From: Occultella glacieicola
Lineage (GTDB): Bacteria > Actinomycetota > Actinomycetes > Actinomycetales > Beutenbergiaceae
Length of the DNA: 43,250 nt
NCBI RefSeq assembly: GCF_004353825.1
Contig: NZ_SMNA01000018.1
Location: 1 to 43,250 of the forward strand
Direction of reading: 5' to 3'
The position numbers were made by a program, and so were the translations under genes. Below the pieces are notes generated by a model. That model did not search any database, had not been told where the DNA came from, and worked only from the letters and a program-made list of their open reading frames with translations. This document shows positions 1-43,250 of the stretch, piece by piece (within the stretch, counting starts at the first letter, position 1; each line of letters starts with the position of its first letter).

Positions 1-87
1 CCCGCGCCGCCCGCCCCCGCCCGTGCGCCAGCCCCGGCCGGCCCCGCAGCTCCCGCTCGCCGGCCCCCGCGCCGCAGGCGCTCGGGC

Positions 88-157
88 TGACCTAGTACCT
101 GTCGCGTTGAGATCGCCGATGTGGGGGTCCGATCTCGACACCGCAGGTCCTAGGTCA
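88..157. repeat. Long imperfect inverted repeat (REP-like palindrome or terminator)
   Basis: TGACCTAG(88-95)/CTAGGTCA(150-157), ACCTG/CAGGT and GTTGAGATCG(106-115)/CGATCTCGAC(130-139) form nested arms. Confidence 0.6.
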
Positions 158-258
158 ACGCGGTGACCCGCCGGCGCGGGCTGGCGGGGGAGGGGTGCCC
201 AGGTGCGGGTGAGGTGAAGCACTGTGGTTCGCGGGCGATTCGGGGTGACAATGGCGAC

Positions 259-660
259 ATGTACAAGGTGACGAAGTCCGAGGACGAATGGCGCGACGAG
301 CTCAGCCCGCAGGAGTACCAGGTGCTGCGCCAGGCCGGGACCGAGCGCCCCGGCACCGGTGAGCTCCTGAACGAGGAGCGCATCGGCGTCTACCACTGTC
401 GCGCGTGCGGCGCGGAACTCTTCCGCAGCGAGACCAAGTTCGAGGCGCACTGCGGCTGGCCCAGCTTCTACCAGCCGAACGAGTCCGACGCCGTCGAACT
501 CATCGAGGACCGCACCCTCGGCATGGTGCGCACCGAGGTGCGCTGCGCCAACTGCGGCTCCCACCTGGGGCACGTCTTCGACGACGCCCCGCAGACACCC
601 ACCGGGGACCGGTTCTGCATGAACTCGGTGTCGCTGACGTTCGAGCCCGCCCAGGGATGA
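259..660 (+). CDS. msrB: Peptide-methionine (R)-S-oxide reductase MsrB
   Basis: Motifs GTERP, CxxC twice (CRAC, CANC), CGWPSF, HLGHVF and RFCMNS. Start set at ATG 259, 6 nt after a GACAAT -10-like element. Confidence 0.95.
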   Translation: MYKVTKSEDEWRDELSPQEYQVLRQAGTERPGTGELLNEERIGVYHCRACGAELFRSETKFEAHCGWPSFYQPNESDAVELIEDRTLGMVRTEVRCANCGSHLGHVFDDAPQTPTGDRFCMNSVSLTFEPAQG

Positions 661-1421
661 CCCCGTTGCGGATCCTGTCCTTCAACATCCAGAGAGGACT
701 GTCCGTCGCGGGTCGCCCCACCGGCGAGACCACGCTCGCGGCCGCGTTCGACGGCGTGAGCGCGGACGTCGTGGCGTTGCAGGAGGTGGACCGCGACCAG
801 CCCCGGTCCGGGCATCTCGACCAGGCCCGCGTGATCGCCACCGCCCTGGGACTGGAGCACGTGCGGTATGCGGCGGTGCTCGGTGGGGACGTCCGGCTCG
901 GCAAACGCGCCTCCGGCAGCCTCGGCGCGCGGACCGGGCCCGGGTATGGCCTGGCGATCCTGTCCCGGTACCCGATCACGGCCTGGTTCGCCCGGCGCCT
1001 GCCGCGGGTGCCGGTGGCGCTGCCGGGCTGGAAGAGCGGGCGCCCGATCGCCTGGCACGACGAACCCCGGGGTGCGATGGCTGCGGTGCTGGCGACCCCG
1101 GCCGGGCCGGTCGGGCTCTGTAACACCCATCTGTCCCAGGCGGGGCCGATGGCCGCGCTGCAGCTGACCCGGGTGCTCCGCTCGGTCGACTCGCTCCCTG
1201 GCGCCCACCTCGTGTGCGGCGACCTCAACCTCAACCATGGCACGGTCGCGCGGGTCGCGCCGGACTACCTTGCCGCCCGGGCCGACACGTTCCCTGCCGA
1301 CCGTCCCCGCCGCCAGATCGACCACACCCTGGTCCGGGGCGCCCGCATCGTCACGGCCGCCGCCACGCGGCCGCCGATCTCCGACCACCGGGCCCTCGAG
1401 GTGACCGTCGACCTCGGCTGA
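657..1421 (+). CDS. Endonuclease/exonuclease/phosphatase (EEP) family protein
   Basis: Motifs SFNI, DVVALQEVD, THL, GDLN, IDH and SDH. ATGA overlap with the msrB stop. Confidence 0.9.
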   Translation: MTPLRILSFNIQRGLSVAGRPTGETTLAAAFDGVSADVVALQEVDRDQPRSGHLDQARVIATALGLEHVRYAAVLGGDVRLGKRASGSLGARTGPGYGLAILSRYPITAWFARRLPRVPVALPGWKSGRPIAWHDEPRGAMAAVLATPAGPVGLCNTHLSQAGPMAALQLTRVLRSVDSLPGAHLVCGDLNLNHGTVARVAPDYLAARADTFPADRPRRQIDHTLVRGARIVTAAATRPPISDHRALEVTVDLG

Positions 1422-1538
1422 GTCCTCGACCGATCGGGCCACCGGCGCCCACCCGTCCCGGCAATGCGTCCGGGAGGCGGACCGCCGGGCGGGCCCCCCG
1501 GGGCGCGCTGGCATCATGGACCGGATGAGCGGGCAGCG

Positions 1539-2417
1539 ATGAGACGAGTGGTGGATCGCACCCCGGCACCGCTGCTGTTCCTGATCGGCGGCTTCTCGCA
1601 GTACGTCGGCGCTGCCCTCGCGGTCGGCCTCTACCCGACGATGCCTCCGCACGCGGTCGCCTGGCTGCGCGCGGTCGTCGCCGGCGTCGTCCTCCTGCTC
1701 GTGGTGCGCCCGTGGCGCGCCGACTGGACCCGCCGCACGCTCATCCAGACCGGCGTGTTCGGCGTGGTGCTGCTCGGCATGAACATGCTGTTCTACGTCG
1801 CGATCGACCACCTCCCGCTCGGCGCCGCCGTGGCTGTGGAGTTCACCGGCCCCGTGGCCGTCGCTGCCTGGGGCGGACGCACCGCACGCTCGCGGATCGC
1901 GATCGGCCTGGCCTTGTTCGGGGTGCTGTCGATCAGCCTGATCGGCCTGGACTGGTCGGTGACCGGCTCGACGGCGGAACTCGTCATCGGTCTCGCGGCG
2001 GCACTTGCCGCCGGGGTGCTCTGGGCGGCCTACATGGTCATCGGGGGCCGCATCGTGCGGGCCCGGGACGGGCTCTCCTCCCTCGCGGTGGGTCTGGCGA
2101 TCGGTGCGGTCGCGTTCGCGCCGTTCTCGGCGCCGTTCGCCGGCGCGGTCCTGCGCCCGGAGATCCTCGTGATCGCGATCGCCGTCGGGGTGCTCTCCAG
2201 TGTGGTGCCGTACACCCTCGACCAGATCACCCTGAAGCGCCTCGGCACGGCCACGTTCGCGCTCATGAACGCGCTGCTGCCGGTCTCGGCGACCGTGATC
2301 GGGGTGATCGCGCTGGCTCAGCTGCCCACGGTCGGTGAGGTGGTCGGGGTGCTCGCGGTGAGCGCTGCGGTGTGGATCTCCGGCAGCGGCAGAAGGCCCA
2401 CTGTCGAGCCGACCTGA
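1539..2417 (+). CDS. EamA/RhtA-like DMT family transporter
   Basis: About 10 hydrophobic segments, with LPLGAAVAVEFTGP and LSSVVPYTLD motifs typical of RhtA-like proteins. Start approximate. Confidence 0.88.
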   Translation: MRRVVDRTPAPLLFLIGGFSQYVGAALAVGLYPTMPPHAVAWLRAVVAGVVLLLVVRPWRADWTRRTLIQTGVFGVVLLGMNMLFYVAIDHLPLGAAVAVEFTGPVAVAAWGGRTARSRIAIGLALFGVLSISLIGLDWSVTGSTAELVIGLAAALAAGVLWAAYMVIGGRIVRARDGLSSLAVGLAIGAVAFAPFSAPFAGAVLRPEILVIAIAVGVLSSVVPYTLDQITLKRLGTATFALMNALLPVSATVIGVIALAQLPTVGEVVGVLAVSAAVWISGSGRRPTVEPT

Positions 2418-2420
2418 CCC

Positions 2421-2460
2421 TGCCCGACCCTGCCCGAACCTGCCCGAACCTGCCCGAACC
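2421..2460. repeat. 10-bp tandem repeat TGCCCGA(A/C)CC x4
   Basis: Read directly from the sequence just after the EamA stop codon. Confidence 0.9.
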
Positions 2461-2569
2461 GGACCGGCCCGCGACGTGCTTCAACAGGCGCGAGGGGACC
2501 GTCTGTGCCACGCTTTCGAGCGCAGCCACCGCTGCGAATGTCTGTTCGAGACTGGATCGAGGTTCAGCA

Positions 2570-2854
2570 ATGGGTGAGATCATCGGTGTCATCGTCTTCG
2601 GTGCCGTCATCGGCGTCATCGCACGCCTCGTGCGGCCGGGACCGCAGAAGATCGGCATGCTCTGGACGGTCATCATCGGGATCGCCGGTGCCCTGATCGG
2701 TTACCTGATCTCGGGTTGGCTCGGCGTCCAGGACACCGACGGCATCGACTGGATCCGCTGGGTCATCTCCATCGTTGCCGCCGTCATCCTGCTCGGTGTC
2801 TACCTGGGGCTGACCGCGAAGAAGGGCACGGGCGGCAGCTCCGTCCGGAAGTGA
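2570..2854 (+). CDS. GlsB/YeaQ/YmgE (transglycosylase-associated) membrane protein
   Basis: 94 aa, three TM helices, pattern GAVIGVIARLVRPG...TVIIGIAGALIG. Confidence 0.88.
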   Translation: MGEIIGVIVFGAVIGVIARLVRPGPQKIGMLWTVIIGIAGALIGYLISGWLGVQDTDGIDWIRWVISIVAAVILLGVYLGLTAKKGTGGSSVRK

Positions 2855-2990
2855 ACGCCCGGCACGGCGCAGGCTCCTGCGGACGTGCCGACCGAGGGTC
2901 CGGTGGCCGAACGGCCGCCGGGCCCTCGCCGCGTCCGGCACGGCTGCGGCGCCGGTGGGACGGGGCCCGCGGGTCTGGGAGAGTAGGCCC

Positions 2991-3776
2991 ATGGAGCTGA
3001 TCATCGCGCCGGACTCCCGGGCCATCGCCACCATCGTCGCCGACGCGATCGGCGCACTGCTGCGCCGCCGGGCCGATGCCGTCCTCGGCGTCGCCACCGG
3101 CTCCTCACCGCTGGCGATCTACGACGAACTGGCCGCCCGGCACGCAGCCGGCGAGGTCTCCTTCGCACGGGCGCGGGCGTTCATGCTGGACGAGTACGTG
3201 GGCCTGGCCACCGAGCACCCGCAGCGGTACCGGAACGTGATCGAGGCCGAGTTCGCGGGCCGGGTGGACATCGACCCCGCGAACGTGTCCGGCCCCGACG
3301 GGCTGGCCGACGACATCCCCGCGGCGTGCGCCGCCTACGAGCAGGCGATCGTCGACGCCGGTGGCGTGGACCTGCAGATCCTCGGGATCGGCACCGACGG
3401 GCACATCGCGTTCAACGAGCCCGGCTCCTCGCTCGCCTCCCGGACCCGGATCAAGACCCTCACCATGCAGACCCGCCAGGACAACGCCCGGTTCTTCGAC
3501 GACGACGTCGACCAAGTGCCCACGCACTGTCTGACCCAGGGCCTGGCCACCATCATGGATGCACGGCACCTGGTGCTCGTGGCCACCGGCCTGAGCAAGG
3601 CGGAGGCGGTGCACCACATGGTCGAGGGGAGCGTCAGCGCGATGTGGCCGGCCACCATCCTGCAACACCATCCGCACGTGACCGTGCTCGTGGACGAGGC
3701 GGCGGCGTCCCGGCTGCAGCTCGCGGGCTACTTCCGCCAGACCTTCGAGTCGAAGCCGGCCTGGCAGGGCATCTGA
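2991..3776 (+). CDS. nagB: Glucosamine-6-phosphate deaminase
   Basis: Motifs VLGVATGSSP, LDEYVGL, ILGIGTDGHIAFNEPGSS and TQGLATI. Confidence 0.95.
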   Translation: MELIIAPDSRAIATIVADAIGALLRRRADAVLGVATGSSPLAIYDELAARHAAGEVSFARARAFMLDEYVGLATEHPQRYRNVIEAEFAGRVDIDPANVSGPDGLADDIPAACAAYEQAIVDAGGVDLQILGIGTDGHIAFNEPGSSLASRTRIKTLTMQTRQDNARFFDDDVDQVPTHCLTQGLATIMDARHLVLVATGLSKAEAVHHMVEGSVSAMWPATILQHHPHVTVLVDEAAASRLQLAGYFRQTFESKPAWQGI

Positions 3777-3872
3777 ACCGTCGGGCAAATCTGGCCGCGG
3801 CTCGGATCGGGCCGGGCCGCCGGACGGCTGCCGGCCGTGCGCCCCGCCCGACCGGGACCTGACCGGACCCCG

Positions 3873-4592
3873 TCAGCCGGGGGCGATGCTGAACCGGTTG
3901 CCGTCGGTGTCGGTCAGTTCGACGGCACCAACGGCACCACCGGTGCCGTCGGCATCGTCGACCCGGTGCGCACCCAGGGCGATCAGCCGCTCGACCTCGA
4001 CGGCGAGGGCGCCGTCGGCCACGACCAGGTCGAAGCGTTGGCGGTGGTTCCACGGCTGGGGCGTCAGCGGCGGACCACCCCAGGCGACCTTCGTGCCGCC
4101 GGTCGGCGCCTGGACCGCGGTCTCGGAGTCCCGGTCCCAGACGAGCGGCCACCGCAGGACCTCGGACCAGAACAGCCCGACCTCCCGGGTGCCCTCGCAG
4201 GCGATCTCGCCAAGGAAGCCGCAGCCGGCCAGGAACGCGTTGCCGGGCTCGATCACGCACAGCTCGTTGCCCTCGGGATCGGCCAGCACGATGTGTCCCT
4301 CCTCCGGCCGCTGGCCCACGTCGAGGTGACGGGCCCCGAGCCCGAGCAGACGGTCGACGGTGCCCTGCTGGTCGGCGGGGTCGTCGCTGGTCAGGTGCAG
4401 GTGGATCCGGTTCGGCGCGACCTTCTCGGCCGTGGTGGGCGAGAAGCGCAGGCCGACCTGGGTCTCGGTGCCGGGCAGCAGCGGCCCGCCGCTCTCGTCG
4501 AGGACGTCCCGCCCGAGAGCGGCCGCCCAGAAGGCAGCCACCCTGGCGGGCTCGCGGGCATCGAACGTCACGGACCGCAGTCGCAGTGCCAT
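3873..4592 (-). CDS. VOC/glyoxalase-like protein with two domains
   Basis: VTFDA..P..VAAFW, NRIHLHL and LADPEGNELCV, plus a second repeat ending LTDTDGNRF. Confidence 0.88.
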   Translation of the reverse strand: MALRLRSVTFDAREPARVAAFWAAALGRDVLDESGGPLLPGTETQVGLRFSPTTAEKVAPNRIHLHLTSDDPADQQGTVDRLLGLGARHLDVGQRPEEGHIVLADPEGNELCVIEPGNAFLAGCGFLGEIACEGTREVGLFWSEVLRWPLVWDRDSETAVQAPTGGTKVAWGGPPLTPQPWNHRQRFDLVVADGALAVEVERLIALGAHRVDDADGTGGAVGAVELTDTDGNRFSIAPG

Positions 4593-4676
4593 GCACCGCA
4601 CAGTAGGCGCGACCGGAGCGCCCCGGCCACCGGATTTCAGCAGCTGCCGGCGGCGCCGCGGGGACGGGCCGGGGCG

Positions 4677-5927
4677 TCAGGCGGTCCCGGACGAGGAGCG
4701 GGCACCGAGGAACGGCTCCAGGTCGTCCTCCCGGTCGAGCCAGGCGGCGAGGCCCTCGGCCTGCTCCGCCGGCGTGAGCAGCGACTCGGAGAACGCCTGC
4801 GCGACGGCGTCCGCGTGCGGGCCGGCGCCGACCACCAGGAACCGGGTGTGCGGCGGGTGGGCGTTCCAGCGCGAGGCCACCCCGACGCTCAGTTGCCGCC
4901 CGGCGCCGAGCACCCCACACACCGAGTCCGGCCGGTTCGGCACCCAGAACCGCCCGCGGACCACCCGCGGCCCGTTGATCAGGGCGTCGATGTGGGTGAG
5001 CAGGCGGCTCGGATGCACGGCCACGGGCGAGCGCAGGTCCAGGGTCCACACGCCCGACGGCGCCGGCTCGCCCGAGCGGTCGCCGTCGGGTCCGCCGGTG
5101 GCCCCGTCGCTGTCGGGTCCGCCGCCGGCCCGGCGGAGGTCCGCGCCCGGCCCGGGTTCCATGCTCAGCGGGTGCACCCGCCGTTCGGTGGCCAGGGTGG
5201 AGTGCGGGTGGCCGAGGACACCGCTGAGCCACGGCTCGTGCGCGTCCTCCCAGCGGGTGCTCTCGGGTGCGCGTAGGGCATCGAGCAGGTCGGAGCCGAG
5301 GTGGGCGCCGTGGGTGGCGTGTGTGGCCGGGCTGATCCCGACGCGGGGCGGCGGTGTGGTGCGTGCCGGGGTGGTGAGCAGGACCGCGTCCGCGATCGGC
5401 AGCTGGCCGAGCAGCACCTCGCCGACGGCGCGGTGGTCGCCGTGGGTGAGCATCAGGTCACGGTCGGCGAGGTCCTCCTCGCCGAGCAGGTCCGTGGCCA
5501 GCGTGTCCGGGTTCACCAGGCTCACGGTGGCGCCGAGCCGGATCCGGCTCAGGGCACCGCCGGGCGCGAGGTGCTGCGCCAGTCCCCGGACGGCCGGCAG
5601 CAGCTCGGCGGCGGCGGGCAGCGCGAGGATCATGCCGCCGTAGGACCCGGTCTCCGCGAGCCGGGCCAGCACCGGCACGGCGTCCTCCCGGACGGCGCAG
5701 GCAGGGCAGACATGGTCGAGATCCACGAACGTGTCCTCGAGGGCGGCGCCGGCGTGCAGGATCCGGCGGCGGAGGCGGTGGTTCACGAGGTCGTGGACCA
5801 CGGCGACCACGTCCGGGCGATCCACCAGAGCGACGCCGAGCGCGATCTCACGGTCGATGGGATCGACGCTCGCCAGCACGGTCACGGGTGTCCGCGGTGG
5901 CCCCTGCGGCTCGGCACGCTCACTCAT
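4677..5927 (-). CDS. CobW/COG0523-like protein (Rv0106/Mrf-like, degenerate P-loop)
   Basis: HVCPACAVREDAVP metal motif, D.RAVGEVLLGQL..AD and a CobW_C-like HPSRL...RGRFWVPNRPD segment. No intact GxxGxGKT. Confidence 0.75.
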   Translation of the reverse strand: MSERAEPQGPPRTPVTVLASVDPIDREIALGVALVDRPDVVAVVHDLVNHRLRRRILHAGAALEDTFVDLDHVCPACAVREDAVPVLARLAETGSYGGMILALPAAAELLPAVRGLAQHLAPGGALSRIRLGATVSLVNPDTLATDLLGEEDLADRDLMLTHGDHRAVGEVLLGQLPIADAVLLTTPARTTPPPRVGISPATHATHGAHLGSDLLDALRAPESTRWEDAHEPWLSGVLGHPHSTLATERRVHPLSMEPGPGADLRRAGGGPDSDGATGGPDGDRSGEPAPSGVWTLDLRSPVAVHPSRLLTHIDALINGPRVVRGRFWVPNRPDSVCGVLGAGRQLSVGVASRWNAHPPHTRFLVVGAGPHADAVAQAFSESLLTPAEQAEGLAAWLDREDDLEPFLGARSSSGTA

Positions 5928-5933
5928 GCTACC

Positions 5934-5952
5934 TAAGGATAGCCTTACCTGA
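5934..5952. promoter_or_regulatory. IdeR/DtxR iron box overlapping the promoter of the CobW-like gene
   Basis: TAAGGATAGCCTTACCTGA matches TWAGGTWAGSCTWACCTWA at 17/19 positions. It overlaps a minus-strand TTGATC-N16-TATCCT promoter. Confidence 0.75.
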
Positions 5953-5979
5953 GTGGAGATCAAGACAGGGTGAGCCGGG

Positions 5980-7563
5980 CTACCCGGGCCCGACGAGCAG
6001 GTCGGCCACGGCCCATCCGCTCGCGGCACCGGACCCGAACGTGGTCACCATCCGTGCCGGGCTCATCGCGAGCCGGCCCGGCCAGCCCAGGCGCACGACG
6101 ACGGCGTCCGGGCGCGCGGCCAGGACCGCGACCACCAGGTCCCGTTCCGCCGGGTGCACATGTGGCTGATCCAGGACGAGGACGAGTTCACCACCGACGG
6201 CCGCCGCGACGAGGTCCCCCGGGGCCGTGTCCCCGGCGCGCAGCGTGGTGACCGGGCGCCGCTCCGCGAGTGCGATCCCCACCGGGTCTGGCACGGCGCC
6301 CGCGGCCTCGTTACGACCTGCCCGGCCGTCGACGACCACCACGGTCGCACCCGCGGGCAGGCCCACGTCTCCCTGGACGTCGCAGGCACCGCGGGCCACG
6401 TCGATGGCGGACCGGTCGGTGATCGGCGCCGGGCCGGCCGCACCGGTCCGGGCCGTGCGCTGCTCCGCGACCCAGGCGCGCAGGGCCGCGATCCGCTCGG
6501 CCGCCGCTTCGAGCGACTCGGGGTCGAGGGTCCCGGCGTGCAGGGCCCCGGTGATGGCGCGGTGGGTCTGCGCGTACGTGCGCTCGTCGGGACGGGGGTC
6601 GGCGGCGGTGGCCGGGTAGACTCCGGCGTTGCCGAGGCAGAGCAGGTCCACCCCGGCACGCAGCGCGGCCACCGCGCCACCGCCGATCCCGAGGGTCGCG
6701 GAGATCGCCCGCATGTCCAGGGCGTCGGAGACGATCACCCCGCCGAAGCCCAGGCCGCGCAGCAGCGCCGTCGCTCGGGGGTTGACCGTGGCCGGCTCGG
6801 GACCCAGATGATCGACCACCAGGTGCGCGGTCAGCACCGCCCGTACGCCGGCGTCGATCGCGGCCCGGAACGGCGCCAGGTGGATCTCCTCGAGGTCGGC
6901 CACGGACGCCGACATCCGTGCCCCGCCGAGATGGGAGTCCGTCGCGGTGTCCCCGTGCCCGGGGAAGTGTTTCGCGCATGCGGCCGTGCCGGCGCCCTGG
7001 AGCCCGCGCACGTAGGCGGCGGTGTGCCGGGCGACGAGGTCCGCCTCGGCGCCGAACGACCGCACGCCGATCACCGGGTTGGCCGGGTTGCTGTTCACGT
7101 CGGCGACCGGGGCGAGGTCAACGCCGATGCCCCGCTCGGCCAGCTCGGTGCCGATCCGGGCGGCGACGGCGGCGGTCGCCGCGGGGTCGTCGTGGCGGCC
7201 GAGCACGGCGTGGCCCGGCACCGGGGAGCCGGCGCGGGCGTGCAGCCGGGTGACCGAGCCACCCTCCTCGTCGATGCCGACCACGGCGTCCGGACCACCG
7301 AGTTCGGCGACCAGACGCGCCGTCTGGTGCGGGTCGCCGTCGTCGATGTTGGTGGCGAACAGCACCGCGCCCGGGGCGCCGGCCTCGCGGGCGCCCAACA
7401 ACCACTCCGGGGCCGTGGTGCCCGCGAAGCCGGGCCAGAGGACGGCGTGTGCGAGTCGGTCGAGGGCGGGGTCGGTATGCCGCCTCGCGCCGCCGGGGCC
7501 ACCGGGACGGCGCCGGCGAGCACCGGTCCCGCCTGGGTCTGAGCTGGGCTCAAGCGTGCTCAT
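5980..7563 (-). CDS. Glycoside hydrolase family 3, beta-N-acetylhexosaminidase (NagZ-like)
   Basis: Motifs IDEEGG, APVADVNSNP.NPVIGVRSFG, KHFPGHGDTATDSH (NagZ signature) and VSDALDM. Confidence 0.92.
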   Translation of the reverse strand: MSTLEPSSDPGGTGARRRRPGGPGGARRHTDPALDRLAHAVLWPGFAGTTAPEWLLGAREAGAPGAVLFATNIDDGDPHQTARLVAELGGPDAVVGIDEEGGSVTRLHARAGSPVPGHAVLGRHDDPAATAAVAARIGTELAERGIGVDLAPVADVNSNPANPVIGVRSFGAEADLVARHTAAYVRGLQGAGTAACAKHFPGHGDTATDSHLGGARMSASVADLEEIHLAPFRAAIDAGVRAVLTAHLVVDHLGPEPATVNPRATALLRGLGFGGVIVSDALDMRAISATLGIGGGAVAALRAGVDLLCLGNAGVYPATAADPRPDERTYAQTHRAITGALHAGTLDPESLEAAAERIAALRAWVAEQRTARTGAAGPAPITDRSAIDVARGACDVQGDVGLPAGATVVVVDGRAGRNEAAGAVPDPVGIALAERRPVTTLRAGDTAPGDLVAAAVGGELVLVLDQPHVHPAERDLVVAVLAARPDAVVVRLGWPGRLAMSPARMVTTFGSGAASGWAVADLLVGPG

Positions 7564-7705
7564 GGGCTAGACCGTAGTGGTTCCGTCGACGAGACCCGGG
7601 ACGCGCACTCCATTGCGGTGGTTGATCGGTTCTGGACCGAGCTCATGGCGAGGAATGCGCCGACGTGCCTGTGCAGGGCGGGTGGGCTGTGCGAGTATTC
7701 GCGCC

Positions 7706-8644
7706 ATGCCCATCCGCGTGAACGCCGACAACTTCACCCGTGCGGAGACCGATCGGATGTTCCACGACCTGCAGCGGAATGCTGGGGGGATCAACCGCTT
7801 CCTCCACAACCGGGAACCGGCCGCAATCGAGAATCAGACGGTGATCCGCCTGAACCGGGACACGCTGTACAGCTTCGCCGTGGTGGACGTTACTCAGGGC
7901 GCGACCCTCGAGATTCCCGAGCACGGTGACAGGTACCTGTCGGCGATGGTGGTCAACGAGGACCACTTCGTCACCTCGATCCTCCACGACGCCGGTGTTC
8001 ACGACCTCCCTGCGGGCCGGTTCGGCACCCCGTACGTCGTGATCGCCGTGCGCATCCTTGTGGATCCCTCGGACTCGGCGGACGTCGCTGCCGTTGCCTC
8101 GATCCAGGACGAGATCGCCTTGACCAGCAACGCGGCGACGCCGCTGGCGTACCCGGACTACGACACGACCTCCTTCGACGAGACCCGTGACGCCCTGCTC
8201 TCCCTCGCTCGCAACCTCGCTGGGTTCGATCACATGTTCGGTGCCGCGGACGAGGTCGAGCCGGTTCGGCACCTGATCGGCACCGCGGCGGGCTGGGGTG
8301 GGTTACCCACCAGCGAAGCCGCCTACATCGGCGTCGATCCGCGACTGCCCATCGGCACCTACGAACTCACGATCGGCGAGGTCCCCGTCGACGGATTCTG
8401 GTCGATCTCCGTCTACAACGCGCAGGGCTTCTTCGAACCGAACGACCGGGGCGCCTACACGGTGAACAACATCACCGGTGTCCCGAACGAGGACGGCACG
8501 ATCACGGTCCGGTTCGGTGACTACCCCGCGGAAGTTCCCAACGCGATCCCGATCACGGAGGGCTGGAACTATCTGGTTCGTCTCTACCGTCCCCGCGCCG
8601 AGGTTGTCGACGGTGACTGGCAGTTCCCGACGCTCAGCGACTGA
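7706..8644 (+). CDS. DUF1254/DUF1214 domain protein
   Basis: VIRLNRDTLYS, GTAAGWGGLP, VPVDGFWSISVYN and WNYLVRLYRP. More A/T-ending codons than neighbours and one TTA codon (8303-8305). Confidence 0.85.
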   Translation: MPIRVNADNFTRAETDRMFHDLQRNAGGINRFLHNREPAAIENQTVIRLNRDTLYSFAVVDVTQGATLEIPEHGDRYLSAMVVNEDHFVTSILHDAGVHDLPAGRFGTPYVVIAVRILVDPSDSADVAAVASIQDEIALTSNAATPLAYPDYDTTSFDETRDALLSLARNLAGFDHMFGAADEVEPVRHLIGTAAGWGGLPTSEAAYIGVDPRLPIGTYELTIGEVPVDGFWSISVYNAQGFFEPNDRGAYTVNNITGVPNEDGTITVRFGDYPAEVPNAIPITEGWNYLVRLYRPRAEVVDGDWQFPTLSD

Positions 8645-8689
8645 CGCCGGACTCCCGAGCGCGGAACAGGCAGGCGAGCGCTGACGCCT

Positions 8690-8752
8690 GGCGTGACCCG
8701 ACACCGCAACCGCATGCGCGAGCCGTGCAAGCACCGGATCGGCGCTGGTCAT
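8690..8752 (-). pseudogene. Relic 5' fragment of a NagZ-like GH3 gene
   Basis: Translates MTSADPVLARLAHAVAVSGHA, against DPALDRLAHAVLWPGFA in the intact GH3 (11/17 identical). Its ATG is coupled by TGATG to the upstream gene. Confidence 0.65.
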
Positions 8753-9270
8753 CAGGTCTGACTCGCTGGCGCCGAACCCCACCGCACGACCCGCCGCGCG
8801 AGCTTGACCAGGACCGGACCCAGCGGCCGGGGCGGCACGTCGACGTAGCCGCCCGTGGCCAGGCCCGCGTCCCGCTCGAAGAAGCACCGCGAGGCGCGGT
8901 CGCCGGTCCGCAGCCACGACCAGCCCATCGACAGCAGGTACAGCGGGATGAACGGCAGCCCGAGGCAGGCCATCCACTGACGGCTGTGCCGTTCCTCGTG
9001 CTCGAGCAGGGTGGGGTTCCTGGACGTGAGTCTGTCCAGGTGGTGGCGGGTGATCACCACGTCGCCGACGGTGAACGCGCCGCCGGTGGGAAAGCGCCAC
9101 CGGTAGTGCTCGGCCAGGTACAGCAGCTGCGGCCCGCGGCGGACCCCCGCGCCGCCGGCCGTGGCGACCCCGAGGCCGAGGGCGGTGGAGAGGTTGACCC
9201 AGTTGGCGAGGTGCCGCAGCCGCGTCGACCGGCTCAGCCGGTCCGCCGGCGTGGGATCGAGAGTGTTCAT
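8752..9270 (-). CDS. Conserved hypothetical protein with HExxH zincin-like motif
   Basis: AFTVGDVV, LLEHEERHSRQW and FERDAGL..GGY. ATG 9270 lies 6 nt after TACGGT. Confidence 0.75.
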   Translation of the reverse strand: MNTLDPTPADRLSRSTRLRHLANWVNLSTALGLGVATAGGAGVRRGPQLLYLAEHYRWRFPTGGAFTVGDVVITRHHLDRLTSRNPTLLEHEERHSRQWMACLGLPFIPLYLLSMGWSWLRTGDRASRCFFERDAGLATGGYVDVPPRPLGPVLVKLARRVVRWGSAPASQT

Positions 9271-9336
9271 GCGCTGACCGTAGCGGCGCGAGATCGTGAC
9301 GGCAGCGCCCTGGGGGCGAACGGGTGCGGTGGTCGG

Positions 9337-9409
9337 TGGGCCCCGTGGGGCTCGAACCCACAACCTACGGATTAAAAGTCCGCAGCTCTACCGATTGAGC
9401 TAGAGGCCC
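9337..9409 (-). tRNA. tRNA-Lys (anticodon UUU)
   Basis: GGGCCTCTAGCTCAATCGGTAGAGCTGCGGACTTTTAATCCGTAGGTTGTGGGTTCGAGCCCCACGGGGCCCA folds as a 73-nt cloverleaf. CCA is not encoded. TAGACT -10 at 9443-9448. Confidence 0.97.
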
Positions 9410-9483
9410 GCGAGCGGCACGTCGGCCCGTGCTCGCCGGGCGAGTCTACTCGGCGGTGCGGGTGGCCTGGTTGCCGCGCTCGT

Positions 9484-10014
9484 CTACCAGGGCTGCCGGT
9501 AGCCCGACGCCCGGAAGTTCTGCTCCCGGATGATGCCGGGCATCATGAAGGCGTCGATGATCCACCACACGAACCAGGCGAAGAGCGCGAACCAGCCGAT
9601 GACGATCCAGGCGGTGGCCACCCCGAGGACGTACAGCAGGACCTGGCCGACGCCGGGGCCGACGCGCCCCAGGTAGAAGTTGTGGACGCCGAGCCAGCCG
9701 AGGAAGAACCAGAGCAGGTACGCGGCGGTGGTGTCCTTCTGCGGTGGTGCGAGCGGACCGTATGCGCCGTACGCACCCGGCGGCGGCCCGTACGCCCGAG
9801 GCTGGCCGTACGCACTCTGCTGCCCGGACGTCCCCGCGACCTGGCCGTAGGGAGCGCCCGGCCCGGACCCGTTCTGCCCATAGGCATGTGGCACGACGTT
9901 CTGCCCGTACGCCTCGCCGCCCGGGACCGCGGGACCACCGCTGTTCCAGTGCTGCGGGTCGCTCGGCCCGTAGGGGTCCTGCGGCGGCTGGCCGTACTGG
10001 TTGTTGTAGGACAT
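9484..10014 (-). CDS. TM2 domain membrane protein with Pro/Gly/Gln/Tyr-rich N-terminus
   Basis: TM2 signature KDTTAAYLLWFFLGWLGVHNFYLGR. Confidence 0.88.
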   Translation of the reverse strand: MSYNNQYGQPPQDPYGPSDPQHWNSGGPAVPGGEAYGQNVVPHAYGQNGSGPGAPYGQVAGTSGQQSAYGQPRAYGPPPGAYGAYGPLAPPQKDTTAAYLLWFFLGWLGVHNFYLGRVGPGVGQVLLYVLGVATAWIVIGWFALFAWFVWWIIDAFMMPGIIREQNFRASGYRQPW

Positions 10015-10122
10015 GTCGATCCTCGTGCCGGTCCCGCCGGCCGATGCCGGGTGGTGTGGCCCCAACTCTAGGACCGACGCCGCCCGTCCGAGCCTGATTC
10101 CCTGGGCAGTCCTGCCCCGGTG

Positions 10123-10956
10123 TCAGGGCAGCCGGACGGCGGTGCCGGGCCGATCCCGCGGCAGCTCGCCGTCGACCGTGGCCATGACCCGCTGCGGCCC
10201 CATCCGCAGGCCACCGCCGTAGCTGGACAGGAACGCGGTGTCGGCAGCGTCGCGCCCGGTGGCGATGCGCACCAGGGACTCCCGCGGAGCCAGTCCGGTG
10301 GCGTCCACGACATGCCAGTGCCCGGCCACCCACGCCTCGGCGACCGCGTGGAAGTCCATCGGGCTCAGCCCCGGCGCGTACACGGCGGCCAGCCTCGCCG
10401 GGGTGTCCATCGCGCGCAGCAGCGCCACCACCAGGTGCGCGTAGTCGCGGCAGACGCCCTGGCCGAGCAGCATGGTGGAGACGGCGCCGTCGGTCACCCG
10501 GCTCGACCCGGGCACGTAGAACAGGCGCTCGCGCACCCAGGTGGCGACGGCGTCGAGCAGCCCGAGGCCGTCCAGCCCGCGGAACTCCCGCCGCGCCGTC
10601 GGCAGCAGTTCGTCCGACTCCGCGTAGCGGCTCGGGCGCAGGTAGGTCAGCAGGTCGGACGTGCTCGGCGCCGGTGCGAGCTCGAGGGCGGTGTTCGGGT
10701 CGCCGTCGATCGTGGCGCGGTACCGGATCCGCACCTGGCCACCTCGGGCTCTGCCGGCGTCGAACTCGACCAGGTGCATCAGCCCGTGGTGCGGGGCGCC
10801 GATCTCGACGGGCTCGACCGGGGTGCCGTCGGAGGTGATGGTCAGCTCGTCGGTGACCTCGAGGCCGGGTGGCCGGGCCACGGCGATCATCAGGGCCACC
10901 TGGGTCGCGCCCTCGCCGGTGCTGAAGTCGAGGTCGGCGCTCACGGACCGGCGCAT
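10123..10956 (-). CDS. Transglutaminase-like family protein
   Basis: YLRPSRYAESD, and a Cys-His-Asp triad in GVCRDYAH, DFHAVAE and VDAT. Confidence 0.9.
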   Translation of the reverse strand: MRRSVSADLDFSTGEGATQVALMIAVARPPGLEVTDELTITSDGTPVEPVEIGAPHHGLMHLVEFDAGRARGGQVRIRYRATIDGDPNTALELAPAPSTSDLLTYLRPSRYAESDELLPTARREFRGLDGLGLLDAVATWVRERLFYVPGSSRVTDGAVSTMLLGQGVCRDYAHLVVALLRAMDTPARLAAVYAPGLSPMDFHAVAEAWVAGHWHVVDATGLAPRESLVRIATGRDAADTAFLSSYGGGLRMGPQRVMATVDGELPRDRPGTAVRLP

Positions 10957-10995
10957 GCGGCACCTCCCACGGTCGACGAGGCGGACCCGGCGATG

Positions 10996-12336
10996 CTATC
11001 TCCCGGCCGGCCCGAGCACCGTGTCGGTGTAGTCGTTGGCGAACAGCCCGCCCGGGTCGACGGCGTCCCGCACGTCGAGGAAATCGGCGAACCTCGGGTA
11101 GAGCGGGGCGAGATCCACCGCCCTGCGGCGGTGGATCTTGCCCCAGTGCGGCCGCCCGCCATGGGCCACCATGATGTCCTCGACGGCGCGGAAGTACCGC
11201 TCGTGGGCCAGCGCCACGAACTGGTGGACTGCGATGTACCCGCTCGCCCGCCGGTAGGCCGTGGAGAGCCACACGTCGTCCGCCGCGGCGAACCGGACCT
11301 CCACGGGGAACGGCACGTTCTCGCCGGTCCGGCGCACCCAGGCGTCCACCTCCCGCAGTGCCGGCCCCACGGCGTCGGCGGGCAGGGCGTACTCCATCTC
11401 CTTGAACACCACCCGGCGCGGCGACGTGAACACCGCCGCCGACGGCGCCGTGTAGGTGCGGGCAGTCAGCAGCCGGGAGGCCACCCGGTTCACCGTGGGC
11501 GTGAGTGCCGGCAACCTCGCGGTGAGTGCGTTCGTGGCGCGGAACGCGCCGTTGGAGAGCACCTCGTCCTCGAGGATCCGTCGCCACGTGGGCAGCGGCG
11601 CCCCGCCGTCGCCCGGCGTGACGCGGTTGTTCGCCTTCGTCAACGCGACATCGGTGTACGGGAACCAGTAGAACTCGAAGTGCTCGTTCGTGACCACCGG
11701 GCCGTCCGGCTCCGGCAGTGCCTCCAGGATCTCCCCGAGCGGCATCGGCGTCTCCACCGCGCGCAGCCCGAACGCCGGCACGCACCGCATCGTGATCGCG
11801 GTGAGCAGCCCGACGGTGCCGAGCCCGAGCCGGGCCGCCTCGAACAGCGCCGGACGCTCGGTCGCACTGGCGGTGACCACCTGGCCGTCGGCGGTGATCA
11901 GCCGCACGGCGCGGACCTGGGCGGCGAACCCGGTGAACGCGGCCCCGGTGCCGTGGGTGCCGGTCGAGATCGCCCCGGCCAGGGTCTGGGCGTCGATGTC
12001 GCCCATGTTCTCCAGTGCCAGCCCCCGCCGGGCCAGGTCCTCGCAGAGCGCGGACAGGCGGATTCCGGCTCCGACGCGGACCTCGGTGGACCCGTCCGGC
12101 TGTGCGGGTCCCACCCACTCCACCGCGGCGAGGTGGTCCACGCTGACCATGGTGCCATCGGTGACCACGGCCGGAGTGAACGAGTGGCCGGCACCGACCG
12201 CGCGGACCCGGCCGCCGGCAGCGGCCGCGGCTCGGACCAGGGCAGCGGCCTCGTCCTCGGTCGCTGGGCGCGCGAACCGGGCCGGCTCGGCCAGGGCGGT
12301 CCCGGCCCAGTTGCGCCAGGTTGTGGGTGCGGTCAC
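10996..12336 (-). CDS. FAD-linked oxidoreductase, D-arabinono-1,4-lactone oxidase family
   Basis: Motifs WRNWAG, GAGHSF, GAISTGTHGTG, FPVEVRF and GGRPHWGK. GTG start at 12336. Confidence 0.9.
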   Translation of the reverse strand: MTAPTTWRNWAGTALAEPARFARPATEDEAAALVRAAAAAGGRVRAVGAGHSFTPAVVTDGTMVSVDHLAAVEWVGPAQPDGSTEVRVGAGIRLSALCEDLARRGLALENMGDIDAQTLAGAISTGTHGTGAAFTGFAAQVRAVRLITADGQVVTASATERPALFEAARLGLGTVGLLTAITMRCVPAFGLRAVETPMPLGEILEALPEPDGPVVTNEHFEFYWFPYTDVALTKANNRVTPGDGGAPLPTWRRILEDEVLSNGAFRATNALTARLPALTPTVNRVASRLLTARTYTAPSAAVFTSPRRVVFKEMEYALPADAVGPALREVDAWVRRTGENVPFPVEVRFAAADDVWLSTAYRRASGYIAVHQFVALAHERYFRAVEDIMVAHGGRPHWGKIHRRRAVDLAPLYPRFADFLDVRDAVDPGGLFANDYTDTVLGPAGR

Positions 12337-12382
12337 CGGGACATCATCGCGCGCACTTGCGTGCAGACGTGACAATGGGGGC

Positions 12383-13588
12383 ATGAGTCGATCCGGGGCC
12401 GTCGGCCGGCCCGCGCCCTGGCGTGACGCGACCCGAACCCTGAGAGCACCGCTCGCGGTGGTGGACCTGGACACCTTCGACATCAATGCCCGGGACCTGA
12501 TCGCCCGCGCCGGCGGCACCCCGGTGCGGCTGGCGACGAAGTCCGTGCGGGTGCGCCACCTCGTGCACCGGGCCCTGGACGTGCACGGCTTCGACGGCGT
12601 GATGGCGTACTCGCTCGCCGAGGCGCTCTGGCTCGCCGAGGACGGCCTCACCGACGTCCTGGTCGGCTACCCGAGCGTGGACACCGCGGCCCTGGTGGCG
12701 CTCGCGTCGAACCCGGCGGCCCGGGAGGCGATCACGCTGATGGTCGACGACGTCGCCCAGGTCGCGCTGATCGAGCGGGCCCTGATCCGGGCCGGCTCCC
12801 CGGGTGGGCCGGCCGTGCGGGTGTGCATCGACGTGGACGCCTCGCTGCGGATCCCGCCGTTGGGGGTGCACCTGGGCGTGCGCCGCTCACCGCTGCGGAC
12901 CCCGGCCCAGGCGGTCGAGTTCGCGCGGGCGGTGGAGCGCACCGGGCGGGTCCGGGTGTGCGGGGTGATGTTCTACGACGCGCAGGTGGCCGGCCTCGGG
13001 GAGACCGGCCTGCGCGGTGTGGGGGTCCGGCTGGTCAAGCGGGCCTCGCTGCGCGAGCTCGCCGGCCGGCGGCCCGCCGTGGTGACCGCGCTGGAGGAGC
13101 ACCTGGGCCGGGAACTGTTCGTCAACGCCGGCGGCAGCGGTTCGGTCCACCAGGTCAGTGCCGACCCGACCGTGACCGAGGTGACCGCCGGTTCCGGCCT
13201 GTTCTGCCCGACCCTCTTCGACGGCTACTCTGGCTTCACCGCCCGCCCGGCCGCGTTCTTCGGTCTGGACGTGGCCCGGCGCCCGGCGCCCCGGATCGCG
13301 ACCGCGTTCGGCGGCGGGTACGTGGCCTCCGGCCCGCCCGGAGCGGACCGGCTGCCCCGGCCCGTCGACGGCTCCGCGCTGCTGGGCGCCGAGGGTGCCG
13401 GTGAGGTGCAGACCCCGCTGCGGTACCGGCGCGGGCACCGGGTCCCGGCCGTCGGCACCCGGGTCTGGTTCCGGCACGCGAAGGCCGGGGAGCTGATGGA
13501 GCGGTTCGACGCCGTGCACCTGGTGCGGGGCGAACGTGTGCGGGAGACGGTGCCCACGTATCGTGGTGAGGGCCGCAATTTCGGGTGA
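12383..13588 (+). CDS. PLP-dependent alanine-racemase-fold enzyme (DSD1-like amino acid deaminase/aldolase)
   Basis: RLATKSVR (PLP lysine), HLGVRRSPLR, EVTAGSG, EGAGEVQTP and FRHAKAGE. Confidence 0.85.
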   Translation: MSRSGAVGRPAPWRDATRTLRAPLAVVDLDTFDINARDLIARAGGTPVRLATKSVRVRHLVHRALDVHGFDGVMAYSLAEALWLAEDGLTDVLVGYPSVDTAALVALASNPAAREAITLMVDDVAQVALIERALIRAGSPGGPAVRVCIDVDASLRIPPLGVHLGVRRSPLRTPAQAVEFARAVERTGRVRVCGVMFYDAQVAGLGETGLRGVGVRLVKRASLRELAGRRPAVVTALEEHLGRELFVNAGGSGSVHQVSADPTVTEVTAGSGLFCPTLFDGYSGFTARPAAFFGLDVARRPAPRIATAFGGGYVASGPPGADRLPRPVDGSALLGAEGAGEVQTPLRYRRGHRVPAVGTRVWFRHAKAGELMERFDAVHLVRGERVRETVPTYRGEGRNFG

Positions 13589-13607
13589 ACCTCGCACGGG
13601 CCGGCCC

Positions 13608-13634
13608 GGAATGCGCGCGCGGGACCCGGCGTTG
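13608..13634 (+). promoter_or_regulatory. SigR/SigH-type ECF promoter
   Basis: GGAAT(13608-13612)-N18-GTTG(13631-13634), an exact match to the GGAAT-N18-GTT consensus. Confidence 0.7.
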
Positions 13635-13675
13635 TCGAGGCCGGCCCCCGATCGTCGTCCACAGAGGAGCACTGT

Positions 13676-14308
13676 TTGAGCACGCACCGTTTCCGCCGCC
13701 CCGCGATGTTGAGCCCGCAGGAGGCAGAGCAGATCGTCGGGGATGTCGATCCGGCGGTCCGGTCCGAACTCGCCCACACGACGGCGGGGGCACTCGTGCT
13801 CGGTGGCCGCCGCGGAGCCGAGGACCCCGACCTGGTGCAGCGACTGATCACCCTGGTGGACACCGAGGGCCTGGACACGGTCGCCTCGATGTGGTCGCAG
13901 AGCCCGGCCGACACCCTGCCGGGCGCGCTCTGGCGCCTCTACCTGCTGCGCGAGTGGACCCGGCGGGACCCGCACACCATCGCCGAGCGCTACCACCTCG
14001 GCCTGCACCGGGCCGAGGTGGCCGGCGTGGTCGCGGGGGTGGCCACGCCGCCCGGTCCGGACCAGATCCGCGAGCTCGCCGACGCGGTGCTCTCCGGGGT
14101 GTTCCGCGGGGATCTGGACATCACCCTCGACCGCGCGGCCGCGTTCCTGCGGGTGCTCGCGACCGGGTCGGCCATGGACGCGGACTGGGTCGAGCTCAGC
14201 GACCGCGACCGGGCCACCCGGCTCACCCGCAACGCCGGATCGCTCCTGGACACCGCCGCCGAGCTGGAGAGCGCCGCCGCCCTGTGGCGGGCCGGGCGGC
14301 TGGACTGA
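13676..14308 (+). CDS. Conserved actinobacterial hypothetical protein
   Basis: GAGGAG RBS before TTG, strong GC3 bias, family-like motifs W..SPA.TLPGALWRLY and ADAVLSGVFRGDL..LDRAAAF. Confidence 0.8.
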   Translation: MSTHRFRRPAMLSPQEAEQIVGDVDPAVRSELAHTTAGALVLGGRRGAEDPDLVQRLITLVDTEGLDTVASMWSQSPADTLPGALWRLYLLREWTRRDPHTIAERYHLGLHRAEVAGVVAGVATPPGPDQIRELADAVLSGVFRGDLDITLDRAAAFLRVLATGSAMDADWVELSDRDRATRLTRNAGSLLDTAAELESAAALWRAGRLD

Positions 14309-14315
14309 TGGGCTG

Positions 14316-15323
14316 ATGGACATCGAGCGGATGCCGTCGCTGACCGGTGCCGACGTCGCTGCCGTGCGCGACCTGGCCGACCGGGTCGCGGCCGCGGACG
14401 GCGAGGCCGCGTTCGACGAGCAGACGCTGCTGAACCTGGTCGGGGAGCGGCCGGTGGCGCACCTGGTCGTCCGGGACGCCGGGCCGGGGCACGACGGCGG
14501 TGGGTCGGCCGCGCCGACCGCCGCGCCGGTCGCGGGGCCCGACGGCGGGGGGTCGGCTCCGGCCGACGGGTCGCCGCTCGCGGTGGTCGGCTACGCCCAG
14601 ATCGCCGACTCCTCGGCCGAGCTCGCCGTGGACCCGGCGGCCCGCCGCCGGGGGATCGGAGGCGCCCTGCTGGACGCGGTCCTGGCCGACGCTCCGGACG
14701 CACACGTCTGGGCGCACGGCGACCTGCCCCCCGCGCGGGCGCTCGCGGCCCTCCGGGGGCTGCGGGTCGTGCGTGACCTGTGGGTCATGACCGCCCCCGC
14801 GCCGGCGCAGGAACGGACCGACCCGACAGGACCGGCCGGGCCGGTCGACGGCGTGCGTGTGCGCACCTTCGAACCCGGCCGCGACGAGGAGGCCTGGCTG
14901 AGCGTGAATGCCCGTGCGTTCGCCGACCACCCCGAGCAGGGCCGGACGACGCGAGCGGACCTGGACGCGCGGATGGCCCAGCCGTGGTTCGACCCGTCCG
15001 TGTTCTGGCTCGCCGAGGACGTGAACACCGGCCGAGTTCTCGGCTCGATGTGGGTGAAGATCTCCGAGGCCGTCGGCGAGATCTACGTGCTCGGCGTGGA
15101 CCCGGCGGCGCAGGGCCGTGGGATCGGCGGGCTGCTCACCGCCCATGCCATGGCGGCGTTCGCAGCCCGGGACCTGAGCGCTCTCGAGCTGTACGTGGAG
15201 GGCGAGAACGCCCCCGCGATCGCCGTGTACGAGCGGGCCGGATTCCGCCGCGCCCGGGCGCATGTCCAGTACGCGGGTTCCGGTTCACACCGACCGCCGG
15301 TAGGTGTCACGATGGGCTCATGA
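14316..15323 (+). CDS. mshD: Mycothiol synthase (tandem GNAT)
   Basis: [50 protein letters not shown] and LYVEGEN. Confidence 0.93.
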
Positions 15324-17527
15324 GCGAGCAGGTGGACAGTCTGGAAGGCGTCAACTCGATCACCCTCGACGTGGACGCGTTCAACGAGGCCGAGCCCCAC
15401 GAACTGCCCGAGGACCGGTTCGCCGATCGGGAGCTGAGTTGGCTGGCGTTCAACGAGCGGGTTCTCGAGCTCGCCGAGGACGAGGGGATGTACCTGCTCG
15501 AACGGGTCCAGTTCCTGTCCATCTTCGCCTCCAACCTCGACGAGTTCTTCATGGTCCGGGTGGCCGGCCTGAAGCGTCGTATCGCCACCGGCATGGCCGT
15601 GCCGGGCGCGTCCGGGCTGCTGCCGCGGCAGGTGCTGGACGCCATCTCCGTCAAGGCCCACGAACTCACCACCCGGCACGCCGCGGTCTTCACCGACCTG
15701 GTGCAGCCGGCGCTCGCGGACGAGGGCATCACCCTGGTCCACTTCGACCAGCTCCACGAGACGGAGAAGGAACGGCTGCACAAGTACTTCCGGAAGATGA
15801 TCTTCCCGGTGCTCACGCCGCTCGCCGTGGACCCGGCGCACCCGTTCCCGTACATCTCCGGGCTCTCCCTGAACCTGGCCGTGATCGTGCGCAACCCGAG
15901 CACCGGCAAGGAGCACTTCGCCCGGGTGAAGGTGCCGCCGCTCCTGCCCCGGTTCATCGCCGTGGACACGACTGGCCGGCCCGTGCGTCCGGAGGACGCC
16001 GCCGACAGTTCCGAGATCGCGTCCTTCGTGCCGATCGAGGACGTCATCGCCTCGTTCCTGTACTACCTGTTCCCGGGCATGGAGGTGGTGGAGCACCACA
16101 TCTTCCGGGTCACCCGCAACGAGGACCTCGAGGTGGAGGAGGACGACGCCGAGAACCTCCTGAAGGCTCTCGAGAAGGAGCTCCTGCGGCGCCGGTTCGG
16201 CCCCCCGGTGCGGCTCGAGCTCGCCTCCGGGTTCACGGACCGGCTCCGCGAGATGCTGATCCGCGAGCTCGACATCGGCGAGGCCGACGTCTACGAACTT
16301 CCGTCGCCGCTGGACCTGACCGGCCTCGGCGTGCTCACCGACCTCGACCGGCCCGAGCTGAAGTACCCCCGGTTCGTGGCGGCCACCGCGCGCGGTCTGG
16401 CCGAGGTGGAGAGCGCCAACCCGACCGACTTCTTCGCGGCGATCCGCAACCACGACATCCTCCTGCACCATCCCTACGACTCGTTCTCCACGAGCGTCCA
16501 GCAGTTCCTCGCCCAGGCGGCCGCGGACCCCAACGTGCTCGCCATCAAGCAGACCCTGTACCGCACCTCGGGTGACTCCCCGATTATCGACGCCCTGATC
16601 GACGCCGCCGAGGCCGGCAAGCAGGTGCTCGCGATCGTGGAGATCAAGGCCCGCTTCGACGAACAGGCGAACATCACCTGGGCCCGCAAGCTGGAGCAGG
16701 CCGGGGTGCACGTGGTCTACGGCATCGTTGGCCTGAAGACGCACTGCAAGCTGTCCCTGGTGGTCCGCCAGGAGGCGGACGGGCTGCGCCGGTACTGCCA
16801 CGTCGGCACCGGGAACTACAACCCGAAGACGGCCCGGCTGTACGAGGACCACGGCCTCCTGACCTGCAACTCCGAGGTGGGCCAGGACCTCACCCGGCTG
16901 TTCAACCAGCTCTCCGGGTACGCCCCGAAGTCCCGCTTCCACCGGCTCCTGGTGGCGCCCCGGTCGATCAGGGCCGGGCTCGTGGAACGGATCGAGCGGG
17001 AGATCGAGAACAAGCGGGCCGGGCGTGAGGCCTGGGTGAAGTTCAAGATGAACTCAGTCGTCGACGAGGAGACCATCGACGCCCTCTACCGGGCGTCCCA
17101 GGCCGGCGTGCAGGTGGACGTCATCGTCCGCGGCATCTGTGCCATCAAGCCCGGGATCCCGGGCCTCAGCGAGAACATCCGGGTGCGGTCGATCCTGGGC
17201 CGGTTCCTGGAGCACTCCCGGATCTACGCGTTCGCCCGCGACGGCGACCCCGAGGTCTACATCGGCAGCGCCGACCTCATGCACCGCAACCTGGACCGGC
17301 GCGTCGAGGTGCTGATCCGGGTGATCGACCCCGACCACGTCGCCGAGCTCGTGGGCCTCATCGACACCTCCGCGGCGGACAGCACCGCGACCTGGCACCT
17401 GGCCCCGGACGGCGAGGGCCGGCACGTGTGGACCCGGCACCACCTCGATGCCGACGGGAACCGGAAGCTCGACCTGCAGGAGTCCCTCATGTCGGCGCAC
17501 CGACGCCGCGCGAGCGTGGATCGCTGA
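15320..17527 (+). CDS. ppk1: Polyphosphate kinase 1
   Basis: [50 protein letters not shown] and FLEHSR. ATGA overlap with mshD. Confidence 0.97.
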
Positions 17528-17530
17528 CGC

Positions 17531-18520
17531 GTGGGGGGCTCGACTGGGCCGAAGCTGCCGGTGGTGCAGGCAGCCGGTGCCCTGGTCTGGCGGACGGCCG
17601 GGCGACGGCTCGAGGTGCTGCTGATCCACCGGCCCCGTTATGACGACTGGTCGTGGCCCAAGGGCAAGCTCGACGGCGATGGCGAGTCCCTGCCGATGTG
17701 CGCCGTGCGGGAGGTCAAGGAGGAGACCGGCATCTCGGTGGTGCTCGGCGTTCCGCTGCCGTCGGTGAGGTACCGGCTCACCGACGGACGCGTGAAGGTC
17801 TGCACCTACTGGGCTGCGACGCCGGCACCGCAGGAGTGTCCCGCGATCGCCCCGAGGGGCAGGATCAAGGACGCCTCCAAGCACGAGGTCGACGAGTCCC
17901 GCTGGGTGGAGGCCCGGGCGGCGCGCAAGCTCCTGACCCGCTCCGACGACGTCGAGCCGCTCGAGGCCCTGCTCGACCTGTGGGACGACGGACTGCTGGA
18001 CACCTGGACGGTGATCGTGGCCCGGCACGGGCGGGCTCGGAGCCGCTCGTCGTGGAAGGGCGGCGAGCCGACGCGTCCGCTCACCCCGGTCGGCGCGAAG
18101 CAGGCAGGCGCGATGGTGCCGATCCTTGCCGCGTACGGCGTGGAGGAGGTCCTCTCCTCGCCCTGGGAGAGGTGCGTGGCCACCATGGGGCCCTACCTGG
18201 ACGCGAGTGGCCTTGACCTGATCACGGCGCCGCAGCTGACCGAGACCGCGGCGACGAAGAACAAGCCGGCCGTGCGGTCGTTCGTTGGTGACCTCCTCGG
18301 CGCGCGACGCCGCCCGACCGTGGTGTGCACCCATCGTCCGGTCCTGCCGGTCGTCCTCACCGCGATCTCGGCGCGGAGCCCGTACCGGCTCTCCAAGGCA
18401 CTGCCGGACCGGGACCCGTACCTGCGCACCGCGGAACTTCTGGTGATCCACATGGCCCGGCGGGCCACGGGCAAGGCCCGGCTCGTCGCCCTCGAGCGGC
18501 AGCGTGGCCCCGAGGCCTAG
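17531..18520 (+). CDS. NUDIX hydrolase fused to a histidine phosphatase domain (MutT1-like)
   Basis: HRPRYDDWSWPKGK, Nudix box REVKEETG, and C-terminal RHG...RPL...SSP..RC. Confidence 0.9.
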   Translation: MGGSTGPKLPVVQAAGALVWRTAGRRLEVLLIHRPRYDDWSWPKGKLDGDGESLPMCAVREVKEETGISVVLGVPLPSVRYRLTDGRVKVCTYWAATPAPQECPAIAPRGRIKDASKHEVDESRWVEARAARKLLTRSDDVEPLEALLDLWDDGLLDTWTVIVARHGRARSRSSWKGGEPTRPLTPVGAKQAGAMVPILAAYGVEEVLSSPWERCVATMGPYLDASGLDLITAPQLTETAATKNKPAVRSFVGDLLGARRRPTVVCTHRPVLPVVLTAISARSPYRLSKALPDRDPYLRTAELLVIHMARRATGKARLVALERQRGPEA

Positions 18521-18616
18521 GAGGTGCTTCACGGTTCAACCAGTTTCCAAGCAGGGCCCAAGGGCGGGTCGAGCACGGCGTCGTCGTGGCGAACGTCACG
18601 TCCATCGTTGTGGCTC

Positions 18617-18638
18617 GTTCACCTGCTGTTCACCTGAA
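18617..18638 (+). promoter_or_regulatory. PHO box (two 11-nt direct repeats) upstream of pstS
   Basis: GTTCACCTGCT-GTTCACCTGAA matches the actinobacterial PhoP/RegX3-type GTTCACC direct repeat. Confidence 0.8.
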
Positions 18639-18747
18639 TCGGGACGGGCATACACCCACGCTCCCTACCGTCAGGCGTGGCTGCGGCACGCTGGGGAATC
18701 GACCGGGCGCGCAGTTCCGACCTAGCCAACAGAAACGGGATTCGAAC

Positions 18748-19887
18748 GTGAAGCTTGCATCTAGCCGCCGCCTGGCGGGCATCACCGCGATCAGCGCGCT
18801 CGCGCTCACCCTCGCCGCCTGCGGCGGGGGCGACGGCGACGACACGTCCACCGACGGCGACACCGGTGGCGACAACGGCGGCGCCAGCGCCGACCTCTCC
18901 GGCTCCATCGCCGGCTCCGGCGCCAGCTCCCAGGAGAACGCGGTTGGCGGGTGGATCGCCGGCTTCACCGAGGCGAACCCGGACGTCACGGTGACCTACG
19001 ACCCGACCGGGTCGGGCACCGGGCGCGAGCAGTTCCTCAACGGCACCGTGCTGTTCGCAGGTTCGGACGCCGCGATGGACGAGGAGGAGCTCGCCTCGGG
19101 TGTGGAGCGCTGCTTCGGCGGCGAGGTCATCGAGCTGCCGCTGTACATCAGCCCGATCGCCGTCATCTACAACCTGCCGAGCGTGGACGCCGAGCACATC
19201 AACATGGACGCGGCCACGATCGCCGGCGTGTTCGCCGGAGAGATCACGAACTGGAACGACCCGGCCATCGCCGACGCGAACCCCGACGTCGAGCTGCCCG
19301 ACCTGCCGATCGTCCCGGTGAACCGCTCCGACGAGTCCGGCACCACCGAGAACTTCACGGAGTACCTCACGGCCGCCGCGGGCGACGTGTGGACCCACGG
19401 TCCCGTCGAGACCTGGCCGATCTCCGGCACCCAGTCCGGTGCGCAGACCTCCGGCATGATCGACGTCGTCTCCGGCGCCGAGGGCACCATCGGCTACGCC
19501 GACGCCTCCCGCGCCGGCGACTTGGGCACCGTCGCCGTCGGCGTCGGTGAGGAGTTCGTGCCGTTCTCCCCGGAGGCCGCCGCGAAGATCATCGACGTGT
19601 CCCCGGCCACCGCCGACGCGACCGACCTGCGTCTGACGATCGACCTGGCCCGCGACACCACCGAGGCCGGGACCTACCCGATCGTGCTGGTCTCGTACTC
19701 GATCGCCTGCTCGGTCTACGACAACGAGGCGGACGCCGCGAACGTGGCCGGCTACCTCAACTACGTGGCCAGCCCCGAGGGCCAGGACCGCGCCGCGCAG
19801 CCGGACGTCGCCGGTTCCGCGCCGATCTCGGACGACCTGCGCGAGCGGGTCATCGCGGCCCTCGACCAGATCACGGTCGCCGGCTGA
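18748..19887 (+). CDS. pstS: Phosphate ABC transporter substrate-binding lipoprotein
   Basis: Lipobox LAAC; GSGASSQ, YDPTGSGTG, FAGSD, RSDESGTT and YPIVLVSY. Confidence 0.95.
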   Translation: MKLASSRRLAGITAISALALTLAACGGGDGDDTSTDGDTGGDNGGASADLSGSIAGSGASSQENAVGGWIAGFTEANPDVTVTYDPTGSGTGREQFLNGTVLFAGSDAAMDEEELASGVERCFGGEVIELPLYISPIAVIYNLPSVDAEHINMDAATIAGVFAGEITNWNDPAIADANPDVELPDLPIVPVNRSDESGTTENFTEYLTAAAGDVWTHGPVETWPISGTQSGAQTSGMIDVVSGAEGTIGYADASRAGDLGTVAVGVGEEFVPFSPEAAAKIIDVSPATADATDLRLTIDLARDTTEAGTYPIVLVSYSIACSVYDNEADAANVAGYLNYVASPEGQDRAAQPDVAGSAPISDDLRERVIAALDQITVAG

Positions 19888-19901
19888 TCCAGCCGAACAC
19901 C

Positions 19902-19946
19902 TCAGGCGGGTCGGTGTCTCAGTACGCTGAGCACCGACTCGCCTGA
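19902..19946 (+). terminator. Strong stem-loop between pstS and pstC (mRNA stabiliser or attenuator)
   Basis: TCAGGCGGGTCGGTG-T-CTCAG-TACG-CTGAG-CACCGACTCGCCTGA: about 20 bp of stem with a UACG loop and a G-U pair on the + strand. Confidence 0.75.
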
Positions 19947-19991
19947 CGCACGTCGATCCCTCCCATCCCCCCACATCGACCCGGAGGACCA

Positions 19992-20999
19992 GTGGCAGTC
20001 ACCGATTCACCCCCCTCGGAACCCGAAGCGCCCCCCAAGGTGCGGGCCGGGCGGGCCCCAGGCCGCCTGGGCAACCGGGTCTTCCAGGGGATCTCCACTG
20101 CCAGTGGCATCTTCATCCTGGTCATCCTCGCCGCGGTCGCGATCTTCCTGCTGGTCCGCGCCTGGCCGGCCGTCACCGCGGCGCCGTCCGCGTTCGAGGA
20201 CGTCGGCTTCATGCTCGGCCGGGACCTGTGGTCCTGGGTCTGGCCGCTGCTGTTCGGCACCGCGATCTCCTCGGTCATCGCGCTCGTGGTGGCCGTGCCG
20301 CTCAGCATCGGCATCGGGCTGTTCATCTCGCACTACGCACCGCGCCGGCTCGCGCAGGGCCTCGGCTACCTGATCGACCTGCTCGCCGCGATCCCCTCGG
20401 TGATCTTCGGCCTCTGGGGCATCCAGTGGCTGCAGCCACTGGTGAGCCCGCTGTTCACGTGGCTCAGCACGAACCCGGCCACCGCCTGGCTCGAGGAGAA
20501 CGTCGGCCCGACGATCTTCAGCGGGTACCAGGCCCCGGCCCGCAACATCCTCACCGCCGGCCTCGTGCTCGCGATCATGGTCCTGCCGATCATCACCGCG
20601 ACCGTGCGTGAGGTGTTCCTGCAGACCCCGCGGCTGCACGAGGAGGCCTCCCTGGCCCTCGGGGCGACCCGGTGGGAGATGATCCGTCAGGCGGTCCTGC
20701 CGTTCGGGCGCTCCGGCGTGATCTCGGCGACCATGCTCGGCCTCGGCCGGGCCCTCGGTGAGACGATGGCGGTGCTGATGGTCCTCTCGCCCGGGTACCT
20801 GATCAACTTCTTCCTGCTCCAGCCCGGTCAGCACCAGTCGATCGCGGCCAACATCGCCAGCCACTTCCCGGAGGCCAGCGGCATCGGGGTGGACGCCCTG
20901 ATCGCGTCCGGGCTGATCCTGTTCGTCATGACCTTCGGCGTGAACCTCGTCGCCCGCTGGATCATCGCCCGCCGCGCCGAGTTCTCGGGAGCCAACTGA
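19992..20999 (+). CDS. pstC: Phosphate ABC transporter permease
   Basis: LLAAIPSVIFGLWG, EASLALGATRWE and GRALGETMAV. Confidence 0.95.
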   Translation: MAVTDSPPSEPEAPPKVRAGRAPGRLGNRVFQGISTASGIFILVILAAVAIFLLVRAWPAVTAAPSAFEDVGFMLGRDLWSWVWPLLFGTAISSVIALVVAVPLSIGIGLFISHYAPRRLAQGLGYLIDLLAAIPSVIFGLWGIQWLQPLVSPLFTWLSTNPATAWLEENVGPTIFSGYQAPARNILTAGLVLAIMVLPIITATVREVFLQTPRLHEEASLALGATRWEMIRQAVLPFGRSGVISATMLGLGRALGETMAVLMVLSPGYLINFFLLQPGQHQSIAANIASHFPEASGIGVDALIASGLILFVMTFGVNLVARWIIARRAEFSGAN

Positions 21000-22048
21000 T
21001 GAGCGTCACCACGCCCCCGGTCCCGGTCCGGACCACGCGCCGGCTCCCCAGGTGGGCGCCGATCCCGGTCCTCGTCGCCTCCCTCCTGCTCGCCGCCGGG
21101 ATCCAGTTCCTCGGGGATGGCCCCACCATCGCCGGCGTGTTCTTCATCGGCGCGATCCTGTTCGGCATCATCATGACGGTGACGTCCCGGGTGGTCGAGG
21201 GGGAGCGGTACGCCAAGGACCGGCTCGCCACCACCCTGGTCACGTTCGCGTTCCTCCTCGCGCTGATCCCGCTGGTCTCGCTGCTCTGGATCGTGATCCG
21301 GGACGGGGTGAAGCGGTTCAGCTGGGAGTTCCTCACCACCGACATGACCGGCATCTACGGGCAGATGGTCGAGGGTGGCGCGTTCCACGCGATCATCGGC
21401 ACCGTCTACGTCACCGGCATCGCCTCGATCATCGCGATCCCGCTCGGGATCTTCACGGCCATCTACCTGGTCGAGTACGGCCGTGGCCCGCTGTCCCGCG
21501 GGATCACCGTGCTGGTCGACGTGATGACCGGTATCCCGTCGATCGTGGCCGGCCTGTTCGCGTTCACGCTGTTCCTGGTGATTGTGGGTCCGGCGTACAA
21601 GTCGGCCCTGATCGGCGGGATCGCCCTCGCGGTGCTGATGACCCCGGTCGTGGTGCGCAGCGTCGAGGAGATGCTGCGCCTGGTCCCGAACGAGTTGCGC
21701 GAGGCGTCCTACGCGCTCGGCGTGCCGAAGTGGCTGACTATCGTGAAGGTGGTGCTGCGCACCGCCATCGCGGGCATCACCACCGGTGTCATGATCGCCA
21801 TCGCGCGGGTCATCGGTGAGACCGCCCCGCTGCTGCTCACGGTCGGCATCGCCACGGCCGTGAACTGGGACGCCTTCGACGGCCGGATCGCCACCCTGCC
21901 GGTGTTCGTCTACCGCCAGTACGCGCAGGGCGGGGCCTCCGCGGACCGTGCCTGGGCCGCCGCCCTCACCCTGATCATCATCGTGATGCTGCTGAACCTC
22001 GTCGCGCGCCTGGTCAGCAGGTACTTCTCCCCGAAGGGGGCCCGGTGA
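20999..22048 (+). CDS. pstA: Phosphate ABC transporter permease
   Basis: GIPSIVAGLF, LREASYALG, ARVIGETAPL and RAWAAAL. TGATG coupling to pstC. Confidence 0.95.
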   Translation: MSVTTPPVPVRTTRRLPRWAPIPVLVASLLLAAGIQFLGDGPTIAGVFFIGAILFGIIMTVTSRVVEGERYAKDRLATTLVTFAFLLALIPLVSLLWIVIRDGVKRFSWEFLTTDMTGIYGQMVEGGAFHAIIGTVYVTGIASIIAIPLGIFTAIYLVEYGRGPLSRGITVLVDVMTGIPSIVAGLFAFTLFLVIVGPAYKSALIGGIALAVLMTPVVVRSVEEMLRLVPNELREASYALGVPKWLTIVKVVLRTAIAGITTGVMIAIARVIGETAPLLLTVGIATAVNWDAFDGRIATLPVFVYRQYAQGGASADRAWAAALTLIIIVMLLNLVARLVSRYFSPKGAR

Positions 22049-22126
22049 CCTCGATGATCCCCCCGACCACCGCCCCGACCTCTCCCCCCGCCCACCGCTG
22101 CACCGCCCGCCCCGGAAGGACCGCTT

Positions 22127-22906
22127 GTGTCTAAGCGCATCGATGTCAACGACCTGAACGTCTACTACGGCGACTTCCTCGCCGTCGAGGGCGTGAACAT
22201 GGTGATCGAGGCGCGCAGCGTGACCGCCCTGATCGGCCCGTCGGGCTGCGGCAAGTCCACGTTCCTGCGCACCCTGAACCGGATGCACGAGGTCATCCCG
22301 AAGGCCTACGTGACCGGCAAGGCCGTCATGGACGGTCAGGACCTGTACGGCCCGGGCGTCGACCCGGTCGAGGTCCGGCGTCAGGTCGGCATGGTGTTCC
22401 AGCGCCCGAACCCGTTCCCGACGATGTCCATCGCGGACAACGTGCTGGCCGGCGTGCGGCTGAACAACCGCCGGATCAGCCGCTCCGACGCCACGGACCT
22501 GGTGGAGCGGTCGCTGACCGGTGCGAACCTCTGGAACGAGGTCAAGGACCGGCTGGACCGGCCCGGCTCGTCACTGTCCGGTGGGCAGCAGCAGCGCCTG
22601 TGCATCGCTCGTGCGATCGCGGTGGAGCCGCAGGTGCTCCTGATGGACGAGCCCTGCTCGGCGCTCGACCCGATCTCCACCCTCGCCATCGAGGACCTGA
22701 TCGCGGAGCTGAAGAACAACTACACGATCGTGATCGTGACCCACAACATGCAGCAGGCGGCCCGGGTCTCGGACCGCACCGGCTTCTTCAACATCGCCGG
22801 CACCGGCAAGCCCGGGCACCTCATCGAGATGGACGACACCACCACGATGTTCTCCACTCCGTCCGTGAAGGCCACCGAGGACTACATCTCCGGCCGCTTC
22901 GGCTGA
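22127..22906 (+). CDS. pstB: Phosphate ABC transporter ATP-binding protein
   Basis: [41 protein letters not shown] and YISGRFG. Confidence 0.97.
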
Positions 22907-23521
22907 TCAGATGCCGGCGCCCTCGAACGAGGTCGTGGTCGGCTCCGCGGACACCGCCACACAGTAGGCGGTGCGGGAGCCGGCCGCCCAGGTGTCCGCG
23001 CTCGGGGTGATCGGAGCCACGGACAGCGAGGAGTCGGCGGCCGCGATGCCGACGAAGTCCTCGAACAGACCGGTGCACTCCTCCAGCGCGATCGTCTGGA
23101 CCTCCGTGTCACCGGGATACGCGCCGTCGGCCATCTCGTAGACCGCGACGATCTGGACCTCGTGCTCGGTGGCACAGTCGATCGTCGGCAGCCCGGAGAT
23201 CCCGTCGCCCTCGGTGATCACCGCGTACAGGTCGCTGGCCCGCAGGCAGTCACCCACGTCGGCCACCGGCACCCCGGAGGAGTCCGTGGCGGTCGTGGTG
23301 TCCGGGGCGGGGGTCGACGGCGGTGTCGAGCCCGCGGTGCCGCCCGGTTCGTCCGGGCTGCTCGAGGCGCTGTCGCTGGGTTCTTCTGTGCCGCCGCCCT
23401 GCGTGAACGTCTGCGGGGAGTCCTCAGGGCCGCCAGAGCACGCGGCGAGGACCGGCGCGACCAATGCGGCGGCGGCGAGCGCCAGGACGGCGCGACGGCG
23501 GCGGACGGCAGCAGCGGTCAT
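22907..23521 (-). CDS. Putative lipoprotein with a septum-formation-like (four-Cys) domain
   Basis: Signal peptide ending VLAAC, a Ser/Pro/Thr linker, then VGDC...IDCATEH..YPG...C...W..GSR...C. Confidence 0.75.
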   Translation of the reverse strand: MTAAAVRRRRAVLALAAAALVAPVLAACSGGPEDSPQTFTQGGGTEEPSDSASSSPDEPGGTAGSTPPSTPAPDTTTATDSSGVPVADVGDCLRASDLYAVITEGDGISGLPTIDCATEHEVQIVAVYEMADGAYPGDTEVQTIALEECTGLFEDFVGIAAADSSLSVAPITPSADTWAAGSRTAYCVAVSAEPTTTSFEGAGI

Positions 23522-23601
23522 GGGGCATCGGCTCCTCGGTGCGGGTGGGGCGGCCGCACCAACGTACCCGACGACGTGCCTGACGGGCCGGGCGCCGACG
23601 G

Positions 23602-23642
23602 CGAAGGGCCGCACCCTCGGACTCAAGGGGTGCGGCCCTTCG
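23602..23642 (-). terminator. 15-bp perfect hairpin after the lipoprotein gene
   Basis: CGAAGGGCCGCACCC ... GGGTGCGGCCCTTCG, about 20 nt past the stop at 23664. Confidence 0.7.
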
Positions 23643-23663
23643 TCATGGGGCCGTCGGGGCGAC

Positions 23664-24107
23664 TCAGACGGCCGCGCCCTCCCAGCTCTCGGTGACGGTG
23701 GAGCCATCCGTCAGGAAGGCGATGCACAGCACCTCACGGTCGTTGGCCTGGTCCCAGGTGCTCTCGTTCGGCGCGATCCAGTCGAGCTCGAGGGTGGACT
23801 CCTCGTAGCTGAGCCCGATGAAGGACTCGAAGCCGGAGAGGCAGCCCTCCTGGGCGGCGGTCGCGATCGCGTCGTCGCCGGGGAAGTCGCCGTCCTGATC
23901 GATGTCGAAGGAGTGCACGAACTGGGCGTCGTGCGCCTCGCCGCAGTCGACGGTGGGGATCTCGGTGAGCTCGCCGGACAGGTCCTCGAGGTTGGAGCAG
24001 GCGCCGACTTCGGCGGTGGCGACCTGGCTGCCACAGGCGGCCAGCGACGCGGCCAGGCCGGCGGCGCCGACCAGGGCGAGGGCGGTGCGGACGATGCGAC
24101 GGGACAT
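23664..24107 (-). CDS. Putative lipoprotein with a septum-formation-like domain (paralog of the neighbour)
   Basis: Lipobox SLAAC; VGAC...VDCGEAH..FPG...C...W..NDREVLC. TAGACT -10 at 24170-24175. Confidence 0.78.
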   Translation of the reverse strand: MSRRIVRTALALVGAAGLAASLAACGSQVATAEVGACSNLEDLSGELTEIPTVDCGEAHDAQFVHSFDIDQDGDFPGDDAIATAAQEGCLSGFESFIGLSYEESTLELDWIAPNESTWDQANDREVLCIAFLTDGSTVTESWEGAAV

Positions 24108-24267
24108 AGGTGTGAACTCCCCGGGAGTAGGTGGCAGCCGGGGCGTGCCCGGTGCGTGATGTCGGGGTGAGTCTATGAGCCCGGCAGGCCTGCGCGCGCC
24201 GGTATCCATGGGCAGGAGTGCCCGCTCGCGGTCCCGATGAAACACCGGCCAAGGCCCGGGCGGGACC

Positions 24268-25260
24268 TCACAGGAACAGCGAGAGGACCAGGTAGAGGAC
24301 CGCGGCCACGGTCGCCGCCGCGGGGATGGTCAGCACCCAGGCCACGCCGATGCTTCGGGCCATGCCCCAGCGCACCGCGGAGGCCCGCTTCGTGGCGCCG
24401 ACGCCCATGATCGCCGACGTGATGGTGTGGGTCGTCGAGATCGGCGCATGGAACACGAACGCCGTCGTGTAGAGCACGCTCGAGGCGACCGACTCCGCCA
24501 CGAAGCCACGAGCGGGGTCGAGCTCGATGACCTTGCGTCCCAGCGTGCGCATGATCCGCCAGCCGCCGGAGTACGTACCGAGCGAGATCGCCCCGGCCGC
24601 GGCGAGCTTCACCCAGAGCGGGATCTCGGTGCCCTCGTGCAGCCCGCCCGCGACCAGCGCGAGCACGATGACCCCCATCGTCTTCTGCGCGTCCTGGAGC
24701 CCGTGCCCGAGCGCCATCGCCGCCGCCGAGACCGTCTGGGCCAGCCGGAACCGGCGCTGGGTGCGGCCCGGGGCGGCGTTCCGGAAGGCCCACAGCACCG
24801 CGATCATGACCACGTACGCCAGGGCGAACCCGACCAGGGGTGAGGCCACCATCGGGATGACCACCTTGTCCAGGATCACCGACCAGTGCACGGTGGACAG
24901 GGACGCGATACCGGCGCCCAGGAGGCCACCGATGAGCGCGTGCGAGGACGAGGACGGCAGGCCCTTCCACCACGTGATCAGGTTCCAGGCGATCGCGCCG
25001 AGCAGGCCCGCGAGCACCACGATCAGGCCCGACGGCCCGGCCGGGGTGTCGATGATGCCGCTGCCGATGGTCTCGGCGACGCCGGTGCCGAGCAGGGCGC
25101 CGACCATGTTCATGGAGGCGGCGAGCAGGAGCGCAGCGCGTGGGGTGAGCGCTCTCGTCGAGACGGAGGTCGCGATCGCGTTCGCCGCGTCGTGGAACCC
25201 GTTGGTGTAGTCGAACGCGAGGGCGATCACGACCACGAGCAGGACGAGGAGGAGCTCCAC
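24268..25260 (-). CDS. Inorganic phosphate transporter (PiT family)
   Basis: NGFHDAANAIAT, GLPSSSSHAL, HGLQDAQK and PISTTH. Confidence 0.95.
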   Translation of the reverse strand: MELLLVLLVVVIALAFDYTNGFHDAANAIATSVSTRALTPRAALLLAASMNMVGALLGTGVAETIGSGIIDTPAGPSGLIVVLAGLLGAIAWNLITWWKGLPSSSSHALIGGLLGAGIASLSTVHWSVILDKVVIPMVASPLVGFALAYVVMIAVLWAFRNAAPGRTQRRFRLAQTVSAAAMALGHGLQDAQKTMGVIVLALVAGGLHEGTEIPLWVKLAAAGAISLGTYSGGWRIMRTLGRKVIELDPARGFVAESVASSVLYTTAFVFHAPISTTHTITSAIMGVGATKRASAVRWGMARSIGVAWVLTIPAAATVAAVLYLVLSLFL

Positions 25261-25264
25261 CGGC

Positions 25265-25903
25265 TCAGGTCTCCTTGACGTAGATGGTCTGCACCACGCT
25301 GCCCACCCGCTCGAACGCGTCGGCGGCCTTCTCGAGCTCGTCGACGACCCCCTTGAGCTTGATCAGGTCCACCACGTCCGTCGGGGTCTGCTGGTACTGC
25401 GGGCTCCCGAACAGGTGCGCCAGCAGCGCGCGGTGGGTCCGGTTGGCCTCGCTCTCCAGCCGGTTGATCTCCTGCCAGTACGGCTTCAGGTCGGTCATCG
25501 TGCGCAGCCGGGGCATCGCGGCGGCGGTCAGCTCGGCGGCGCGCTGCAGCGTCGAGACCATGGTGATGACGTCGTCGGGCAGGTCGACGATCTGGAAGAG
25601 CACGATGATGTCGCCGGCCGCCTCCATCGCATCGATGCAGTCGTCCATCGCGGTCGCCAGCGTGTAGATGTCGTCGCGATCGAACGGCGTCACGAACGTC
25701 TGGTTCAGCCGGTTCGTGATCGTCGCCCGCGTGGTGTCCGCCTCCTGCTCGGCCGCCCGGAGCCGGGCGGCGTATCCCGGCCGGTCGGCCGGCTCGGCTC
25801 CGATCAGCTGGGCGAGCAGGTCGGCACCGGTGACCAGGTGTTCGGCGTTCGACGCGAAGAGGTCGAAGAACGTGACATCGCGTGGGGTCAGGCGGAAGCG
25901 CAC
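25265..25903 (-). CDS. DUF47 (PhoU-like) phosphate transport regulator
   Basis: FFDLF, LNQTFVTPFDRDDIY.L...MDD and LEKAADAFE. GGAG RBS before GTG 25903; directly upstream of pit. Confidence 0.92.
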   Translation of the reverse strand: MRFRLTPRDVTFFDLFASNAEHLVTGADLLAQLIGAEPADRPGYAARLRAAEQEADTTRATITNRLNQTFVTPFDRDDIYTLATAMDDCIDAMEAAGDIIVLFQIVDLPDDVITMVSTLQRAAELTAAAMPRLRTMTDLKPYWQEINRLESEANRTHRALLAHLFGSPQYQQTPTDVVDLIKLKGVVDELEKAADAFERVGSVVQTIYVKET

Positions 25904-26000
25904 AGCATTCACTCCGGGGGAAGGGGCAATGTCAGCGAGATCAGGCTAGAGCACTCCGGGCCGACAGCCGCCCGGTCGGCGAGAGCAGCCGAGGGGAGAG

Positions 26001-26085
26001 GACGCCGGGCCGCCCAGCGCCTGACGGCGCGAAGGCCGCTCGTAGCGGCTGATGTTGGAGCCCGGGGCTAGCGCGACCCGACGTC
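26001..26085 (-). ncRNA. Candidate structured RNA (multibranch leader or sRNA) upstream of DUF47-pit
   Basis: 13-bp closing stem with two G-U pairs on the minus strand and three internal hairpins. TAGACT -10 lies 7 nt before the first base. Confidence 0.55.
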
Positions 26086-26132
26086 GGTGACAAGTCTAAC
26101 GGCCGACGGCGGGGTGGGCTCGGTGGGTGAGG

Positions 26133-26888
26133 TCACAGTGCCGGTTCGGCCGAGTCAGCACTGTCAGCGCTGTCGGCGCCGGCCGACTCCGTGCTCGTGT
26201 CGCCGCCGGGGCGCCGCTCGCGGGGCAGGTCGAACCGGTACCCGACGTTACGGACCGTGCCGATCATCGCGTCGTGCTCCGGGCCGAGCTTCGCCCGCAG
26301 GCGCCGCACGTGGACATCCACGGTGCGGGTACCGCCGTAGTAGTCGTAGCCCCACACCTCCTGCAGCAGCTGGGCTCGGGTGAACACCCGGCCCGGGTGC
26401 TGGCTCAGGTACTTCAGGAGTTCGAACTCCTTGTAGGTCAGGTCCAGCGGCTCCCCGCGCAGGCGGGCCGTGTACCCGCCGGAGTCGATCACGAGGTCAC
26501 CGGCGAGGATCTCCTCGGGGTCGTCGGCCGACTGCCGGTCGGAACGCTGGGCGACCAGCCGCAGCCGTGCGTCCACCTCCGCCGGGCCGGCCTCGGCGAG
26601 CACCAGATCGTCGATCCCCCAGTCCTGCCCCACCACGGACAGCCCGCCCTCGCCGAGCACCAGGAGCACCGGCACCTCGATGCCGGTGGTGCGCAGCAGC
26701 TGGCAGGTGCTCCGGGCGCGCGCGAGGTCGCGACGTCCGTCGATGAGCACCACATCCGCGTCCGGTGCGTCCAGCAGCGACGACGGCTCCACCGGGACCA
26801 CCCGGACGCGGTGATGCAGCAGTGCGAGGGCGGGGAGCACCTGTGCTGAACCGCCAGGCTCTGATGTGAGTAGCAGAAGTTCCGCCAC
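26133..26888 (-). CDS. glnR: Orphan OmpR-family nitrogen regulator GlnR
   Basis: Atypical receiver VLPALALL.H...[19 protein letters not shown], w[12 protein letters not shown]...[24 protein letters not shown]. No adjacent kinase; same neighbourhood as Rv0818 (mshD, pstB, nitrobindin, ygfZ). Confidence 0.85.
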
Positions 26889-27079
26889 GCGTGCTCCTCC
26901 CGACCGGTGGCGTCATCGTATTGCAGGTCGCGGCGCGCCCGTTACCGCCCGCCGGATCCCCGGCGCCCGGCCGGGACGGCCGGGTCCCACCGGGTGCGGG
27001 CCGGTTGCCGGTAGCGTTCGGCCTGTACCCGTGGGCCCGCTGCGCGGCCCGCCGACCGACCGAGAGGTGCTCGAGGCAG

Positions 27080-27805
27080 ATGATGGGCGGCCCGTTCCGT
27101 GCGGTGGTCGCGGCGACGGCGGCCGCGGGCATCGGCATCACCGCCTTCGGGGAGCGGTACCTGCTGATCGGTACGGTCGCAGCGATCGGGGCACTGTTCT
27201 CGATCGGCTGGCCGAGCCTGCTCGGACTCCCGGCCCGCCGCGGCGCCAGCGTGGTGCTGCTCGGCTGCGTGGTCGCGTCGGTCGGGGTGCTGCTGCTGAC
27301 GAACGACCTCGCCATGGTGGCCGTCGTGTTCGCGCTGTCGGTGGTGGCCGCGTTCGTGCACGAACTCGTGCGTCGGGACGGGCGACCCCGCCTGGTCGAG
27401 TCGGTCTCCGGCACCGTCGCGGGGGCCGCGGTGGTCACCTCCGCGACCGGGTGGATCGCCGTCGGCACCGGCCCGACGGCGGTCGGCCTGCTGCTCTGCG
27501 GGGCGGTCACCCTCGCCGTCGCCGCCATGTGCTCGGCGTTGCCGTTCCCCGGCTGGATCGGTGCCGGGATCACCGTCGTCGCCGCCGCCGGCGGCGGCCT
27601 CGCGGTCGGTTCGGTGACCGACGTCGGCCCCACGGCCGGTGCCCTGATCGGCTTCTCCGCCGGCGTTGTGCTCGCCGCGGCGCACCGCCTGTTCGGCCAG
27701 TTCCCCTCGTCCGGCCGACCCTTCCCCGCGCTCGCCGCGGCCGTGCTGCCGGTGGCCGTCGCCGGTCTGCCGGTCTATGTGCTGGCCCGGCTGCTCGTCG
27801 CCTGA
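27080..27805 (+). CDS. Hypothetical multi-pass membrane protein
   Basis: About 8 hydrophobic helices and the motif ELVRRDGRPRLVESV. Start uncertain. Confidence 0.7.
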   Translation: MMGGPFRAVVAATAAAGIGITAFGERYLLIGTVAAIGALFSIGWPSLLGLPARRGASVVLLGCVVASVGVLLLTNDLAMVAVVFALSVVAAFVHELVRRDGRPRLVESVSGTVAGAAVVTSATGWIAVGTGPTAVGLLLCGAVTLAVAAMCSALPFPGWIGAGITVVAAAGGGLAVGSVTDVGPTAGALIGFSAGVVLAAAHRLFGQFPSSGRPFPALAAAVLPVAVAGLPVYVLARLLVA

Positions 27806-27854
27806 CGAGTACCATCGGCGGTGTTCGCACCCGCGTCCCCAGGGAGTCCACCGC

Positions 27855-28532
27855 ATGAGTTTCGCCATCCCCGACGGCCTCGCTCCGGAGACCTACCCAC
27901 TGTCCTGGCTGCTCGGCACCTGGCGTGGCCCGGGCTTCCTCGGTTACCCGGACATCCCGGAGCGGCCGATCCTCGTCGAACTGACCTTCACCTCCGACGG
28001 CGGCCCCTACCTCGCGTACACCTCGACGACCTGGAACCTCGACGGCGAACTCGACTCGCTCGAGGGTGACGTCGACGTGGCCGCGCTGCGGCCCGGTCAG
28101 GTGTGGGCCACCGAGTCCGGCTTCTGGCGGGCGGTCCCGAAGGCCCCCGACGACGCCAGCGCGCTCACCGACGCGCCCGCGGCCGACCCGGCGCCGGACG
28201 CCCCCGCGGCAGGCCCGGCGCCGGACGCGCCCGGAGCACCCCGGACCGGCGCGAACGCGTCCTCCACGGCCGCACCGCCGCCGTCGGCCACCGAGATCGA
28301 GGTCCTGCTCGCCGAACCGAGCGGCCACGTGAGCGTGTACCTCGGCGTGGTCCAGGGACCACGCATCGAGCTCGCCACCGATCTGGTCGCGCGGACCGCG
28401 TCCGGGGCGGAGGTGTCCGCCGCGGCCCGGATGTACGGGCTGGTGCGTGGGGAACTGATGTGGGCCACGGACATGGCCGCGTTCGGCCACGAGATGCAGT
28501 CCTACTCCTCCGGCCGGCTCCAGCGACAATGA
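27855..28532 (+). CDS. Nitrobindin/FABP-like (THAP4/DUF1794) beta-barrel protein
   Basis: PLSWLLGTWRG, ESGFWR and RMYGLV.GELMW. AGGGAG RBS. Confidence 0.88.
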   Translation: MSFAIPDGLAPETYPLSWLLGTWRGPGFLGYPDIPERPILVELTFTSDGGPYLAYTSTTWNLDGELDSLEGDVDVAALRPGQVWATESGFWRAVPKAPDDASALTDAPAADPAPDAPAAGPAPDAPGAPRTGANASSTAAPPPSATEIEVLLAEPSGHVSVYLGVVQGPRIELATDLVARTASGAEVSAAARMYGLVRGELMWATDMAAFGHEMQSYSSGRLQRQ

Positions 28533-28602
28533 CCGAACGCCTTCCATGCGGGCCGCGGCCGCGCCACGGAATGAAGGCGGCCCCGCGGGCCTTGTACCTG
28601 GC

Positions 28603-29715
28603 GTGACCACCACCATCGCCTCGCCCCTGCTCTCACGCCACGGCGCCGTCGCCGCCGGCGGCCCGGACACGGGCGTCGCCGCGCACTACGGCGAGCCGAA
28701 CCGGGAGCAGCGCGACCTCGCCCGAGGGCTGGCCGTGGTGGACCTGTCCCACCTGGGTGTGGTGACCGTGACCGGTCCGGACCGGCTCGGCTGGCTGCAC
28801 ACGCTGAGCTCCCAGGACGTCGGTGCGCTCGCCCCCGGGGCGAGCACCGAGCTGTTGCTGCTCGACCCGAACGGGCGGGTGCAGCACGCCCCGGCCGTCG
28901 TCGACGACGGCACCACCACCTGGCTGATCACCGAGACCGCCGACGCCGAGGGGCTGGCCGCGTTCCTGGAGTCGATGCGGTTCATGCTCCGCGTCGAGGT
29001 CGCGATCGACACCGGCACCGCCGTGCTCGGGACGTCCGCCGCCGGTCCGTCCCTGCGCACCCAGGCCGGGGCGGAACCCGTGACCTGGCGCGACCCGTGG
29101 CCGACCACGGCCCCGGGCTCGACCCGGTACGGCCCGGCCGACGCCGAGCACCCCGGCTCGGAGTGGGCCGCGCAGCTGTGGCTGGTCCCGCGCGCCGAGG
29201 TGCCGGACGTGGTCCGGTCCGCGGAGGCGACCGGGGCCCGGCTGGCCGGTGCCTGGGCCTGGGAGGCGCTGCGGGTGGCGGCCTGGCGCCCGCGTGCGGC
29301 CCGGGAGGTCGACGAGCGTTCCATCCCGCACGAGCTGGACTGGCTGCGCACGAGCGTGCACCTGCACAAGGGCTGCTACCGGGGCCAGGAAACGGTCGCT
29401 CGCGTGTTCAACCTGGGCCGGCCGCCGCGGCGGCTGGTGATGCTGCACCTGGACGGCAGCGAGCACCTCACCCCGGACCCGGGCGAGACGGTGCTCGACG
29501 GCGACCGTGAGGTCGGCCGGGTCACGTCCGTGGTGCGCCACCACGAGCTGGGCCCGGTGGCCCTGGCGGTGATCAAGCGCAACGTCGATCCGGACGTCCA
29601 GCTGACCGTCGGCGGCATCGCCGCCGCACAGGAACTCATCGTCGCCGTGGACGGCGCAGGCACCGACCGACCGGAGCCGGCCGCCGGACCGATGCTGCGC
29701 CGTCGGACGTTGTAG
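28603..29715 (+). CDS. ygfZ: Folate-binding protein YgfZ/GcvT-like
   Basis: HYGEP..EQR, VTGPDR..WL and the KGCYRGQETV signature. Confidence 0.9.
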   Translation: MTTTIASPLLSRHGAVAAGGPDTGVAAHYGEPNREQRDLARGLAVVDLSHLGVVTVTGPDRLGWLHTLSSQDVGALAPGASTELLLLDPNGRVQHAPAVVDDGTTTWLITETADAEGLAAFLESMRFMLRVEVAIDTGTAVLGTSAAGPSLRTQAGAEPVTWRDPWPTTAPGSTRYGPADAEHPGSEWAAQLWLVPRAEVPDVVRSAEATGARLAGAWAWEALRVAAWRPRAAREVDERSIPHELDWLRTSVHLHKGCYRGQETVARVFNLGRPPRRLVMLHLDGSEHLTPDPGETVLDGDREVGRVTSVVRHHELGPVALAVIKRNVDPDVQLTVGGIAAAQELIVAVDGAGTDRPEPAAGPMLRRRTL

Positions 29716-30087
29716 CGCTCGTCGGACGGGACGGACCTGCGGGACCGGAAGCGTCGCCGTCCAGCGCTGCGTCCCGGTCCGGGACTTGCCGCTCAACCCA
29801 TGTGTCTACTTTTTCAGACTCGGCTCACTACTCGACGGCCATCCTCGACGCTGCCGCCGAGAAGAAGGCTCGGCGCGCAAGCGCCGCGCTCGTCGACCGG
29901 GCACGCTCACTGCTCGCCTAGGGTCACTAGGCTGCCCCACGGCCGACCGAGCGCCGTGTGGGCGGCTCGGTCGGCCGAAACCGGCTCGCTCGACCACGCC
30001 TCAGCGGGCGCGCGGCGGGGTGCCCGCAACAGGGTCCGGGGTGGCCGGACAGGACCGAGGCGACCGCCACCCGTACGCTGTCCAGGT

Positions 30088-31230
30088 GTGAGCAGCGGAC
30101 CGACTCGTGCCGAGGCGCCCCGGCGGCGATTCGACGTGCGGCGGGCCCGGGTGCTCGTCACCGCCAGGGTCGCCCGCGGGGTCCGCCGGTTGCGCGCGGA
30201 CGCCGTCGGGATCCTCAGCGCCTCGGTGGCCGCCGGCATCGCGTACGCGGTCGCGCTGTACGCCGTGGGCCACGACGTCCCCGTGTTCGCCGCGATCGCC
30301 GCCTGGGTGTGCCTGGGCTACGGGAACGACCGGCGCCCGCGGAAGGTGGCCGAACTCGCGCTCGGGGTGACCCTCGGCGTGGCGCTCGGCGAGGTGTTCG
30401 CGCACCTGTTCGGCACCGGGCCGGTGCAGATCGCCGTGGTCCTCGCGCTCGCGGTCTCGGTGGCGAGGCTGATCGACGGCGCCCAGATGCTGGCCATGCA
30501 GGCCGGGGTGCAGGCCGTCGTGATCGTCGGGTTCTCCACCACGCTGGTCGGTGGCGGCGTCGGGCGCTGGCTCGACGCGCTCATCGGCGGCGCCCTCGCA
30601 CTTCTCACCGCGGCGCTGCTCCCGCTCGACGTGCGCAGACGGGCCCGGGCCCTGGCGGCCGAGGGCATGGGCGAACTGGCGATCACCGCCTCCGACGTCG
30701 CCCGCGGGATCCGGCTCGGCGACCCGGACGTCCTCAACGACGCGCTGGTCCGGGCGCGCGGGTCGCAGGGGGTGCTCGACGACTGGAGCAGCCTGGTGCG
30801 TGATGCCCTCGAGGCGACCCGGCTGACCCCGACGGCGCTGCGCCACGACGACCTGCTCACCCGGCTCCAGCGCGGCAGCACCCTGTGTGACCGTGCGATG
30901 CGCAACCTGCGGGTGATCGCACGTCGCTCCTGGACCGTGTCCGAGAACCTCCGGGACCGGGACCGGGTCGCCGACATCCTCGAGGTCACCGCGCGGGCGA
31001 GCCGGGACATCGGCTTCGCGTTCGAGTCGAACGCCGACCTGATCCGGCTCCGTCCGCAGCTGCTCGCGGTCGCGGGCGAGCTCGACCCGCAGGCCTTCAC
31101 CGGCTGGCAGACCCAGACCCTCGTGGTGCTGCTGCGCTCGCTCGTCGTCGACCTGCTCGAACTCACCGGGATGACCGGCAGCCAGGCCCGGGAGGCGCTC
31201 GTCGAGATCGACACCGGACGCCCCGGCTGA
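30088..31230 (+). CDS. FUSC / aromatic acid exporter family membrane protein
   Basis: PVFAAIAAWVCLG, GVTLGVALGE, QAGVQAV, RWLDALIGG and DRAMRNLRVIARR. Confidence 0.85.
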   Translation: MSSGPTRAEAPRRRFDVRRARVLVTARVARGVRRLRADAVGILSASVAAGIAYAVALYAVGHDVPVFAAIAAWVCLGYGNDRRPRKVAELALGVTLGVALGEVFAHLFGTGPVQIAVVLALAVSVARLIDGAQMLAMQAGVQAVVIVGFSTTLVGGGVGRWLDALIGGALALLTAALLPLDVRRRARALAAEGMGELAITASDVARGIRLGDPDVLNDALVRARGSQGVLDDWSSLVRDALEATRLTPTALRHDDLLTRLQRGSTLCDRAMRNLRVIARRSWTVSENLRDRDRVADILEVTARASRDIGFAFESNADLIRLRPQLLAVAGELDPQAFTGWQTQTLVVLLRSLVVDLLELTGMTGSQAREALVEIDTGRPG

Positions 31231-31255
31231 GTCGTTGCTCGCGTACCCTCGGAAC

Positions 31256-31588
31256 GTGATCGCGAACATCCAGGCGTACCTGTTCCTCGGCCTGTCCGTC
31301 ATTGCCTTCGGCCTCGCCCTCTGGGCGCTGGTCGACGCGCTGGTCCGACCGACGACGGCGTTCACCTCGGCCGACAAGCGCACCAAGGGCTTCTGGGGTG
31401 GTGTGCTCGCGCTGGCGACCGTGCTCGGCTTCCTCGGGATTCCCGCAGGCGGGGGCGGCAGCTCGCTGTTCCTGGTCCTCATCGCCGCGATCCCGGCCGG
31501 CATCTACCTGGCCGACGTGCGCCCGGCGGTGGCCCGGTACAGCGGCCGCGGGGGCTCGGGAGGTTCCGGCGGCGGTAGCCGGTGGTGA
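31256..31588 (+). CDS. DUF2516 family membrane protein
   Basis: AF.SADKRTKGFW and IYLADVRPAV. Confidence 0.85.
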   Translation: MIANIQAYLFLGLSVIAFGLALWALVDALVRPTTAFTSADKRTKGFWGGVLALATVLGFLGIPAGGGGSSLFLVLIAAIPAGIYLADVRPAVARYSGRGGSGGSGGGSRW

Positions 31589-32574
31589 AGCCGCCGCCAC
31601 GCCTCGTCGCACCCGCGCCCGGGGCGCCGCTGGCGTGGGTGATCCGGGGCACGATGGTGGAGTCGGTGCACGCCGGGCACCTGGTCGCCCTCGACGCCGA
31701 TGACGACGTGGTGCTCGCCCTCGGCGACCCGGAGCAGGAGATCTACCCGCGTTCGGCCATCAAACCCGTCCAGGCGGTCGCGATGCTGCGTGCCGGCCTG
31801 GACGTGACCGATGAGCAGCTGGCCCTGGTCTGTGCCTCCCACTACGGCGAGCCGCGCCACCTCGACGTCGCGGCGAGCATTCTCGCCCGCGCCGGCCTGA
31901 CCGAGGCCGACCTCGGCAACCCCGCGTCGCTGCCGTGGCGGGAGGAGACCGCGCACGCCTGGATCGCGGCCGGGACCCCGCCGTCGCGCCTGGCGCACAA
32001 CTGCTCCGGGAAGCACGCCGGCATGCTCGCCACCAGCCGGGCCGCCGGGTGGCCCAACGACACCTACCTGGACCCCGAGCACCCCCTGCAGCAGGCGATC
32101 GCGGCCGGAATCGCCGATCTGACCGGTGTCGATCCCGCGCACGTCGCCGTGGACGGGTGCGGGGCGCCGCAGTTCTCGACCACCGTGTCCGGGCTCGCCC
32201 GGGCGTTCGCCCGGATCGCGTCCGCCCCGGCCGGCCCCGAGGCGCGCGTCCGGGACGCGATGGCCGGGCACCCGTGGCTCGTCGGCGGCACCGGCCGGGA
32301 CGCGACCGAGGCGATGACCGCCGTGCCCGGGCTGATCGCGAAGGACGGAGCCGACGGCGTGTACGCGGCGGCGCTGCCCGACGGGCGCGCGCTCGCGTTC
32401 AAGGTGTCCGACGGCGGGGGGCGGGCCCGGGCGGCGATCCTCGCCGCCGCGCTGCGCGTCCTCGGGGTCGAGGGAGCCTGGGCCTGGGCGCGGGTTCCGG
32501 TCCTCGGTGGGGGCGCGCCGGCCGGCTCGGTCCGCCCCGCGTTCGGGGCGGACGTCCCGCCGGGACTGGGCTGA
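31585..32574 (+). CDS. L-asparaginase II family protein
   Basis: [40 protein letters not shown] and AKDGADGV. Confidence 0.9.
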
Positions 32575-32578
32575 GCCG

Positions 32579-33028
32579 GTGCGGGCCGTGCTGCAGCGGG
32601 TCTCGTCCGCCTCGGTGAGCGTCGGCGGGTCGGTGGTCGGGCAGATCGGCACCGGCCTGCTCGCCCTGGTCGGGGTCTGCTCGGACGACACCACCGAGGA
32701 CGCTGCCCGGGTGGCTCGCAAGATCGCCGAGCTGCGGATCCTGGCCGGGGAGGCCTCCGTGACCGAGTCCCCGGGCGCCGGGGTGCTCGTGGTCAGCCAG
32801 TTCACCCTGTACGGGGACACCCGCAAGGGGCGACGCCCGTCCTGGTCCGCGGCCGCGCCGGGGCCCGTCGCCGAACCGCTGGTCGAGGCGGTGGTCGCGG
32901 ACCTGCGCGAGCGGGGGATCACGACGGCGACCGGCGAGTTCGGCGCCATGATGTCGGTCTCCCTCGTGAACGAGGGGCCGTTCACGCTGCTCGTGGAGAG
33001 CCGGCCCGGTCGGGAGCCGGCGCGCTGA
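32579..33028 (+). CDS. dtd: D-aminoacyl-tRNA deacylase
   Basis: [27 protein letters not shown] and [11 protein letters not shown]. Confidence 0.95.
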
Positions 33029-33048
33029 CCAGCGCTGACCAGTGCTGA

Positions 33049-33876
33049 TCAGTGCGGTTGGTCCTGCTCGCTTCCCGTCGGCGCGCCGTCGGCGAAGCCG
33101 AGGCCGGCCGCTGCCAGGGCGCCCGCCAGGCGGTCGAGGGCGATCGGCCCGACCCCGTGCAGGGCGGCGAGGTCGGCGGCCGTCCGGTGGCTCACCGCCT
33201 CGAGCGTGTGGACGTCGACGGCGCGCAGCGCGCGGGTGGCCGGGGCGCCGATCGACCGGGGCAGCGGGGTGCCGGGCCGTCGCGGTGGCCGGTCCCGGGG
33301 GCCGTCCAGATGGTCGAGGACGCTCTCGCCGCGGGGGGACAACCGGTAGCCGATCGCCAATGACTCGGTCAGCCCCCGCTCCTTGAGCTTGCGGACGTCG
33401 CGCTTGAAGTCGGGGGTGGGCCGCCGGACCGTCGCCGCGAGCTCGGGAGCCCGCACCTCCGGGTTGGCATCGATCAGTCTCAGGGTCGCCCGTGTCCACG
33501 GACCGAGGGTGGACGCGGCGTCGAGCCGGTCCAGGCCCGCCACGATCAGGGCCAGCTCCTCGGCGGCGGGCACCGTCTCACGGAGCCCGTCGCGCGGGTC
33601 GGGACCGGCGAACGACAGGCCGATGCGGTAGACCCGCCCGCCGGCCCGCTCGGTGAGCGCGCTCCTGAGCGCGGCCACGGACGCGGCGCCGGAGCGGCGC
33701 GCGTCCTCGGTGCGCAGCGCCGAGAGCGGGACCGCCTCGACGCCGGTGACCGCGATCAGCCCCACCGCCGTCCGGAGCCGGGTGCCCTCCTTGACGCGGG
33801 CCCGGTCCCAGCGCCGGAAGGTCAGGTCGATCGCACCGTCGCGGATCGCCTCGAGCTCAGCAGGTCGGAACAACAC
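33049..33876 (-). CDS. Hypothetical protein with ASCH-like, winged-HTH-like and HhH-like segments
   Basis: [12 protein letters not shown]...[43 protein letters not shown]...[11 protein letters not shown]. Confidence 0.7.
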
Positions 33877-33985
33877 ACCTCGGAGCCTAGTCCGCCTCAC
33901 CGTCCGAGACGGGGGTCGACGGCGGCCGGCCCCGCGTCGAGGTCGCGCACCGGCCGGCCGGGGCCACCGCCGGCGGGCGTCCGGC

Positions 33986-34435
33986 TCAGGACTGTTCGGC
34001 GAGCTCGGCGAGCCGGTCGATCGAGGCCTGCAACTTCTCGGCCGTCGTGGCCCGGGCGCGGGGCACCCGGTTCTCGTCCGTGAGTTCGGTCCAGTCGTAG
34101 GTGTGCGTGACCCTGGTCCGCGACGGGCCGAGCGCCTCGAGCTCCCAGCGCCACAGATGTCCGGGTGGCTGCTTGCCCGGCTCGGAGGGCCGCCACGCGA
34201 TCCGCCGGCCCTCCTCGAACTCGACCACGTGGTTCTCGCGGACCTGCCCCTTCGTCAGGGTCATGGTGAAGACGTCGCCGGCGGCGCGGACCCGCTGGCC
34301 GGCGGGCGCCTGCGCGAGGTTGTCGTTGCCGTCCCAGCGGGGCTGCTGACTCGGGTCGGCGATGAGGTCGAAGATGGGGCCGGCGGCGCAGGAGATCTCC
34401 CGGCCGGCGCTGACGACGCGGTTCTCGGTGGTCAT
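33986..34435 (-). CDS. SRPBCC/polyketide cyclase family protein
   Basis: [26 protein letters not shown] and TRVTHTYDW. Confidence 0.88.
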
Positions 34436-34663
34436 CGACTCATCGAAGCACCGGGTTTCGGCCCCGACAACCCCGACAACCCCGGCCTAGTCCGGCGGCT
34501 CCCGGTCCGGCCGCCCCGGCCAGCCACCGTCCGCTGCTCGACGGCGAAGATCAAACGTTCCGATTCCAGAGTGAGAGGTTTGAAGGTGGCCGTCGCGGGC
34601 AGTCCGCGCCAGGCGTGCGTGGCAAGGCCGGCGACGTCGGGTCGGGACGTGCCACAGTGGGAC

Positions 34664-35173
34664 ATGCGAATCGAGGCCGTCGCGGGAGACATCACCACCC
34701 AGTCCGTGGATGCGATCGTCAACGCGGCGAACTCCTCGCTGCTCGGTGGTGGCGGGGTGGACGGCGCCATCCACCGGGCCGCAGGGCCGGCGCTGCTGGC
34801 CGAGTGCGAGCAGCTGCGGGCGACCACCCACCGGGACGGGCTGCCCGTCGGTCATGCCGTCGCGACCGGGGCCGGGAACCTGCCGGCCCGGTGGGTGATC
34901 CACACGGTCGGGCCGAACCGGCACGCCGGGCAGACGGACCCGGCGCTGCTCGCGTCCGCATTCTCGGCCAGCCTGGCCGTGGCGAGCGGGCTCGGCGCCA
35001 CCTCCGTCGCGTTCCCGGCGATCAGCGGCGGGGTCTACGGCTGGGCGATGGGCGAGGTCGCCGAGATCGCGGTCGCCACGGTCCGCGACGCCGACGCACG
35101 CGGCGTCGAGACCGTCCGGTTCGTCCTGTTCGGTGCCGACGCGCTCGCCGAGTTCCGGGCGCGGCTCGCCTGA
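34664..35173 (+). CDS. Macro domain O-acetyl-ADP-ribose deacetylase (YmdB-like)
   Basis: [38 protein letters not shown] and [10 protein letters not shown]. Confidence 0.93.
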
Positions 35174-35254
35174 GCCGACCCACCACGGCCGGCACGCCGA
35201 CGTGCTCGGGCGAGCATCCGCCGTCGGGCGTTGCACGATCGTGACCGGCGTGCT

Positions 35255-35300
35255 CTCTGCCGCTGGCGAACAGGGGCATCATCGCCGGACCCGCGCCGTT
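35255..35300 (+). promoter_or_regulatory. Putative ClgR operator and SigR/SigH-like promoter of clpC
   Basis: CTCTGC-N5-GCGAAC (35255-35271) resembles the ClgR GTTCGC-N5-GCG motif on the reverse strand. It is followed by GGCAT-N18-GTT (35275-35300). Confidence 0.55.
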
Positions 35301-35360
35301 AGCATCGAAGACACACACCGCCATGACCGGTGTCGGTCCCGGCCCGTGAGGAGTACGCAG

Positions 35361-37886
35361 ATGTTCGAGAGATTTACAGACAGAGCCCGCCGAGTAGTGG
35401 TCCTTGCCCAAGAAGAGGCACGGATGCTCAACCACAACTACATCGGCACCGAGCACATCCTGCTCGGCCTCATCCACGAGGGTGAAGGCGTGGCCGCGAA
35501 GGCGCTGGAGTCGCTGAACATCTCCCTGGAAGCAGTGCGCCAGCAGGTGCAGGAGATCATCGGCGAGGGCCAGCAGGCGCCATCCGGGCACATCCCGTTC
35601 ACCCCGCGTGCGAAGAAGGTCCTCGAGCTGTCCCTGCGGGAGGCGCTCCAGCTGGGCCACAACTACATCGGCACCGAGCACATCCTGCTCGGCCTGATCC
35701 GCGAGGGCGAAGGGGTCGCCGCGCAGGTCCTGACCAAGCTGGGTGCGGACCTGAACCGCGTCCGCCAGCAGGTCATCCAGCTGCTGTCCGGCTACCAGGG
35801 CAAAGAGCCGGTCTCCGCCGGCGGCCCGAACGAGGGCACGCCCTCCGGTTCGGCGGTTCTGGACCAGTTCGGCCGCAACCTCACCCAGGCCGCCCGCGAG
35901 AACAAGCTGGACCCGGTGATCGGGCGCGGCAAGGAGATCGAGCGGGTCATGCAGGTGCTCTCCCGGCGCACCAAGAACAACCCGGTGCTGATCGGTGAGC
36001 CCGGCGTCGGCAAGACCGCCGTGGTGGAGGGCCTGGCCCAGGACATCGTGCGCGGCGACGTGCCCGAGACCCTGAAGGACAAGCAGCTCTACACCCTCGA
36101 CCTCGGCGCCCTGGTGGCCGGTTCGCGCTACCGCGGTGACTTCGAGGAGCGACTCAAGAAGGTCCTCAAGGAGATCCGCACCCGCGGCGACATCATCCTG
36201 TTCATCGACGAGATCCACACGCTCGTCGGGGCCGGTGCCGCCGAGGGCGCGATCGACGCCGCCAGCATCCTCAAGCCGATGCTCGCTCGCGGTGAGCTGC
36301 AGACCATCGGGGCGACCACCCTCGAGGAGTACCGCAAGCACATCGAGAAGGACGCCGCGCTCGAGCGCCGGTTCCAGCCGATCCAGGTGGCCGAGCCCAC
36401 GCTCGCGCACGCCATCGAGATCCTCAAGGGCCTGCGGGACCGGTACGAGGCGCACCACCGGGTGACGATCACCGACGCCGCCCTCGTGGCCGCGGCGAAC
36501 CTCGCCGACCGGTACGTCAACGACCGGTTCCTGCCGGACAAGGCGATCGACCTGATCGACGAGGCCGGCGCCCGCCTGCGGATCCGCCGGATGACGGCGC
36601 CGCCGGAGCTGCGCGAGCTCGACGAGCAGATCGCCGAGACCCGGCGCTCCAAGGAGTCGGCGATCGACGATCAGGACTTCGAGCGGGCCGCGCGGCTGCG
36701 GGACGAGGAGAAGAACCTCGCCAACACCCGCGCCGACCGGGAGAAGGCCTGGAAGTCCGGGGACATGGACAACGTGGCCGAGGTCGATGAGGAACTCATC
36801 GCCGAGGTGCTCGCCGCGTCCACCGGGATCCCGGTCTTCAAGCTCACCGAGGAGGAGTCCTCGCGGCTGCTGCGGATGGAGGACGAGCTGCACAAGCGGA
36901 TCGTCGGCCAGGACGCGGCCATCAAGGCGCTGTCCCAGGCGATCCGGCGCACCCGCGCGGGTCTGAAGGACCCGAAGCGTCCCGGCGGCTCGTTCATCTT
37001 CGCCGGCCCCACCGGTGTCGGGAAGACCGAGCTCGCCAAGGCGCTCGCGGAGTTCCTGTTCGGCGACGAGGACGCCCTCATCCAGCTGGACATGAGCGAG
37101 TTCTCCGAGAAGCACACCGTGTCGCGGCTGTTCGGGTCCCCGCCCGGATACGTCGGCTACGAGGAGGGCGGCCAACTCACCGAGAAGGTGCGCCGCAAGC
37201 CGTTCTCGGTGGTGCTCTTCGACGAGGTGGAGAAGGCCCACGCGGACATCTTCAACTCGCTGCTGCAGATCCTCGAGGACGGTCGCCTGACCGACTCCCA
37301 GGGCCGGGTGGTGGACTTCAAGAACACCGTGATCATCATGACCACGAACCTCGGTACCCGGGACATCGCGAAGGGCCTGCTGACCGGCTTCCAGGCCGGT
37401 GGCGACCTGTCCACGAACTACGACCGGATGAAGGTCAAGGTCAACGACGAGCTGAAGCAGCACTTCCGCCCCGAGTTCCTGAACCGTGTCGACGACGTGA
37501 TCGTGTTCCCGCAGCTGTCCCAGGAGGAGATCTACCAGATCGTCGACCTGATGATGGCCCAGCTGTCCACCCGCCTGGCGGACAAGGACATGACGATCGA
37601 GCTCACCGGCGCGGCGAAGGACCTGATCGCCGAGCGTGGTTACGACCCGGTGCTCGGCGCCCGGCCGCTCCGTCGCGCGATCCAGCGCGAGATCGAGGAC
37701 CAGCTCTCCGAGAAGATCCTCTACGGCGAGCTCGCCGCGGGCCAGCACATCACGGTCGACGCCGTGGGGGAGGGCCTGCTCGGGGAGTTCACGTTCCACG
37801 GCGAGGCCAAGGCCGAGAAGGAGAAGGAACCGCTCGCGGTCGGGGCCGGCATCACGCCGGAGCTGCCCGCAGCGAGCGCGGACTGA
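35361..37886 (+). CDS. clpC: ATP-dependent Clp protease ATP-binding subunit ClpC
   Basis: [21 protein letters not shown], two Clp-N repeats, Walker A motifs GEPGVGKT and [11 protein letters not shown] domain. GAGGAG RBS. Confidence 0.98.
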
Positions 37887-37902
37887 CCCGACCTGCAGTT
37901 CA

Positions 37903-37939
37903 CGAAGGGCCGGCCACCATCACGGTGGCCGGCCCTTCG
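37903..37939 (+). terminator. 16-bp perfect hairpin after clpC
   Basis: CGAAGGGCCGGCCACC-ATCAC-GGTGGCCGGCCCTTCG. Confidence 0.78.
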
Positions 37940-38092
37940 CGCCGCCGCGGGGGTCCGGCGTCGGGCCCGGGCGCTCGGGCCCGCGTTCGTCCTGCGTGCC
38001 TGCGTTCGTCCTGCGGGCCTGCGACGCCTCCGCGTAGTCTCGGTCCCGAGGCGCGGCGCGGCCCTCGCGCGGCGGATGATCGGGAGGCGATC

Positions 38093-38629
38093 GTGGCAAA
38101 GGCAACGCTGGGGAACCTGACGTCCAAGGAGTACGAACTCGTCCTGGAGACGGAGAGGAAGAACCTGGACACCCTCGACGAGGACGGCCTCGATTCGCTC
38201 CTGACGCGGGTGCGGCGGGCCCGCACGAAGTACGTGAAGCTGCACCGCGACGAGGTCGCCGCCGCCGTTCCCGCCAAGGGCGCCCGCGGCGCAGCCAGTG
38301 CGGCGCCGCGGCGCAGCGGGGACAAGGCGGAGATCTTCGAGGAGTCCCTGGCCCGGGTCAGCGCCGCCCTGGCGAAGGCAGCCCGGGCGAGCGCCGCCGA
38401 GCTGAAGGCGGAGCGGCTTGCCGCCGCGGCGGGCGGCGCCGCGGCCTCCCCGGCCGCCGCGCCCGCGAAGACCACCCGCGCGAAGGCGGGCGCGAAGGCG
38501 GGCACTGCGAAGGCGAGTGCCGCGAAGGCGAGCACGAAGGTCGGCTCCCGCTCCGCCGTCGCGAAGAAGACGGCCGCGAGCAGCAAGGCGCAGGGTGCCC
38601 GCCGGCAGGCTAAGAGCGACGCCCGCTGA
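38093..38629 (+). CDS. Hypothetical protein with a Lys/Ala-rich basic tail
   Basis: GGGAGG RBS before GTG. Helical core RVRRARTKY...KAEIFEESLARVS and an AK-repeat C-terminus. Confidence 0.75.
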   Translation: MAKATLGNLTSKEYELVLETERKNLDTLDEDGLDSLLTRVRRARTKYVKLHRDEVAAAVPAKGARGAASAAPRRSGDKAEIFEESLARVSAALAKAARASAAELKAERLAAAAGGAAASPAAAPAKTTRAKAGAKAGTAKASAAKASTKVGSRSAVAKKTAASSKAQGARRQAKSDAR

Positions 38630-38780
38630 CCGGCGGCGAGGTAGCCGCCTGCGTGTCGAGGCAGTCCGTTCGCGGTGACTACTTCGACGGGCCCGGGACT
38701 GACTCGCTGATCCGCTGCGTCACTGACCCGTCCGGCGGGTCAGTGACGCAACGGCCGGAAAGCCGCGTCCGGAGTGACCG

Positions 38781-39371
38781 TCAGGCGGTGCGGTAGGCCT
38801 CGAGCCAGAGGTCCGCGAGGAGCCGGTGGCCGGCGGGCGTCGGGTGCACGCCGTCGTGGGCGAGCGCCGCCGCACCAACCCGGGCCGCCGCCTGTGCGTA
38901 CGGTCCGTCCGTCGCGACGTACTCGGCCCCGAACTCCTCGGCCAGGCGCCGCACTGCCGCGATCTTCGGGTCCAGGTCCTCGCGCCAGTCCCACTGGTCC
39001 GGGCCGAGCGCCAGCAGGAACGGCTCGACGAGCAGGATCCGGCCGACTCCCGCCGCCCGGCTCCGAGCGAGCAGGTCCCGGTAGCCAGCCTCGTAGGACC
39101 GCGCGGACGTCGGGTCGTCACGGTCGTAGCGGCGCCAGGTGTCGTTGATGCCGATCATGATCGACAGCACGTCGGGGGTGTGCGCGAGGACGTCCGCGTC
39201 CCAGCGTGCTTGCAGGTCCACCACGCGGTTGCCGCTGATGCCGGTGTTGAGCACCCGCTCGTCCGGGAGGTCGGCGGCGACCAGGGCGGCGTAGCCGTCG
39301 CCCAGGCTGGCGAGATCGTCACGGTCACGGCCGGCGTCGGTGATCGAGTCACCGGTGAGGAGAATGGTCAC
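38781..39371 (-). CDS. SGNH/GDSL hydrolase
   Basis: LTGDSITD, NTGISG, IGIND and DGVHP blocks. Confidence 0.92.
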   Translation of the reverse strand: MTILLTGDSITDAGRDRDDLASLGDGYAALVAADLPDERVLNTGISGNRVVDLQARWDADVLAHTPDVLSIMIGINDTWRRYDRDDPTSARSYEAGYRDLLARSRAAGVGRILLVEPFLLALGPDQWDWREDLDPKIAAVRRLAEEFGAEYVATDGPYAQAAARVGAAALAHDGVHPTPAGHRLLADLWLEAYRTA

Positions 39372-39493
39372 GATCGGGCAGCCTACTGATCCGTTCCCGA
39401 GGAGTGAACACCCGTGGTCACCATCCGGACGGACTCCTAGGATGATCGCGATCGGCGGCGCTCGCGCCGTGTCCATGCTGCAGAGGGGCATCC

Positions 39494-40252
39494 ATGTCGG
39501 ACATCCAGGACCTCAAGGTCGTCATCACCGGGGGAGCGGCCGGCATCGGCGCGGCGACGGCCGCCGAGTTCCTCACGCAGGGCGCGCGGGTCGCGGTCCT
39601 GGACCTGACCGAGTCCCGCGACGACGGCGTGGCCTCCTTCGTCTGTGACATCACCGACGAGGCCGCCACCAGGGCGGCCATGGCCGCCGCGGCCGAGGAG
39701 CTGGACGGCATCGACGCGGTGATCAACAACGCCGGCATCGGCGCCCAGGGCACGGTCGAGGACGGTGACCTGGACCTGTGGCGCAAGGTGCTCGACGTGA
39801 ACGTCGTCGGGATGGCCTCGGTCACCCGGGCCGCCCTGCCCTACCTGCGCGAGTCGGACCGCGCCGCGGTCGTGAACATCTCCTCGATCGTCGCGCTCGT
39901 CGGCCTCGTGCAGCGGGCCGCGTACGCCGCGAGCAAGGGCGCGGTGCTCGCGCTGACCAAGGCGATGGCCGCCGACCACGTCGGCGAGGGCATCCGGGTC
40001 AACTGCGTGGCCCCCGGCACCGTCCGCACCGAGTGGATCGACCGGTTGCTCGAGAACGCCGCGGACCCGGTCGCCGAGCGCGCCGTGCTCGAGGGGCGCC
40101 AGCCGATGGGCCGGCTCGTGTCGCCGGAGGACGTGGCCAAGGCCGTGCTGTACCTGGCCTCCCCGGCCTCCGGATCGGTGACCGGAACCTGCCTGTCCGT
40201 GGACGGCGGCACCGCCGGGGTGCAGCTGCCCCGACCGGCCCCGGTCGGATGA
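39494..40252 (+). CDS. SDR oxidoreductase (2-keto-3-deoxy-sugar acid dehydrogenase-like)
   Basis: TGGAAGIG, NNAGI, YAASKG and RVNCVAPG. Confidence 0.9.
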   Translation: MSDIQDLKVVITGGAAGIGAATAAEFLTQGARVAVLDLTESRDDGVASFVCDITDEAATRAAMAAAAEELDGIDAVINNAGIGAQGTVEDGDLDLWRKVLDVNVVGMASVTRAALPYLRESDRAAVVNISSIVALVGLVQRAAYAASKGAVLALTKAMAADHVGEGIRVNCVAPGTVRTEWIDRLLENAADPVAERAVLEGRQPMGRLVSPEDVAKAVLYLASPASGSVTGTCLSVDGGTAGVQLPRPAPVG

Positions 40253-41244
40253 GCGAACTCCCGCCGGTCGGACTCGGTGGGGCCGCGTTCGGCAACCTAT
40301 ACGGGCCGGTACCCGACGCCGTCGCCGAGGAGATCCTCGACGCCGCCTGGGCGGCCGGGATCCGCTACTTCGACACCGCCCCGCACTACGGCCTCGGCCT
40401 GTCCGAGGAGCGCCTGGGCGCACTCCTCGCGCGGCGGCCGCGCGCGGAGTACGTGCTCTCCACCAAGGTGGGCCGGCTGCTCGAGCCCAACCCCGACCAC
40501 GTGCCGGGCGCGCTGGATACCGAGAAGGGTTTCTGGGTGCCGACCAACCGCCGGCGGGTCGTGGACCTCAGCCCCGCGGGGATCCGGGACAGCCTCACCG
40601 CGAGCCTGGAGCGGCTCGGACTCGACCGCGTCGATGTGGCCTACCTCCACGACCCGGAGGAGTACCCGCGCGCCGAGGCGCACGCCGCCATCAGGACCCT
40701 GATCGAGATGCGTGAGGAGGGTCTGGTCACGGCGATCGGCGCCGGGGCGAAGGACGTTCCGGTGCTCGTCGACCTGGTCCGGGCCGCCGCGGTCCCGAAC
40801 GGCCGCGGTGGCGGGCACGGGATGGATCTGGTCATGGTCGCCGGCCGTTACACCCTGCTCGAGCAGCCCGCCTGGCCCGGGCTGGTGCCGGCCTGCGCCG
40901 AGCACGGGGTCGGGATCGTGAACGTGGGGGTCTTCAACTCCGGCCTGCTCGCGCGGAAACAGGTGCCCCCGGACGCCACCTACGAGTACGGTCCCGCCCC
41001 GGCCGCCATGATCGAGCGGGCGAACCGGATCGCCGGGGTCTGCGCCCGATTCGGGGTGGATCTGCCGACCGCGGCCGTGCACTTCGGGCGCCGGGCCCGG
41101 GGCGTCGTGAACGCCACGTTCGGCCTCAGTTCCGCGGCGGAGGTGCGCGAGCTCGTCGCTCGGCTGGACGCCCAGGTCGACGACGCGCTCTGGGTCGCCC
41201 TGGTGGCCGAGGGACTCCTTCCCGACGGCGTGATCGCGGCCTGA
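40249..41244 (+). CDS. Aldo/keto reductase (D-threo-aldose/L-fucose 1-dehydrogenase-like)
   Basis: GLGGAAFGNLY, FDTAPHYGLGLSEERLG, STKVGR, LHDP and AGRYTLLEQ. ATGA overlap with the SDR gene. Confidence 0.9.
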   Translation: MSELPPVGLGGAAFGNLYGPVPDAVAEEILDAAWAAGIRYFDTAPHYGLGLSEERLGALLARRPRAEYVLSTKVGRLLEPNPDHVPGALDTEKGFWVPTNRRRVVDLSPAGIRDSLTASLERLGLDRVDVAYLHDPEEYPRAEAHAAIRTLIEMREEGLVTAIGAGAKDVPVLVDLVRAAAVPNGRGGGHGMDLVMVAGRYTLLEQPAWPGLVPACAEHGVGIVNVGVFNSGLLARKQVPPDATYEYGPAPAAMIERANRIAGVCARFGVDLPTAAVHFGRRARGVVNATFGLSSAAEVRELVARLDAQVDDALWVALVAEGLLPDGVIAA

Positions 41245-41297
41245 CCGGGCGGCTCACCGTCCCGAGGTGGGCGCCTGCGCGGAAAGCGCGCGGGTCG

Positions 41298-41741
41298 CTA
41301 CGCGCCCACGTAGAAGAACTGCTCCGCGGGACAGTTCTCGGGGATCTCGACGCGCTCGTCCTCGCGCAACGGGACGGAGCCAAGCCCGCCACCGAGCTCG
41401 ATCCGTTCGCCGACCGTCACGGACATCCCCTGCACCCGCAGCGTCTGGCCGTCCCACTCGACCTCCGGCCACGGGAACACCGGCGTGACCTCCATGGGCT
41501 GCGACGGGTCGGCCTCCAGCGGCACCTCGGTCCGGACCACCAGGCAGCCGCCGGCCAGTTCCAGCGTGCCGACCAGTACGGCCCCGTCCCCGCCCTCGGC
41601 GTCCTGCGCGGACCAGGTCGCGAGCGCGTCCGGGCGGTCGTCCTCGGACGGCTCGGCCGGGCCGGCCGAGCACGCGCCCACGGCGAGCGTGAGAGCGCAC
41701 GCGAGGGCCGCCGTCGCACTCGTGCGAACCACCGAGATCAC
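41298..41741 (-). CDS. Putative lipoprotein
   Basis: AGGAGG RBS, signal peptide ending VGAC, and G.L...GGCL...PVFP...LGGG. Confidence 0.7.
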   Translation of the reverse strand: MISVVRTSATAALACALTLAVGACSAGPAEPSEDDRPDALATWSAQDAEGGDGAVLVGTLELAGGCLVVRTEVPLEADPSQPMEVTPVFPWPEVEWDGQTLRVQGMSVTVGERIELGGGLGSVPLREDERVEIPENCPAEQFFYVGA

Positions 41742-41783
41742 CGTGCCTGCCTCCTGTCCCCATTGTGACACTTCTCACGTCAT

Positions 41784-41918
41784 TCGTTGAATGTCCGCGC
41801 CATGGTGGACAATGGGTTTCAGGCGCGCACGATTCGCGCCGACATCGCGGTTCTTCATGCGCCGGCCACTCGGCCAGGCAGCACCAGTGTCGACCACTGC
41901 GGTGAACCCATCGAACGA
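41784..41918 (+). ncRNA. Candidate structured 5' leader of the DEAD-box helicase
   Basis: Nested stems TCGTT/AACGA, TGTCCGC/GTGGACA, ATGGGTT/AACCCAT, GGCGCG/CGCGCC and GACAT/GTGTC. Confidence 0.5.
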
Positions 41919-41930
41919 GAGAACAACTCC

Positions 41931-43250
41931 TTGTCATCAATGACTCCTGCCCAGACGCCGTCCTTCTCGGCTCTGGGAGTTCCGGCTGCGCTGGTCAAGT
42001 CCCTGACCGAGCGCGGCATCACCGAACCCTTCCCGATCCAGACCGCCACCCTGACCGACACCCTCGCCGGACGGGACGTGCTCGGCCGCGGCCGCACCGG
42101 CTCCGGCAAGACCATCGCGTTCTCGCTGCCCCTGGTGGCACGCCTGACCGACGGCCGCCGCGCAGCGTCCCGTAAGCCGCGCGGCCTCGTGCTCGCCCCG
42201 ACCCGGGAGCTCGCCAGTCAGATCGGCGAGACCATCGCCCCGCTGGCCGCGGCCGCGGGCCTGCGCCACACCGTGATCTTCGGCGGCGTCGGCCAGGGCA
42301 AGCAGGTTGCCGCCCTGAACGACGGCGTGGACATCCTGATCGCCTGCCCGGGCCGCCTCGAGGACCTCAAGGGCCAGGGCCACCTGAGCCTGGACAACAT
42401 CGAGATCGCCGTGCTCGACGAGGCCGACCACATGGCCGACCTCGGCTTCCTGCCCGCCGTGAAGCGGATCATGGACGCCACCCCGCGCGGCGGGCAGCGG
42501 ATGCTGTTCTCGGCGACCCTCGACAACGGCGTGGACATCATCGTCAAGCGCTACCTGTCGAACCCGCTGACCCACTCGGTGGACTCGGCCGCCTCTCCGG
42601 TCGCGGCCATGGAGCACCACATCTTCGAGGTGTCCGGCGCCGACGCCAAGCGCGACCTGATCGAGCAGCTCGCCGGTGGCACCTCCCGCCGGCTGCTGTT
42701 CACCCGCACGAAGCACCAGGCCAAGAAGCTGGCCCGGCAGCTGACTGCGAGCGGGATCCCCGCCGTCGACCTGCACGGAAACCTGTCCCAGAACGCGCGC
42801 GAGCGCAACCTCGAGGCGTTCTCCACCGGGGCCGTGAAGGTCCTGGTCGCCACGGACATCGCCGCGCGTGGCATCCACGTCGACGACGTCGAGCTCGTCG
42901 TGCACGTGGACCCGCCGGCCGAGCACAAGGCGTACCTGCACCGCTCCGGCCGCACCGCCCGGGCCGGCTCCGGCGGCACCGTGGTCACGCTGATGCTCCC
43001 CGAGCAGCGCGGCGACGTGCGCCAGCTGACCCGCGCGGCGAAGATCACGGCCGCCCCGGTACGGCCGGACGCGACCGCCGTCGCGAAGCTCGTCGGCGAC
43101 GTCGCTCCGCGCGTGGACCCGGCCCGCGCGCCGGCCGCCGCGGCGACCGCGCCGGCTCCGTCCGGTCCCGGCCGGGGCCGTTCGGGCCGCGGCGGCGACC
43201 GCAACGACGGCGGCCGGTCGCGTTCTGCGCGTGGCCGCGGTGGGCGCACC
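41931..43250 (+). CDS. DEAD-box RNA helicase (truncated at the 3' end by the window edge)
   Basis: Translated by hand: Q-motif F..LG..PFPIQ, GRTGSGKT, PTRELA, LDEADHM, SAT, ARGIHV and HRSGRTARAG. No stop before 43250. Start is TTG 41931 or ATG 41940. Confidence 0.95.
   Translation, partial: MSSMTPAQTPSFSALGVPAALVKSLTERGITEPFPIQTATLTDTLAGRDVLGRGRTGSGKTIAFSLPLVARLTDGRRAASRKPRGLVLAPTRELASQIGETIAPLAAAAGLRHTVIFGGVGQGKQVAALNDGVDILIACPGRLEDLKGQGHLSLDNIEIAVLDEADHMADLGFLPAVKRIMDATPRGGQRMLFSATLDNGVDIIVKRYLSNPLTHSVDSAASPVAAMEHHIFEVSGADAKRDLIEQLAGGTSRRLLFTRTKHQAKKLARQLTASGIPAVDLHGNLSQNARERNLEAFSTGAVKVLVATDIAARGIHVDDVELVVHVDPPAEHKAYLHRSGRTARAGSGGTVVTLMLPEQRGDVRQLTRAAKITAAPVRPDATAVAKLVGDVAPRVDPARAPAAAATAPAPSGPGRGRSGRGGDRNDGGRSRSARGRGGRT

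Follow-up and report, generated by a model that had tools for sequence, protein, structure and literature searches.

The 43,250-nt stretch of Occultella glacieicola DNA analyzed here (the window) very probably carries, on its minus strand, a stand-alone small RNA gene of about 85 to 95 nt that is homologous to scr2952 of Streptomyces. An orphan Streptomyces sRNA would then belong to a class of structured RNAs that extends across most Actinomycetes, where its conservation is tRNA-like, yet it matches no Rfam model. In the window, the RNA is predicted as a discrete transcript, and a discrete RNA has been published for Streptomyces members only. Relative to the literature that we found, the class-wide range, the structure, the promoter pattern and the linkage to a protein (here called protein X) appear to be new. 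With a consensus structure, a promoter pattern and a candidate partner at hand, function becomes testable in S. coelicolor or Arthrobacter.

The RNA gene, its promoter and its distribution

The features of the gene and its immediate surroundings are as follows.

26001..26085, minus strand: folded body of the scr2952-family small RNA gene, 85 nt, from direct reading and the MFE fold
26098-26093, minus strand: TAGACT, the -10 hexamer of the RNA, with GTT ahead of it, no GGAA -35 and a 7-nt gap to the stem
25960..25980, minus strand: 6-bp hairpin 3' of the RNA, a possible weak terminator whose sequence is not conserved

A first-pass annotation had described the TAGACT hexamer followed 7 nt later by a 13-bp closing stem with two G-U pairs, enclosing three hairpins and a linker, and all of these elements can be read in the window sequence as it stated. 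The MFE fold of the window RNA is the fold that it proposed (-51.5 kcal/mol, z -3.08), and 1 of 200 shuffled sequences folded equally well. The further hairpin that it placed at 25960-25980 is also there, with 6 Watson-Crick pairs, as is the second TAGACT ahead of tRNA-Lys (at 9448-9443, 33 nt before the gene); the hexamer occurs four times in the window. A sigma-70 and terminator scan found nothing. The RNA is present as a single copy in the genome, and its 5' end is predicted at about 26086-26087. In a DNA search, the core kept an identity of 88 to 98% across the 19 best relatives, whereas the flanks diverged, which is more than chance would give.

The proposal that the RNA has its own promoter is borne out by the homologs, in which TANNNT lies at a set distance, 10 to 16 nt ahead of the closing stem (P1), in 109 of 162 distinct sequences (shuffles, mean 6.9 and maximum 14). 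A second motif, GGAA-N18-20-GTT, which we take to be the SigR/SigH/SigE-type promoter consensus, precedes P1 in 47 of the 162 (shuffles, mean 0.19 and maximum 2), and likewise in 26 of 60 further loci and in 23 of 25 loci of genus g58 (inferred to be Streptomyces); 34 of the 162 have neither. Ahead of the window copy, a search for GGAAY..GTT found none. Strong hairpins follow P1 in 24 of the 162 homologs (1.8 expected) and in 13 of the 25 g58 loci.

When the intergenic region served as a DNA query, 59 of 61 genomes had matches, of which the strong ones fell on the 89-nt core and some of the weak ones on other pieces. The exact core pattern gave at least 120 matches in species genomes, and among the matches listed were Cellulomonas, Arthrobacter, Microbacterium, Bifidobacterium and others, as well as Nocardioides, Nocardia, Gordonia and Pseudonocardia. 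A covariance model (R1) built on 117 sequences, with g58 left out, found the RNA in 103 of 151 genomes of the class, a tally that includes the unpublished G083 and G090; in a sample of the phylum it found 10 of 151, all of them among the 12 genomes that belong to the class. A second model (R2) missed only one of the 151 genomes of the order, the other 150 reaching down to a size of 1.5 Mb, and found the RNA in all 39 genomes of g58 and in 20 of 40 of family f59. When R2 was run on 40 of the 48 R1-negative genomes of the class, 5 were found (three of them at E values of 0.005 to 0.011). A miss by a model is to be read as not found and not as proof of absence. In 40 genomes from other classes, R2 found none, in a run that had no positive control. 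The one genome of the order in which the RNA was not detected, G464, is a reduced genome of 0.8 Mb.

Some genomes carry additional copies, in genus g30 (for example G460, which has 8, and L278) and also at L187, L067 and G371. Some of these copies form tandem arrays, most have a GGAA..GTT promoter and a terminator hairpin, and at L067 short and long variants stand side by side. At L050 (G006) and L051 (G018), only a paralog-type copy was seen, far from protein X. We also considered a mobile-element origin for the RNA and rejected it, as matches in mobile elements are almost nil: 2 phage records, 2 partial plasmid matches and 2 viral contigs only.

The conserved fold

The comparative evidence supports a conserved fold, predicted from the alignments, that would run from P1 through an internal loop and P1b into a three-way junction with P3 and P4.

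26073..26085, minus strand: P1, 5' strand, pairing with 26013-26001; 13 of 13 pairs change on both sides
26001..26013, minus strand: P1, 3' strand, pairing with 26085-26073
26067..26069, minus strand: P1b, 5' strand AGC, pairing with GCU at 26018-26016
26056..26067, minus strand: junction strand CCCC(G/C)GG-YYY-CA, conserved in model-found members
26050..26055, minus strand: linker of fixed length and free sequence (6 nt in 135/162, with 110 different sequences)
26035..26049, minus strand: P3, 5 bp with a UNCGA pentaloop; C-G/U-A swap in 40/102
26018..26029, minus strand: P4 hairpin with a GNNA loop, nearly invariant, with one compensatory A-U

Conservation and covariation in related genomes, which the first-pass annotation had named as the way to check its structure, were both found. 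In a plain alignment, stem covariation exceeded that of 500 of 500 shuffles and of all slid controls on every measure, counts in which related sequences are not independent of one another. The strongest signal near the junction came from P1b, whose AGC/GCU pairing had the top APC-corrected mutual information (0.66) and whose G-C pair shows double changes in 29 of 117 sequences. G-U exceeds A-C in P1 by 121 to 3 among 1,020 cells of the model-fitted alignment, and the RNA strand is therefore the minus strand. Among 102 model-found members, CCCC, GG and P4 are 99 to 100% invariant, and the C and A of the junction CA are conserved at 95% and 98%, values to which the pattern- and model-based searches themselves contribute. 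Some lineages extend P3 by about 25 to 55 nt and keep the UNCG-purine tip; at L210:1526-1633, the 5' arm and loop of P3 are tandemly duplicated within the RNA.

One part of the originally proposed fold did not hold up. Its first hairpin, AGCC/GGCU, belongs to the MFE structure in the window, but it is not a conserved pairing: AGC pairs instead with the GCU that follows P4. Of the two outer pairs of that hairpin, one is lost in 33 and the other in 37 of 117 sequences, and the two inner ones are invariant and hence uninformative. For the window sequence, the covarying fold (-40.9 kcal/mol) falls short of the originally proposed one (-49.4 kcal/mol) by 8.5 kcal/mol in stability, which suggests that tertiary contacts or a bound protein would be required to hold it. 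An invariant junction with short hairpins, joined by a linker of set length but free sequence, is the signature of a tertiary fold. A long-range pairing of CCCC.GG across P4 was also considered; the single compensatory change in P4 disfavors it, and the strand is otherwise invariant.

Genomic context and relation to scr2952

The neighbors of the RNA in the window had led the first-pass annotation to consider a riboswitch-type leader of a phosphate transport operon.

25265..25912, minus strand: DUF47 (PhoU_div) gene, start probably GTG 25903, where homologs begin
24268..25260, minus strand: PiT-family phosphate transporter
26133..26888, minus strand: glnR-type orphan response regulator, a neighbor of the RNA only in the window's family and a few others
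25943..25948, minus strand: TAGCCT, a separate -10 of DUF47-pit; motif present before 24 of the 64 DUF47 genes examined

Neighbors were counted in 79 pattern-found loci with long flanks by our own gene caller, leaving out L052, L059 (no match) and L084 (cut). DUF47 does follow the RNA on the same strand in 61 of the 64 loci that hold it, both in the window's family and in other lineages, and this is what a leader would require. However, DUF47 lies within 2.5 kb of the RNA in just 26 of the 79 loci (and the GlnR cluster in 2), the remaining neighbors are unrelated genes, and in 27 of the 79 the gene that comes next is encoded on the opposite strand (same strand in 50, unseen in 2). Moreover, in two relatives (L041 and L048) the RNA is inverted between glnR and DUF47 so that it points away from DUF47, which nonetheless retains its own TAGCCT -10, and no expression platform was seen. 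Given such variable downstream genes, which the annotation itself had said would count against cis regulation, we consider a riboswitch or leader controlling DUF47-pit extremely unlikely; the phosphate context belongs to the locus and not to the target of the RNA.

The inverted copies bear on a second reading as well, in which the element has no functional transcript of its own and instead forms the structured 3' end, or the terminator, of the gene before it, or else acts as DNA. In 56 of the 79 loci the upstream gene shares the strand of the RNA, as that reading would have it. Against it, the promoter motif moves with the RNA on inversion (L041, L048 and L268), the G-U bias is that of a single-strand RNA, and a discrete sRNA is described for Streptomyces in the published material available, so that we hold it to be very unlikely. 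The earlier view that the element is not a simple glnR terminator is upheld, as is its alternative of a stand-alone small RNA. Flipping of the RNA cassette with the flanking genes kept appears to have occurred independently in several lineages (L041, L048, L268, L276 and L277). The glnR-type regulator is of the OmpR family, and its clustered homolog at L087 carries Pfam GlnR_1st.

The identity of the Streptomyces member is suggested by its neighborhood. All 25 g58 loci have the RNA next to a gene for a HelD-like helicase, and 23 of them also have it next to a malic-enzyme gene, with the RNA inverted at L268; R1, from which g58 had been left out, scores the RNA in this interval at 62.8 bits (E 3e-10), and a pairwise alignment of the window RNA with the g58 member keeps the core. 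The literature places scr2952 of S. coelicolor between sco2951 and sco2952 on the + strand, with a length of 84 nt, and lists it as conserved as sar5126 and svr2719 (PMC3765725); SCO2951 is a malic enzyme (PMC7494193), and an HrdB ChIP summit at 3208713 precedes the 5' end of scr2952 by 6 nt (PMC6344877). The interval of scr2952 in S. coelicolor A3(2) is 3208719-3208802. In S. ambofaciens, RNA-seq identified sRNA #12, which is 95 nt long, lies beside helD and is on the strand opposite the flanking units (PMC8388888); compared by eye, the sequence printed for it and locus L268 agree over some 90 nt. That paper also states that expression of scr2952 was confirmed by Vockenhuber et al. in 2011 and that scr2952 is present in Rfam, and its Table S13 gives, for sRNA_12 in a pirA mutant versus the wild type, figures of -1.7 and -1.4, which seem to be log fold changes (PMC8388888). 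Judging from the flanking genes, the + strand, the 84-nt length and the syntenic S. ambofaciens RNA, the g58 RNA is very probably scr2952.

The window RNA and the g58 RNA taken to be scr2952 are of the same family by model (39 of 39 g58 genomes, in the same helD/malic-enzyme interval); the window copy differs in its neighbors and in having no GGAA -35. In the parts of the papers available to us, scr2952 is described as a Streptomyces sRNA, without a structure, a function or a class-wide range. The statement that the RNA belongs to no known family thus stands in part: Rfam has no match to it, but its Streptomyces member is very probably a named sRNA. The Rfam check proposed by the first-pass annotation gave no match for the window RNA at the gathering score or at E values up to 10, and Rfam 15 (including 6C, Ms1, SRP, Y RNA, ribozymes and riboswitches) likewise had no relevant match to it, to 20 distant loci or to the g58 loci; neither ARAGORN nor RF00005 called a tRNA or tmRNA on the window RNA. 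The literature yielded no account of a class-wide motif, although supplements of motif screens may hold one, and no description of the RNA class was found in the available text of PMC8632094, PMC11109978 and PMC3388012.

Likenesses to other RNAs can be drawn. The window RNA is a stand-alone, conserved, structure-driven actinobacterial RNA, as are the Ms1 and 6S-type RNAs, which bind polymerase, but it is much shorter, has another architecture and has no Rfam match. Bacterial Y RNA, which works with Rsr, has an end-to-end long stem carrying a compact module and a gene beside a protein gene. In the present family, too, the two ends of the RNA pair in a long stem that carries a compact module, and a protein gene usually adjoins; however, that protein matches neither TROVE nor any other Pfam family, and ARAGORN makes no tRNA-like call. 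Like 6C RNA, it is small, is encoded on its own, occurs in many actinomycetes and has a conserved strand rich in C, whereas 6C RNA consists of two stem-loops with C-rich loops (PMC8388888), in place of a three-way junction on a long stem.

Possible modes of action and protein X

We find it somewhat more probable than otherwise that the RNA acts through its fold together with a protein, a reading suggested by the invariance of the junction, the fixed linker length and near-universal retention. A sigma-A promoter would drive transcription of the RNA, joined in many lineages by one of the SigR/SigH type, and because of the latter its abundance probably rises in thiol or protein-damage stress. It would act in trans through its three-dimensional fold, bound to protein as a sponge or scaffold, and would not work by pairing with mRNAs.

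A different role for the junction strand CCCC.GG-YYY-CA would be that of a seed, by which a base-pairing sRNA recognizes G-rich or Shine-Dalgarno sequences; 6C RNA uses its C-rich strand in such a manner. This is the only long conserved strand that lacks a covarying partner, its YYYC could pair with purine-rich ribosome-binding sites, and the extra copies in g30 resemble sibling sRNAs. However, the strand is nearly palindromic and lies inside a junction that is closed on both sides, its YYY part varies without pattern, a fixed linker length and an invariant P4 would be needless for a seed, and the 40 blast matches listed in the genome include no long complement. We therefore think a seed function unlikely. 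Still less likely is a catalytic or metabolite-binding RNA acting in trans, such as a small ribozyme or a ligand sponge. A compact fold in which a very large part of the junction bases is invariant would suit such an RNA, but no Rfam ribozyme or riboswitch matches, and a mostly single chromosomal copy with its own promoter, nearly absent from phages, plasmids and viral contigs, is unlike typical self-cleaving ribozymes.

For the fold-with-protein reading, the candidate partner and a motif ahead of its gene lie elsewhere in the window.

13676..14308, plus strand: protein X, about 200 to 210 amino acids, all-helical, of no family; 11.7 kb from the RNA here
13608..13633, plus strand: GGAAT-N18-GTT promoter-like motif ahead of protein X and the mshD-like and ppk genes; weak, one of 261 such motifs in the genome

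Protein X lies within 2.5 kb of the RNA in 49 of the 79 loci. Within the order, the two have the same distribution, 150 of 151 genomes, and both are kept even in 1.5-Mb host-associated genomes; their joint loss is seen in a single genome, the reduced G464 of 0.8 Mb. In genomes with both positions listed, the two are within 600 nt in 94 of 123 and within 15 kb in 114 of 123. In the class, protein X was found in 42 of 151 genomes (a count that includes the unpublished G083), and every one of the 42 also has the RNA, which was itself found in 103 of 151. Beside 22 loci from L181-L202, the search for a distant protein X found none beyond the one of the own genome, and none was found in g58. We tentatively name protein X as the likeliest partner of the RNA in the order, an assignment that is possible but doubtful, as adjacency could be plain synteny. 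Since Streptomyces-type genomes lack protein X, the core target would be another conserved protein, for example of the transcription or translation machinery. A housekeeping ribonucleoprotein of Actinomycetes, combining the three-way-junction RNA, a dedicated protein X of unmatched fold, a thiol-stress sigma factor and a transcription or translation target, is a speculative picture to which we give well under even credence.

The linkage to the RNA offers the first handle on a large protein family that has been mislabeled as an RNA polymerase subunit. Relatives of protein X form 712 clusters at 50% identity, none of which is named with a family in the Atlas, and Pfam, NCBIfam and PHROGs assigned it to no family. 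The database label of RNA polymerase beta subunit was rejected, as a profile finds only protein X in the genome (next E value, 0.0014). A SigR-type motif as a general link between the RNA and protein X was rejected as well: only 1 of 58 other protein X genes has it. The AlphaFold model is all-helical and confident (pLDDT 93). Foldseek gave no match at E 0.001, and VIA-align gave a best Z of 9.6, to generic helical hairpins, which is not proof of a new fold; the fold matches cover only residues 145 to 210. Positions 136 to 175 of the protein X profile weakly match (E 0.023, 40 residues) yeast glutaminyl-tRNA synthetase in its N-terminal domain (3TL4), and the GlnRS N-terminal/YqeY-like tRNA-binding domain was not among the fold matches. 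The protein is acidic (median pI 5.2), with five arginines and two tryptophans kept.

In the window, protein X opens a same-strand run (13676-22906) that continues with a GNAT (mshD-like) gene, polyphosphate kinase, a NUDIX/His-phosphatase gene and pstSCAB, and that converges on pit-DUF47. Between pstB and pit, on the minus strand at 22907-24122, lie two tandem lipoprotein-like genes with no NCBIfam match; similar genes occur in 11 related loci.
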